In this document: positions 1-49,186 of the stretch, piece by piece | Position numbering within the stretch: position 1 is the first letter of the stretch | Layout: every line of letters begins with the position of its first letter | IMG/VR virus record: IMGVR_UViG_3300012665_000850 | Coordinates: 1-49,186 of that record | DNA from: a virus | Taxonomy: Duplodnaviria > Caudoviricetes | Strand: one strand, 5' to 3' | Length of the DNA stretch: 49,186 nucleotides | The notes under the pieces: generated by a model | The model's database searches: none | Told to the model about the DNA's origin: nothing | The model's input: the letters and a program-made list of their open reading frames with translations, nothing else | Translations under genes and position numbers: made by a program

Positions 1-1
1 C

Positions 2-1576
2 TTGTCAAAAACTCAAGAAACTCGTGTTCCTCAGTCACAATTTAACATTGATAAGCTAGACGGTACAGGACCATCACAGTACAATATTGACCTAGGCAAA
101 ATGCAGATGTTCTATATTGATTACACATGGTATGGTGCAGGTTTCGTAAGATGGGGCGTAAGAGGCCCAAAGGGTAACGTTGTTTACGTACACAAGATGC
201 CTAACAACAACGTTAATACAGAAGCGTACATGCGCTCAGGTAACTTGCCAGGACGCTATGAGTCAACAACTACACCATCTTACACATTTACAACAGCGGA
301 TGTTTTAACAACAGACTCAGCATTACAGGTTAAGAGCACAGCTGGATTCCCAGATTCTGGAACACTTGTTATTAGAAATGCTTCAACTTATGAGTATGTA
401 AACTATACTGGAAAGTCACAGACTACAGGTATCTATACAACTACTGCAGCTGGAACAGCTGGATTAGGAACAATAACAGTTGGTTCAAATACAGGACTAG
501 CAGTTGGAATGGCTGCAACTGGAACAGGAATTGGTTTCGGTGCACTTATTACAAATGTAAACGGAACAGTTATAACTTTGTCAGTTGCAAATACTTCAGC
601 TGTAAATGGAAACGTAACATTTAGCGGAGGAACAACAGTAGGATCCTTCACTGGACTAACAAGAGGCAAGGCAGGAGAAGCAAGCGTTTCTCTTACAATT
701 GCAGTTGGTTCAAATGGGGCTTCTGGAGTTACAACAACAAACTTACAGGTTGGAATGAGAGTAATATCTACAGCATTCCCAGAAGGCACATATATCTCAA
801 AGATTGTTGGCTCAGATGTCACTTTCTCACAAGCAGCACTTTCTGCAAACCCAACTGGAGTTATATTTGCCCCAATGGGTGCAACTTCAGCTCAATTATT
901 TACATATAGCTCAACAGCACCAACATGCGTAGAGCTTGCATTCCCATCATTCTCAGCATCAATATCACACTGGGGAACATCGGTAATCATGGATGGCCGC
1001 TTTGATGATGATAAATCACTCGTCTTTACATATGGACAGAGAACTTCAACATCTATTAACGCAAACTCATCAAAGGCACTCTTCTCAATTAGAGTTGCTC
1101 CTTCAGCAGACAATGGTGTTGCAGCAGCGTTTGGTGCAAGAGAGCTTGTAAATAGAATGCAGCTAACACTAAGAGCTCTTGATGTTACTACAGCTACAGC
1201 TAACGCTAATTTGCTCGTAACAGCAGTTCTTAATGGTACAGTAAGCTCATCAACCGCTTGGACAAATGCAGTTGGAAACGTAGCTGGTGCAGTTAACTCT
1301 TCACTAGCACAAATTGCAGACTATGCTGGTGGAACTACAACAGTATCTGGTGGAGAAACCACAGCAGGATTCTTCGTAGGTACTGGTGCAAACTCTGTTG
1401 ATCTAACACAGGTCCGTGATCTTGGTAACTCAATTCTAGGTGGCGGTGGAGCAAATGCTAACACCAACGTTTACCCAGATGGTCCAGATGTACTTACAAT
1501 TCAGGTAACAAACCTATCAGCAACAACTGCAGCAGTTGTGTTCGGTAGATTATCTTGGACAGAAGCTCAGGCATAA
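2..1576 (+). CDS. Virion structural / fibre-like protein, 5'-truncated by the window
   Basis: Open from the window edge. Gly/Thr/Ser/Ala-rich with two similar beta-rich modules (GLAVGMAATGTGI..LITNVNGTVITLS and NLQVGMRVISTAF..YISKIVGSDVTFS). The true start is probably upstream. Confidence 0.55.
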   Translation: MSKTQETRVPQSQFNIDKLDGTGPSQYNIDLGKMQMFYIDYTWYGAGFVRWGVRGPKGNVVYVHKMPNNNVNTEAYMRSGNLPGRYESTTTPSYTFTTADVLTTDSALQVKSTAGFPDSGTLVIRNASTYEYVNYTGKSQTTGIYTTTAAGTAGLGTITVGSNTGLAVGMAATGTGIGFGALITNVNGTVITLSVANTSAVNGNVTFSGGTTVGSFTGLTRGKAGEASVSLTIAVGSNGASGVTTTNLQVGMRVISTAFPEGTYISKIVGSDVTFSQAALSANPTGVIFAPMGATSAQLFTYSSTAPTCVELAFPSFSASISHWGTSVIMDGRFDDDKSLVFTYGQRTSTSINANSSKALFSIRVAPSADNGVAAAFGARELVNRMQLTLRALDVTTATANANLLVTAVLNGTVSSSTAWTNAVGNVAGAVNSSLAQIADYAGGTTTVSGGETTAGFFVGTGANSVDLTQVRDLGNSILGGGGANANTNVYPDGPDVLTIQVTNLSATTAAVVFGRLSWTEAQA

Positions 1577-1588
1577 GGATAGAATAAA

Positions 1589-2089
1589 TTGTCTATCAAT
1601 AAAGCTAAGGCCAACTATGACGATGCTCTTGAAGTAAAGTCTATAGTTGCTTCTGAGTCCGCAGGATTTAATGGTAACACCTCTTTGGCTGGAATTACAA
1701 ATGTGCTAGGAACGCTAGACCTTTCAAAAGGAACAGTATTTTTTGCAGATGGTATCCAGTCAAAGCAGGGTGTTCCATCAATAACTCAGATAAACATAAA
1801 AAACTTTAGCTATACTTTAGCTTCCTTAGATGATAGAGATAGTATTATTGAAATGAACAGTAGTTCTGCAAGCACATTAACTGTTCCACAAGATTCAGTT
1901 CTTAATTTTCCTATAGGAACATCAATAGATATAATTCAAACAAATACAGGACAGACTAATATTGTAGCTGCTCCTGGAGTAACAATTAATGCAACACCTG
2001 GCTTACAACTAAGAACACGCTGGTCTGTTGCAACATTATTTAAAAGAAACGCCAATAGCTGGCTGCTCTTTGGAGATTTAACAGCTTAA
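1589..2089 (+). CDS. Putative virion adaptor/fibre-associated domain protein; paralog of the N-terminus of 38159..39103
   Basis: TTG start. Shares [32 protein letters not shown] and WLL.GDL with the 38159 protein. Confidence 0.7.
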   Translation: MSINKAKANYDDALEVKSIVASESAGFNGNTSLAGITNVLGTLDLSKGTVFFADGIQSKQGVPSITQINIKNFSYTLASLDDRDSIIEMNSSSASTLTVPQDSVLNFPIGTSIDIIQTNTGQTNIVAAPGVTINATPGLQLRTRWSVATLFKRNANSWLLFGDLTA

Positions 2090-2101
2090 AGGAGAAAACA
2101 A

Positions 2102-3664
2102 ATGGGTAAAAAGTCTGGTAGAAAAGCCGATCAATTAGCTGGAGATTTTGATATACCAGTATCTCCAAACAAACCTACAGCAGTAGATGTAGGTACTAAT
2201 CGTCCATATAATAATGGATCAGCTGTTGTCTCTTTTACATATCCATCTGGAAATGCTCCAGCTTCTAGCTATACGGTTATATCTTCTCCAGGAGGATTTA
2301 CAGAAGTTGGAACTTCTAGTCCAATAACTATTATAGGACTTCAATCAGGAATTTCTTATACTTATACTGTAACTGCAACTAATTCAAATGGAACTTCAGA
2401 TCCTTCAGTGCCTTCTGACCCAGTAATTGCTACAACAGTTCCACAAGCACCTCTTAATCCTGGAGTAACATCTACAACTACTGGCCCAGGACATAGCCAG
2501 TCAGATTTACGTGGACAGGATGTTGTTTCATGGCTGGCTCCAGCTACTGGCGGTAAAAATTTAATTGATTATAGAGTTACATCTTCAGATACTGCAGTTC
2601 AACCAGGAGGACTTTCATCTCCATACACAGTAACTGCACCAACAATAACATTAGCTGTAAGAGAAACTATGGGAACAACACAAACCTATTCTATTACTGC
2701 TAGAAATGATAATGGGTCTTCTTTAGCAGCATTTGCTGGATCCGTCACTACATTCTTTTCTCCACCAGCTTTCTTCTCTCCACCATTATTCTTTACACCA
2801 CCGCTATTCTTTTCCCCACCGTTATTCTTTTCACCACCGTTATTTTTTTCACCACCATTATTTTTTTCACCACCATTATTCTTTTCACCACCGCTATTCT
2901 TTTCACCACCCACATTCTTTGGCCCTCCAGGGTTCTTCTCTCCACCAGCGTTTTTCTCCCCACCAGGGTTCTTTACTCCTCCAGGGTTCTTCTCTCCACC
3001 AGCGTTCTTTGGCCCTCCAGGGTTCTTCTCTCCACCAGCGTTTTTCTCCCCGCCTAGATTCTTTTCACCACCATCTTTCTTTTCACCGCCTAGATTCTTT
3101 TCACCACCTAGATTCTTCTCGCCACCTTCATTCTGTATTGTAGAAAATACTTTAGTGTTAACTACAGAAGGATATAAAAAAGCAAAAGATATCAAATCTG
3201 GTGACACATTAATAACTCTCTCATTTGATGATTTGCCGTTAGGAGACCCTAATTGCTCTGTTGGAAATGTTACAGATGAATGCATTGACATTGTTGATAA
3301 ATGGAACTCAAGCGGTTTACATAAAGTAAACTTCTTAGAGTCTAATGTTACAGATATAAAAGAAGCAATATATGAATCTTCTATATATTTTAATGACGAC
3401 ACATCAAAAGAACTATCTTTGTCAGAGCAGATACTTGTTAATAGAGATGAAAAGTTTACTTTTAAAACTACAGCTGAAATTGAAGTAGGAGATATTATAA
3501 TTTCTTATTTAGATAAAGAATTAATAGACATTGAAGTTAAATCTATTAATATTGTAGAAAAAGAAACAAAAGCATTCTTATTTTACAGAGAGCCATACGG
3601 TTTGATTATTGCAGACGGTATGCTTGCCTATAACGGCTGTCCATCAGCGTCCATTGACGCTTAA
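2102..3664 (+). CDS. Fibronectin type III-like domains + 21x FFxPPx repeat + C-terminal Hint-like domain
   Basis: SD AAGGAG upstream. FN3 signatures (GLQSGISYTYTVTATNSNGTS; YSITARNDNGSS). Repeat at 2753-3130. Hint-like block A CIVENTLVLTTEGYKKAKDIKSGD from Cys345 and terminal block IIADGMLAYN. Confidence 0.8.
   Translation: MGKKSGRKADQLAGDFDIPVSPNKPTAVDVGTNRPYNNGSAVVSFTYPSGNAPASSYTVISSPGGFTEVGTSSPITIIGLQSGISYTYTVTATNSNGTSDPSVPSDPVIATTVPQAPLNPGVTSTTTGPGHSQSDLRGQDVVSWLAPATGGKNLIDYRVTSSDTAVQPGGLSSPYTVTAPTITLAVRETMGTTQTYSITARNDNGSSLAAFAGSVTTFFSPPAFFSPPLFFTPPLFFSPPLFFSPPLFFSPPLFFSPPLFFSPPLFFSPPTFFGPPGFFSPPAFFSPPGFFTPPGFFSPPAFFGPPGFFSPPAFFSPPRFFSPPSFFSPPRFFSPPRFFSPPSFCIVENTLVLTTEGYKKAKDIKSGDTLITLSFDDLPLGDPNCSVGNVTDECIDIVDKWNSSGLHKVNFLESNVTDIKEAIYESSIYFNDDTSKELSLSEQILVNRDEKFTFKTTAEIEVGDIIISYLDKELIDIEVKSINIVEKETKAFLFYREPYGLIIADGMLAYNGCPSASIDA
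2753..3130 (+). repeat. 18-bp coding tandem repeat, 21 units of FF[S/T/G]PP[A/L/T/G/R/S]
   Basis: 378 nt = 126 codons = 21 hexapeptides, counted directly. Synonymous codons vary between units. Confidence 0.97.
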
Positions 3665-3682
3665 ATAACTAAATGCTATAGT
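3654..3682 (+). promoter_or_regulatory. Sigma70/SigA-type promoter, probably leaderless, for the oxygenase operon
   Basis: TTGACG (3654-3659), 17 nt, TATAGT (3677-3682) with extended TG. ATG at 3689 with no SD. Confidence 0.7.
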
Positions 3683-3688
3683 GTACTT

Positions 3689-4321
3689 ATGTACTCTAAA
3701 AAAGAAGAAGTATTTCATGGCATCTGGAAATATTCAGATGTTTTTACAGACGACCTTAATTTAATTAATAGAATTGAGTCTGAAGTAGAGAAAGAAGAGT
3801 TTTCTTGGAGAAAAGGAACTGTAGGCTTAGATGCTGAGTTTCCAGAGTATAGGGATTGCTACGACCTTAAACTAAGTAGACTTGGCAAGTCACATGAATT
3901 ATATCAAGATATATATAATGCACAAGTTCCCTGTGTAGATGATTATTGTTCAATGTATACTATTGAAATGAATTATTGGGAATGGACAAATATTGTAAAA
4001 TATGGGCCAGGACAACATTTTAAAGAGCATGCAGATCATGGCTGGTCTTATGTATCAACAGTTTCTTTGGTAGGATATCCTAATGATGATTACGAAGGTG
4101 GAGACCTTTATTTTCCAAAGTTAAATTTAAGATTTAAGCCAAAAGCTGGAGACCTATATATATTCCCATCAGCATATATATATTCACATATTGCAGAGCC
4201 AGTTATTTCTGGAACCAAGTATTGTTTTGCCACTATGCTTGACTATAATGATGATGCACATTCAAAAGAATTTGAAGAGTATTTAGATATAAAATATAAA
4301 AAAGAAAAGAGACTAATATAA
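3689..4321 (+). CDS. 2OG-Fe(II) oxygenase, prolyl 4-hydroxylase-like
   Basis: KYGPGQHFKEHAD, YPNDDYEGGDLYFP, YSHIAEPVISGTKY: HxD...H triad plus Lys. Confidence 0.88.
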   Translation: MYSKKEEVFHGIWKYSDVFTDDLNLINRIESEVEKEEFSWRKGTVGLDAEFPEYRDCYDLKLSRLGKSHELYQDIYNAQVPCVDDYCSMYTIEMNYWEWTNIVKYGPGQHFKEHADHGWSYVSTVSLVGYPNDDYEGGDLYFPKLNLRFKPKAGDLYIFPSAYIYSHIAEPVISGTKYCFATMLDYNDDAHSKEFEEYLDIKYKKEKRLI

Positions 4322-4983
4322 TGTTACCAAACGCCGAACTTCTTTACCCAGGTGTTATTGTATACAGAAATGTTTTTAACGGTTTAAACGTTATTGATAG
4401 ACTAGAAGAAGTTTTATCTAACGACTCCTATGAAGAAAAGTGGGATCAGGCCAGTACTGGTTATTCAAAAATAGACAAGTCTTATAGAGACTGTTGGGAT
4501 CACCATATTAAAAAGAATGTCTTTGACGATGAAGGTAAGCCAGAATCTCAATTAAAGCTAGAGTCTATTTGGCAAGACTGCAAGGATGCTCAGTACGCAG
4601 CCGTAGAAGATTATAGGTCTATGTTTAGCTTAGCTCCTTTAGGATATTGGGAGTCTTTTAATTTTATTAAGTACGGTCCAGGACAGCACTTCCAAGTACA
4701 CTCAGATCACGGGTATTCTTACATCTGTGTTCTTTCTTCTGTTGGTTACGTTAATGATGACTACGAAGGCGGTGAGCTTTACTTTGATAAGCTTGGTCTA
4801 AAGATAAAGCCACAGGCTGGAGACCTATATCTTTTCCCATCATCTTATATTTATTCTCACTCAGCAATGCCAGTAACAAACGGAGTTAAATATTCCGTTG
4901 TAACAATGCTAGATTATTCTTTGGCTCCACATTCTCCAGAATATCGTGAGATAGAACAAAAGTATAGATTAATTCACGAGTAA
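4321..4983 (+). CDS. 2OG-Fe(II) oxygenase, prolyl 4-hydroxylase-like; close paralog of 3689..4321
   Basis: KYGPGQHFQVHSD, YVNDDYEGGELYF, YSHSAMPVTNGVKY. TAATG coupling to the previous gene. Confidence 0.88.
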   Translation: MLPNAELLYPGVIVYRNVFNGLNVIDRLEEVLSNDSYEEKWDQASTGYSKIDKSYRDCWDHHIKKNVFDDEGKPESQLKLESIWQDCKDAQYAAVEDYRSMFSLAPLGYWESFNFIKYGPGQHFQVHSDHGYSYICVLSSVGYVNDDYEGGELYFDKLGLKIKPQAGDLYLFPSSYIYSHSAMPVTNGVKYSVVTMLDYSLAPHSPEYREIEQKYRLIHE

Positions 4984-4991
4984 GGTATAAC

Positions 4992-5702
4992 ATGATTAAC
5001 CTAGAAGTTTTCAGAACTGGCCCAGACTCAGCTAACATAGAGCCCTTGTCTGGTAAAAGACAATGGATGGACGAAAGCCAAGAAAAGCATGCATACAGAT
5101 GTTTTCCTTTAAGCTTAAGCAATCAATTAGGCTGGGCAATATCATTTCCAGAAGATATAACATTTATGTGGGATGGACAAATTACAACTTCTCCTGATAA
5201 TGTAAAGGTCTTACAAGGAGAAAAATATTGTAGCACTGGAAGAGGAAATGCTACTATTAGTTTTAATACTAACCTTACATTTAGAACAGATAAAAGCCAT
5301 AGCCTTCTTTCTTATCCAGCCCCAAATCATTTTGTAGATGGAGCAACACCGTTTACAACAATTATGAGCACTTCATTTTTTGAAGGACAGCTCCCAGTTT
5401 CTTGGAGAATTACTAGAGCCTTTCATCCAATAACAATTAAAGCAGGAGAACCAATTATTGCAGTAATGCCAATATCTTTAACAGATATTCATGGATCAAC
5501 GCTTTATATGAAGTCTCCAGATGACATGAAGCCAATTCATAGAGAAAAGCCACTGACTCTTGAAGGTGCAATTGAAGCTGGTAATAAGGCAGCTCTAAAT
5601 GGCGGTTGGACAGACTATTACCGAGATGCAGTAGACTACATGGGCAATAAATTAGGTGAGCATGAAGTAAAATCTATTAAGTTAAAGATAGAGGGAGCTT
5701 AA
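4992..5702 (+). CDS. DUF6065-like protein
   Basis: R.WMDE..EKHAYRCFPLSLSNQLGW and IKAGEPIIAVMP resemble DUF6065 as recalled; not searched. Confidence 0.6.
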   Translation: MINLEVFRTGPDSANIEPLSGKRQWMDESQEKHAYRCFPLSLSNQLGWAISFPEDITFMWDGQITTSPDNVKVLQGEKYCSTGRGNATISFNTNLTFRTDKSHSLLSYPAPNHFVDGATPFTTIMSTSFFEGQLPVSWRITRAFHPITIKAGEPIIAVMPISLTDIHGSTLYMKSPDDMKPIHREKPLTLEGAIEAGNKAALNGGWTDYYRDAVDYMGNKLGEHEVKSIKLKIEGA

Positions 5703-5703
5703 A

Positions 5704-6417
5704 ATTAATACAATAAGATTTTGGTCTAATCGGGTTAGCAATGATAATTCTACCGTTCCTCAGCCTACAAAAAAATTAGTTCCAGAATGGTTTGCAAGTG
5801 CAAATAAGTATTGGAAAGGCGAAGATGGAAAAGACTTTCAGGTAACTGAAGAAGAAAAAGGTTTAGGGTTTAAGGCTTGTCCAGCTTTACTAGATATATT
5901 TACTTCAGGTTATTTACTTGTTACTCCCTGCGATATAGTTATATATAAACAAAATGATGTTAAGCATGTAGTTTGTTCTCCTGGATTTGATGATTTTTGT
6001 GGCACAAGAGAATATATGGGCGGATTTGAATATCCAAAAGGATACGGCAAAGACTCCTTTCATTGGTATTTAAATTGGGGTTTTGATTTACCAGAGGGCT
6101 ATAGCGCATTAGTAATCCACCCAATAAATAGATTTGAGTTACCATTTTTAACAACAAGCGGTATAATTGATAGTGATAGATACAGCTTACCAGGACTTAT
6201 ACCATTTTTTGTAAAGGAAGATTTTACTGGTGTTATTCCTAAAGGAACTCCGTATGCACAGGTTATCCCTTTCAAAAGAGAAGACTGGAAAGCAGAATAC
6301 AAATTTTTAGAAGAAAAAGAAATGATTGAAAGATATGAAAAAGATGTTAAGATATACAGAGTTCCATTCGGTGGAGTATATAAAAAAAGAACATGGGCAA
6401 AGAAAAAGTATGAATAG
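5704..6417 (+). CDS. DUF6065-like/dUTPase-fold-like protein, probably starting at ATT (longer than the 6016..6417 track call)
   Basis: The frame is open from 5692 to 6417. SD-like GAGGGAG (5691-5697) precedes ATT at 5704. The upstream part reads ..KKLVPEWF..FKACPALLDIFTSGYLLVTPCDI..; the C-terminus has IPKGTPYAQVIPFKREDW. Confidence 0.7.
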   Translation: MNTIRFWSNRVSNDNSTVPQPTKKLVPEWFASANKYWKGEDGKDFQVTEEEKGLGFKACPALLDIFTSGYLLVTPCDIVIYKQNDVKHVVCSPGFDDFCGTREYMGGFEYPKGYGKDSFHWYLNWGFDLPEGYSALVIHPINRFELPFLTTSGIIDSDRYSLPGLIPFFVKEDFTGVIPKGTPYAQVIPFKREDWKAEYKFLEEKEMIERYEKDVKIYRVPFGGVYKKRTWAKKKYE

Positions 6418-6425
6418 AGGAAAAT

Positions 6426-7103
6426 ATGAATAACGATGTTAGCTGGGATGAAGGCATAAGAACAGCAAGAACCTCCATTACACCTTCAGGCTATTTTGGT
6501 AACAGCAAAGATAATATTGTAGAGCTTGAGAACATTATCACAGAAGAAGAATGTGAGTTCCTTTTAAACTTTGCCAAGACAAATACTATTTGGGATGTAA
6601 CAAGATCGGCAAAAAATGAGAACGGCAACGTCATATATGATGCCGATGTTTGGGCAAACAGAGTAGCAACAAAGCCTTCTTTAGATCAATGTGATCCAAA
6701 AGTAACAGAGATGCTAAAGGCTATCTATGATAGAATTAAGCCTCACTTAGAAAAGCATTTTAATGTTGAGTGCTACCCAACTGGCCCATGCGTTGTAAGA
6801 TGGCCAGTAGGATCAATGCAATGGCCTCACGCAGATAAAGAATTGCATGAAGGCCCAGATAAAGGAACACCAGGAAACTTTCCATGGTATGACCTAGGAA
6901 CGGTTATTTATTTTAACGATGATTACGAAGGTGGAAGACTACATTTTCCACAACATGATGTTGCTTTTAAACCAAAGAAAAGGGCAGCGTACTTTTTCCC
7001 AGGAGACAAAAATTACATTCATGGTGTAGATGTAATGACAGAAGGAACCAGATATACATCTCCGTTATTCTGGACTATTACAAAATTGGAAGCAGATAAA
7101 TAA
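6426..7103 (+). CDS. 2OG-Fe(II) oxygenase, prolyl hydroxylase-like
   Basis: WPHADK, YFNDDYEGGRLHFP, YIHGVDVMTEGTRYT (Arg type). Confidence 0.88.
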   Translation: MNNDVSWDEGIRTARTSITPSGYFGNSKDNIVELENIITEEECEFLLNFAKTNTIWDVTRSAKNENGNVIYDADVWANRVATKPSLDQCDPKVTEMLKAIYDRIKPHLEKHFNVECYPTGPCVVRWPVGSMQWPHADKELHEGPDKGTPGNFPWYDLGTVIYFNDDYEGGRLHFPQHDVAFKPKKRAAYFFPGDKNYIHGVDVMTEGTRYTSPLFWTITKLEADK

Positions 7104-7897
7104 TGTCAAACTTTACAGTAAATACTTTATATCCAAAGATAGATGTGTATAAGGGATTGCTCCCATTAAACAAAGAAATATTTGAAGTTATTAAAAGCAC
7201 AGAAGATAACACTGGAGAGCATTACTTTAATCCATGGACTCCATGGGCTTCTTTTGGTCAATACTCCTCAACTAAATTTAGAGATGCTATGCAGGATAGA
7301 CGTGGTCAGGACGAGACTTTTGATAAGCAATACTGGGCAGCAGAAGCAGTTTACGATGCATATAAGATTGCAGTAGATGATTATATTGAAAGAAATAATG
7401 TTGAGCTACCAGAAGGATCGGCTCTGGGGTCATCTTCATTTTGTAAGTACCATAGTAATTTAGATGTGCTTAATAATCAGCTAACAATGCAGTATCATAC
7501 AGATTTTAAAAGAGTTGAAAAAGACATGCCAGGAAATCAATTCTTTTTAACATGCACAGTTTACATAAATGATGATTACGATGGCGGAGACATCATGTTT
7601 TACGTAGATGGAGATCACTTATCTTACAAGCCAGAAGCTGGAGATATAATGGTCTTTCCTTCAGGAGAGCCATATTATCATGGAGTTAAAACAGCAACAA
7701 ATGGCACAAAGTATTTAATAAGAAACTTTATGATTTACCCAAACCCTGGCTCTAAAGAATGGTTAGAAAACCAAGCACGTTATGGGGCAGTAAAATGGGC
7801 AAAGATGGAAGAAGAAAGACTTGCTGCAGCAAAATATGGCGGTAACGTTTTTATTAAAGACGGCAAGCTAGTAGATAGTCCAACAGAAGGAGAATAA
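7103..7897 (+). CDS. 2OG-Fe(II) oxygenase, prolyl hydroxylase-like
   Basis: MQYHTD, YINDDYDGGDIMF, YYHGVKTATNGTKY. TAATG coupling. Confidence 0.88.
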   Translation: MSNFTVNTLYPKIDVYKGLLPLNKEIFEVIKSTEDNTGEHYFNPWTPWASFGQYSSTKFRDAMQDRRGQDETFDKQYWAAEAVYDAYKIAVDDYIERNNVELPEGSALGSSSFCKYHSNLDVLNNQLTMQYHTDFKRVEKDMPGNQFFLTCTVYINDDYDGGDIMFYVDGDHLSYKPEAGDIMVFPSGEPYYHGVKTATNGTKYLIRNFMIYPNPGSKEWLENQARYGAVKWAKMEEERLAAAKYGGNVFIKDGKLVDSPTEGE

Positions 7898-7898
7898 A

Positions 7899-8606
7899 AT
7901 GGATATTGTTCAATTAAGAGAAGACATTTGGGTAGTTGATAATTTAATTACAGAATCAGAATGTCAGTCAATAATTAATTATTTAGATGGCATAGTAAAT
8001 GCAAATCTTTTAGAGTGGAATCAAATTTCATTCTACGGTTCTTTTGCAATGGGATATTGGCCAAGAGATCCAAATCTTCTAATGTTTGGTTTGCCAGAAG
8101 ACTACTTTGCACAGCTTAAAGAAAAAATTAAGAAGGCTAGCGAAGAGTGCCTTGGGCGTGAACTTTCAGAAGTAAGTTATCATGCTCAAAAATGGGTAGA
8201 AGGGGCATTTGCATCATTCCATTCAGATAATACTCATGAAGACGGATCGCCAAGCGCCTTCTATAGAAGTAAGTACGCAGGATTCCTTTATTTAAATGAT
8301 AACTTTGACGGTGGTATGCTAAACTTTAAAAACTTTGATGTTACAGTAAAAGCAAAACCAGGCAGATATGCATTCTTTAGAGGTGGGCATGGAAACGAAC
8401 ATGAAGTTACCACTGTGAGAAATGGAGAAAGATATACAGTTGGATCATTCTGGGATAATGCAGATGAAACATATAATGAAGAACTTTTAGCCTTATGGGA
8501 AAAAGAACTTAAACAAACAAGAGAAGATCAAGAAAGAACTTATGCTCAATGGGCAGAAGATAAGAAAAAGGGAATAGAACCTCAGCATAAGGGTAAATAT
8601 GATTAA
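7899..8606 (+). CDS. 2OG-Fe(II) oxygenase, prolyl hydroxylase-like
   Basis: SFHSDN, YLNDNFDGGMLNF, EHEVTTVRNGERYT (Arg type). Confidence 0.88.
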   Translation: MDIVQLREDIWVVDNLITESECQSIINYLDGIVNANLLEWNQISFYGSFAMGYWPRDPNLLMFGLPEDYFAQLKEKIKKASEECLGRELSEVSYHAQKWVEGAFASFHSDNTHEDGSPSAFYRSKYAGFLYLNDNFDGGMLNFKNFDVTVKAKPGRYAFFRGGHGNEHEVTTVRNGERYTVGSFWDNADETYNEELLALWEKELKQTREDQERTYAQWAEDKKKGIEPQHKGKYD

Positions 8607-9192
8607 GACAATACTGCATCCAGAAATTCATTATTATAAAAATGTAATTGAAGACCCACAGGGTTTTATAAAAGAGCTAGAAGAAATGGATGAGCTTCAG
8701 CCAACAGTCTCCCAAATATCAGCATGGCAGCAATGGGATTCATCCCGTAAGGATGCAGTTTTTGGATCAATCAAAAGATGTTTTTTAAATTTGTATCAAA
8801 ACGAAACAGACGTAGATAGATCAAATTCAAAGCTTTGTTCAATTATTGCACACAATGCAATATCTATAGGAGAACAATATTCTGCAGACTCTGGAATAGA
8901 GCTAGGATACCTACCAGTTTATTTTGGTATAAATAAATACAATATAGGTGTTCACATGGGCGCTCACGTAGACGCTTATGATGGAGCACAGGATACATCT
9001 ACAGTTTCAATGGTAATGTATTTAAATGATGACTATGAGGGTGGAGAAATAGAATTCCCAGACCATGGAATATTGTTAAAGCCAGAAGCTGGAAGCGTGG
9101 TTGTCTTTTCTTCAAGAGGGATTCTGCATGACCCAAAGCCAACAATATCTGGAACAAAGTATATGGTTCCCATATTCTTTTTCAAAAGATAG
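8599..9192 (+). CDS. 2OG-Fe(II) oxygenase, prolyl hydroxylase-like
   Basis: MGAHVD, YLNDDYEGGEIEFP, LHDPKPTISGTKY. Confidence 0.88.
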   Translation: MIKTILHPEIHYYKNVIEDPQGFIKELEEMDELQPTVSQISAWQQWDSSRKDAVFGSIKRCFLNLYQNETDVDRSNSKLCSIIAHNAISIGEQYSADSGIELGYLPVYFGINKYNIGVHMGAHVDAYDGAQDTSTVSMVMYLNDDYEGGEIEFPDHGILLKPEAGSVVVFSSRGILHDPKPTISGTKYMVPIFFFKR

Positions 9193-9201
9193 ATATTAGT
9201 A

Positions 9202-9207
9202 TATAAT
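9202..9207 (+). promoter_or_regulatory. -10 box of a probable leaderless promoter
   Basis: TATAAT ending 7 nt before ATG 9214; no SD. Confidence 0.5.
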
Positions 9208-9213
9208 AAAAGA

Positions 9214-10953
9214 ATGTCGTATCAACTTAAAGTAATCAAAGATCAACCAGTAGGATTCTGGTATTTAGATGAAACCTCTGGAACTTCAGCAGCAGACTCA
9301 TCTGGATGCGGAAACTCTGGAACATACTCTGGCGGGATTACAAATGGATTAATGCCATTAATTCCAGGAGGACTACAAGGGTCATTAATTACAAATCTTA
9401 AGTCTATTTCATTCCCAATAGTAAATAATTACTATGGCAGTTCTTCATACGCAAGCCTAGCAGATAAAAATTCATTAGATAACGATTGCTCATTTGAGGT
9501 CTGGTTTTATCCAAAATTTACAACAACAAACGAAACAGTGATTTTTGGAAATGCTACAAATCTTGTTGGATTATTTTATGATGCTGGAGATATTGTATTT
9601 AAATTTGGTCAATATACAGCAAGACATACCTTGTCACATATTTCAAAATCTCACCATATAGTTGGAACATATTCTCCATCAGAAATTAAACTTTATATTG
9701 ATGGGGAGATTAAAGCTACAACATCTATTACAGACCTTCCAAGCCTTTCTCAGACGGGTTTGACGCTTAATGTGGGTCCAACCCTAAGTTCATCGGATTC
9801 TTTTATTGTAGACGCTCCTGCGGTTTATAGGCATGCATTACAAATATCAAAAATAATTAATCATTATTCTGAAATTCAGGCAATACCAGCACACCAAGTT
9901 GCATTTCCAGATAGTGGTAGGATATTTGAAATACAAGATGATAATATATCTACAGCTTACTCATATTCATATCCAGGGAACAAGCCATTAAATTATTTGA
10001 TGACAGACGGAATTTATTATAACTCTGAAGAACAATATCTTTCTATTATTAAGTCAGATCTAGGAGGATCTTCATCAGTAGAGATGACTGACTTTATTTC
10101 AATACCATCAGGGATCGAAATCAATTCTTCTAAAATTGAATGGGTTGGATCAAACGGGATTACAGTTTCAGTCAACAATCAAGAGTGTGTTAATGGCGGA
10201 GAAATACCAAACTATTCAAGGGGAAGTTTTTCTTCAGAAACTGGACTTAACATAAAGATAACAATATCTTCTTCTGATATAAGCAAATATATACCTAGAC
10301 TATATGGGCTTTCAATTACGCTATATAAGGATCAAACCGTATTTGCCTCAAACTCTGCAGACTATATAAATCATTTAAACACAGAGTCGTTTACTTTAGG
10401 AAGCAAAAAACATCCGATATTATCAAGAGATAGCCGAAATGGAGTCAAGACTTTTAGTGGCTCTGGCTTTAGCTTAAATACAGAAGAGCTAATTAGCACA
10501 GTAGAGTTTTTCTATACTCCCTCAACTTTATCAAATAGCGGGCTAGTATCCTCAGTATCTGGCACTGGAGCGGCGTCAAACTATTCTTGGGTTACCGCTG
10601 GCACAGTAAGTAAAACTAATATTGCTGGAATATATATAAATGGGATAAATAAGACATCTCAGACATTAGTATCAAATGTATTTACTGCTGGAGAAATACA
10701 CCATGTTGTAATTGTATATACTAGCCCAATATCTGGAACATTAAAGTTTAATTCATCAGCGCTAGGCTCAGTTCCAGCCACATATCAAAATATTGCATTG
10801 TACCCTTCGGCATTTGATTCCACAAAGGTTTCTGGCCATTACTCTTTATATACACAGAGAGCCGTATCTTTAGCGGATGATTCGTCGGTCACCCTGACAG
10901 AAAATGGCACTTCAGTATACAATAACGACTGGCTTGTAATACAAAACATATAA
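9214..10953 (+). CDS. LamG/concanavalin A-like domain protein, probably virion-associated
   Basis: FWYLDETSGTSAADSSG, SFEVWFYP, HHIVGTY..IKLYIDG; second HHVVIVY module near the C-terminus. Confidence 0.75.
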   Translation: MSYQLKVIKDQPVGFWYLDETSGTSAADSSGCGNSGTYSGGITNGLMPLIPGGLQGSLITNLKSISFPIVNNYYGSSSYASLADKNSLDNDCSFEVWFYPKFTTTNETVIFGNATNLVGLFYDAGDIVFKFGQYTARHTLSHISKSHHIVGTYSPSEIKLYIDGEIKATTSITDLPSLSQTGLTLNVGPTLSSSDSFIVDAPAVYRHALQISKIINHYSEIQAIPAHQVAFPDSGRIFEIQDDNISTAYSYSYPGNKPLNYLMTDGIYYNSEEQYLSIIKSDLGGSSSVEMTDFISIPSGIEINSSKIEWVGSNGITVSVNNQECVNGGEIPNYSRGSFSSETGLNIKITISSSDISKYIPRLYGLSITLYKDQTVFASNSADYINHLNTESFTLGSKKHPILSRDSRNGVKTFSGSGFSLNTEELISTVEFFYTPSTLSNSGLVSSVSGTGAASNYSWVTAGTVSKTNIAGIYINGINKTSQTLVSNVFTAGEIHHVVIVYTSPISGTLKFNSSALGSVPATYQNIALYPSAFDSTKVSGHYSLYTQRAVSLADDSSVTLTENGTSVYNNDWLVIQNI

Positions 10954-11006
10954 TTTTGTCATAAGGCATGACAAAACTAGACTTATGCTTGAGATAATGG
11001 TAAAAT
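10954..11006 (+). promoter_or_regulatory. Inverted repeat plus promoter for the head operon
   Basis: TTTTGTCAT-aaggc-ATGACAAAA (10954-10976), then TAGACT (10978-10983), 17 nt, TAAAAT (11001-11006) with extended TG. ATG at 11015. Confidence 0.55.
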
Positions 11007-11014
11007 AAAACACT

Positions 11015-11359
11015 ATGGACTTCAATAAGATAAACACAAAAGTATTAGACGAAGAGTCAACTCTAGGGATCTATGTTTGGGAAATGCCAGACGGACGATG
11101 GATTGGAGATGACGATGGAAACTATCTATCCGTTACCTCTAAAAAGGGAAATCGATCCAGAATGGACGCCCTAGCCAGAGAAGTAAAGTCTTATGGAATC
11201 TATGAAGGACAGCCACTATTCCTTTCAGCAAGAAGGAAGATTGATGATGAAGAATTTCATTATCAGCAACAAAGACTTAATCTTGGCCTAGTTCCAGATC
11301 CACTAGATATTGGAAATTATAAAGATGAGATGAAAAAGTTAGGTAATATTAGGAGATAA
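11015..11359 (+). CDS. Hypothetical protein directly upstream of the portal
   Basis: Clean 114-aa ORF behind a promoter; YVWEMPDGRWIGDDDGNYL. Confidence 0.7.
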   Translation: MDFNKINTKVLDEESTLGIYVWEMPDGRWIGDDDGNYLSVTSKKGNRSRMDALAREVKSYGIYEGQPLFLSARRKIDDEEFHYQQQRLNLGLVPDPLDIGNYKDEMKKLGNIRR

Positions 11360-11361
11360 AA

Positions 11362-12942
11362 ATGGAATTTATTAATGACGAAAGTTCACAAAATATTATT
11401 GATATTTCCAATACCGCTGACTGGTTTTCATTTAAAAAAGAAGCAACAGCAAGCAACGACCCGTTTGCCGTAGACATTGAAGAATTAAAAAAGTTTAAAG
11501 GGTTAAGCCCAGCATTTCGTAGAAAAATGAACCGTGACTTTTCAAAATCATTTACTGGAATTCAAGGCACTACAACACAGCAAAACTTGCTTGCTCAAGC
11601 AATTACTGGCTATGCTATGTTCGATCTTATTGAGCCTACATATAACTTAGAATACCTTTCAAAAATTTATGAAGTTTCAACATATAACTACGCAGCAATT
11701 AACGCAAAGGTTTCTAATATTGTTGGCTTAGGATATGACTTTATTGAAACAAAGAAAACTAACGACGCATTTGATGCAATAGAAGATGAAAAGGTTTTGG
11801 CTAGAGCACGTAAAAAGCTTGGAAAGCTTAGACAAGATTTGCAAGACTGGCTAGACACAACAAATGATGAAGATACATTTACTCAAACTTTAATTAAAGT
11901 GTACACAGATTTAGAAGCAACAGGTAACGGCTTCCTTGAAATCGGAAGAACCACCAATGGAAATATTGGTTATATAGGACACATTCCAGCAAAGACAATG
12001 AGAATAAGAAGATTGCGTGATGGCTTTATTCAATTGCTTTATGGTAAGGCTGTGTTCTTTAGAAACTTTGGAGACACAGAAACATTAAGCCCTATTGCTA
12101 CACAAGAAGAAAGACCTAACGAAGTTATTCATTTTAAAAAGTATACTCCTATGAATAACTATTATGGCATTCCAGATATTATTGCTGCACAGACAGCCCT
12201 AGCTGGAAATGAATTTTCTGGAAGATATAACCTTGACTACTTTGAAAATAAAGCGGTCCCAAGATATATCATTACCGTAAAGGGTGCAAAGCTTTCACCA
12301 GAGTCAGAAAGAAAATTGCTTGAGTTTTTTCAGGTTGGATTAAAAGGGAAAAATCATAGATCTCTTTATGTGCCTCTACCAGCAGACACCCCAGATTCAA
12401 AAGTTGAATTTAAGATGGAGCCAATTGAGGCTGGAAACCAGGAAGGCTCATTTGAGAAATATCGTAAATCAAATAGAGATGAAATCCTGCTAGCACACCG
12501 TGTCCCAATTAATAAAATTGGAACTCCAGAGGGCCTAAGCCTTGCAAATGCTCGTGATGCAGACAAGACATTTAAAGAGCAAGTTTGTCGTCCATCACAA
12601 ATGATTTTAGAAAAGAAATTAAATAGAATATTTGAAGAAAAAACAGATGCTCTTTTATTAAAATTTAATGAATTAACTTTAACAGATGAAGATACCCAGT
12701 CTAAAATAGATGAAAGATATTTAAGGATGAAGGTAATTACTCCAAATGAAGTTCGAGTCAGAAAGGGCATGATCCCAATAGATGGCGGAGACGAAATGGT
12801 TGAATTAAAGCCTCAGCAGGCAGCAGACCAAAGAGCTACTGCTGGTAAGACTAGGGGCAGAGATTCCGAAAGAGCAGCAGATTCTCCAGATAAATCTGGG
12901 GAGGGAAGAAATGCAAAGGGAGACGGAAGCAAAGTAGAGTAA
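11362..12942 (+). CDS. Portal protein
   Basis: DLEATGNGFLEI, EVIHFK..YYGIPDI, YFENKAVP, ITPNEVR; position before protease and capsid; SD AGGAG. Confidence 0.9.
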   Translation: MEFINDESSQNIIDISNTADWFSFKKEATASNDPFAVDIEELKKFKGLSPAFRRKMNRDFSKSFTGIQGTTTQQNLLAQAITGYAMFDLIEPTYNLEYLSKIYEVSTYNYAAINAKVSNIVGLGYDFIETKKTNDAFDAIEDEKVLARARKKLGKLRQDLQDWLDTTNDEDTFTQTLIKVYTDLEATGNGFLEIGRTTNGNIGYIGHIPAKTMRIRRLRDGFIQLLYGKAVFFRNFGDTETLSPIATQEERPNEVIHFKKYTPMNNYYGIPDIIAAQTALAGNEFSGRYNLDYFENKAVPRYIITVKGAKLSPESERKLLEFFQVGLKGKNHRSLYVPLPADTPDSKVEFKMEPIEAGNQEGSFEKYRKSNRDEILLAHRVPINKIGTPEGLSLANARDADKTFKEQVCRPSQMILEKKLNRIFEEKTDALLLKFNELTLTDEDTQSKIDERYLRMKVITPNEVRVRKGMIPIDGGDEMVELKPQQAADQRATAGKTRGRDSERAADSPDKSGEGRNAKGDGSKVE

Positions 12943-12961
12943 TTACTACTCAACTACTTAT

Positions 12962-12990
12962 TTGCCTTTTGATGTATACGAGTATAAAAT
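12962..12990 (+). promoter_or_regulatory. Promoter, probably leaderless, for protease/capsid
   Basis: TTGCCT (12962-12967), 17 nt, TAAAAT (12985-12990). ATG at 12998. Confidence 0.6.
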
Positions 12991-12997
12991 TAAGCAT

Positions 12998-14317
12998 ATG
13001 AATATTGAAAAATCACAATGGTCAAGTAATGGAGATAATCTACATTTATCTATTCCGTTTACTAAAGTTAACCGTGAAAAAAGAACAGTATCAGGCTTTG
13101 CTACATTAGACAATGTTGATCAAACAGGAGATGTTGTAACAGCAGAGGCAAGCACAAAAGCATTTGAAAGTTTTCGTGGAAACATTCGTGAAATGCACGG
13201 ATCACTTGCAGTTGGTAAAATGTTATCATTTAAGCCAGAGACATACTACGATCCAATCTCAAAGAATTTTTATAATGGAATTTATGTTACAACATATGTT
13301 TCAAAGGGCGCACAAGATACATGGGAAAAGGTTCTTGACGGAACTCTTTCAGGATTTTCAATTGGCGGAAAGATTACAGATTCAGATAATGAAGTTAATA
13401 AAGTCAACGGTGAAACTGTTCGTTTTATTAAGGGCTACGATTTAATTGAGCTTTCAATTGTAGACTCACCAGCAAATGAATTATGTAACATTATTTCATT
13501 TGAAAAAGTAAATGGTCAGATGATTGCCAAAGGTATTGCAACTCAGGTTGTAACAGAAAATATTTTTTATTGCGAAGAAAGCGACTCAGTTTTTGTATCA
13601 ACAGAAAAAACATTTGATTCACCAGTTTCTGGTAAGCCAGCAACACTAATAGGTTGGGTTGAAAGTTCAGATACAAATAAGTCAAAAGAAATAGATAAGA
13701 TTCTTGCTTCATTCAAGAAGTCAAGATTGTCGTTGCCTGATACACAAACAATTGCAAAACAGGCAAACGCAGAAGGAGGTAATGAAGTGTCAGAAAATAC
13801 AGAAAACGTAGTAGTTGAAGAAACTACAGCCGTTGAAGAGACTCCAGTTGTTGCAGAAGAAGCAGCACCAGTTGTCGAAGAAGCTCCTGCAGAAGAAGCA
13901 GCAGCAGACGCTCCTGCCGAAACTCTGGAAAAAGCAGCCGACGTATCAGAAGTTATGGTTGATGAACCTGATTTTGCAAAAATGTTAGGCGATCTAAAAA
14001 ACTTTTTCTCAGAGACTCTAGAAAAGTCAAACAGCACAAGCTCTGCTGAATTTACAACAGTTAAAGAAACTGTTGAATCATTTAGCAAGTCTGTTGAAGT
14101 AAAGCTTTCAGAGCAGGCAGAAGTAAACAGCGCATTAGCAAAAGCTATTGAAGAAATCAAAAACACGATTGATGGCGTACAAAAGCGTGTCGATGCAGTA
14201 GAATCAGAGACTGCAGTTAAGAAGTCCTCAGATCTTGGCGGATCTCAGGAAGTAACAATCAAAAAATCCAAATGGAACGGTTCTTTCCTCGGTTCCGTGA
14301 ACGAAATATTTAACTAA
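12998..14317 (+). CDS. Prohead (capsid maturation) protease fused to a scaffold domain
   Basis: RTVSGFATLDNVDQTGDVV, IREMH, LSGFSIGG, ELSIVDSPAN (HK97-type). Acidic and coiled-coil C-terminus. Start placed at ATG 12998 because the track's TTG lies in the -35 box. Confidence 0.85.
   Translation: MNIEKSQWSSNGDNLHLSIPFTKVNREKRTVSGFATLDNVDQTGDVVTAEASTKAFESFRGNIREMHGSLAVGKMLSFKPETYYDPISKNFYNGIYVTTYVSKGAQDTWEKVLDGTLSGFSIGGKITDSDNEVNKVNGETVRFIKGYDLIELSIVDSPANELCNIISFEKVNGQMIAKGIATQVVTENIFYCEESDSVFVSTEKTFDSPVSGKPATLIGWVESSDTNKSKEIDKILASFKKSRLSLPDTQTIAKQANAEGGNEVSENTENVVVEETTAVEETPVVAEEAAPVVEEAPAEEAAADAPAETLEKAADVSEVMVDEPDFAKMLGDLKNFFSETLEKSNSTSSAEFTTVKETVESFSKSVEVKLSEQAEVNSALAKAIEEIKNTIDGVQKRVDAVESETAVKKSSDLGGSQEVTIKKSKWNGSFLGSVNEIFN
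13787..14317 (+). CDS. Putative nested scaffolding protein from an in-frame internal start
   Basis: Strong SD AGGAGGT (13774-13780), 6 nt before an in-frame GTG at 13787 that opens the acidic EETTAVEETP region. Confidence 0.6.
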   Translation: MSENTENVVVEETTAVEETPVVAEEAAPVVEEAPAEEAAADAPAETLEKAADVSEVMVDEPDFAKMLGDLKNFFSETLEKSNSTSSAEFTTVKETVESFSKSVEVKLSEQAEVNSALAKAIEEIKNTIDGVQKRVDAVESETAVKKSSDLGGSQEVTIKKSKWNGSFLGSVNEIFN

Positions 14318-14330
14318 GGTAGGTATAAAA

Positions 14331-15380
14331 ATGAGCAATGATTTATTAAAAACTATTGCAGCAGGTACAACAGCAACAGGTACTTTCGCTTCTTCAGGGA
14401 CTGATGTAAATGGTATTCACACAGCCCAAGAAGCAGGTAACGGTGGTTTGTTAAACCCTGAGCAATCAGCTCGCTTTCTAGACTACATGTTCGACGCAAC
14501 CGTCATTGGTAAGGTCGCACGTACAGTTCGCATGAAGGCAGACACAACCGAGATTGATCGTATTGGTGTTGGCGAGAAGCTTATGAAGCTCGCTACAGAA
14601 GGAGATGACACTTCTTCAAACGCAGCAGTTACTTTCTCAAAGATCTCTCTTACAACTAAGAAGCTTCGCTTAGATTGGGAACTTTCAACTGAGTCTCTAG
14701 AAGACAACATCGAAGGTCCAGATCTAGAAGATCACATCGCAAGAATGCTTGCAACACAGGCAGGAAACGATATTGAAGATGTTATCCTTAACGGTAACAC
14801 AGCACTTACATCAGATGCACTTTATAAGGCATTCAACGGTGTAGTAAAGAAGTCCAAGACATACGGTCACGTAGTCGACGCTGGTGGAGCTGCAATTTCA
14901 CGTGCAGTATTCAACTCAGCACTTAAGGCACTTCCACGTAAGTACAAGCAACGTCGCACAGACCTTCGCTTCCTTGCTGGATCAAACTTGATCCAGGATT
15001 ACTTATACTCAACTTCACAGAACATCCAGAACGTTAACCCACAGGATATCGCTTCAGGAATCATTCGTGGAGATGTCGCACCTCTAGGTGGACCAGCAGG
15101 ATATGTAGCTCCATACGCATTTGGTATTCCAATCGTTGAAGTTCCACTTCTTCCAGAAACACAGACAGGTGACTACTCAGCAGCAACAGGTTCACACGGT
15201 GACGTACACTTAACATTCCCAAATAACGTTGTTATTGGTGTTAAGCGTGATGTAACTGTATACCGCTTCTTCTGGCCACGTAAGGACTCAATCGAGTACA
15301 CAATGTATACTCGTGTTGGCGTCCAGATCGAACAAGCAGATGCTTGGGTTGTAGTAAAGAACGTTAAGGTTGCTTCTTAA
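14331..15380 (+). CDS. Major capsid protein (HK97-like fold expected)
   Basis: GGLLNPEQSARF, LRLDWELSTESLEDNIEG, FGIPIVEVP; strongly biased codons; follows the protease; followed by a terminator. Confidence 0.9.
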   Translation: MSNDLLKTIAAGTTATGTFASSGTDVNGIHTAQEAGNGGLLNPEQSARFLDYMFDATVIGKVARTVRMKADTTEIDRIGVGEKLMKLATEGDDTSSNAAVTFSKISLTTKKLRLDWELSTESLEDNIEGPDLEDHIARMLATQAGNDIEDVILNGNTALTSDALYKAFNGVVKKSKTYGHVVDAGGAAISRAVFNSALKALPRKYKQRRTDLRFLAGSNLIQDYLYSTSQNIQNVNPQDIASGIIRGDVAPLGGPAGYVAPYAFGIPIVEVPLLPETQTGDYSAATGSHGDVHLTFPNNVVIGVKRDVTVYRFFWPRKDSIEYTMYTRVGVQIEQADAWVVVKNVKVAS

Positions 15381-15401
15381 TTAATTTAAGAATTAATCAC
15401 C

Positions 15402-15433
15402 GAAAGGCCCCCAATTAATTTTGGGGGCTTTTC
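15402..15433 (+). terminator. Intrinsic terminator after the capsid gene
   Basis: GAAAGGCCCCCAA-ttaatt-TTGGGGGCTTTTC. Confidence 0.85.
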
Positions 15434-15448
15434 ATTTAAATTCATCAA

Positions 15449-15457
15449 TGCTATAAT
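15449..15457 (+). promoter_or_regulatory. Extended -10 promoter
   Basis: TGCTATAAT just after the terminator; SD AAAGGAG before ATG 15484. Confidence 0.65.
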
Positions 15458-15483
15458 TAAATACCTAGAAAAAGGAGTAATAC

Positions 15484-15882
15484 ATGTCATTTGAGACATT
15501 AAAAGTTGCAGAGCTAAAGAAGATCGCAGAAGATTTTGCGGTAGAGACAGAAGGTCTAAAGAATAAGGCGGATGTAATTGCTGCCTTGGCAGAAGAAGGC
15601 GTTACTTATGCGGTATATGCCAAGACTCTAGAAAAGCTTGAAGAGGCGGAAGATGAATCCGAAGAAGTTCTTCCAAGATTTGATCCTAAAAAATCACAAT
15701 CTAAGGATGATGTGCTAGTTAGAATGACTAGAGCAAATTTTCGTTACGATATCTTAGGGTATACCTTTACAAAGGAACATCCATTTATTGCAATGAAAGA
15801 AGAAGACGCACAAAAAATCTTTGATATGGAGGAAGGTTTCCGTTTAGCTACACCAAGAGAAGCACAAGAGTACTATAGCTAA
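15484..15882 (+). CDS. Small protein with an N-terminal Rho-N/SAP-like helix-extension-helix motif
   Basis: FETLKVAELKKIAEDFAV..LKNKADVIAAL. Confidence 0.6.
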   Translation: MSFETLKVAELKKIAEDFAVETEGLKNKADVIAALAEEGVTYAVYAKTLEKLEEAEDESEEVLPRFDPKKSQSKDDVLVRMTRANFRYDILGYTFTKEHPFIAMKEEDAQKIFDMEEGFRLATPREAQEYYS

Positions 15883-15896
15883 CTAAACCTATTTAA

Positions 15897-16880
15897 ATGG
15901 CAGAAGTTTATATTGAAAGTAATTTCCCAGTTAAAACAAAAATATTTTATGCTGGAGAAATTATGGATGCAGACGGCAGTGTTGTAGCAAAAGTTTACGA
16001 CATTACCGAAGACCCTGCCATTACACCAGCAATTAATCCAGGAACACTTATAACTCAATTGGTTGCAACTAAATTAGAAGAAGACCTTGGAACATACAAA
16101 GTTGTATTCCCATTCTCTCTTACAACAAGGCCAAGAAAATTTAAGCTAGAGTGGACTTACGCTATTGGAAGTGAATTAGTTAAACATTATTCAACAGTAG
16201 ATGTTGTGAGACCCTATATTGATTTAGGAGATGCAATAGAGGATCTTGATTTTGGAACCGATCCTTCTGACCCAAATAACAAAACATATCATGAATTAAT
16301 TATGGCAGAAAAATGGGCTAGAAAAACTATTGAGTCATACACAGGACAGCAGTTCTATTTGTATAATGATCTTCATATTGTTTATGGAGATGGCGCAGAT
16401 TCTTTAAGACTGCCATTTAAAATTAGCGAGATACATGAACTGTATGAAAATGATATATTGTTAGTCGATACAATTAATAATATAAATAACTGGAACTACG
16501 ATACTCAGATATCTGAGAGCGGTTTTGGTATTAGAATTAATAGAGCAAACATGTTGGATAATACTGTTTATACGGCAAACGGTATGGTCCCGCCAAGCAT
16601 CAATGATACTTATAACGGTGTATTTAAAAACGGAAGTGTCTATAAGATTCAAGGTGTATACGGGTGGGATACAGTACCACAAGAAGTTAACGAAGCATGC
16701 ATACATTTAATGAGAGACTATTTCTCTAAAGATAGAAGATGGCGAGAGAAGTATCTTGCTAGCGTACAATCATTTGATTGGAATTTTAAATATAACACAG
16801 GAGCTTTCGTAGGAACTGGCAACTTATATGTGGATCAGATCCTATTGCCTTATGTCTTAACACAAATGGTTGTAATCTAA
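15897..16880 (+). CDS. Head-to-tail adaptor-like protein
   Basis: Position; ARKTIESYTGQQF and GVYGWDTVPQEVNEACIHL..VDQILLPY pattern. Confidence 0.65.
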   Translation: MAEVYIESNFPVKTKIFYAGEIMDADGSVVAKVYDITEDPAITPAINPGTLITQLVATKLEEDLGTYKVVFPFSLTTRPRKFKLEWTYAIGSELVKHYSTVDVVRPYIDLGDAIEDLDFGTDPSDPNNKTYHELIMAEKWARKTIESYTGQQFYLYNDLHIVYGDGADSLRLPFKISEIHELYENDILLVDTINNINNWNYDTQISESGFGIRINRANMLDNTVYTANGMVPPSINDTYNGVFKNGSVYKIQGVYGWDTVPQEVNEACIHLMRDYFSKDRRWREKYLASVQSFDWNFKYNTGAFVGTGNLYVDQILLPYVLTQMVVI

Positions 16881-17309
16881 ATGTTTGATATAGTAGAGGC
16901 AACATTTTCAATGAAGCTAGACCTGTATAGGCAGTCAGACGTACAAGATGCAAATACTGGTGCCATTAAAAAAGAATGGTCCTATGAAAAAACCCTTAAC
17001 TGTTATGCAAAGGGAGTCATAAGCAACTCTTCTTCTTCAAGGTCTGGGGACAGACAAGTCTTTAATAATAGATACGAGAACACCCAGTATATCGATGTTA
17101 GAACTTCAGAAAAATTAAATACAAGATTTAAAGTAACAAATATAACTGGTCCCAGCGGTAAACCGATTTGGACAGAGTTGGACTATCCCACTGAGACTCC
17201 AACAGTATTTGAAATAATTGGTTCAACTCCAATAACAGATGCCTTTGGAGAAATTTTGGGGTATAGCTCAAATCTAAAGAGATCGGAGAATCAGCAAATT
17301 GGACTCTAG
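16881..17309 (+). CDS. Head closure (stopper)-like protein
   Basis: Position and size; QDANTGAIKKEW motif. Confidence 0.55.
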   Translation: MFDIVEATFSMKLDLYRQSDVQDANTGAIKKEWSYEKTLNCYAKGVISNSSSSRSGDRQVFNNRYENTQYIDVRTSEKLNTRFKVTNITGPSGKPIWTELDYPTETPTVFEIIGSTPITDAFGEILGYSSNLKRSENQQIGL

Positions 17310-18087
17310 TCAATTATTAATGACCGCTGCCAGCGGACTTGAAAAGTTAATGTCAAATCCAACTAAGAGCAATAGCAATCTTAGGGATAGCAGCGTAGCT
17401 CAAATATCTGCAGCAATTTATTATAAGGCTAGCGTCATTTCTCAATTGACTTCAAACACCGCATTTCAAAAAAAATTTAGAGAAGTAATATACGGACAGA
17501 TAGAAAAAGACTTTGGTGACTATATTGATTCTCAAGCAAGAACAAAGCCAAAATCATTACATCATGTTTATGAGTGGAATAAGGCTGGATCACCAGAAGC
17601 AAGACTATTTAAGTTAAGATCATTTGAACATAATGCGCTGTCATTTAAAGTCGGATATGATTTTAAATTATCTAAATCAAATGTTCCCTCACCAGCAAGA
17701 TCAAAGAAATATAAGTTTGCAAATAAAGCATATGTCATGGAAAATGGCATACCTGTTACAATCGCTCCAAAGGCCGCTGAGAGACTTGTGTTTGAGGTTA
17801 ACGGTTATACTGTCTTTATGCCCAAAGGTCGCTCTATCACCGTCTCAAAGCCTGGTGGAGGTGCTGCTACGCATCAGTTCAGACTTGCGTACTCAAGATT
17901 CTTTAAAGGGAATTTAGCAGGAGACTCAATTAGAAGATCTGGGTTTCAGCAATTGTTTAATTCAAAAATGTCTAAAGCTTTAAAGGTACCAGGCGGGATA
18001 ACAAGAGTTCAATATTCTTTTTCACCAAATACAGTTAGAACACAAGCAAGCTCATCATTAAGCCAAGCATTTGGAGGATCACTATGA
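17299..18087 (+). CDS. Neck/tail-completion region protein
   Basis: Basic protein between the stopper and terminator candidates; LHHVYEW, FANKAYVMENG. Confidence 0.5.
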   Translation: MDSSQLLMTAASGLEKLMSNPTKSNSNLRDSSVAQISAAIYYKASVISQLTSNTAFQKKFREVIYGQIEKDFGDYIDSQARTKPKSLHHVYEWNKAGSPEARLFKLRSFEHNALSFKVGYDFKLSKSNVPSPARSKKYKFANKAYVMENGIPVTIAPKAAERLVFEVNGYTVFMPKGRSITVSKPGGGAATHQFRLAYSRFFKGNLAGDSIRRSGFQQLFNSKMSKALKVPGGITRVQYSFSPNTVRTQASSSLSQAFGGSL

Positions 18088-18596
18088 CAGTAGATTATAA
18101 AGCAGATGCTATGCTTGAAGTTCGTAAGTACCTATGGGATTCTTTGGCGACAATAGGTATATTTGACGAAGACAATTATTATAGTGACAATATTGGAGAA
18201 GCAATAATTCCAATTATTCCAGTACAACAGCAGCCAGAGCTAGACCAATTTTTGAGCGGTAAGAAGCATATTGTCTATGACAAGATAGGTATGTCATATG
18301 AGGACAACTGGCTTGTATGCTGTGAGCAAATTCTATTTACAATTTATTCAACAGATGTGTCTGAGATATCAGAAATTAGAAACTTTATGACAGATCTATT
18401 TAGAAGAATGGACGAATCTGCTAGAGATATAAATCGCTGGGACGGCATATCAAACAAGTTTAAGTTCTATAGCATATTCATCTCAGACATTTCTGCTACT
18501 ACCCCATCTGAAGAATTACAGGGATTCTTATCCACAGACGTGATCCTTGAAATTAAATACTCTAGATTTACCGATTCTGTTGGTAGATTCATCTAG
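18084..18596 (+). CDS. Tail terminator-like protein
   Basis: Acidic 170-aa protein directly before the major tail gene; ATGA overlap. Confidence 0.55.
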   Translation: MTVDYKADAMLEVRKYLWDSLATIGIFDEDNYYSDNIGEAIIPIIPVQQQPELDQFLSGKKHIVYDKIGMSYEDNWLVCCEQILFTIYSTDVSEISEIRNFMTDLFRRMDESARDINRWDGISNKFKFYSIFISDISATTPSEELQGFLSTDVILEIKYSRFTDSVGRFI

Positions 18597-18597
18597 T

Positions 18598-18626
18598 TTG
18601 CCTTAAGGCCAAAAATGGCTTATTAT
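18598..18626 (+). promoter_or_regulatory. Promoter for the major tail gene
   Basis: TTGCCT (18598-18603), 17 nt, TATTAT (18621-18626); same -35 as the protease/capsid promoter; SD AGGAGG before ATG 18710. Confidence 0.6.
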
Positions 18627-18709
18627 TATACCAGAGGAAAGCGGCCTAGCCAGCCAAAATTTTTATAATACAACTTAATACAGATTTTTTTATACAGGAG
18701 GTTTTAAAC

Positions 18710-19417
18710 ATGGCACAAAACACAGGTAATGCCAAAAATATTCTCGTTGGTGCGTCACCACTGTTTCTTTCAGTAAATGATTCAACAACAGTAGGATATG
18801 TAGATAACATGGAGCCAGGAACAGCAAGATCTGGAGTCCCAACTGTATCTACAAAGGTACCAGCATTCAATCCAAACTCATCATATATCCCAACACTAAA
18901 TGCACTAGATGTTAATTTAGCTGGTGGAACAGATGCAGCAGCATACCGTAACGTAGGTTACACAAACAACGGTCTTCAGATTACTTACAACCCATCATAC
19001 GGTTCAGTAACAGTAGATCAGCTTCTTGATACAGCAAAGCTATTCAAGGAGTCAATGGAAGTTATGATTGCAACAGAAATGGCAGAAGGTACTCTAGAAA
19101 ATATTCTAGTTGTATTCGGACAGGCCAGATCAACACTTTCAGGATCAACACTAGGAATTGAAGCAGGTGCTCTTGGAGCAGCTCCAACAGAGCGTCAGCT
19201 TATTGCAGTAGGTCAAGCACCAACTGTATCAAGCCCAAATTCAGAGCGTGTTTACTATGCACGTAGAGTTTTGTCTGTACAACAGTCACAGTTCTCATTA
19301 GCACGTAACAATGCATCAACATTCCCAGTAACATTCCGTCTTCTCCCATCAGGAGATTCTGCTTACGCAGGACAGGAATACGGTAAGATTATTGACCGTA
19401 CTTGGACAGTAGCATAA
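18710..19417 (+). CDS. Major tail tube protein
   Basis: NAKNILVGA, VGYTNNGLQITYNP..VTVDQL, FPVTFRLLP; followed by terminator, chaperone and tape measure. Confidence 0.85.
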   Translation: MAQNTGNAKNILVGASPLFLSVNDSTTVGYVDNMEPGTARSGVPTVSTKVPAFNPNSSYIPTLNALDVNLAGGTDAAAYRNVGYTNNGLQITYNPSYGSVTVDQLLDTAKLFKESMEVMIATEMAEGTLENILVVFGQARSTLSGSTLGIEAGALGAAPTERQLIAVGQAPTVSSPNSERVYYARRVLSVQQSQFSLARNNASTFPVTFRLLPSGDSAYAGQEYGKIIDRTWTVA

Positions 19418-19433
19418 TTTAACTATTTAAATT

Positions 19434-19466
19434 ACGGAAACCCCCATTAATTTGGGGGTTTTCTGT
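19434..19466 (+). terminator. Intrinsic terminator after the major tail gene
   Basis: GGAAACCCCCA-ttaatt-TGGGGGTTTTC followed by T-rich sequence. Confidence 0.85.
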
Positions 19467-19495
19467 TTGTGTTAATAAAACCCTTTTGTTATAAT
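19467..19495 (+). promoter_or_regulatory. Promoter for the chaperone/tape measure operon
   Basis: TTGTGT (19467-19472), 17 nt, TATAAT (19490-19495) with extended TG; SD AGGAGG before TTG 19524. Confidence 0.65.
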
Positions 19496-19523
19496 AATAA
19501 AGACATATCCATAGGAGGATAAA

Positions 19524-19856
19524 TTGGCAACTACAGTATATGACGTAGAAGAAATTACGTTACAAAATGGCGCAACAGTTAATCTTAAACCATTGACAAT
19601 TAAAGAGCTACGCAAGTTTATGGCCGCTATCTCCAAAACTGGAGAAGCAAAAACAGAAGATGAAACACTAACAATTCTTATTGATGCTTGTGCAGTAGCA
19701 CTAGAAAAGCAATTACCAGAATTAGTAAAAGATCGTGACGCATTCGAAGATGTTTTAGACGTCCCTACCATCAATCGCATTCTTGAAGTTTGCGGAGGAA
19801 TTAAGATGGACGACCCAAACCTTCTAGCGGCAGCGGTTCTGGCTGGTCAGAACTAG
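19524..19856 (+). CDS. Tail assembly chaperone (gpG-like)
   Basis: Between major tail and tape measure; slippery heptamer near its end. Confidence 0.8.
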   Translation: MATTVYDVEEITLQNGATVNLKPLTIKELRKFMAAISKTGEAKTEDETLTILIDACAVALEKQLPELVKDRDAFEDVLDVPTINRILEVCGGIKMDDPNLLAAAVLAGQN

Positions 19857-20185
19857 ATCTAGCCGCTTTAGAGGGAGAAGTTTTTCTTTTAGGTAATTGG
19901 AAAAATTACGCAGAGATAGAAGAAAATCTTTCAATGCCAGAACTTATTCAGACATTGAAGTCAATGCAAAAAACGGAATCAGAAAAAAGAAAGTTTTTAG
20001 CTGGAATCCAAGGCATTGATATAAATGATGAACAAGAAGAAAAAGAAGGTCCTACCTTTGAAGATATACAAAGAAGAGCACTTGGTATAAATGCAAGCGG
20101 AGATGATGTAGTATCACTTCAAGGAGCATTAGCAATACAAGGTGGATTTGGTATCGGAGCTGGATTAGGATACATCAAGGAGTAA
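19814..20185 (+). CDS. Tail assembly chaperone -1 frameshift extension (gpT-like part of gpGT)
   Basis: C CCA AAC at 19814-19820. The -1 frame is open through PSSGSGSGWSELDLAALEGEVFLLGNW.. into the 19934..20185 ORF. Confidence 0.8.
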   Translation, partial: PKPSSGSGSGWSELDLAALEGEVFLLGNWKNYAEIEENLSMPELIQTLKSMQKTESEKRKFLAGIQGIDINDEQEEKEGPTFEDIQRRALGINASGDDVVSLQGALAIQGGFGIGAGLGYIKE

Positions 20186-20194
20186 AATAGATAA

Positions 20195-23100
20195 ATGGCT
20201 GATGAGCAAATTGTAACCAATATAGTTGCAACCTCAGATTTTTCAAGTCTCATTGCCGATGTGCAACGGACCACAGTAGCACTATCTAAATTACAGTCAC
20301 AGTTATCTTTATCAAACGCAGCATTAGCGAATCAGGCTGGCCAGATACAAAAAGGTTTTGGAGAAACTCTAAGATCAACTGGCCAGTTTACTTCGCATTT
20401 TGTTACCGTTGGATCAGAAGTAGAAAAATTTGGAAAAAGCCTAGACACTGGAAGACTTAAACTAAGGGATTACTTTAGGGTATATCAGGATCATACAAAG
20501 AGTTCAGGCGGATTAATTAGAGGCTTAGCCAAAGAACAAGTAGCGCTTCAGCAATCTATAGTACAGTCACTTGGTAAGTCTGCAGATGGCATGCAGAAGT
20601 TTAACGTACATGTTAAAACTGGATTAGATGAAGTAGCAAATAGAACTGCATTAGCAAAGAAAGAAATGCAGATTTACAACAAGGTTATTCAAGACGGCGG
20701 AAATCAAATTATTAACTGGGGTAAGAATACTCAGTGGGCTGGTCGTCAGTTAACTGTTGGGCTAACCGTTCCCATTGCAGCATTTGGCGTAGCAGCATCA
20801 AAAGCATTTAGAGACGCTGACCAAGAGCTTGTAAGACTTACAAAGGTTTATGGCGGTTTATCTGCAACAAGCTCAGCAGAGTTAGCTAAAGTTAGAAAAG
20901 ATGTTGAAGCAACAGCAAAAGAATTAGCTGCTGCATATGGTGCATCATACAAAGATACAATCTCTTTAGCTGCAGATATTGCAGCAACAGGTAAACAGGG
21001 CAACGAGCTGCTTGAGTCTACAAAAGAAGCAACAAGACTTTCGATTCTCGGAGAAGTAGATAGACAAGAAGCTATGAAAGCTACGCTTGCTATTCAATCT
21101 GCATTTAAGCAGAATACAAATGAATTAACAGAATCAATTAACTTCCTCAACGCAGTTGAAAACCAAACCTCAACAAGCCTTGCAGATTTAGTGGAAGCAA
21201 TTCCAAAAGCTGGTCCAGTTGTAAAGGCATTGGGTGGAGATGTTGAAGACTTAGCGCTTTATTTAACTGCAATGCGTGAAGGCGGAATTAATGCATCAGA
21301 AGGTGCAAACGCTTTAAAGTCTGCGCTTGCTTCTATTATTAATCCAACTAAAGTTGCTAAAGAACAATTCATGGGATTTGGAATTGACTTAAGCGGAATA
21401 GTAAATAAAAATGCTGGAAACCTAACAGCAACAATATTAGAAATTCAAGCTGCCTTAGAGACATTAGATCCACTAAAGAAGTCACAGGCAATTGAGCAGC
21501 TATTTGGTAAATTCCAGTTTGCTAGAATGAATGCGCTGTTTGAGAATTTAGGCAAGCAGGGAAGCCAGACTTTACAGGTATTGGACTTAATGAAAGCAAG
21601 CTCACAAGATCTTGCAAATGTAGCTGGTCGAGAATTATCACAAATTACTGAGTCTGCTTCTGGTAGATACAGAAGAGCACTTGAGTCATTAAAAGCTGAC
21701 CTAGCTAAAGTTGGAGAAGAATTCCTCAAAATTCAAACATTCTTTATTGAGCTTGTTGACAAGGTAATTAATTTTGTTCAAAAGCTACCAGATCCAATAC
21801 AAAAGGTTCTTACATTGCTCGCTGGTTTCACTGCAGCAGCAGGTCCACTTATCATGCTTACAGGTGTATTTGCTAACTTCTTTGGATATGTCATCAAGGG
21901 TGTTGGACATCTAAGAGCATTATTTAAGGGTGGAGAAGGATTTAAATTATTAACTCCACAAATAGTTGCAGCAAATCAAGCTGGAAGCTTAATTGAAAAA
22001 ACATTCTACAGCGATGCAAAAGCGGCGGCAACATTAGCAACAGCTTTAAATAACTTAAACAACGAGTTTAATCTTTTATACAACAAGGCAAACAACGTAA
22101 TGCCAGTTGCCCCAGCTATTTCAACTATGGCAAACAATATGTTTATGCCAGGTGGCGCTCAAGAAAGAGTTGTAAATACACAAAGCTCAATGTTGGGCAA
22201 GCCATATTCAAGAGACATGTCTCATATGATTCCATCAAAGAGTCCACAGGCTGGATCTATTTTTGGAGTTTTGCCTGGTACTGCTCCAGTTAACAAAAGA
22301 ATTAGTAATAATCCACAGATTTATGCTGCTGGAGATATGCCAGATATTCCTGGTCTTACAACTGTAAACAAAGTTTCTACTGGAGTTGTTGCTTCAGAAG
22401 CTGCAAAGTTCCACTCAATGACAGCAGCAATTGCAATGCAATCACAGTCAGAACTTGCAGAATTAAAACAAGAAGTTGCCGCAACTGGAAGTATTACGAC
22501 ACAGCTTTCACAGTCTTATCAAACACTGCTTCCGCAGATGACAGAAGTTATTCAAAATGCTGTGAGACAATCAGAACTTATTGTTGCAGAAACAAAAGCA
22601 GGAAAGATTACATTAGACCAGGCTAAGGCTAAGATACTTGCACTGAATGCTCAGATAGAAACTATGCTTGCATCTACAGCTACTAGCGTTGCTGCAGCAC
22701 AGGGAAGAACAATTAATGTTGGCATGGTTCCTCTAACAAATCAGCCAGCTGTTGATCCTAGAACTGGCAAGAGTAACATGAAAGAAATGTTCCATAAAGC
22801 TGGAAATGCTAATTTAATGAATACAATAGCAAGAGCTTTGGGAGTAAGAACATCTGGCGGAGGATACAGCACAGAGACAACAATGCCAAAAAGACTTAAT
22901 GACGGTGGGTTTGTCCCAGGATCTGGGAACACTGATACTCATTCAGATACACTTCCAGCTGGCTCATATGTTGTAAATAAAAAATCTTCTGAAAACCCAT
23001 TATACAGATCTGTGTTAATGGCAATGAAAACTGGAATTAGATTTAATAGAGGTGGAGAGGTACCAGTACTATTAACACCAGGAGAATTTGTTGCTGATCC

Positions 23101-26100
23101 ACAAACAGCAAAAGCAAATCGCCCAATACTAGAGTCTATAAATGCTGGCAAGTACGCACTTGGCGGAACAGTAACTGGCAACAGGATGAACTACGGCATG
23201 AGATCTACCAGACAAGGATCAAAGAACCCAGCTCTTATTGAAGCTTCTTTAGCTCAAGTAATTGGATTCAATACAGACAAGAATTATGCAAAAAATTCTT
23301 ATACTGGTGCAGTACTAAATGACTCATGGGCAATCTATGACGCATTAAGCTCAGCAATGGGAAGACCAGCTGATCCAAAAGAAGCAATTGCAATTGCGGA
23401 AGCAATGGAAGAAGAAGCAAGATCGGCAGCTACCTTTGGCGGAGTCCTTGATGAAAAAGAATATAATAAGGTTGCTAAAGAGCAGATGTCTACATGGAAG
23501 CAAAAGCTTAAGGCTCAGTATCCAAACATAAGGCTTACTAGTTCTACTAAAAGACAGAATGCAACTAGCCCAACTGTTAGAAAATTAATTCATGCATACA
23601 TGCTTAAAGATAAAAGATTTAGCAGAGATTATTTAAGAACATTAGATGTTTCTGAAGGTGGAAATGCTGTAAGAGCACATAGAGACCAATTATCTCAATC
23701 TTCAGACAAGGTAAATCCATACAAGTATTTAAGATCTGCTGTTGTTACCCCTACAAACGTTAATTATGAAAGCAAACAATTACAAGATTATTATGGAATA
23801 GACAACTATAGAGATAGAGTTTCTATGGGTCCTCAACAAGCAGGAGAAGACGCAAAGAGATTACTCAAGGGAGTTGGATTTAATTCAATTTCTGCATACG
23901 AAAAGTACTTGAAGGAAAAGAAAGAAAAGAAAGATGCTGCAAAAGCACCTAAGAAGTACAAAGAATTTTTGGCTGCCAGAACAATTGGAAAGCCTTCTCT
24001 ATTTACACCAGCACTTGCTGGAGCAATTAGAAGAAAGAAGGGTGGGCTTATACCAAGACTGCCATCTGCAATTATAGATAGATTAACTGCTAGATGGGAA
24101 CCACCTAGACAATTCTATAAGCCAGGATTCCAGTACAAGCTTGGAAACCAAGATCCACTTCATGGCCCACTTCAAATTGGCATGTCTCAAAGACTAAAAA
24201 GATATGCTGGGTATGATCCAAATGATTACGACATGCGTAGAGATGTTGTGTTTAGAGATGATCAATTTAGCAGATTAAATATTATGCCAGGATTCCTTAC
24301 TGGAACAGCTGAAGAACGTGGTAAATATGCAACCGCTCAATACATGAGTGGCAATTTAGACATAATGTCTCAAATGGAAAGATTGGGTAACCACCCACTT
24401 GGACCAATTGCTGCAATGAAAACTCAACAGCAAAAGTTTAGTGGTAAGTTGTTTAGAGGGATAAAGATGGGCAAAACCTTTAAAGGATTGCCAGAAGAAT
24501 TAATAGATGCAATTAGAATGGCAAGAGCAACTGGAGACGCATCTGGTTTAATCGGCAAAGAATTTATTATGCGCCGATCATCCTGGAGCAAGAGCCCTAC
24601 GGTAGCAAGTTTCTTTGCCCCAGGAAGCAAAGTTGATCCAGAGTCATTGGTAATTGAAGCTTCAGTAAAAAATAGAAATATTTTACCAGCAGGAGATATG
24701 TTCCCTGATAAAAAGTTCGTGGCTCCGTATGGACAAGATTGGAGTGCAGGGCAGCTAGGCGGACAGTATAGATCAGAACAAGAAGCTATCTTTGGCGGAA
24801 AGTTTAGAGTAATAGGATTTGATAAAGGTAAGCTTAAGGTAGAAACAGTTGTTGATGGAGCAAGAGTAGACGGTGGAGATACACAGGCTGGTAAGTCTTA
24901 TTTAGTTGGAGAAGATGGTCCAGAAATATTTGTTCCTAAAACAGACGGCACCATAGTTCCTAATGTTAGTGGCGGTAGAAGAATGGGAGCAATGGCTGCT
25001 AACTACGGCGGTAGCATGCTAGGCTACGGCTTAGCTTCAAAGCTTGCACCAGGAAACATGCTTGCACAAATAGGTGGCGGTCTACTAGGTGATGTTGCAG
25101 GAAATGCAATGTACAACAGAATTATGAGAGTCGGAGTTGCAGCTGGAACTGCAACTACCAAAACATCACTCTTAGTTAAAGCATTCCAGTTCTTCATTAA
25201 ATTACCAGGACCAGTTAAGTTATTAGCTGGAATTGCTGGTGTAGGCATGGCCCTACAATCTGTAAATAAAAAACTTGAAGAACATAGAAGAGTTGTTAAT
25301 TCTGCATTTGGTTTAGAGTCAACAACTGTTGCAAAGCTTGGCCTGCAATATACAACACTAGAGCAAAGAATGAAGGACTACAGAAAGTCAACAGATTTAG
25401 CAAATGCTTCTGCAGCAGCCTTCAAGTACACAACCAATAAGGTAGGCGGAGCACAGGGAATAGATATGACTCAGGAAGAGCTAGATGCTCTCAAAAAGTC
25501 ATCACAAAAGAATTTTAAGACAGAAATATCTATGTTTAATACAGCATCACTAGATGAGCTGCCACAGAAGGCTACACAGCTAAAGGCAATGTTTGTGTCA
25601 TCTGGAATGGCCGTACAAGACGCAAATGAATTAATCTATGCATTAATATTAAACTCTAATAAAGCAGAAGGCGCATTAACTGCACTTGGCGATAAAGGAT
25701 TTGGTTCAATTCAGGATAAGGGTACAGCGGCAGCTGCAACACTCAAAACATACTACTCAGTTATTGCAAAAGGCAATACTGATCAGATTGGCAAGTCTGT
25801 TGACTCAGCGCTAAATGCATATCTTAATCTAGAAACATCTTTAGTAAATATAACAGATAAAACAAAGCCTATAGTAACTGAATCAGAAGCATACCTAAAG
25901 GTATTAAATAAAATTAAAAATAGTAATGCTGGAAATGCTCAATTAGGCGGAGACATTTATTTGGCACTATCCAGACAAAACTCAGAACTTGGAAAAATTA
26001 TCAACAGCACAGACACTTTTGCTTCTGTTTTGGCTAAGGTTAAGTTGAGTACTTCAGGGCTCCAGCTTGATTTTGCAAACATGGGTGAAAAGGCTGCAAT

Positions 26101-27625
26101 TGCTCTTTCAATGGTTGTTTCAAAACAGCAAGAAAATTTGGCAGCAACATCTGGTCCTTTTGCTGAGCTTGCAAAAGATATTGAAAATACTGGCAAAGCA
26201 AGCGCTGATCAAATTGTAAAAACATCACAAATTTCTGCTGATGCAATAAACAAGCAAATAGAATTGCACAATAAGAATATCAAAAAGATTAAAGAAGAAG
26301 CCGATGCTAGAAAGAAAGCTCTAGACGAAAATCTTTCTGACGAAACAACTTTATTACAAATTAAAAAGAAGCAGATGGAATATGCTGACGCAATTGCTGC
26401 TGGAGACATGTCAAGAGCTGCTCAAGCTCAATTAGATATACAGATGTTAACAAGAGCTCAAGAAGTCACTGTAGCAAAAAGATCAATTGATGATAAAGCA
26501 GAAAAAGACATTAAGAAACAACAAGATGCAATTGACGCTTTAAATAAAAAGCTTGATGGATTGCAAAAGACTGTAAATTCTGCACAAGCATCTGCAGCTG
26601 CTTCACAAAAGAAATCTGCTGACCTTCAATCAATGATGGATGAGCTTGTTGCTTTAACTGTAGCTGGATCTGACGGAGTTGATCCAAAAGAATCTGCTAG
26701 AAGAGATACATTAATTAATAAATTAACAAAAGCTGGCTATAAAGATATAGCAGCTAAAATAACTGGAGGTGCAAAACCTTCATTTGTTAATAACTTCCAA
26801 GGTGGGGTAGACAATCTAGCAGAACTTTCAAAGACTAGTTTACAAAAAGCAATGGACGACAACAAAGGCCTAGCTGTTTGGATTAAAGATCCAGAAACAA
26901 AAGCGTTATTTGGTAAGCTACAAAATGGAGAAAATCCTGGATTCCAAGCACCAAAGGGAACTCCAAATACTCCAATTATAAACCCTAAAGATCCAGTAAA
27001 AGATGTTTCAAAAGAAAAAACTATTTTGGAGGCAGCTAAAGCTGCTGCTGGTGGTAAAAAGAAAACAACTATGGTTGATATCAATGGCATAGCCTATGAA
27101 ATATTTAAGTATGGAAACTCTCAGTACTTAATGCCAAAGGGTACAAGCGGTAGCGAAATCTATGAATATCTTTTTGCAGATGGTAGAATATCTTTAGGAA
27201 AAAGAGTGAAAGATCTAAAGAGAAACTATAGCCTTGGCGGACCAGTATTTGGAGCAGGAACTGCAACATCTGACTCAATACCAGCAATGCTTTCAAATGG
27301 TGAGTATGTTATTAATGCAGCATCAGTACAAGCATACGGCAAAGAAGTATTTGATAGCTTTAATAACAGAAAGTTTGCAATGGGTGGAATGGTTAGCCCA
27401 TCATTTAATATTCCTGGAGGACCAGCCTCACTTGGCAATAATGCAGGTTCACGATATAATGGTGGAGGACAAGTTTACAACTATAGCGCAGGTGGAATTG
27501 TTATTAATCCAGCGCAAGGACAGAATGAAAAGCAAATTGCAGAATATGTAGTTTCAATAATGGATGCAAAGAACGGTTTAAGAAGAGCAAGCACTGGAGA
27601 TAAAGGAAGGTTCCTACAAACATGA
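20195..27625 (+). CDS. Tape measure protein with internal accessory domains, including an ADP-ribosyltransferase-like domain
   Basis: 2476 aa, Ala-rich and helical; TP901-like core (NAVENQTSTSLADLVEAIPKAGP, GINASEGANALKS); SDSIPAMLSNGEYVINAA near the C-terminus; LFRG..SSWS..EQE insert. Confidence 0.92.
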   Translation: MADEQIVTNIVATSDFSSLIADVQRTTVALSKLQSQLSLSNAALANQAGQIQKGFGETLRSTGQFTSHFVTVGSEVEKFGKSLDTGRLKLRDYFRVYQDHTKSSGGLIRGLAKEQVALQQSIVQSLGKSADGMQKFNVHVKTGLDEVANRTALAKKEMQIYNKVIQDGGNQIINWGKNTQWAGRQLTVGLTVPIAAFGVAASKAFRDADQELVRLTKVYGGLSATSSAELAKVRKDVEATAKELAAAYGASYKDTISLAADIAATGKQGNELLESTKEATRLSILGEVDRQEAMKATLAIQSAFKQNTNELTESINFLNAVENQTSTSLADLVEAIPKAGPVVKALGGDVEDLALYLTAMREGGINASEGANALKSALASIINPTKVAKEQFMGFGIDLSGIVNKNAGNLTATILEIQAALETLDPLKKSQAIEQLFGKFQFARMNALFENLGKQGSQTLQVLDLMKASSQDLANVAGRELSQITESASGRYRRALESLKADLAKVGEEFLKIQTFFIELVDKVINFVQKLPDPIQKVLTLLAGFTAAAGPLIMLTGVFANFFGYVIKGVGHLRALFKGGEGFKLLTPQIVAANQAGSLIEKTFYSDAKAAATLATALNNLNNEFNLLYNKANNVMPVAPAISTMANNMFMPGGAQERVVNTQSSMLGKPYSRDMSHMIPSKSPQAGSIFGVLPGTAPVNKRISNNPQIYAAGDMPDIPGLTTVNKVSTGVVASEAAKFHSMTAAIAMQSQSELAELKQEVAATGSITTQLSQSYQTLLPQMTEVIQNAVRQSELIVAETKAGKITLDQAKAKILALNAQIETMLASTATSVAAAQGRTINVGMVPLTNQPAVDPRTGKSNMKEMFHKAGNANLMNTIARALGVRTSGGGYSTETTMPKRLNDGGFVPGSGNTDTHSDTLPAGSYVVNKKSSENPLYRSVLMAMKTGIRFNRGGEVPVLLTPGEFVADPQTAKANRPILESINAGKYALGGTVTGNRMNYGMRSTRQGSKNPALIEASLAQVIGFNTDKNYAKNSYTGAVLNDSWAIYDALSSAMGRPADPKEAIAIAEAMEEEARSAATFGGVLDEKEYNKVAKEQMSTWKQKLKAQYPNIRLTSSTKRQNATSPTVRKLIHAYMLKDKRFSRDYLRTLDVSEGGNAVRAHRDQLSQSSDKVNPYKYLRSAVVTPTNVNYESKQLQDYYGIDNYRDRVSMGPQQAGEDAKRLLKGVGFNSISAYEKYLKEKKEKKDAAKAPKKYKEFLAARTIGKPSLFTPALAGAIRRKKGGLIPRLPSAIIDRLTARWEPPRQFYKPGFQYKLGNQDPLHGPLQIGMSQRLKRYAGYDPNDYDMRRDVVFRDDQFSRLNIMPGFLTGTAEERGKYATAQYMSGNLDIMSQMERLGNHPLGPIAAMKTQQQKFSGKLFRGIKMGKTFKGLPEELIDAIRMARATGDASGLIGKEFIMRRSSWSKSPTVASFFAPGSKVDPESLVIEASVKNRNILPAGDMFPDKKFVAPYGQDWSAGQLGGQYRSEQEAIFGGKFRVIGFDKGKLKVETVVDGARVDGGDTQAGKSYLVGEDGPEIFVPKTDGTIVPNVSGGRRMGAMAANYGGSMLGYGLASKLAPGNMLAQIGGGLLGDVAGNAMYNRIMRVGVAAGTATTKTSLLVKAFQFFIKLPGPVKLLAGIAGVGMALQSVNKKLEEHRRVVNSAFGLESTTVAKLGLQYTTLEQRMKDYRKSTDLANASAAAFKYTTNKVGGAQGIDMTQEELDALKKSSQKNFKTEISMFNTASLDELPQKATQLKAMFVSSGMAVQDANELIYALILNSNKAEGALTALGDKGFGSIQDKGTAAAATLKTYYSVIAKGNTDQIGKSVDSALNAYLNLETSLVNITDKTKPIVTESEAYLKVLNKIKNSNAGNAQLGGDIYLALSRQNSELGKIINSTDTFASVLAKVKLSTSGLQLDFANMGEKAAIALSMVVSKQQENLAATSGPFAELAKDIENTGKASADQIVKTSQISADAINKQIELHNKNIKKIKEEADARKKALDENLSDETTLLQIKKKQMEYADAIAAGDMSRAAQAQLDIQMLTRAQEVTVAKRSIDDKAEKDIKKQQDAIDALNKKLDGLQKTVNSAQASAAASQKKSADLQSMMDELVALTVAGSDGVDPKESARRDTLINKLTKAGYKDIAAKITGGAKPSFVNNFQGGVDNLAELSKTSLQKAMDDNKGLAVWIKDPETKALFGKLQNGENPGFQAPKGTPNTPIINPKDPVKDVSKEKTILEAAKAAAGGKKKTTMVDINGIAYEIFKYGNSQYLMPKGTSGSEIYEYLFADGRISLGKRVKDLKRNYSLGGPVFGAGTATSDSIPAMLSNGEYVINAASVQAYGKEVFDSFNNRKFAMGGMVSPSFNIPGGPASLGNNAGSRYNGGGQVYNYSAGGIVINPAQGQNEKQIAEYVVSIMDAKNGLRRASTGDKGRFLQT

Positions 27626-28086
27626 TAATGCCAAGAGGTTCCATACTTCAAATAGAAGCTAAAGATTTATTAGCAACTCCAGCTGGCACAAGCCTAGTTT
27701 GGAATAAAGTTACAGAACATAATAGATCTGCATTCGATATGAGCCCAATGAGAATTGAGCGTACACAAAGAATGTCAAACGGCTCATTGAGAAAATTTTA
27801 TATTGCAGACAAATATAGATTTAATCTATCTTGGGATATGCTGCCTTCATATAGAACTTTAACAGTAGACGGGGCATGGGGAGCAGAAGATCTAAGATCC
27901 TTTTATAATAGCGCAGAAGGCCAAGGCACATTTAAAATTCGTGTAAACTTAGCAAAGACTGGATCAAACCAAGAGTCAAGCGGATATGAAGAATATACAG
28001 TTAATATAACTGGATGTAATTTTGCAATTGCTAAGCGTGGGCTACAGCCACATTGGAGCGTATCTCTTTCACTGGAAGAAGTATAA
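27622..28086 (+). CDS. Distal tail-like minor tail protein
   Basis: Directly after the tape measure; RMSNGSLRKFYIADK..FNLSW..SLSLEEV. Confidence 0.65.
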   Translation: MIMPRGSILQIEAKDLLATPAGTSLVWNKVTEHNRSAFDMSPMRIERTQRMSNGSLRKFYIADKYRFNLSWDMLPSYRTLTVDGAWGAEDLRSFYNSAEGQGTFKIRVNLAKTGSNQESSGYEEYTVNITGCNFAIAKRGLQPHWSVSLSLEEV

Positions 28087-31000
28087 TGATTACTGCATCC
28101 GATGATTTAAAAAACATATTAAAACAAAATGTCTCAGTAAAGACATCTACTCAGACTACCATCGAATACAACATGAACTCCTTGATTGACGGAATAACTG
28201 TTACATCAACTAATACGGATACAGAGTATACAAATAAAATTGAAAACTGGCCAAGCGGAAAACCAAATCCATTTAAAAAGCTTTTCCCTATGGATTCAGT
28301 AATTAAACCATTTAGACCTTTAAACTCTGGTATTAGATATTTTATATTTAATAGTAGCGACCCATACAAAGCAATAGTTGATCCACGTAAAATTACTTAT
28401 CCATCAACAAGCCCTAGAACCTATTATCCAGGCATATCAACTTTTTATAAATACTGGGTAAGCCCAGAAGGTGCAAATGCCAATCTTACTGTTACTTATA
28501 AACAGACCACATCAACAGGGGGCAATAAAGCTGCCCTTGCAAATAAAATAGTTTTAAGATTTGAGAAATATCATCAACTTCCATCTGGATATACAGTAAC
28601 AGTTACTCCAGTAACAGGATCTCCAATAACAACTTCTACATATACTGTAGATGCTAGTGGACAAGCTGCAATATATTATAACGGAACCACTTGGACAAAT
28701 ACTGTTCCAGCAGAGCCAGTTTCATATGCTTCCCCACAATCAATTAAATCCATTACTTTAAATGCAACAAATCCTAGCACAACAAATATTCTAGGTGTTA
28801 TAGAATTTTCTGCCAGATGGATAAAAGATATCTCTTCAGACATTATAGATTTTTCTATAAACAAAGAGTCATCAGATTCATCGGATGGCATTCTTCCAGT
28901 TGGAATTGTAACTGCAAACACATTAAGCATGAACTTAGTTAAGTATGATCAGTCAACACTAAAATATGCAAACTATAACAGAGAGTCCACATCTTTTGAC
29001 AGCAATCTCACCTACCTTGTAAAAAATGCTGAGATTAAATCATACATAAACGTTCATCATTCAGCAGGCGCAATAACAAATGGCTCTGATAAATATGATA
29101 AATTAATTCAAGGAACTTTCTATATCGACTCATCAGAGATTTCGGAATATGGAGACGTATCTTTAACTGCCTTAGATTCAGCAAAATATTTAATGGAAAC
29201 ATATGCACCAGAAATTATATGCGAAGACTATCCAGTAACTGCAATATTTAGAAGACTGCTAGACTCAGTTGGTTTTTCTAATTATGGATTTAATATTAAA
29301 GATAATGAAACCTCTGTTCCAACCATTCAGTATTGGTGGAGCGATGGCACATTAACTGTATGGGAAGCAATACAAGAATTATGTAGAGACATTCAAATGA
29401 ATGCTTTTGTCGACGAGAACAATACCCTTCAGTTCTATAGCAGAGACTATATATATGATGCTAGTACAAGAACTACCAACTGGGGATTTAACTACGCTGC
29501 AGATGGCACTACACTTCCAAACATAGTACAGTTTTCACAAAAAGAAGTTTCTTCAGCAAACTCAGTAAAGGTTTTATGGCAGAGTCCACTTACATCAAAC
29601 TATAATGGAACATCTGGGCCGCTATGGGAATCAGCAGAAGCATTTTTATCTGCGGGAGCTTTAAGAAAAACAATCACAGCAGATTCAACAGCAGCAAATA
29701 CAGATCTTTCAATAGACACTGTTGTTTTGGACAACTATTCACAACAGTATAGTTTATATAATTTTCAGGGATACGTATTAATTGATTCAGAGATAATAGA
29801 GTTTGATGCAATTGAGTACCAGTACACAGACTTATCAAATGCTCCACAAACAGCATGGCTAACATCTCAATCAGATGTTAGTAAATATCGTGCACTTTCT
29901 AAGCCAGGATACGCTGATCCAAAGCTTCCAGAAACTGCATACTTTAAGCCAACAGGTAGATACAGAGTTAAAACCAGAGGAGCACTTGGAACAACTCCAG
30001 CATTGCATGCAGCAACAGCAAATGCAAGATTAAGCGAATGGTCTCAGTATACAAACAATGGATCTGGTAAAGTTGGGTCAATTACCTCAATACCATTAAA
30101 TGCAGCAACAGCAAATAAATATAAATCTTATTTAACAATATCAAACACTAACACTGCAGCAAAAAGCTATAGCCTAGCATTTAGACCATTTAGTGCGGTT
30201 ACAGTTCCATCTAGTACAAACGTGACAGTAACTGGAGAAGGTGGGCCAGTTACAGTAAAGAGCTATACAGAGTCCTACTTTAGTTTTGGCACAACGCTAT
30301 TTATTCAATCTGATATTACTGATACAAAGGGCAAGTATCCAAAACAAGGCGGAGGCTTGGGGTTCTTTGTAAATGCTACTGGATCAGATGGATACTTTAT
30401 CTTATTAGAAACATTGTCTTCTGCAGCAACAACTGGGCAAAAAACAATTAGAATAGCAAGAATGAAGAACGGCGTACTTACAACTTTAGCGGATAGTCAA
30501 AAGACTAATCAAAAAACTCTATCAGCAGTATTTGGAAACCAATCACATATTATAGATGTGAAGGTAAAGTTGTTAGGAAAGTTTATTTATATAGATGCGT
30601 ATATAAACGGATTTAAGATATCTGCAGTAGATCAAGCAACTGCCGCAAATGCTGGACTAATTGCTCCAACAATAAACTCTGGTTTAATTTGCCACCTTCC
30701 AAGCACAACTGGAATATACGATTACATATATGGGCTTGATATGACTAAGGACAAATACATTGCTGGAACAGCAAACATATATCAGGGTCAATTCTCAAAT
30801 GATTTAGTTGACACGGCATTTGGTGATATCATATACAACGCAAATACTTCACAAGACGGCATACCAGTAACAAAAACTTCTATAGATGAATTTGGAACGG
30901 TTGTTAGAGAGATAGCTAAGGTTACAACTAAGTTTGATAGTAGGCCAGCTTATCCTCTAAAATGGACTACAGGCATGAATAAGTTTGCTAAGATACTTGG

Positions 31001-31433
31001 ATCAAAAGTTTCCAACTTTGGTGGAGAAGCATATGTATTAAATAATTCATCTTCCACCATCCCTTTGGCAGATGGTGGATTTTCGAACTTCTATATTTAT
31101 GGGAACACATTAGGTCAGTCTGGACAGCTAGAGTATTCAACAGATGAGTCTGCAGAGTATGCAAATAAAGAACCAGTAGTATTTGAGTCAAAGTGGATTC
31201 AGTCCTTGTCTGACGCTAAGTCTTTGGCGACATGGATTAAGCAAAAGGTTATAAATAGAGGCAAGATTGTTGAGCTTTCAATATTTGGAAATCCAATTAT
31301 TGGAGTAGGAGACATTGTCACAATTAAGTACCCTTACAATGGATTTGCTGGAACAGAAAAGCTTATAGTTACAAACGTTAATCAATCTTATTCTCAAGGA
31401 TTGGAGACTACCATTAGCTGCAGAACCCTGTAG
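28086..31433 (+). CDS. Large minor tail / baseplate hub-like protein
   Basis: TAATG-coupled ATG at 28086; VWEAIQELCRDIQMNAFVDE; C-terminal FGNPIIGVGDIVTI..TTISCR. Confidence 0.7.
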   Translation: MITASDDLKNILKQNVSVKTSTQTTIEYNMNSLIDGITVTSTNTDTEYTNKIENWPSGKPNPFKKLFPMDSVIKPFRPLNSGIRYFIFNSSDPYKAIVDPRKITYPSTSPRTYYPGISTFYKYWVSPEGANANLTVTYKQTTSTGGNKAALANKIVLRFEKYHQLPSGYTVTVTPVTGSPITTSTYTVDASGQAAIYYNGTTWTNTVPAEPVSYASPQSIKSITLNATNPSTTNILGVIEFSARWIKDISSDIIDFSINKESSDSSDGILPVGIVTANTLSMNLVKYDQSTLKYANYNRESTSFDSNLTYLVKNAEIKSYINVHHSAGAITNGSDKYDKLIQGTFYIDSSEISEYGDVSLTALDSAKYLMETYAPEIICEDYPVTAIFRRLLDSVGFSNYGFNIKDNETSVPTIQYWWSDGTLTVWEAIQELCRDIQMNAFVDENNTLQFYSRDYIYDASTRTTNWGFNYAADGTTLPNIVQFSQKEVSSANSVKVLWQSPLTSNYNGTSGPLWESAEAFLSAGALRKTITADSTAANTDLSIDTVVLDNYSQQYSLYNFQGYVLIDSEIIEFDAIEYQYTDLSNAPQTAWLTSQSDVSKYRALSKPGYADPKLPETAYFKPTGRYRVKTRGALGTTPALHAATANARLSEWSQYTNNGSGKVGSITSIPLNAATANKYKSYLTISNTNTAAKSYSLAFRPFSAVTVPSSTNVTVTGEGGPVTVKSYTESYFSFGTTLFIQSDITDTKGKYPKQGGGLGFFVNATGSDGYFILLETLSSAATTGQKTIRIARMKNGVLTTLADSQKTNQKTLSAVFGNQSHIIDVKVKLLGKFIYIDAYINGFKISAVDQATAANAGLIAPTINSGLICHLPSTTGIYDYIYGLDMTKDKYIAGTANIYQGQFSNDLVDTAFGDIIYNANTSQDGIPVTKTSIDEFGTVVREIAKVTTKFDSRPAYPLKWTTGMNKFAKILGSKVSNFGGEAYVLNNSSSTIPLADGGFSNFYIYGNTLGQSGQLEYSTDESAEYANKEPVVFESKWIQSLSDAKSLATWIKQKVINRGKIVELSIFGNPIIGVGDIVTIKYPYNGFAGTEKLIVTNVNQSYSQGLETTISCRTL

Positions 31434-31442
31434 AAATGCAAA

Positions 31443-31451
31443 TGGTATAAT
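31443..31451 (+). promoter_or_regulatory. Extended -10 promoter, probably leaderless
   Basis: TGGTATAAT ending 7 nt before ATG 31458. Confidence 0.65.
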
Positions 31452-31457
31452 GATAAA

Positions 31458-31841
31458 ATGAAAAGAATTTCAATACAGCAAATTGTAGATGGTGCTCCAA
31501 TTGTTATTGATGAGAACGATCCAGATTTAGTTTTTCTTAGCTCTAAAAAAGTAATAACAACCAAAAACGGTAAAGCTGTATATGATAAGTATGTTGGTTC
31601 TGTTCCAGGCGGAGACGGTGGAGGAGATACTCCTGAGCCACCAAAGCCTCCAGAGCCACCAAAGCCCCCATTTAAACCAGATATACCAGATTTAAGCGAT
31701 ATAGAAAGTATTACTTATGAGCAATACTACGATTCCTCAAAGAAGGCTAGAATTAAAGCTATAATTAAAATGAGAAACTCAAGCTTAAAAGCACAAGAAG
31801 TAGAAGGGGTAGATGCAAGGATCTATGATCCAAGCTCATGA
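31458..31841 (+). CDS. Hypothetical tail-region protein with a Gly/Pro linker
   Basis: PGGDGGGDTPEPPKPPEPPKPPFKP. Confidence 0.65.
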   Translation: MKRISIQQIVDGAPIVIDENDPDLVFLSSKKVITTKNGKAVYDKYVGSVPGGDGGGDTPEPPKPPEPPKPPFKPDIPDLSDIESITYEQYYDSSKKARIKAIIKMRNSSLKAQEVEGVDARIYDPSS

Positions 31842-31842
31842 T

Positions 31843-32766
31843 ATGATAAAAGGAACTTATATTTTTAAAGAAAACGGGATAGAAATTGCTCGTTCGTCTA
31901 ACGTTATAACTAAATTCGGTAAAAGATTTCTAACTAATTTTATTGCAGGAAATGTAGATTTTAGCACCAAAGACCTTGCCGTAGGAATTGATTCAACTGC
32001 AGCTACAGTTAACGATACAAGACTTGGGTTTGAGTTTTACAGACTCCCTATAGAATTTGGATCAACAGATATTCAGACATCTGGCGGGAGCACAACATAT
32101 TCTGTTGTATATAAAACAACTATCCCAGTAGATGTATCTGGAACTATATCAGAGGTTGGCCTATACCCATCAACAAGATTATCTACAAACAATTATGACA
32201 GCAAGTTCTTGGCAGACTTTAATAGCTATTTAGATTGGTATGACCCATCTGGAGAGCACCCAGCAGTATCTACAACTGGTCCAAAAATTGGAGACAATGT
32301 TATTACAATGACTTCAAATGGAACATCTACAAAAGAATATACAATGCCTTTATCTGGATTAGATATATCTGGGTATAGCGTAAACGATTCTATTAAGCTT
32401 GCATACTACAAGAATGATGCAAATCTTGAAAAAATAGTTATTAAATTTTATAGCTCAGACACAGACTACTACTATTACAATTTATCTGCAGCCTCTGGAA
32501 CTGGATATAAGATAAGCAGTGATATCTTATTAAGCTCATTAGTAGCATCTGGATCACCAGATAAGTCTGCTATAAATAAAATTGGAATAGTTATAGACCC
32601 ACTGTCATCTGCAACAACTGTAGGTCTTGACGGGCTTAGAATAAATGACGAAGATACGTTTGACCCAATCTTTGGAATTATTAGCAGATCTGTTTTAGGA
32701 TCAGCATTAACAAAGTTGGCTGGAAGACAAGTAGACATTGAATATCGGTTAGACCTAGGATTCTAA
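31843..32766 (+). CDS. Minor tail / baseplate protein
   Basis: NVITKFGKRF..LAVG..DTRLGFEF..ISEVGLY..IEYRL pattern; start placed at ATG 31843. Confidence 0.6.
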   Translation: MIKGTYIFKENGIEIARSSNVITKFGKRFLTNFIAGNVDFSTKDLAVGIDSTAATVNDTRLGFEFYRLPIEFGSTDIQTSGGSTTYSVVYKTTIPVDVSGTISEVGLYPSTRLSTNNYDSKFLADFNSYLDWYDPSGEHPAVSTTGPKIGDNVITMTSNGTSTKEYTMPLSGLDISGYSVNDSIKLAYYKNDANLEKIVIKFYSSDTDYYYYNLSAASGTGYKISSDILLSSLVASGSPDKSAINKIGIVIDPLSSATTVGLDGLRINDEDTFDPIFGIISRSVLGSALTKLAGRQVDIEYRLDLGF

Positions 32767-32767
32767 A

Positions 32768-34684
32768 ATGGCGTATGAGGACCTACTTAAAGATACCAGT
32801 GCAGTAGCACCAGATGACAATAATAAATTTATTGTCACTATCCTTGACCTGGATTTAAGTAAGACCTACCCAATTCAATTTAGATGGAAGTATAAAGATG
32901 GAACATTTGGTAAATGGTCCACATCAAAAATATTAACAACTCCTGGAGAATCATTCCCAGACACTCCTGGATTTTCTCAAACAGATGTTGTTGGTGGAGC
33001 CGAATATATTAAGGTTACATGGAGCGGACTTAACGCAGCTGGTAATCCTTTTACTAATTATGACAGAATAGATGTTTATATATCTGGCTCACCATTTGAT
33101 GGATCAAAGCCAGCGGCATCTTTTAAGGGTCCTGGAACACAAATACTAAAGGCACCACAAGGCGAGTATCTTGTGGCCCTATATGCAGTATCTGTTGCTG
33201 GAACTAGATCAGCAGTAAGCGCAGATTTCTCAGTTATAGTAACAGCCCAAGGTGAAACAATTGAAGCTCCAACAAATCCAAATGGATTTTCTGCTTCACG
33301 AATATTGGCTGGCGTTCTTTTAAATTGGGCTGGAACTTATGCCAATGGAACATTCACAGGTTTTGAAGCAATTAAAGTTTATGCTGGAACATCAGCAACT
33401 GCAACTGCTGGAACATATACTGAAGTAGGAGTATTAACTGGCAACAATGTTAAAAATACAATTACTGTTCCAGTAGACGGAACATATGTAAAGTATGGGC
33501 AAGCAACCTATCTTCATGCTGCATCTGTAAATAAAAGCGGAACCGTTGGAACTCTACAAGCAAATGTTGCAAACGTACCGCTTGGCCCAGGCAAGGCCAC
33601 TGATGCAGACATTAATGATGGAGCGGTTGTTATATCTAAATTAGCATCTGATGTTTTAACTGTTGGAAACTTAAAAGCTGGAGATATAAATGCAACATCT
33701 TATATTCGTGCTGGAGCAAAATCTATAGATGGATTAACGGGCGCAAGAGTAGAAATATCTAGTGCAACAATTGCTCAAACAGGAACAAATGTTTTAGCGG
33801 GATTTCATATATATAATTCACAAGGCACTGCAATACTAAGTGCACCACTAACTGGTGGTCTAACAATTACTGGCGGAGGAACATTTACTGGAGATTTATC
33901 AGTAGGTTCTGGCACATCTAAGTTTGGATCAGATTCAAACGGTATCTGGCTTGGCTCAGAAACATATTCACTTAACTCAACATTCCGTGTAAGCCGAAGC
34001 GGATACATGACAGCAAACTCTGGAACAATTGGTGGCTGGAGTTTAACTGACAGCTATCTTCAAAACGGTGCTGGAACATTTCAAATAGATAGTGCAAATT
34101 CAAGAATTGCAGTTGGATCAACAAGCGGAACACATATTAGAATAAGTGCATCTGGTGGAATTGCAACATATAATGGAGGGTCACAAGTATCTGGATTTAA
34201 TTTAAGTACTGATGGAACATTAACATTATCTGGAACAATTACTGCAACTACTGGATACTTAGGTAATTCAGTAGCTGGCAATGGATGGACAATTGGATCT
34301 GACGGAATAGTATCTAACGGTGCCGCAAAAATTCAAGTAGGAGATTATGTGGTTAAAAGTAATAATAATACTGATTTTACTATTACTACAACAGGTGGAT
34401 TAAATCTAATGAAAACAGAATCGCTGGCAGGAGCCACAGATTCACCAAATAGACTCTATCTTGGAAGCGGAACAAGACAAGTTGAAGTAGCAAAGCCAGC
34501 ACAAATATCTGGAACTGGAACAAGCTCATTTGATGGAGCAAATCAGTCTGCTACAAATGCTTATAGATCTGGCGGATTAAGAAACATGTATACCGTATCT
34601 TCTGGTAATTTAGCATCATCAATATATCCTTCTGCTTTAAATGGAGATGTTCTTTTAGTTTACGATCCAAATGTAGGTATTTAA
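32768..34684 (+). CDS. Tail fibre/spike-like minor tail protein
   Basis: FN3-like segments, then Gly/Ser/Thr-rich repeats (ANSGTIGGWSL, ATTGYLG..GWTI). Confidence 0.7.
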   Translation: MAYEDLLKDTSAVAPDDNNKFIVTILDLDLSKTYPIQFRWKYKDGTFGKWSTSKILTTPGESFPDTPGFSQTDVVGGAEYIKVTWSGLNAAGNPFTNYDRIDVYISGSPFDGSKPAASFKGPGTQILKAPQGEYLVALYAVSVAGTRSAVSADFSVIVTAQGETIEAPTNPNGFSASRILAGVLLNWAGTYANGTFTGFEAIKVYAGTSATATAGTYTEVGVLTGNNVKNTITVPVDGTYVKYGQATYLHAASVNKSGTVGTLQANVANVPLGPGKATDADINDGAVVISKLASDVLTVGNLKAGDINATSYIRAGAKSIDGLTGARVEISSATIAQTGTNVLAGFHIYNSQGTAILSAPLTGGLTITGGGTFTGDLSVGSGTSKFGSDSNGIWLGSETYSLNSTFRVSRSGYMTANSGTIGGWSLTDSYLQNGAGTFQIDSANSRIAVGSTSGTHIRISASGGIATYNGGSQVSGFNLSTDGTLTLSGTITATTGYLGNSVAGNGWTIGSDGIVSNGAAKIQVGDYVVKSNNNTDFTITTTGGLNLMKTESLAGATDSPNRLYLGSGTRQVEVAKPAQISGTGTSSFDGANQSATNAYRSGGLRNMYTVSSGNLASSIYPSALNGDVLLVYDPNVGI

Positions 34685-37663
34685 ATGACTGCATTTATTA
34701 AAACAGGCAATGCATTTAAAAAATTAGAAAAAATATTTTTAAAAAACTCTGATGGATCATGGAGGGGAGTAGTCTCTGCTTATTTAAAAGATTCCCTTGG
34801 AACATGGAGATTATTTTTTGGTGCAGAATATTTAAAGCCTCAAATATCTACTGAGCCAGACTTTAGTTCAGATGATCTATATGGAAGTTTTGATCAAGGA
34901 TCTACAATTACATTAACTCGTGGAACCTGGACAAACACTCCAACATCTTATTCTTTAGCCATTGAAGCTAGCTTAGACGGAACTAACTGGACCACAGTTG
35001 CAACAGGCAGTGGGACATCTGTAACTTATTTAATTACTCTACAAGATGCAACCCACCCTTCATATTCATTTAGAGGAAAAGTAATTGCCACAAACGCATT
35101 TGGTCCATCAAGCCCATTTTACACAGCTGTATACGATTCAATAATAACGCTAGACATAACTGCAACAGTTACTAGCCCAACTGCCAACGGTGCAACTTTT
35201 TCTTGGACAGTAAGCCCCAGCGGAACCCTATATAGGCGTGAGCAGTCTATTGTTTTTTATGATTCTTTATCACCAGGAACAGCAGCATATACTCAAACAC
35301 TTACGGCTACAGCAGGAAGTGCAGTGGTAAGTAATGCAGCATTGCTTTCGGGACACACATATTCTGCATACGTTATAATTGTTTCTTATGACACAACTGA
35401 ATCTGTAAATATTAGTAACGAGCTAGAATTTACAACTACAGATAACAGGCCAGTCGGAACAGATGACACAGTGACATTTTCAAGGGATTCAGAATCTTCT
35501 TATAATTATTCAGTTACAAGTACTGGAACTTGGACAAATACTCCAACATCATATAGATATCAATGGTACGAGTACGCAAGTACCTTTGCTGGAAACTTTG
35601 CATACTTTGCAATTGATGGAGCAACATCTAGCACATTTAATGCATCTAATGTTAAGTTATTAAATATAATTCCAGTAGTTTGGGCATCAAATGCTTCTGG
35701 AGAAAGTAATACTGGATACAGCTTATCCAATACAAATGGTACTAATCCAGCAGGCAACATTGGATCTATATCTGCAGCAGCAGTAAAACAAGTTTTTTAT
35801 AAAGCTCCAGTTATAAGTTCATTTTCTGTAACTGGCGGAAATGGATCTGCAACATATTCATATTCTGCTGCTAGTGATGATCCGACTATAACATTAAACA
35901 TTTCTTATAGTGGTCAAGCTACTGGTAGCTTTACTCCAGGTGCCAGCGGGTCAACTAGAACTGGACTTGCCGCAGGAACCTACAATTTTGTTTTAACTGT
36001 AACAAACTCATCATCTGGTGGATCTTATTTTGTAACTTCAACTGTTGCAAACGTTATTGTAACCGCTCCACTTACCGCACCAGTAAATACAGTAGCTCCA
36101 GCAGTAACACCAGTTACTGGAACCGCTGGAACAACCACCTACACAACTACAAACGGAACTTGGACGGGAAATCCAACGCCAACCTTTGAATATCAATGGC
36201 AATACAATGACCAAGGTTCCCTATTCGTTGCTATAGCAGGAGAAACATCTTCTACATACAGCCCACCCATAACATACTTTGCTACAAAAGTTTCACCAAT
36301 TAGATGCAGGGTAACTGCAAAAAATTCTCAAAATCTTACTGGCGTTCAAGCATTTTCTAATCAAGTTACTATAACTGCTGGTACAGTTAGAGTAACATAT
36401 GACGGAAATGGAATAACTAGTCCAGCAGCAGTTGATGTTACATACGGTGGATCAACAGTTCTTCCATCTTCAACAAGAGCTGGATACAGATTAGCTGGCT
36501 GGTTTACTGCCGTTACAGGAGGTAGCTCTGTTGGAGCTGGCGGAGCCACATATACTCCAACTGCAAATATAACTTTATACGCTAGATGGATTCAAGTATT
36601 TACCGTTACTTACAATGGAAATGGTAATACTGGAGGAAGCGTTCCAACAGATGCAAGTTCTCCATATGATACTGGGTCTACTGTTACTGTAAAAACAAAC
36701 AGCGGATCACTTGTAAAAACTGGTTCTACTTTTAATGGATGGAATACAGCAGCAAATGGAACAGGAACAGCTTATGCTGTATCAGCAACATTTACAATTT
36801 CTGCAAATACAACTTTATACGCACAATGGACTTTAAATACTTATACTATTTCATATAGTGCAAACTCAGCTACTAGTGGTACAGCTCCAGCAAATCAGAC
36901 TAAAACACATGGAGTTAACATAACTTTAGCTACCAATACTGGATCTTTGGCAAGAACAGGATTTACTTTTTCTGGATGGAACACACAAACAGGTGGAGGA
37001 GGAACTGATTATGCAGCAGGCTCTAGCTACACAGCAGATGCTGCTCTTACATTATATGCAAAATGGGTTGCAAATTATGTTGTAACGTGGATTGCATCTG
37101 GTGGATCTAATGGAACTCAAACAACAAGTCTTCCACCAGGAAATGCTCATACCGCACCAAGCCCAGGAACGCAAACAGGATATAACTTTAACGGTTACTA
37201 TGACACAATTGCTAATGATTATTTAATAGGTCCTATTGCAACTGGTGGAACATATACTCCAACTGCAAACAAAACATTGTATGCTAGATGGAGTGCTATA
37301 ATTCCAAACATTTCTTCAATTACAGTTACTGGAAATGGTACTGCTGGTGTGACATGCAGTGCAGTAATGACTAATACTCAGTCAGTTCAATACGTTCTTT
37401 ATGGAAGAGATACTACTACAAGTGCATGGACTCAACTTGCATCTGGAACTGCAAGCGCAAACGGAACATCTTTAACATCTGCCATATCAACAACATCAAG
37501 CGTTGGAACATTACCAGATCAATATTACGTAACTATGCTTCCATTCTTTGGAGCAAGAAGCACTTCTGGAACTGGTGGAGGAACTGGAACATCTGGAACT
37601 ACAAGAAGCACAATAGGAAGTCCAAAGAGTAATGCTTCTGGTTCAATTACAGTAAACTATTAA
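34685..37663 (+). CDS. Tail fibre / receptor-binding-like protein with Ig-like and Listeria-Bacteroides-type repeats
   Basis: Three GTWT..PT..Y(QW) modules; four repeats of VTY.GNG..G..F.GW....G.G....TLYA.W at about 36386-37292. Confidence 0.75.
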   Translation: MTAFIKTGNAFKKLEKIFLKNSDGSWRGVVSAYLKDSLGTWRLFFGAEYLKPQISTEPDFSSDDLYGSFDQGSTITLTRGTWTNTPTSYSLAIEASLDGTNWTTVATGSGTSVTYLITLQDATHPSYSFRGKVIATNAFGPSSPFYTAVYDSIITLDITATVTSPTANGATFSWTVSPSGTLYRREQSIVFYDSLSPGTAAYTQTLTATAGSAVVSNAALLSGHTYSAYVIIVSYDTTESVNISNELEFTTTDNRPVGTDDTVTFSRDSESSYNYSVTSTGTWTNTPTSYRYQWYEYASTFAGNFAYFAIDGATSSTFNASNVKLLNIIPVVWASNASGESNTGYSLSNTNGTNPAGNIGSISAAAVKQVFYKAPVISSFSVTGGNGSATYSYSAASDDPTITLNISYSGQATGSFTPGASGSTRTGLAAGTYNFVLTVTNSSSGGSYFVTSTVANVIVTAPLTAPVNTVAPAVTPVTGTAGTTTYTTTNGTWTGNPTPTFEYQWQYNDQGSLFVAIAGETSSTYSPPITYFATKVSPIRCRVTAKNSQNLTGVQAFSNQVTITAGTVRVTYDGNGITSPAAVDVTYGGSTVLPSSTRAGYRLAGWFTAVTGGSSVGAGGATYTPTANITLYARWIQVFTVTYNGNGNTGGSVPTDASSPYDTGSTVTVKTNSGSLVKTGSTFNGWNTAANGTGTAYAVSATFTISANTTLYAQWTLNTYTISYSANSATSGTAPANQTKTHGVNITLATNTGSLARTGFTFSGWNTQTGGGGTDYAAGSSYTADAALTLYAKWVANYVVTWIASGGSNGTQTTSLPPGNAHTAPSPGTQTGYNFNGYYDTIANDYLIGPIATGGTYTPTANKTLYARWSAIIPNISSITVTGNGTAGVTCSAVMTNTQSVQYVLYGRDTTTSAWTQLASGTASANGTSLTSAISTTSSVGTLPDQYYVTMLPFFGARSTSGTGGGTGTSGTTRSTIGSPKSNASGSITVNY

Positions 37664-37675
37664 TGGAGAATAAAA

Positions 37676-37879
37676 ATGGCTAATATAGAAAATCAACTTA
37701 AATTAGATATAATTGTACACAGGCATGGAGAAAATCTAGTTAGAATTTCTGCCATACAAAGCCAAATAGAATTATCTTCTGACCAGGCTCAAATAGAGGA
37801 ATATAATAATCAAGTCAATGACCTATTGGCCTCAAATGCGGCCCTAGAAGAACTTAGAAGTAGCCTTGTCATTCTTTGA
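37676..37879 (+). CDS. Small coiled-coil hypothetical protein
   Basis: SD GGAG; heptad-like pattern; resembles 37920..38132. Confidence 0.6.
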   Translation: MANIENQLKLDIIVHRHGENLVRISAIQSQIELSSDQAQIEEYNNQVNDLLASNAALEELRSSLVIL

Positions 37880-37903
37880 CATGGCACCAATAAATGATAT
37901 AAT
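37876..37903 (+). promoter_or_regulatory. Near-consensus promoter upstream of locus 2
   Basis: TTGACA (37876-37881), 16 nt, TATAAT (37898-37903) with extended TG; SD AAAGGAGG before ATG 37920. Confidence 0.75.
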
Positions 37904-37919
37904 ATGAAAGGAGGCAAAA

Positions 37920-38132
37920 ATGACATATGTACTAACCACGCAGGAAAAGACTGATATTATTACTCAGCACCTAAGAAACCTAGAACTATCTATATATAAC
38001 CTAGAGTTATCTATTTTAGAAGAGCAGGCTAAGTCTACTCCAGAAGCAGCTATTCTTTCATCATACAATTCTGATCTATCAGATTTAAATGCAAAGAAGA
38101 CAGCCCTACTTGATGAGCTAGAAGCTCTGTAA
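37920..38132 (+). CDS. Small acidic coiled-coil hypothetical protein
   Basis: Strong SD; Leu heptads. Confidence 0.7.
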   Translation: MTYVLTTQEKTDIITQHLRNLELSIYNLELSILEEQAKSTPEAAILSSYNSDLSDLNAKKTALLDELEAL

Positions 38133-38158
38133 GCTTAATATTTTAAGGAAGTAATCTT

Positions 38159-39103
38159 TTGTCCATAAAGAAAGCAAACGTAAATTACAATGATGCCTTA
38201 GAGGTAAAATCTATATCATCATCATTGTCTGCTGGATTTACAGGAGTCACTTCTTTTGCTGGACAAGTTAGATTATTAGGCACCCTTAATCTTTCTAAAG
38301 GTACTGTATTTTTTGCAGACGGCATTCAGTCAAAGCAGGCTACACCTTCCCTCACAAATATATATACCAAGTATTTTAACTATACCCTCTCATCTTTGGA
38401 CGAGAGGGATAGCTTAATTCAGATGAATAGCACAATTGCAAATGTTTTAACCGTTCCATCAGATAGCAAAACTAATTTCCCAGTTGGAACAACAATTGAT
38501 ATTCTACAAGCAAATACAGGGCAGACAATTATATTCTCAGAAGATGATGTTCAAATTGATTTTACACCAGGGTTTTCTTTAAGACAGCAGTGGTCAACAG
38601 CTACTCTTTTAAAGAGAGCCCCAAATACTTGGTTACTTTACGGAGATCTTGTATTAGCAGATGTTCCAGTTGCTGCATTTTTTAATTTTGAAACACCTGC
38701 TCCAACACCAGAGCCTACACCAGCGCCAACACCAGCGCCAACACCAGCGCCTACACCAGCGCCTACACCAGCGCCAGGACCAGGACCTACACCAGCGCCT
38801 ACACCAGCGCCAACACCAGCTCCAACACCAGCGCCAGGACCAGGACCTACACCAGCGCCAGGACCAGGACCTACACCAGCGCCAACACCAGCGCCAACAC
38901 CAGCGCCTACACCAGCGCCTACACCAGCGCCAACACCAGCGCCAACACCAGCGCCAACACCAGCGCCAACACCAGCGCCAACACCGACACGCAGCGGTAG
39001 AAGATGTTCATCTGCTCAAGCGGCAGCAGGAGAATACTGTTTTAGTACAAGCGAGTGTTTACCAACAGGAGTTGGAGCGGGCTCAGGATGTTGTTGCTGG
39101 TAA
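38159..39103 (+). CDS. Adaptor-domain protein with (TPAP/GPGP)n repeat and Cys-rich tail
   Basis: N-terminus is a paralog of 1589..2089; 99-aa X-P repeat; ends [19 protein letters not shown]. Confidence 0.8.
38693..38989 (+). repeat. 12-bp coding tandem repeat (ACACCAGCGCCW) encoding about 24 TPAP-type units with three GPGP variants
   Basis: Read directly; every second residue is Pro. Confidence 0.97.
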
Positions 39104-39131
39104 TTTATAAAATAAAAGAAATGGAATAAAG

Positions 39132-39581
39132 ATGATTACAGAATCAGATATAGAGTTTGTATATGGCAGAGATGAAAGCCACGCTCTTTGCTGGGTTATA
39201 GATGAAGAGTGTCTATATGACATGGCAATTAATGATCAATACGCCACCTTATTTTTGCTAAATGATAGAATTGAGGATGTGTCTGAGTTATATCCAGATA
39301 ATGCTGGGATTACTGTAAGATTTATTAAAGATGATACCATCATGGAAGATTTTAATACAAGTGAATATTTTGGCAACATACTTTTGAGTCCTCATAAGGT
39401 AATAAACTTATTAGGACATGCTTATGGAAACTATGTAGTATCTCCTTATGCAAATTTTATTAATAATGAGTTTGTAATTACTGAAGAAGATAGAGTAGAC
39501 TTAGAGCCATTTCCACCTTCTGCGCTTATAAAAGAATGTACACAGGAGAACTGCCATTGTTATAAGGCAGATAATGTCTAA
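39132..39581 (+). CDS. Acidic hypothetical protein
   Basis: 149-aa ORF; C-terminal CTQENCHC. Confidence 0.65.
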   Translation: MITESDIEFVYGRDESHALCWVIDEECLYDMAINDQYATLFLLNDRIEDVSELYPDNAGITVRFIKDDTIMEDFNTSEYFGNILLSPHKVINLLGHAYGNYVVSPYANFINNEFVITEEDRVDLEPFPPSALIKECTQENCHCYKADNV

Positions 39582-39804
39582 AAGTAGATGGCAAGAATAT
39601 AAAGAAAAAAATGGGGTTACCCCACTAGATTTATTAAATCCTCAAACTAGGCGTACTACAGATGAGGTATCTAATACAAGAATGTCAATATGTAATGGTT
39701 GTCCAGAGTTGATTAAAATTACATCCCAGTGTAAAAAATGTGGTTGCTTTATGTCAGCAAAAACTAAATTAGAATTAGCAAAATGTCCAGTAGGGAAGTG
39801 GTAA
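39574..39804 (+). CDS. Small Cys-rich metal-binding protein (DUF6171-like)
   Basis: RMSICNGCPEL..QCKKCGCFM..KCPVGKW. Confidence 0.7.
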   Translation: MSKSRWQEYKEKNGVTPLDLLNPQTRRTTDEVSNTRMSICNGCPELIKITSQCKKCGCFMSAKTKLELAKCPVGKW

Positions 39805-39805
39805 A

Positions 39806-40345
39806 ATGATTAAAGAATACACAGGATTAATTCCAGATGAATTGGCTCAAAGATTTTATGATTATGGTTTTTCTATTGCAATGGGTAATTATACTGAAGC
39901 TCCCAGAAGTATTTGGACTAGTTTAAAATGGCATCCAACTTTAGTTACAAATAGTGGTTTAGTGCTATGTATTAGGCCAACAGAGCAAATGGAAAAAGAG
40001 CTAGAAGAAATATTAATAGAAAATGGAATTTTAGATTTAAAAAAAGATAAAAGAATTACTGAGACTGCTTCTGTAATAAATATTTGGGGAAGAGGATCTT
40101 TTATAACTGCTCATCCTGATGGCAACTATAGTAAAGCAATAACTATCTATTTAAACAAAGATTGGAATCACGACCAAGGTGGATTTTTTAATTGGCAAGA
40201 TGAATCTAGCGGTAAATGGAATGTTGTTTCTCCTACATTTAATAAGGCAGTAGTAAATGGAGGAGGGGTATTGCATGGAATCTCTCCAGTACAATCAGAC
40301 TTCAGAATAACTCTGCAAATTTTTGTGCATAAGGTTGATGTGTGA
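39806..40345 (+). CDS. 2OG-Fe(II) oxygenase, prolyl hydroxylase-like
   Basis: ITAHPDG, IYLNKDWNHDQGGFF, PTFNKAV, LHGISPV..FRITLQIF. Confidence 0.85.
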   Translation: MIKEYTGLIPDELAQRFYDYGFSIAMGNYTEAPRSIWTSLKWHPTLVTNSGLVLCIRPTEQMEKELEEILIENGILDLKKDKRITETASVINIWGRGSFITAHPDGNYSKAITIYLNKDWNHDQGGFFNWQDESSGKWNVVSPTFNKAVVNGGGVLHGISPVQSDFRITLQIFVHKVDV

Positions 40346-40404
40346 TAAAATTAGTTCAATTAGATCCTAATGGGTTATGTACTCACGCAATATGGAAAGA
40401 GTAA
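40342..40404 (+). pseudogene. 20-codon mini-ORF MIKLVQLDPNGLCTHAIWKE, possible deletion remnant of a radical SAM-type gene
   Basis: Its GTG overlaps the upstream TGA and its TAA overlaps the downstream ATG. The remnant identity is inference. Confidence 0.35.
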
Positions 40405-41315
40405 TGAAAAAAAGCATTTTTATACAGATAACCTCATACCACGACTATGAGATTAAAAAAACTATTATAGATGCAATAGATAAGTCTTCAGGTAAAACAG
40501 AGCTTGTTTTTGGAGTTCATTCAATATTTTACAATGAGAATTCATGGATTGAGCCAGTAAAAAATATGTCAAGCGTCAAGTTAATTGAAAGCAAAGCACC
40601 AGATAATTTAGGAATTGGACTTGGAAGGTTTATTTCTCATAGCCTTTATTCTGGAGAAGATTATTATTTACAAATAGATGCTCACAGTAGATTTGATTTA
40701 GGCTGGGATATATTTTTAATTAATGAAATAGAAACTCATAAAGCAAATGGATTTAAAAAACCATTAATAACTCAGTACCCTAAACCATTTTGGTATGAAG
40801 GAGAAATAGAAAAAACACGTGATGGTGAAGAAGCTGTAACTCAATTTTATTGGAAAGATAAGCAAAGGTTTAAAGACAGTAGAGTTTCTTTGCAAGGCAC
40901 AATTGTAAACAAAGAAAAAAATATTTTTTCAATTTCAGTATCTGGTGGTTGTATTTTTACAGAAGGAGAATTTTTAAAGCCTAATAAGCTAATATTTGCC
41001 GAGGGAGAAGAAATATTTACAGCGGCAAGAGCTTACACTAACGGATATGATTTATTTGTCCCAAGTAAAATGTTTATGTATCATTTATATTATGGAGCAG
41101 AAGGAAAAAATAAAAGGAGGCTTGCTTTTGAAGATTGGCCAAAAGAAACAATTAGACTAGGTGATATTTCCCATAATGAGATTAAATTTGTTTTAACTGG
41201 AGAAGGAGTAGTTGGAGAATATCGACTGGGCACAGAGAGATCTTTATCTGAATACGGAAAATTTGCTGGACTAGATTTTAATTCTGGTGAAATTTTAGAT
41301 AACTTCTCTTGTTAA
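40404..41315 (+). CDS. GT60-like (Pfam GlcNAc family) glycosyltransferase
   Basis: SIFIQITSYHD.E..KT, YYLQIDAHSRF..GWD (DxH), GEEI..AARAYTNGYDLF.P..YHLY; start placed at the TAATG-coupled ATG 40404. Confidence 0.8.
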   Translation: MKKSIFIQITSYHDYEIKKTIIDAIDKSSGKTELVFGVHSIFYNENSWIEPVKNMSSVKLIESKAPDNLGIGLGRFISHSLYSGEDYYLQIDAHSRFDLGWDIFLINEIETHKANGFKKPLITQYPKPFWYEGEIEKTRDGEEAVTQFYWKDKQRFKDSRVSLQGTIVNKEKNIFSISVSGGCIFTEGEFLKPNKLIFAEGEEIFTAARAYTNGYDLFVPSKMFMYHLYYGAEGKNKRRLAFEDWPKETIRLGDISHNEIKFVLTGEGVVGEYRLGTERSLSEYGKFAGLDFNSGEILDNFSC

Positions 41316-41337
41316 TATTAAACTATAATGTTATAAT
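41309..41337 (+). promoter_or_regulatory. Promoter
   Basis: TTGTTA (41309-41314), 17 nt, TATAAT (41332-41337) with extended TG; a second TATAAT at 41324. Confidence 0.6.
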
Positions 41338-41382
41338 ATTATTGTAAGATTAAAAAATACTAATATAGTTAGGAAATAAAAA

Positions 41383-41562
41383 ATGGATAAAGCAGAACTA
41401 GTTATTACAGCATTACAGCAACGCATTGGAGAATTGGTATCAAATTATGAAACTCAGAATGCAATATTACGTGCAGAGGTTACTCAACTTCTTGAAAGAG
41501 AAAAGGTTAAAAATGAAGCTGTTCAAGAATACTCAGACTCCCTTAATAACCTCACCAACTAA
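41383..41562 (+). CDS. 59-aa coiled-coil protein missing from the ORF track
   Basis: MDKAELVITALQQRIGELVSNYETQNAILRAEVTQLL..; AGGA upstream; first gene after the promoter. Confidence 0.7.
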   Translation: MDKAELVITALQQRIGELVSNYETQNAILRAEVTQLLEREKVKNEAVQEYSDSLNNLTN

Positions 41563-41908
41563 TTTCCCATCTGGCCTTGCCGTTCAAACAGAGAAGGCTA
41601 CATACTGGATTAAAGATGGCAAACGCTTTAAGCTGATATCTGACAGAGCAACCAAGTCATGGTCTTTCCCTACGGTTAATGCCAATGAGTCAGCGCTGTC
41701 TTCAATGAAGATAGCAGGCAAGCTTGGATTTAGAGACGGGACCTTGATAAAGAATATAGCAGATGGTAAACTGTATTTAATATCACAGAATAAAAAAAGG
41801 CACATAGTAGACCCAGATACTTTTGATCAATATGGATTAAATAGATCTAATATAATTGAAGTAAGCGAGTCGGAAGCCAATATGCACGAACTAGGAGAAA
41901 ATTTATAA
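41513..41908 (+). CDS. Hypothetical protein with two internal beta-rich repeats
   Basis: Start placed at ATG 41513; TYWIKDGKRFKL and KLYLISQNKKRHI. Confidence 0.65.
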   Translation: MKLFKNTQTPLITSPTNFPSGLAVQTEKATYWIKDGKRFKLISDRATKSWSFPTVNANESALSSMKIAGKLGFRDGTLIKNIADGKLYLISQNKKRHIVDPDTFDQYGLNRSNIIEVSESEANMHELGENL

Positions 41909-42336
41909 TGCCACTAGATCCATTTAAAGCAATTACATTTAATGAGGGAGAGCCTTTAGATCCCAACAAATTAAATGATATGCAGAAGAATACTAACGTA
42001 GCATATCAAGCATCCAATGTTGTATACAATTCAACATTAAATGCACAGTCAAATCCTATCGTTCCAGTAATTAAAAGCGGTAACCTACAGTTTGGAAAAA
42101 TGGCTGCAAAGGAAATTAAAACCCTAGCCCTTCCAAGCGACTTGCTTATAGCAGGATTGCCTACACCACAGGTTGTTGCTTCATTTAGAACCAAGGGAGA
42201 GAAAGATCAGATCGTGACAGTTAGCGTTCATGAGATTTCAACTAACCCATCGATCACAGTATATACAAGCACAGCAATAAATAACTGCCTTGTTGACTGG
42301 ATCGCAGTCACATATAAAGAAATAACTACTTCGTAG
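41908..42336 (+). CDS. Hypothetical fibre-tip-like protein
   Basis: FNEGEPLDPNKLN N-terminus and VDWIAV C-terminal strand; TAATG coupling. Confidence 0.55.
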   Translation: MPLDPFKAITFNEGEPLDPNKLNDMQKNTNVAYQASNVVYNSTLNAQSNPIVPVIKSGNLQFGKMAAKEIKTLALPSDLLIAGLPTPQVVASFRTKGEKDQIVTVSVHEISTNPSITVYTSTAINNCLVDWIAVTYKEITTS

Positions 42337-42377
42337 TTGACAACATGAACCAATATGTTACACTTAGGGTGTAACAT
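42337..42377 (+). promoter_or_regulatory. Promoter with an overlapping palindromic operator candidate
   Basis: TTGACA (42337-42342), 16 nt, TACACT (42359-42364) with extended TG; ATGTTACAC-ttagg-GTGTAACAT at 42355-42377. Confidence 0.65.
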
Positions 42378-42378
42378 C

Positions 42379-42403
42379 AAAGTCACGCACCCGTGACTTT
42401 TTT
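42379..42403 (+). terminator. Intrinsic terminator-like hairpin at the structural/replication boundary
   Basis: AAAGTCACG-cacc-CGTGACTTT followed by TTT. Confidence 0.75.
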
Positions 42404-42420
42404 CGTATAAAGGTATATAA

Positions 42421-43230
42421 ATGTCTAATGATTTAAAGTGGATGATATCATCCGACCAGCAGTTCCCGTATCAAGATGATAAAGCTATCGAGCTTTGGTT
42501 TAAAGTTATGAAGTGGTTTAAGCCAGATGTGGTTGATTACGCTGGAGATACAGATGACCAAGCATGCTACAGTAAATATACTGAAGGACGCTCAGCAGAA
42601 TTTTTAAAGTTGCACAAGGATGAGAACGGACAACAGATCGTTCCATTGATGCAGCATGAAGCTAAGTTGGCACGAGATTTTTATGCAAAGACTAGAAAAG
42701 TTGCGGGCAAGGATGCTCAGCTATTTTCTGCTTTAGGTAACCATGACATCAGAGTGTTTGATTATATTGATGCTAAGCTTCCAGATTATATTAATGCAGT
42801 AACGCCAGAAACTTTATGGAACTTAGATTCATTAGGATATGAGTATATTTATTACAATGAGTTGCCTAAGCGTCGATTTGGAGACATGCATATCCACCAT
42901 GGTATTGCTATTTCTCAGAATGCTGGTGAGTCAGTAAAGAAAGATATTGATAACTTTGGAGTTTCCCTAATTAGAGGACACTCACATAGAGCTGGCGTCA
43001 TGTATCAGACATATGAGCTTCGCAATAATGGAAAGGGCGAGATCCTTCGTGGATACGAGCTTGGTCATATGTGTGATGAAAAGAGTGATGGAATGAAGTA
43101 CTCAACTACACATAACTGGCAGAAAGCTTTTGCTATTGCACATATTGTAAATGACTATCCTCACATGCAGCTTATTCATATTTCACAAGACTACACATGC
43201 GTTGTTGACGGGAAGACATTTAGTTTATGA
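42421..43230 (+). CDS. Calcineurin-like metallophosphoesterase
   Basis: SDQQFP, GDTDD, GNHD, HHG, GHSHR motifs. Confidence 0.85.
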   Translation: MSNDLKWMISSDQQFPYQDDKAIELWFKVMKWFKPDVVDYAGDTDDQACYSKYTEGRSAEFLKLHKDENGQQIVPLMQHEAKLARDFYAKTRKVAGKDAQLFSALGNHDIRVFDYIDAKLPDYINAVTPETLWNLDSLGYEYIYYNELPKRRFGDMHIHHGIAISQNAGESVKKDIDNFGVSLIRGHSHRAGVMYQTYELRNNGKGEILRGYELGHMCDEKSDGMKYSTTHNWQKAFAIAHIVNDYPHMQLIHISQDYTCVVDGKTFSL

Positions 43231-43415
43231 TGACCTGCGGTAGATGTAATGGTAGGGTTTTTATAGATAGAGTATTTTCTCAAAAACTACATATGGAATT
43301 GTTTTGCGTAATGTGCGGAAAACGATGGATGATTAATAAAGAAACGAATGCGCTGGCAAAATGTCTAGATCAAAAGGAAAGTCTACACGCAAAAAGTTTC
43401 TCTATTTCTTCTTAA
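43227..43415 (+). CDS. Zinc-ribbon protein
   Basis: CGRCNGRVF..FCVMCGKRW. Confidence 0.7.
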   Translation: MMTCGRCNGRVFIDRVFSQKLHMELFCVMCGKRWMINKETNALAKCLDQKESLHAKSFSISS

Positions 43416-43843
43416 ATAAGAAGTTGCATAAGGTGCTTAGGGCATCTCGTGCAAGAGATGAGATTATTGCTTGGTGTTACCCAGATAAAAAAAGAGTTCT
43501 ATACTCTTACTCTCAGGTAAACAAACATATGGAGAATGCATATTCAATGGTGCAGGTTGGGAAGATCTTAAATAAACATAAGATAACAATTGAAGATTAT
43601 ATTTTAGATGGCAAGATTAAGGAGCCACAAAGATTATATCCGATAGGAAACCCAGACAGTACTTGGTCTAAGTATATGTTTAGCGAAGCAGATATATTTG
43701 ATCTGCATCAGTTTATATTAGACTCAGGATATGCTTCTGAGATGCCATCAAAAAATGAGCTATCAGCTATTCTCAAAAACAATTTAATACTGTATACTAA
43801 GACGGAAGAGGGCAAGTTTGTCCCAGTATGGAAGGCGGAGTAA
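43361..43843 (+). CDS. Putative helix-turn-helix (MerR/excisionase-like) DNA-binding protein
   Basis: YSMVQVGKILNKHKITIEDYILDGKIKEP..YMFSEADI. Confidence 0.55.
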   Translation: MSRSKGKSTRKKFLYFFLNKKLHKVLRASRARDEIIAWCYPDKKRVLYSYSQVNKHMENAYSMVQVGKILNKHKITIEDYILDGKIKEPQRLYPIGNPDSTWSKYMFSEADIFDLHQFILDSGYASEMPSKNELSAILKNNLILYTKTEEGKFVPVWKAE

Positions 43844-44049
43844 TGTCGGAGACTAAGGTAAAGGTGGACTTGTCGTTCACACGTAATTTAGGAAACTATG
43901 AAAGTATCAAGATTGGTATTGGAGTAGAGGATACAATTCGTCAGGGTGAGAATGTAGATAGCGCAACCGAAAGAGTTTATAAGTTTGTTGAAGATAAGCT
44001 TATTGAAAAAACTCGTGAAGTAGAGGAAGAGCTAAAGCGTGGCAAATGA
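43843..44049 (+). CDS. Hypothetical protein
   Basis: TAATG-coupled start; FTRNLGNYESIKI. Confidence 0.7.
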   Translation: MSETKVKVDLSFTRNLGNYESIKIGIGVEDTIRQGENVDSATERVYKFVEDKLIEKTREVEEELKRGK

Positions 44050-44362
44050 TAAAGAGCCATATGTACTAATTGGTCTGTACGAAACATTATACAAAGAGAA
44101 GTATGGCAAGAAGCCCACGATGAATAAGTTTCGTGAGAAGTGGGCTATGAAGGATGTTATAGATAGCGTAGGTCTTGACCGAGCTAAAGAGATTTTGATA
44201 TACTACTTTACTCTTACTAAGGGTGGACATCCATTGCAGTTCTTCTTCTACAATTTTGATAGGCTAGATACTGCAATCATGGAAGTTGAAAAGGATAAAG
44301 AAAGACGTCGTTTGTTGCTAGAAGAAACGAAAAATATGGTTCAAAGAGGCGGAATAGAATGA
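44039..44362 (+). CDS. Hypothetical protein upstream of the helicase
   Basis: GTG start overlapping the previous gene; ATGA overlap with the helicase. Confidence 0.65.
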   Translation: MANDKEPYVLIGLYETLYKEKYGKKPTMNKFREKWAMKDVIDSVGLDRAKEILIYYFTLTKGGHPLQFFFYNFDRLDTAIMEVEKDKERRRLLLEETKNMVQRGGIE

Positions 44363-45606
44363 ATACAGAAGCAACATTAATCTCAGCAGTATGTAAGAAT
44401 AAAGACATAAGTACGCTACTTGCTGATAACGTAGATGATCTATTTACCTCACACAAAGATATCTGGGAAGGTCTAAAGTCTTATTACTATAAGTTCAAAG
44501 CTGTTCCAGAAGCTGGTGTGCTATTAGAAAAGTTTAAAGATTTTGAAATTGATACTAATGTAAAGGCAGAGACTGGCTACTACCTAGATAAACTAAAGAA
44601 TGAATATCTTTCTAATAGGTTAAAGAATATTATTTTAAAGAGCGGCTCTATGCTAAAAGAAGATGCTGCATCTAGAGTGCTATCTGAAATGCAGGCACAG
44701 CTAGCAACCCTTAGTAAGTTTACAAGCAATGTACGTGATCTAGATGTTACTGACTCAGATAATGCAATCAAGCACTTCGAAGCAACAAAGATTCGTTCTG
44801 CTGAAATGGGTGGATCTCCAGGAATTAAAACAGGATTTGAAGCAATTGATTTAGCGTATCCAACTGGTATGGCTCCAGGACATTTAATTGTTGCTATTGG
44901 TTGGCCAGGACGTGGTAAGACATGGTTTACATCTTATCTTGCATGCAAGGCTTGGGAACAAGGATTCAAGCCAATGATCGTGTCTCTTGAAATGTCACCA
45001 GAAAATATGCGTGACCGTATCTATACAATGTTAGGATCTGGCTTATTTAAGGCTAGCGAATTGGCAACTGGTGATATTAATATTGATGACTTTAGGTCAT
45101 GGTCTAATAAGAAGTTTGAAAACAAAAACGGATTTGTTCTTGTATCAAATGAGGGTATGGCAGAAGTTACTCCTTCTACCATTCAGGGTAAGATCGATCA
45201 GCATAAACCAGATTTAGTTATTCTAGATTACCACCAGCTATTTTCAGATAATAAAAAGAGCATGGGTGCTACAGAACGTAACATGAATATCTCTCGTGAA
45301 TTTAAGATGCTGGCCATGACAAATAACATCCCAGTAATTGACATTACTGCAGCAACCATGGATGATGTTTCAGATCAAGATAACCCACCAATGCTTTCTC
45401 AGGTGGCATGGTCTAAGGCTATCGAGTATGATGCTGATATGGCTATTGCTATTCATAAATACACTGGAACTCAAATGATTGAAGTTGTCTCAAGAAAGAA
45501 TAGACACGGACAAGAGTTTGGAATGTACTTAGACTGGGATATCAACCGTGGTATCGTCAAAGAGATTTACGAGAATCCTTTTGCGAATGACGCACAAAAG
45601 AATTAA
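44359..45606 (+). CDS. dnaB: DnaB-like replicative helicase
   Basis: Walker A GWPGRGKT, SLEM, VILDYHQL, AIEYDAD, KNRHG. Confidence 0.93.
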   Translation: MNTEATLISAVCKNKDISTLLADNVDDLFTSHKDIWEGLKSYYYKFKAVPEAGVLLEKFKDFEIDTNVKAETGYYLDKLKNEYLSNRLKNIILKSGSMLKEDAASRVLSEMQAQLATLSKFTSNVRDLDVTDSDNAIKHFEATKIRSAEMGGSPGIKTGFEAIDLAYPTGMAPGHLIVAIGWPGRGKTWFTSYLACKAWEQGFKPMIVSLEMSPENMRDRIYTMLGSGLFKASELATGDINIDDFRSWSNKKFENKNGFVLVSNEGMAEVTPSTIQGKIDQHKPDLVILDYHQLFSDNKKSMGATERNMNISREFKMLAMTNNIPVIDITAATMDDVSDQDNPPMLSQVAWSKAIEYDADMAIAIHKYTGTQMIEVVSRKNRHGQEFGMYLDWDINRGIVKEIYENPFANDAQKN

Positions 45607-45889
45607 AAGATTTCAAATTGATGTTGAGTTCGGTGACAATGCACAGCTTATAAGCTTAAGACCTCAGTATGAAAATTTATTAATACATGACATGAGGTCA
45701 AAAGGTTACGTTAGAGTACTTGACATAGACCCAGCATTTTCAGTAGAATTCACAGGTGAAACATGGAAGTTCTTAATGACTCTCCATGGCGTATACGTAG
45801 GAAAGAAGAAGGCATGGCAATCAGAGGGTATAATACAAAGCAAGTTGATACCACGCAGTATTCCCCAGCGCACATTAAGTCAATATTAA
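45587..45889 (+). CDS. Hypothetical protein overlapping helicase and primase
   Basis: ATG 45587; fills the gap; DMRSKGYVRVLDIDP..HGVYVGKKKAW. Confidence 0.6.
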   Translation: MTHKRIKRFQIDVEFGDNAQLISLRPQYENLLIHDMRSKGYVRVLDIDPAFSVEFTGETWKFLMTLHGVYVGKKKAWQSEGIIQSKLIPRSIPQRTLSQY

Positions 45890-46812
45890 AATCAATTGGC
45901 TTAGAGATAGTTGGAGAAACTAACAACGACTTTCTTTGCTATTGCCCATTTCATTCAAACAGGCATACCTCCAGCTTTAGCGTAAGCCGAGAGAAGGGCG
46001 CCTTTATTTGCTTTAACCCTTCATGCGGAGAAGCAGGCACTCTTCTTGAACTAGTAAAGCGCACAATGCATAAGAATGACTTTGAGTCCATGAGATTTAT
46101 ATCTTCAAAGGAAACAGAAGCCCTAGAAAACTTTGATGAGATCCTTAATGAGGCTATGTCAGACACACCAATGTTTGAAGAGTTTCCACAAGAAACTTTA
46201 GTTAAACTAAATGATGATTTGGTTACAGAGTGGAAAGCACAGAAGTACTTTGAGTCTAGAGGCATCAATATGGCATCTGGTAAATATTTTAACTTAGGAT
46301 ACTCAAAGAATATGGACATGGTGACAGTTCCAGTACATAGTCCAGACGGTATGCCAATCGGCATTGTTGGTAGATCAATTGAGGGAAAGTCTTTTAAGAA
46401 TAGCACCAACCTACCAAAAAGCAAAACATTATTTAATGTGCACCGTGCTAAGAAAATTGGAGACCATGTAATTGTTGTAGAGTCAAGCTTTGATGCAATT
46501 AGAATTCATCAAGCTGGCTTTCCAAACGTTGTTGCAACTTTAGGTGGATTCCTATCAACAGAACAACACCACCTTCTTAATAGATATTTTAATAGAATAA
46601 CTATAATGACAGATGCAGATTTAGCTGGCAGAGAGCTAGGCTTGAGCATAGCTAATAAATTAAGAATGAAAGACATCTTGTGGTCCTCGTATTCTTATGG
46701 TAAGATATACCCACATGATGCAAAAGATGCAGGCGATATGACTGATGAAGAAATTAAAACCTGTATCAAGAATGCTGTATCCGATATAGAATACAGATCT
46801 TGGAATCAATGA
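45814..46812 (+). CDS. dnaG: DnaG-like primase
   Basis: CPFH..CFNPSC zinc finger; TOPRIM VVESSFDAI, ATLG, DADLAG, KDAGD; start placed at ATG 45814. Confidence 0.92.
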   Translation: MAIRGYNTKQVDTTQYSPAHIKSILKSIGLEIVGETNNDFLCYCPFHSNRHTSSFSVSREKGAFICFNPSCGEAGTLLELVKRTMHKNDFESMRFISSKETEALENFDEILNEAMSDTPMFEEFPQETLVKLNDDLVTEWKAQKYFESRGINMASGKYFNLGYSKNMDMVTVPVHSPDGMPIGIVGRSIEGKSFKNSTNLPKSKTLFNVHRAKKIGDHVIVVESSFDAIRIHQAGFPNVVATLGGFLSTEQHHLLNRYFNRITIMTDADLAGRELGLSIANKLRMKDILWSSYSYGKIYPHDAKDAGDMTDEEIKTCIKNAVSDIEYRSWNQ

Positions 46813-46818
46813 TATAAT
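46810..46818 (+). promoter_or_regulatory. Extended -10 promoter
   Basis: TGATATAAT; small leader hairpin GATGG..CCATC; SD AAGGAG before ATG 46867. Confidence 0.65.
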
Positions 46819-46866
46819 AGTAATACAGATGGATATATACCATCAACTATATAACAAGGAGAAAAA

Positions 46867-47541
46867 ATGGGAATCGTAAAAGGTTTAAAAGATTTAAATA
46901 AAGTAATGGACAAGCCTTCTTATTCAGAAGGAGATAGCGTAAAGGCACGTTGGGCCAAGCTAGAAGATGCAGAAAGCGTTAAGATTCGTTTTCTTCAGGA
47001 ATTAGATCCTGACTCACCAACATACAATGCAAAGCTAGGTCTTGGATTTATTGCAGTTGAACACACAAATCCAAAAGACTATCGTCGCAAGGCATTATGC
47101 TCAATGGAAGACCAAGGAAAATGCTATGGTTGTGAGCAACACCGTAAGGATTACAAGGCTGGGTGGAAGGGTCGCTCAAGACTGTACATCAATGTTTTGG
47201 TAGATGACGGTAAAGAAGATCCATACGTTGCAATTCTTTCACAAGGTTCAAGTGGTAAAACAGTAACTCCAACTCTTATTGAGTATGCTGGAGAAATGGG
47301 ATCTATCACAAACCTTATGTGGCGCATTAAGCGATCTGGAACAAAGACAGATACAAGTTATACAATTATTCCACTCGCTAAGGATGAATCACCATTTGAC
47401 ACATCTGCACTAGAATTATATGATCTAGAAACAACTGCAGTTCGTGACATGCCATACACAGAGCAAGAAGCATTTTTTGCTGGTGAAGCTGGCAATAACA
47501 GCGAAGAAGGATCTTCAACAGATTCAAATCTTACCTGGTAA
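46867..47541 (+). CDS. Single-stranded DNA-binding protein (gp32-like)
   Basis: KIRFL, H..C..CYGC zinc motif, RLYINVL, IKRSGTKTDTSY, acidic tail ending in W; lies between primase and polymerase. Confidence 0.7.
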   Translation: MGIVKGLKDLNKVMDKPSYSEGDSVKARWAKLEDAESVKIRFLQELDPDSPTYNAKLGLGFIAVEHTNPKDYRRKALCSMEDQGKCYGCEQHRKDYKAGWKGRSRLYINVLVDDGKEDPYVAILSQGSSGKTVTPTLIEYAGEMGSITNLMWRIKRSGTKTDTSYTIIPLAKDESPFDTSALELYDLETTAVRDMPYTEQEAFFAGEAGNNSEEGSSTDSNLTW

Positions 47542-47548
47542 TTTTGGC

Positions 47549-47572
47549 TGGGGAGTAGGCAACTACTCCCCA
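47549..47572 (+). other. Perfect 10-bp hairpin with a GCAA tetraloop directly 5' of the tRNA
   Basis: TGGGGAGTAG-GCAA-CTACTCCCCA; no U-tract. Confidence 0.8.
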
Positions 47573-47575
47573 TAT

Positions 47576-47648
47576 GCCAGAGTAGCCCAGCGGTAGAGGC
47601 GGTAGACTTAAAATCTATACAGCGTGGGTTCGAATCCCACCTTTGGTA
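47576..47648 (+). tRNA. trnL: tRNA-Leu(TAA), short variable loop, no encoded CCA
   Basis: Acceptor GCCAGAG/CTTTGGT; anticodon arm GTAGA-CTTAAAA-TCTAT (TAA at 47609-47611); T arm GTGGG-TTCGAAT-CCCAC; discriminator A. Confidence 0.92.
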
Positions 47649-47668
47649 CTTAGTAGAAAACGGCGGAA

Positions 47669-47875
47669 ATGATTAACCTAGAGATACCAGACCCATTCGC
47701 TACATTTGTAGCAAAGAAGTACGCAAACTTTACTGGCATGCGCTACGACTTCTTTGGAAAAGAATGGCATATGAATTGTTCATGCTGCAAAGAAGAATTA
47801 TTTGCACCAAATAAAAAAACTATGACAAAGATTAGACTTTATCATACTAGAAATGAATGTACAGGCGGATACTAA
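47669..47875 (+). CDS. Small putative zinc-binding protein
   Basis: CSCC..HTRNEC; TAATG-coupled to dnaE. Confidence 0.65.
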   Translation: MINLEIPDPFATFVAKKYANFTGMRYDFFGKEWHMNCSCCKEELFAPNKKTMTKIRLYHTRNECTGGY

Positions 47876-49186
47876 TGAGCTTTACACACCTACACGTTCA
47901 CTCATACTATTCATTAATGGATGGCCTTAATTCACCTAAAGAATTATGCCAAGCTGCATTAGATGCTGGACAAACAGCAATTGCAATTACAGATCACGGA
48001 ACATTGTCTTCTCACCGTGAAATGCAAATTGCCGCAAAAGAATTAGGCATCAAGCCGATACTTGGAGTTGAAGCGTATATCTCCCCAACAGATAGATTTG
48101 ATCGTTCATCCAAAACAGATAAATCAATTCAGGCATACAATCATATTATCTTATTAGCTAAAAACAAAACTGGATTAAAGAATATCAACATTCTTCAGGA
48201 GCTTGCATGGAACGAAGGGTTCTATCATAAGCCACGTATCGATAGGGAAATTTTAAATGAATACAAAGAAGGCGTTATCGTATTGTCTGGATGTCTTAAT
48301 GGTCTTATTTCGAAGTGCATTGAAAAGGGTGAGTTCAAAGAAGCAAAGATTATCCTACAAGATTTTAAGAAAAATTTTGCTGAGGATTTCTATATTGAAG
48401 TGCAGTCTCACAATGCCCAAGAAATAAATTCAAAGCTTCTTGAGTTAGCAGATGAACTTAAAATTAAAGCGGTAGCAACAGGAGATGCCCACTTTGCTAA
48501 AGAAGAAGATAGAATTCTAGAAGAGGCATTGCTTATTCTATCAACATCCCCAAAGGTCGATAAGGATTCAGACTTCGATATGTCTAGAAATATGAAGGAC
48601 ATGCTAGATAGATTTAATTACTTATATCCTGACCGTAGAATATCATTCCAGGATATGAATTTATTTATTCAGAGCCGCTCAGAAATTGAGGCTGATTTCA
48701 ATAAGTCTGGAATTAATCGTACTGATATTTATGAAAATACCATGGAAATTGCCAACAAGGTTATGGACTATGACTTTAATCAAAACCTAGACCTTCTGCC
48801 AGTCCCAAAGACAGATGCTGATGATAAGCTTAGGGAACTTACCATTAAGGGCTTAGAGAGGCTTCAGAAGGCTTCTGATGAGGTGTATTTGGCACGTGTA
48901 GAGGAAGAGCTTTCAGTAATTGCCTCTAAAAACTTTGCCTCATATTTCTTGGTTGTTGGAGATATGATTAATTGGGCAAAAGAAACTGGCATCCGTGTAG
49001 GCCCAGGCCGTGGTTCAGCAGCAGGATCCCTAGTCTGCTATGCCCTTGGAATCACAGACGTAGATCCAATTAAGTATGATCTATTGTTCTTCCGTTTTAT
49101 TAATCCAGAACGTAATGACTTTCCAGATATCGATACAGACTTTGAAGACCGCCGTCGTAAAGAAGTTAAAGAGTATCTAAAGAAGA
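47875..49186 (+). CDS. dnaE: DNA polymerase III alpha subunit, 3'-truncated by the window and missing from the ORF track
   Basis: MSFTHLHVHSYYSLMDG, AIAITDHG, PILGVEAY (PHP domain); GPGRGSAAGSLVCYALGIT; FPDIDTDF catalytic motif. Confidence 0.96.
   Translation, partial: MSFTHLHVHSYYSLMDGLNSPKELCQAALDAGQTAIAITDHGTLSSHREMQIAAKELGIKPILGVEAYISPTDRFDRSSKTDKSIQAYNHIILLAKNKTGLKNINILQELAWNEGFYHKPRIDREILNEYKEGVIVLSGCLNGLISKCIEKGEFKEAKIILQDFKKNFAEDFYIEVQSHNAQEINSKLLELADELKIKAVATGDAHFAKEEDRILEEALLILSTSPKVDKDSDFDMSRNMKDMLDRFNYLYPDRRISFQDMNLFIQSRSEIEADFNKSGINRTDIYENTMEIANKVMDYDFNQNLDLLPVPKTDADDKLRELTIKGLERLQKASDEVYLARVEEELSVIASKNFASYFLVVGDMINWAKETGIRVGPGRGSAAGSLVCYALGITDVDPIKYDLLFFRFINPERNDFPDIDTDFEDRRRKEVKEYLKK

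Follow-up and report, generated by a model that had tools for sequence, protein, structure and literature searches.

Aquatic phages carry 2OG-Fe(II) oxygenases as one of their most numerous kinds of accessory gene, with substrates that are unassigned (e.g. PMC10436341). In cyanophage Syn9, gp41-gp54 include tandem dioxygenases and a dUTPase-fold protein in which a Cys is conserved; the authors proposed that this array makes secondary metabolites, and the text available on it names no protein substrate (Iyer et al. 2010, PMC2938197). Bacterial operons in which β-hydroxylases and sulfotransferases accompany collagen-like or tail-collar proteins have also been predicted (PMC2938197). The P4H of chlorovirus PBCV-1 (PDB 5c5t) hydroxylates Pro-containing peptides in vitro; as a warning, the account of this enzyme records no hydroxyproline detected in purified virions (PMC7019647). 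In the Skp1 pathway of Dictyostelium and Toxoplasma, the prolyl hydroxylase PhyA is followed by the GlcNAc transferase Gnt1 (GT60), which acts on hydroxyproline (PMC6939170).

Here, we analysed a 49,186-nt stretch of DNA (the window) from an uncultured lake phage, a freshwater actinophage-type siphovirus. Downstream of an FN3-(FFxPPx)21-Phe-Cys-Hint gene lie genes for six oxygenases of the 2OG-Fe(II) type, all intact, and for two dUTPase-fold proteins; all window features described below lie on the + strand. Judging from sequence comparisons, we consider it probable that the six oxygenases hydroxylate the Pro repeats of the virion fibre encoded alongside them. The repeat is the likely target because relatives have the enzymes only where the repeat holds Pro-Pro.

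The repeat protein and its C-terminal cap

The repeat protein (520 aa, 2102..3664) contained a Pfam fn3 domain at aa 36-106 (E 7e-8) and a second FN3-like domain at ~ aa 115-215, judged by sequence without a Pfam match. The initial annotation had described 21 Pro-Pro hexapeptides stopping one residue short of a Hint-like Cys, and this count was exact. The tandem FFxPPx units occupied aa 218-343 (2753..3130) and were followed by Phe344 and Cys345. Codons varied among the units (17 different 18-mers in 21 units), none of 200 rounds of shuffled window proteins contained three tandem units, and a close strain (run X2) had one additional in-frame 18-nt unit. The repeat protein was found in no isolate. 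It is likely a virion fibre-type protein, based on its fibre-block position, the FN3 domain and the exchange of its cap for an S74 chaperone in relatives. The same repeat was also attached to several fibre-type proteins within one genome.

The preceding gene (1589..2089) encodes a 166-aa fibre-block protein, assigned by synteny and by matches to PHROG virion, minor tail and tail fibre families (E 1e-17 to 1e-11). Its C-terminal domain also terminates long tail-fibre-like proteins upstream of the repeat gene in relatives, and its product is a candidate anchor for the repeat protein.

Profile comparison identified a Hint-like domain from Cys345 to Asn511 (3134..3634), with the BIL domain 2lwy as the best PDB match (E 3e-5); searched alone against Pfam, the domain matched no family. 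The Hint fold, Cys1 and the terminal Asn agreed with the intein/BIL families. The His at block B position 10, described as important (PMC4031507), was absent from the window copy (SLSEQ) and kept in only 11 of 53 long tails. The penultimate His was replaced by Tyr, and Asn511 was followed by Gly and eight further residues, with neither the Cys/Ser/Thr at +1 nor the C-extein of a splicing intein. Self-cleavage by this copy is doubtful. Moreover, Hint was missing from 25 of 78 loci with Pro-Pro repeats, and in L201 and L234 the S74 tail-fibre chaperone (PF13884) sits after the repeat instead. Hint appears to be a C-terminal cap that can be left off or exchanged for an S74 chaperone or a Cys tail, and not part of the core.

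The enzyme array

The enzymes had initially been read as a coupled operon directly after the repeat gene. The six oxygenases and two DUF6065-like proteins were indeed closely packed (gaps of -8 to +8 nt), but the array has a promoter-like site of its own (3654..3682: TTGACG, 17 nt and the extended -10 TGCTATAGT, 6 nt upstream of the ox1 start). Since this site lies in the 24 nt that separate the repeat gene from ox1, the array is probably a separate transcription unit. TGnTAnnnT occurred at 48/48 repeat-gene/array junctions versus 48/299 junctions within arrays, and the conserved site is predicted to be the array's own promoter. The array is located in the structural block, at least 33 kb from the replication genes.

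The oxygenases belonged to five divergent classes (A-E). Each had HxD, a distal His and, ten residues further, Lys or Arg, forming the iron triad and the 2OG-binding residue. These were H114, D116, H167 and K177 in ox1 (class A, 3689..4321), H127, D129, H180 and K190 in ox2 (class A, 4321..4983), H135, D137, H199 and R209 in ox3 (class B, 6426..7103), H132, D134, H193 and K203 in ox4 (class C, 7103..7897), H108, D110, H168 and R178 in ox5 (class D, 7899..8606), and H123, D125, H177 and K187 in ox6 (class E, 8599..9192); ox1, ox2 and ox6 were P4H-like. The iron and 2OG residues were invariant or nearly so in alignments of classes A-E. All six ORFs matched PF13640, five above the curated cut-off and ox3 slightly below it.

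Among solved structures, the P4H from B. anthracis ranked first for classes A, B and E, and prolyl 3-hydroxylase 1 (P3H1) for classes C and D. The E-values to solved prolyl hydroxylases were modest, about 1e-10 to 3e-3 across classes A-E. Class E matched P4H at 9e-10, class B matched the B. anthracis enzyme at 6e-6 and P3H1 at 1e-5, and P3H1 was matched by class D at 3e-8 and by class C at only 0.003. PKHD-type and lysyl hydroxylases gave weaker matches. With prolyl hydroxylases as their closest solved relatives, ox1-ox6 resemble peptidyl-proline 4-/3-hydroxylases. Only ox6 scored against the Tet_JBP profile of DNA-base oxygenases, at 16.9 bits versus a cut-off of 34.9. Pfam and PHROG gave no Trp halogenase or JmjC match in 1589..9192, no protease or transporter family was present among the ORFs of that range, and the array contained no peptide synthetase or halogenase.

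Between ox2 and ox3 lie the two dUTPase-fold (DUF6065-like) proteins. The first (4992..5702) is a DUF6065 protein (E 2.5e-33) with an invariant Cys37. The second (5704..6417) matched phrog_7084 (E 8e-36) and no Pfam family, and has an invariant Cys59 and a motif-III-like stretch, GIIDSD. It has no usual start codon; the ATT at 5704 aligns with the start in relatives and is the probable start. The two proteins align with each other (hhalign 74%), and the same trimeric-dUTPase fold was predicted for both (pLDDT 92 and 85.5; VIA Z 10.3 with rmsd 2.8 over 109 aligned residues, and 9.5 with rmsd 3.6 over 121; Foldseek E 2e-4). Trimeric dUTPases have five catalytic motifs. In 4992..5702 motif III is degenerate and has lost its Asp, and 5704..6417 lacks the motif I Asp and the motif II Arg-Ser and retains the motif III Asp and a motif-IV-like Gln. 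Distant relatives of 5704..6417 adjoin thymidylate synthase in halovirus HSTV-2 and lie close to ribonucleotide reductase in S-RIM4. The overall pattern of the locus is common, with an estimated ~ 1100 stored viral stretches fitting DUF6065 patterns.

Repeat type, enzyme class and the likely substrate

We compared 108 distinct complete orthologous loci, 78 with Pro-Pro repeats and 30 Pro-Pro-free; most of the former were retrieved with enzyme or repeat queries, which means that 78:30 does not reflect random sampling. With class assigned at 110 bits, a cut-off of our own choosing, class A (ox1/ox2) was present in 78/78 Pro-Pro loci versus 0/30 Pro-Pro-free loci, and at least three of classes A-E in 76/78 versus 0/30. 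At the same position, 22 of the 30 Pro-Pro-free loci had an unrelated HxH oxygenase family. The Pro-Pro-free relatives are a natural negative control. On the portal tree all three independent pairs agreed (p=0.25); when the trait was the full array, two pairs agreed and one showed no difference (p=0.5). Two FN3 trees gave agreement in 3/3 and 6/6 pairs; the latter tree, built by FastTree from a short alignment, had 21 state changes and is probably noisy.

The proposed check, whether FFxPP repeats co-occur with oxygenase/DUF6065 arrays, gave a positive answer from both directions. Starting from the repeat, the array was found in 55 of 59 locus groups; three of the others end within 2.3 kb and one is an antisense chance match. 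Starting from DUF6065, the repeat lay upstream in 65 of the 68 groups with room. Repeat and enzymes occur together in three phage lineages; in phages of 160-205 kb the pair recurs with the repeat on a different small protein. G002, with an array and no repeat, looked like a counter-example, but 12,355 bp of it overlap G013 (99.98%), where a PPFF-repeat protein is encoded at a distance of ~ 47 kb from the array. The one complete record of this lineage, G020, has neither DUF6065 nor the PPFF repeat, and in G001 (39.7 kb, 38% complete) the array is present and a repeat match absent. Linkage alone can make adjacent genes travel together, and just one in-trans case opposes it.

It is unlikely, though worth weighing, that the array makes up a pathway for small molecules or nucleotides, driven by its own promoter, and that it is placed in a variable island behind the fibre genes and kept with the repeat gene by linkage. 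The predicted dUTPase folds (one with the motif-III-like Asp), the separate promoter-like site, the small number of independent changes seen on the portal tree, the proposal of Iyer et al. for Syn9, and the class II ribonucleotide reductase that fills the same interval in some relatives all speak for such a pathway. Against it, loci that differ in repeat chemistry have different enzyme families in one and the same place, the repeat and array co-occur at a distance in G002/G013, the Tet_JBP score is low, the array has no peptide synthetase or halogenase, and it sits in the structural block far from replication genes.

We give still less credence to hydroxylation of host or other phage proteins during infection, with the repeat protein at most one target among several. 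The host-type promoter-like site suggests expression ahead of the late genes, the five divergent classes suggest several targets, and bacterial P4Hs, among the best PDB matches, act on EF-Tu; this would leave unexplained both the absence of class A from all 30 Pro-Pro-free relatives and the DUF6065 arrays found behind the repeat.

In RiPP clusters, a short precursor made of a leader and a core is accompanied by a protease or exporter. The repeat as a multi-core, RiPP-like precursor that is split into modified hexapeptides once Hint has cleaved is highly improbable: near-identical tandem units with two variable positions, many tailoring enzymes nearby and Cys1 one residue past the last unit would suit it, but the 520-aa protein is multidomain, Hint is dispensable and here without His B10, its cleavage would take off the cap and not part the units, the units have no spacers, no protease or transporter family is encoded in 1589..9192, and the repeat occurs on several fibre-type proteins of one genome and is S74-capped in two loci.

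We therefore return to hydroxylation of a fibre repeat. The initial annotation had cast the repeat as a substrate in either of two roles; the surface fibre is favoured by the tracking of Pro-Pro by enzyme class, the three lineages and the prolyl-hydroxylase relatives, whereas the Hint-released precursor is not upheld. The array would be transcribed from its own host-type promoter, and the oxygenases would hydroxylate the long Phe/Pro-Pro repeat before its likely display on the virion. Class A would act on Pro-Pro, 3-hydroxyproline may come from the Arg-type enzymes ox3 and ox5, and GT60, sulfotransferase and β-hydroxylase, varying by phage, might decorate the hydroxyls. The product could be a stiff modified stalk affecting host binding or particle stability. 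Points against this reading include the number of oxygenases, which looks high for a single hexapeptide, and the predicted dUTPase folds, which point to nucleotides.

A second Pro-rich locus and comparison with known systems

Another Pro-rich fibre-block gene (38159..39103) is a paralogue of 1589..2089, whose protein shares 65% identity with its N-terminal half, fused to a Thr-Pro-Ala-Pro repeat (38693..38989, 99 aa, 49 Pro) and a Cys-rich tail. It is followed by a 149-aa gene and a 76-aa DUF6171-like Cys protein (together 39132..39804), the oxygenase ox7 (39806..40345) and a GT60-type GlcNAc transferase (40377..41315; PF11397, E 2e-34). The DUF6171-like protein also trails Pro-rich repeat genes in many relatives. 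The enzymes ox7 and GT60 are a candidate hydroxylase and glycosyltransferase pair for the second repeat. GT60 adjoins Pro-rich genes in the window, L201 and L239, a sulfotransferase and a β-hydroxylase are present in L036 and G013, and APS kinase is also found in relatives.

More tentatively, freshwater actinophages could possess a general, swappable particle-tailoring system, in which aromatic low-complexity repeats on fibres each have their own enzymes (P4H/P3H-like and DUF6065 for Pro-Pro, HxH for Pro-Pro-free, with GT60, sulfotransferase or methyltransferase acting afterwards), so that the fibre would be hydroxylated and glycosylated in the manner of extensins or collagens. Such a system would offer a substrate class for the numerous orphan 2OG oxygenases that aquatic phages encode and that are at present classed as metabolic genes. 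The repeat as likely target would already give these widespread enzymes a testable substrate, and with a defined hexapeptide, a Pro-Pro-free control and small soluble enzymes the question can be approached with synthetic peptides. If true, our reading would place hydroxyproline chemistry, possibly with hydroxyproline glycosylation, on a bacteriophage particle, assign DUF6065 to a pathway and add new small prolyl 3- and 4-hydroxylases.

The initial annotation knew of no characterised phage system with this layout. Our literature searches did not find the full layout or the link to a repeat substrate in the texts covered, but the enzyme half, a phage dioxygenase array with a dUTPase-fold gene, has already been published for Syn9 (PMC2938197). 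Both arrays have several unrelated 2OG-Fe(II) dioxygenases in tandem and a Cys-bearing dUTPase-fold protein, and both are located after fibre genes; 5704..6417 shares 23% identity with Syn9 gp43 (pairwise E 1e-5). Unlike the window array, that of Syn9 includes a JmjC enzyme along with two Trp halogenases, and its upstream proteins are Gly-rich, not Pro/Phe-rich. The cap resembles BIL Hint domains (2lwy) and S74 chaperones as a C-terminal element of self-processing type, and differs from BIL domains in the missing His B10, penultimate His and +1 nucleophile and in its absence from a third of Pro-Pro loci. The PBCV-1 P4H is likewise virus-encoded, and 5c5t was matched by classes A and E; as described, it is a single enzyme of an algal virus, with no array and no adjoining repeat gene (PMC7019647). 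The candidate pair at 39806..41315 parallels the Skp1 pathway, which is eukaryotic and modifies one proline, and GT60 also includes described polypeptide GlcNAc transferases (PMC6939170). The bacterial β-hydroxylase/sulfotransferase operons share with our locus a repeat-bearing surface protein, predicted hydroxylases and later decorating enzymes; as portrayed, they combine other oxygenase families with Gly-rich repeats (PMC2938197), whereas the phage locus combines an FFxPPx repeat with P4H/P3H-like classes.

Genomic setting of the repeat gene and the enzyme array

The 520-aa product of the repeat gene (2102..3664, + strand) has the layout proposed in the initial annotation: an fn3 domain, 21 FFxPPx units (residues 218-343), Phe344, Cys345 and a Hint-like domain. 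The array that follows (3689..9192) contains, as also proposed, two DUF6065-like genes (4992..5702 and 5704..6417) and six oxygenases (ox1-ox6), in each of which the HxD...H...K/R set is complete. The probable start of the second DUF6065-like gene is an ATT codon (5704..5706) preceded by the ribosome site GAGGGAG; in relatives, this codon is ATG or TTG. Clustering sorted 502 distinct oxygenases of related loci into five main classes: ox1 and ox2 belong to class A, and ox3-ox6 to B, C, D and E.

The spacer that separates ox1 from the repeat gene contains a promoter-like site, TTGACG-17-TGCTATAGT. All 48 distinct repeat-gene/array junctions, counting only loci whose first enzyme starts ≤ 120 nt from the repeat gene, match the strict extended -10 pattern, as do 48 of 299 junctions inside arrays; since the junction loci are kin, 48/48 reflects conservation, not 48 independent events. 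The retention of this site at the junctions suggests that the array is probably a separate transcription unit. The RNA runs X17 and X20 contained short pieces only, in which neither transcription nor a start site was visible.

The 49-kb record encodes a portal (11362), prohead protease, capsid protein, tape measure, DnaB, primase and DNA polymerase III alpha, and these structural and replication genes identify a long-tailed phage. A close strain was found in the freshwater run X2 (contigs of 8.4 and 8.7 kb). From WhiB, encoded by the complete 110-kb relative G011, we infer an actinobacterial host. The repeat gene and array are placed between fibre-type genes on one side and a LamG gene and the portal on the other. 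Among INPHARED isolates, the DUF6065 gene of the window had no match and the repeat protein a single weak FN3 match. A GTDB scan located the cassette at five loci (L167-L171), all in bacterial MAG assemblies; these contigs look like mis-binned phage DNA, because L167 runs on into LamG and portal genes.

A second Pro-rich module (38159..41315) comprises a paralogue of the 1589 gene fused to a Thr-Pro-Ala-Pro repeat, then a DUF6171-like gene, a seventh oxygenase and a GT60-type GlcNAc transferase. The GT60 enzyme Gnt1 glycosylates hydroxyproline (PMC6939170). GT60 genes also occur 3' of repeat genes in two loci (L201 and L239) and 5' of the array in another (L108); GT60 had no PDB sequence match. 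The gene at 34685..37663, 5' of this module, encodes a 992-aa fibre-type protein with four Listeria-Bacteroides repeats (PF09479).

Repeats and enzymes across related loci

The metagenome search suggested in the initial annotation found FFxPP repeats together with oxygenase and DUF6065 arrays from either starting point. A repeat-only DNA pattern matched 124 loci. The 80 that had flanks fell into 59 groups, of which 55 had an array, three were cut off within 2.3 kb, and one was an antisense chance match. Three DUF6065-first scans gave 84 groups, 65 with a repeat gene upstream, three without and 16 without upstream room. With the repeat protein as query, 76 loci were recovered, with gene order kept to ~ 30% identity. 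Phages of 160-205 kb have the repeat on a protein of 110-170 aa that lacks FN3, and here too its neighbours are class-A-like oxygenases and DUF6065. The antisense match, L222 (78-5724), is a virophage- or polinton-like contig and was rejected as a repeat locus, since the pattern had matched a Lys/Gly-rich gene read on its opposite strand.

Some homologues have repeats without Pro-Pro, e.g., FGFSP or YNF, and enzyme content was compared with repeat proline by FN3/Hint alignment and pattern scans. From 442 loci, 108 were distinct and complete from the repeat gene to the portal region, the rest being duplicates, cut short or without the gene. Class A was present in 78/78 Pro-Pro and 0/30 Pro-Pro-free loci, at least three of classes A-E in 76/78 versus 0/30, and DUF6065 in 75/78 versus 0/30, in a sample collected partly via the traits themselves and with a class cut-off of our choice. 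The 30 Pro-Pro-free loci had an unrelated HxH oxygenase family in 22 and the second dUTPase-fold gene only in 8. Each trait changes four times on the portal tree, which covers the 88 loci that had a portal sequence; for class A, all three starred independent pairs agree (p = 0.25), and the full array gave two agreeing pairs and one without a difference (p = 0.5). On FN3 trees of 134 loci, 3/3 and 6/6 pairs agree, the latter from a short, noisy alignment. The correlation of repeat type with enzymes is exceptionless in the 108 loci, yet few evolutionary events lie behind it. Among Pro-Pro loci, no match between the variable residues of the repeat and enzyme content was evident by eye.

The HxH-type family (phrog_2696, no Pfam match) occurs in one to three copies directly 3' of FGFSP- or YNF-type repeats (L381:2864-3523, L383:3795-5083, L394:10815-11483, L408:8032-10024), and its members are possible candidates for Phe, Tyr or Asn hydroxylases. 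In several Pro-Pro-free relatives, the interval from repeat gene to portal includes a ribonucleotide reductase of class II (B12) (L383:5302-7329 and similar).

Arrays independent of Pro-repeat genes had been named initially as evidence against the link. A third lineage, whose portal belongs to another family (L151, L161, L163, L309-L324), has class A-E arrays without a repeat nearby and was first read as such a refutation; one member has been explained. This member, G002, an array fragment without a repeat, overlaps G013 across 12,355 bp (99.98%), and in G013 the gene for a PPFF-repeat protein of 375 aa lies ~ 47 kb away from the array. Arrays without a repeat were also seen in G001 and shorter fragments, all ≤ 40 kb, and these may still count against the link. 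The G013 module (L666:7298-13898) has the PPFF-repeat gene, then DUF6171, two dUTPase-fold genes, a sulfotransferase, a beta-hydroxylase, an oxygenase and APS kinase, and also a methyltransferase-like gene. With repeat and array so far apart, G002/G013 is a single case that speaks against simple linkage. A PPFF match was absent from five other long records of this lineage, and DUF6065 there had no match in three and a weak one in two. Across ten longer records of the same lineage, there was no strong DUF6065 match and three weak ones.

Predicted substrate and role of the array

We lean moderately towards the array encoding hydroxylases of the phage's own Pro-Pro repeats, carried on fibre-type proteins, a prediction made from gene content. 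B. anthracis P4H was the first match for class profiles A (1e-7), B (6e-6) and E (9e-10), and prolyl 3-hydroxylase 1 for D (3e-8) and C (3e-3); an NCBIfam search gave sub-cut-off matches only. A modelled complex of iron, ox2 and seven units of the repeat scored 0.01 and is not counted as evidence either way. Against hydroxylation stand the few independent evolutionary events, a dUTPase fold that it leaves without explanation, and the chlorovirus P4H precedent, with no hydroxyproline detected in virions (PMC7019647).

Both DUF6065-like proteins have a predicted trimeric-dUTPase-type fold with one invariant Cys in each, and by the features tested, the dUTPase motifs among them, neither appears to be a full dUTPase. 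Distant relatives of the dUTPase-fold proteins adjoin nucleotide genes, which also counts against repeat hydroxylation. A search among longer proteins found no DUF6065 fusions, which is weak evidence, and a literature search found no paper on DUF6065. The family of the second protein (phrog_7084) has matches in 49 halovirus records; in the one viewed (L182:7848-8717, HSTV-2 gene 40), the gene adjoins thymidylate synthase, without an oxygenase array.

For the repeat protein, the initial annotation offered a surface fibre or a RiPP-like precursor released or exposed by Hint cleavage. The cap is variable: a long Hint-like tail is present in 53 of the 78 Pro-Pro loci and a short or Cys-rich one in 25, and the long tails have Cys1 in 46, Ser1 in seven and the block B10 His in 11. 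Peptidase_S74 is a domain of tail fibres and spikes; this chaperone is fused to the repeat in L201 and comes next after it in L234. In several genomes the same repeat is attached to two fibre-type proteins. These three features together favour the structural fibre and disfavour Hint-released RiPP precursors. In the window clade, the Hint domain has three extra conserved Cys (3236..3272, 3638..3640), two in an insert and one just 3' of the terminal Asn-Gly, which may serve in metal binding or in disulfides. A splicing intein, a RiPP cluster and a TET/JBP system were all rejected by the features tested.

Comparison with known systems

The predicted mode of action of the phage array is like that of collagen- or extensin-type modification systems. 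The claim that no characterised phage system has this layout does not extend to the enzymes taken alone: Iyer et al. 2010 (PMC2938197) described cyanophage Syn9 as having ten dioxygenases in tandem along with two halogenases and a dUTPase-fold gene that bears a Cys, and proposed secondary metabolites for its array. The second DUF6065-like protein is distantly related to gp43 of Syn9. The claim stands for the repeat-enzyme link, of which no description was found in the mostly open-access literature searched; the supplements of PMC2938197 may list further neighbourhoods. The tandem dioxygenase and dUTPase-fold cassette is therefore of a known kind, exemplified by Syn9.

Follow-up and report, generated by a model that had tools for sequence, protein, structure and literature searches.

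To our knowledge, documented cases of phage virion glycosylation are few, and the many genes for prolyl-hydroxylase-like enzymes and glycosyltransferases found in aquatic phages are usually labelled as host-metabolism genes with no substrate given. Animal polypeptide GalNAc transferases (GT27) are the best structural match to the phage transferase described here (Z 20.7) and share its DxH motif, whereas the phage enzyme has no lectin domain, is 10-14% identical and gives no sequence match to them. Prolyl 4-hydroxylases (4IW3, PHD2/EGLN1, and the Bacillus and algal/viral collagen-type enzymes) share their fold and the HxD...H...R motif with the phage oxygenase, at 13-17% identity.

Glycosyltransferases of family GT60 start mucin-type O-GlcNAc on Ser/Thr in Dictyostelium and Trypanosoma cruzi, according to the relevant part of PMC8724618. 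These protist mucin enzymes (the Dictyostelium modB pathway, T. cruzi) have in common with the phage transferase the PF11397 domain, a GT27-like fold without ricin domain and the DxH motif, and their proposed acceptor is likewise Thr in repeat stalks (passages of PMC8724618 and PMC3188802); they reside in the Golgi, whereas the phage GT60, of 303 aa, is presumably cytoplasmic and encoded beside its proposed substrate. In the PhyA/Gnt1 system of Dictyostelium and Toxoplasma, which acts on Skp1, a prolyl-hydroxylase-like oxygenase and a soluble GT60 are likewise found in one system, but the target is a single Pro of a folded regulator instead of a 49-Pro repeat, and in the phage cassettes, unlike PhyA/Gnt1, oxygenase and GT60 are not obligately linked. 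In mycobacteriophage virion glycosylation (Freeman et al. 2023, as relayed in part of PMC12619734), glycosyltransferases encoded by an actinophage-like virus are also proposed to act on virion proteins; there the sites are capsid and tail-tube C-termini, whereas the present cassette has a dedicated variable arm, matched enzymes, oxygenases and radical SAM proteins.

We lean modestly towards a reading of this locus in which the cassette enzymes decorate a tail-anchored arm, the GT60 placing sugar directly on Thr while the oxygenase separately hydroxylates Pro.

Organization of the locus

The window, i.e. the whole stretch of 49,186 nucleotides that was analysed, holds the following features:

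37876..37903, + strand: sigma-70-type promoter consensus, 12/12 with extended -10 (consensus match only)
37920..38132, + strand: 70-aa ORF, first gene 3' of the promoter, by eye resembling a small cassette-flanking family of relatives
38159..39103, + strand: arm protein, 314 aa, with anchor domain, X-Pro stalk and Cys cap; likely substrate
38159..38656, + strand: anchor domain, of a type found in terminal position in minor tail and tail fibre proteins (PHROG)
38693..38986, + strand: alternating X-Pro stalk, 98 residues (TPAP, some GP)
38987..39100, + strand: Cys cap, 38 residues, six Cys
39132..39581, + strand: conserved small protein, 149 aa, no known family
39574..39804, + strand: DUF6171-like / phrog_13558 protein, 76 aa, six invariant Cys
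39806..40345, + strand: 2OG-Fe(II) oxygenase, prolyl-4-hydroxylase-like fold
40342..40404, + strand: radical SAM/SPASM gene remnant, 20 codons, in-frame (relatives' gene at the same place)
40404..41315, + strand: GT60 / Pfam GlcNAc glycosyltransferase, 303 aa from its likely start
41309..41337, + strand: promoter-like site (10/12 match) at the transferase gene end; weak, within chance
1589..9192, + strand: second, related cassette of the same phage

The four parts named in a preliminary description of this DNA (arm, small Cys-rich protein, oxygenase, transferase) were all recovered, all on the + strand, although its operon of four genes overlooked a fifth conserved gene of the unit (39132-39581). 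Transcription of the unit probably starts at the consensus at 37876-37903, one gene upstream of the arm gene; the promoter scan returned 19 sites in total, a number equal to the shuffle mean, so that only this 12/12 match stands out. The 10/12 site at the transferase gene end would likely mark the next unit. No Pfam or PHROG match of note was found for the 70-aa ORF. Contigs from RNA runs closely match 37892-38526, a sequence match that cannot show transcription. The second cassette contains a stand-alone anchor domain, an FN3-(FFSPP)n protein, six 2OG-Fe(II) oxygenases identified by Pfam, and DUF6065; it lacks GT60.

The stalk (residues 179-276) consists of 49 Pro, 22 Thr, 20 Ala, 6 Gly and 1 Glu, with no Ser; the run of 99 residues reported in the preliminary description is real but counts 98, or 99 with the following Thr. 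Among all ORFs of the window, only the arm protein has X-Pro runs of at least 12. Tandem Repeats Finder resolved the stalk DNA into 24.5 copies of period 12 (85% matches, score 413), its length being that of the assembly, since none of the contigs compared spans the repeat. Pro and Ala codons are mixed, and the stalk is therefore not a perfect collapsed repeat; an assembly artefact is unlikely given these mixed codons and the similar arms on many contigs. A His/Gln-rich ORF at 38661-39110 overlaps the arm gene and was rejected as a shadow frame of the repeat. The anchor domain matches PHROG minor tail (E 3e-7) and tail fibre proteins (E 7e-6), is shared with 223 phage records, the top ones mostly annotated as minor tail protein, and is 65% identical to window positions 1589-2089; a search with this domain by itself returned zero viral loci. 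From the anchor domain and the place of the gene at the end of the tail module, the arm is predicted to be tail-anchored and on the virion. Most relatives' arms also end in a Cys-rich cap, of variable sequence.

The 149-aa protein belongs to a family with 98 members among the loci gathered and is related to a shorter form at the same cassette position (hhalign probability 93%); it had no Pfam, PHROG or NCBIfam match and no usable atlas match. A TNF-ligand match (E 5e-4) was regarded as chance, and a role as tail-fibre assembly chaperone was set aside, the shorter relatives matching only a PHROG of unknown function. The 76-aa Cys protein scored 22.1 bits against Pfam DUF6171 (PF19668), below the cut-off of 27, and matched phrog_13558 at E 3e-16; among its atlas neighbours (0.94-0.96), the share of members with DUF6171 is 28-81%. 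A weak match to the NSE1 RING (E 0.12) was rejected. The DUF6171-like protein is the most constant gene across cassettes, and because both it and the 149-aa protein stay whatever the enzyme set, they probably assist either the Cys cap or assembly.

Transferase, oxygenase and radical SAM remnant

The GT60 assignment of the preliminary description was confirmed by profile search, the transferase passing Pfam GlcNAc (PF11397) with 120 bits against a cut-off of 21 (E 2.1e-34). Its motifs D101-A-H103, G210-E-E212 and H236 (numbered from 40377) are invariant in their D, H, G-E-E and H across 44 sequences, and we take the GEE motif and the later His to be spaced like WGGE and the third metal ligand of GalNAc-Ts. 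The structural model (pLDDT 94) has a GT-A fold nearest to polypeptide GalNAc-Ts, without the ricin domain: GalNAc-T1 with mucin peptide aligned over 267 residues (Z 20.7, rmsd 3.5), the best transferase with a non-peptide acceptor reaching Z 16.1. No solved structure was matched in sequence searches with the transferase.

The transferase most likely starts at the ATG at 40404 and not at 40377. Positions 40342-40404, between the oxygenase and the transferase, correspond to the first 13 and last 7 residues of the relatives' radical SAM gene, a remnant missed in the preliminary description. Near-identical contigs continue into this gene, contigs of three runs diverging from the window there; the window contig has apparently lost it. 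The best match of the cassette radical SAM protein is BtrN, a sugar dehydrogenase (E 7e-7), and GT60 accompanies the radical SAM protein in 29 of the 32 cassettes that have it. A GalE-like epimerase occurs in 27 of the 87 non-redundant cassettes, and the donor sugar is therefore not fixed as UDP-GlcNAc.

The oxygenase, which forms a small family of its own, narrowly passes Pfam 2OG-FeII_Oxy_3 (29.2 bits against a cut-off of 27, E 1.9e-6) and keeps the HxD...H...R motif as H103-D105-H157-R167. Its model has the DSBH fold, and the nearest solved folds are of P4H/PHD type (P. putida P4H 4IW3, PHD2/EGLN1; TM 0.66-0.73 at the low identity given above); its earlier description as prolyl-hydroxylase-like is supported. 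A profile search of solved structures gave weak matches only, including prolyl 4-hydroxylase 6t8m (E 0.37).

Matching of enzymes to arm residues across phages

The unit is a widespread phage cassette composed of a repeat arm, a small helper, a DUF6171-like Cys protein and variable enzymes. The neighbourhood survey finds arm, Cys protein and enzymes together in relatives, as the preliminary description had anticipated, and we found no description of this cassette in the literature. From the scans, the transferase pattern is estimated to occur in about 990 viral stretches and that of DUF6171 in about 1,400. In counts of loci that were not de-duplicated, a T/P low-complexity ORF lies up to 5 kb upstream of the transferase gene in 45 of the 53 viral and 19 of the 21 close metagenome loci with enough flank, and downstream in none (0/56 and 0/23, respectively).

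The 148 complete cassettes were reduced to 87 non-redundant ones, with five arm compositions corrected by eye and two loci dropped, and arms were classed as Thr-rich (at least 20% Thr) or Pro-rich (at least 30% Pro). GT60 cassettes had 63 Thr-rich and 5 Thr-poor arms, against 5 and 14 in cassettes without GT60 (Fisher 2e-8; 3e-5 stratified by genome context). Similarly, oxygenase cassettes had 36 Pro-rich and 9 Pro-poor arms, against 5 and 37 in those without oxygenase (9e-11; 2e-7 stratified). For the 35 cassettes found via DUF6171 alone, the corresponding tables, in the same order, read 15/1/5/14 for GT60 and Thr and 24/1/2/8 for oxygenase and Pro. Cassette relatedness inflates these counts: at 70% de-duplication the stratified test gave p 0.03 (GT60/Thr) and 0.008 (oxygenase/Pro), and at 60% the association was lost (p 0.4 and 0.7, respectively); independent-pairs tests, with five pairs on the transferase tree and one on the 60-residue DUF tree, were not significant and had no power. 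In all five Thr-rich cassettes without GT60, another gene occupies the transferase slot, two of these having glycosyltransferase family matches.

That GT60 goes with Thr-rich and oxygenases with Pro-rich stalks points to sugar-coated virion arms, likely with the sugar on Thr. The modified, mucin-like arm of the preliminary description is thus supported, and its attachment of the sugar to hydroxyproline is disfavoured, given that 40 of the 68 GT60 cassettes have no oxygenase and that GT60 presence follows Thr content. In 22 of these 40 the arm has at most 10% Pro, and some arms of GT60 cassettes (L042, L053) have no Pro at all. The complete genome G001 (40,088 bp) encodes a poly-Thr arm, DUF6171 and GT60, with no oxygenase detected by PF13640 or by seven local oxygenase profiles; whole-record searches of eight incomplete records, fragments that carry little weight, gave two matches in a single record and nothing in the other seven.

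A relay of hydroxyproline formation by the oxygenase and transfer of GlcNAc to this residue by GT60, operating at least in the window's transferase clade, is accordingly unlikely in our view, although several observations speak for it. The fold of the oxygenase resembles those of P. putida P4H and PHD2, and its profile weakly matches 6t8m; an oxygenase is present in 14/14 cassettes of that clade, and the window's belongs to a different family from those of the other members; a 2OG oxygenase is fused to GT60 in 7 of the 35 long distant GT60 proteins scanned; and the GT60 Gnt1 of Toxoplasma depends on PhyA, as stated in part of PMC6939170. However, an obligate link to the hydroxylase does not hold overall, every arm of the window's clade contains Thr, sister clades go with poly-Thr arms, and Pro-rich, Thr-poor arms mostly lack GT60 (14/19). 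Furthermore, in L245 (81%) and L246, X-Pro arms are followed by close homologues of the window's oxygenase, with GT60 absent. Against the arm as substrate, on the other hand, an arm is missing nearby in two of five homologue loci.

It is also rather improbable that the enzymes act elsewhere, on Thr-rich tail or capsid proteins or on host surface proteins or glycans, the arm being no more than a linked neighbour. Mycobacteriophages do glycosylate capsid and tail-tube C-termini (in the portion of PMC12619734 concerned), the upstream tail proteins of the window are Thr/Ser-rich, and distant GT60s occur without an arm, both in the jumbo phages XacN1 and Xoo-sp13, where a carbamoyltransferase gene is adjacent, and in 37 of 46 bacterial loci. 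Nevertheless, in several genome contexts, enzyme content tracks the residues of the arm next to it, and transfer between unrelated lineages of phages involves the whole cassette.

We consider very unlikely a reading with the arm as substrate in which the oxygenase, with radical SAM and epimerase, tailors the sugar or a non-Pro residue. The divergence of the oxygenase family (13-17% identity to its fold matches) and the frequent company of GT60 and a BtrN-like radical SAM protein would fit such a role, but oxygenases are commonest without GT60 (17 of 19 such cassettes) and track Pro content, and the commoner oxygenase family of the cassettes has its best match in prolyl 4-hydroxylases (E 1e-14). 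TET-type oxygenase-glycosyltransferase pairs are known. Hypermodification of DNA bases by the two enzymes is nonetheless highly improbable, even with DNA-modifying phage glycosyltransferases being common (part of PMC12619734), since the oxygenase has no Tet_JBP match in Pfam (E<=0.1) and prolyl hydroxylases as best folds, the transferase fold is of peptide-transferase type, and the cassette, located within the tail module, segregates with a protein repeat.

Proposed decoration of the arm and its significance

In the reading that we prefer, the arm is presumably the substrate of the neighbouring enzymes and would be modified in the host cytoplasm ahead of assembly. GT60 would add a sugar, likely HexNAc, to stalk Thr, mucin-style and probably with no need of hydroxyproline, and the oxygenase would hydroxylate stalk Pro in a parallel step independent of glycosylation; in close relatives, a BtrN-like radical SAM protein and often a GalE-like epimerase may tailor or supply the sugar. 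The modified stalk may be stiff, hydrated and protease-resistant, projecting the Cys-rich tip.

We give about even chances to a broader scheme of swappable virion decoration in freshwater phages, in which a hypervariable arm with a Cys-rich tip is combined with an unchanging Cys6 helper and with enzymes matched to the arm residues. GT60 would serve Thr, prolyl hydroxylases Pro, and divergent GT60s perhaps Tyr, with other transferases also in use and radical SAM and epimerase as tailors. Counter to the GT60-Thr pattern, a divergent GT60 accompanies the YYAPPV arm of L067, whose stalk is almost without Ser/Thr, and a split GT60 the FFPP arm of the incomplete L228. Phe/Pro arms are mostly without GT60, and the suggestion that the transferase might also act on the FFSPP repeat of locus 1 is disfavoured for that reason.

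The cassette layout offers candidate substrates and a testable enzyme-to-residue rule. Considering the estimated numbers of stretches with the transferase and DUF6171 patterns, lake phages may commonly have arm decoration as a surface trait, bearing on adhesion, stability or grazing. If true, phages would build mucins and extensins in the bacterial cytoplasm, and their cassettes would offer a large natural collection of soluble O-glycosyltransferases acting on proteins, among which mucin-type transferases working in the bacterial cytoplasm would be useful tools.

Gene content of the cassette

Portal, capsid, tape-measure and replication genes are found in the window, a single virus record of 49,186 bp. 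Its capsid protein shares 62% identity with those of large Streptomyces siphophages, and the sequencing runs that match the window best are freshwater metagenomes. The cassette is located where the tail module ends; there, the parts of the unit named in the preliminary description were recovered together with additional ones:

38159..39103, arm protein (314 aa): anchor domain, X-Pro stalk and C-terminal cap with six Cys
following in order, a 149-aa protein and a 76-aa DUF6171-like protein
39806..40345, 2OG-Fe(II) oxygenase
40342-40404, radical SAM/SPASM remnant: start (13 residues) and end (7 residues) of a protein encoded at this position in relatives
40404..41315, GT60 transferase (Pfam GlcNAc, PF11397), its start overlapped by the stop of the remnant

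The anchor domain of the arm matches tail-protein PHROGs and was found in 223 phage records, the top rows being mostly minor tail proteins; it shares 65% identity with an ORF at 1589. The X-Pro run that follows it spans 98 residues, with 22 Thr and no Ser. A short PEPPKP repeat also occurs inside a 127-aa ORF of the tail region (31630-31670). Elsewhere in the window (2102-3664), the last domain of an FN3-(FFSPP)n protein resembles Hint (intein-like) by eye, fn3 being the only Pfam match of the protein, which is followed by six Pfam 2OG-Fe(II) oxygenases and DUF6065 (3689-9192). This layout is repeated in L038, L043, L050 and L059 without GT60, and a similar Hint-like domain replaces the Cys cap in the arms of L120-L124.

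The predicted model of the transferase (pLDDT 94) had polypeptide GalNAc-Ts as first match by two aligners, and that of the oxygenase (pLDDT 86) matched first the P. putida P4H and PHD2. Across 15 oxygenase sequences H103, D105 and R167 are invariant, and H157 nearly so.

In three runs belonging to a single study, near-identical contigs (0-1 differences where compared) diverge from the window at 40377 or 40381 and continue into sequence reading like a radical SAM gene. Five bases are common to both sides of the junction, which was bridged by contigs in none of four runs. The window thus carries a deletion of the radical SAM gene, or is a chimera, and in its lineage the usual order is arm, helper, DUF6171, oxygenase, radical SAM and GT60.

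Conservation of the layout

The gathered set comprised 244 loci, 80 of them found via DUF6171 alone. Co-occurrence of the genes in relatives, for which the preliminary description had proposed a gene-neighbourhood survey, was supported. An X-Pro, Cys-capped protein lies upstream in 9 of the 11 loci with a close transferase (66-76%), the remaining two being cut short. Where 5 kb or more of flanking sequence was available (duplicates kept), the transferase has a T/P repeat upstream in 45/53 viral and 19/21 close metagenome loci, and downstream in 0/56 and 0/23. Several unrelated genome contexts carry the cassette, with poly-Thr, TTTTAAP, TP, VAPTP, VTPP, VVPP, IIATPPP, FFPP and YYAP arms.

One protein (P0072) fuses GT60 to DUF6171. 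Further GT60 fusions (P0137, P0235, P0267) involve DUF7164, SPASM and HtrL/YibB; all four partner families are also met as neighbours. GT60 is split into two ORFs in L060, L228, L233 and L259, and other sugar genes (GT61, phrog_2644, an unnamed 342-aa family, UDP-glucose dehydrogenase, HAD/nucleotidyltransferase) occupy or adjoin its slot in L016, L040, L061, L068, L086 and L010.

Among 50,697 cultured-phage records no close transferase relative was found (best 27%), and 83 records hold a DUF6171 relative. In cyanophage S-IOM18 (L254:3609-6892) DUF6171 follows tail-fibre genes; the next gene, annotated as endonuclease V, reads like a 2OG oxygenase. In the cultured jumbo phages Xoo-sp13 and XacN1 (L253, L257), a 27% GT60 relative adjoins a carbamoyltransferase, with no arm annotated.

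Of 46 distant bacterial GT60 loci, 9 have an upstream T/P repeat, some probably being spurious frames, and no oxygenase was found in those nine. Unambiguous examples are a 1,398-aa Thr/Pro-rich protein of Pseudoduganella (20% Thr, 20% Pro; L280:1739-7557), directly followed by GT60, and PEPT-repeat proteins of Halomonas. In enterobacteria and Trinickia (L285, L289, L311, L312, L330) the distant GT60 lies, by eye, within type VI secretion loci, and a Thr-rich secreted-type gene adjoins it in four of the five.

Sorting of enzymes by arm composition

Of the 176 loci in which an arm was recognised, 148 had a complete cassette; two loci without a true arm were dropped, L067 was added, five arm compositions were corrected after visual inspection, and 87 cassettes were left once those sharing 85% DUF identity had been merged. 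Thr-rich arms (Thr at least 20%) occurred in 63/68 cassettes with GT60 versus 5/19 without, and Pro-rich arms (Pro at least 30%) in 36/45 cassettes with an oxygenase versus 5/42 without. Excluding the mis-picked arms, in place of correcting them, left both tables nearly unchanged. Among the 35 DUF6171-found cassettes, those with GT60 were Thr-rich in 15 and Thr-poor in one, those without in 5 and 14; those with an oxygenase were Pro-rich in 24 and Pro-poor in one, those without in 2 and 8. L067 is one more exception if added.

The cassettes are related to each other. Under stratification by genome context both links hold at 85% merging (p 3e-5 for GT60 with Thr, 2e-7 for oxygenase with Pro), are weaker at 70% (p 0.03 and 0.008) and are lost at 60%; independent-pairs tests had too few pairs.

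Any oxygenase is absent from 40 of the 68 GT60 cassettes, the arm having at most 10% Pro in 22 of the 40, and was not detectable in the complete genome G001 (poly-Thr arm, DUF6171, GT60). Two close homologues of the window oxygenase stand behind X-Pro arms without GT60, a third behind an arm whose contig stops shortly downstream, and two more have no nearby arm. The oxygenase-free cassettes exclude hydroxyproline (Hyp) only if the arm is the substrate, as we infer. A Hyp-dependent specialisation of GT60 is possible in the window's own clade, since each of its 14 members has a cassette with an oxygenase and an arm containing Thr and Pro.

GT60-oxygenase fusions were found in 7 of 35 long distant GT60 proteins scanned (of 150 listed); in P0135, P0136, P0138, P0140, P0151, P0178 and P0180 a 2OG oxygenase is joined to GT60 domains in two to four tandem copies, and AhpC/TSA is also present in some.

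The five Thr-poor GT60 cassettes have Thr in every repeat in three, Ser in one, and neither in L067. YYAP-repeat arms accompany divergent GT60 (L067:6596-10293, L084:5379-7565, L123:2-4918). Since the L067 stalk is almost free of Ser/Thr and its cassette has no oxygenase, Tyr is a possible acceptor for the divergent GT60 of YYAP arms.

A putative glycosylated tail arm

Most likely, the arm would be produced late, together with the tail genes; its stalk threonines would receive sugar from GT60, and its prolines would be hydroxylated by the oxygenase independently of sugar transfer. The anchor domain would place it on the tail, the stalk holding out the Cys-rich tip. Radical SAM, which co-occurs with GT60 in 29/32 cases and has BtrN as nearest solved protein, and a GalE-like epimerase would tailor or supply the sugar.

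The GT60 family includes the Hyp-specific Gnt1 (PMC6939170) as well as Ser/Thr enzymes of the mucin type from Dictyostelium and T. cruzi (PMC8724618, PMC3188802); we liken the phage GT60 to the latter by co-occurrence. Mycobacteriophage virion glycosylation, as cited in PMC12619734, is the phage precedent. Such a cassette is not described in the accessible parts of PMC13738210 or PMC12801897, nor was a description found in a literature search of the main text of open-access papers. The cassette is real and conserved, and apparently undescribed so far; it represents a putative variant of the O-glycosylation of virion proteins in phages, and its substrate rule can be tested.
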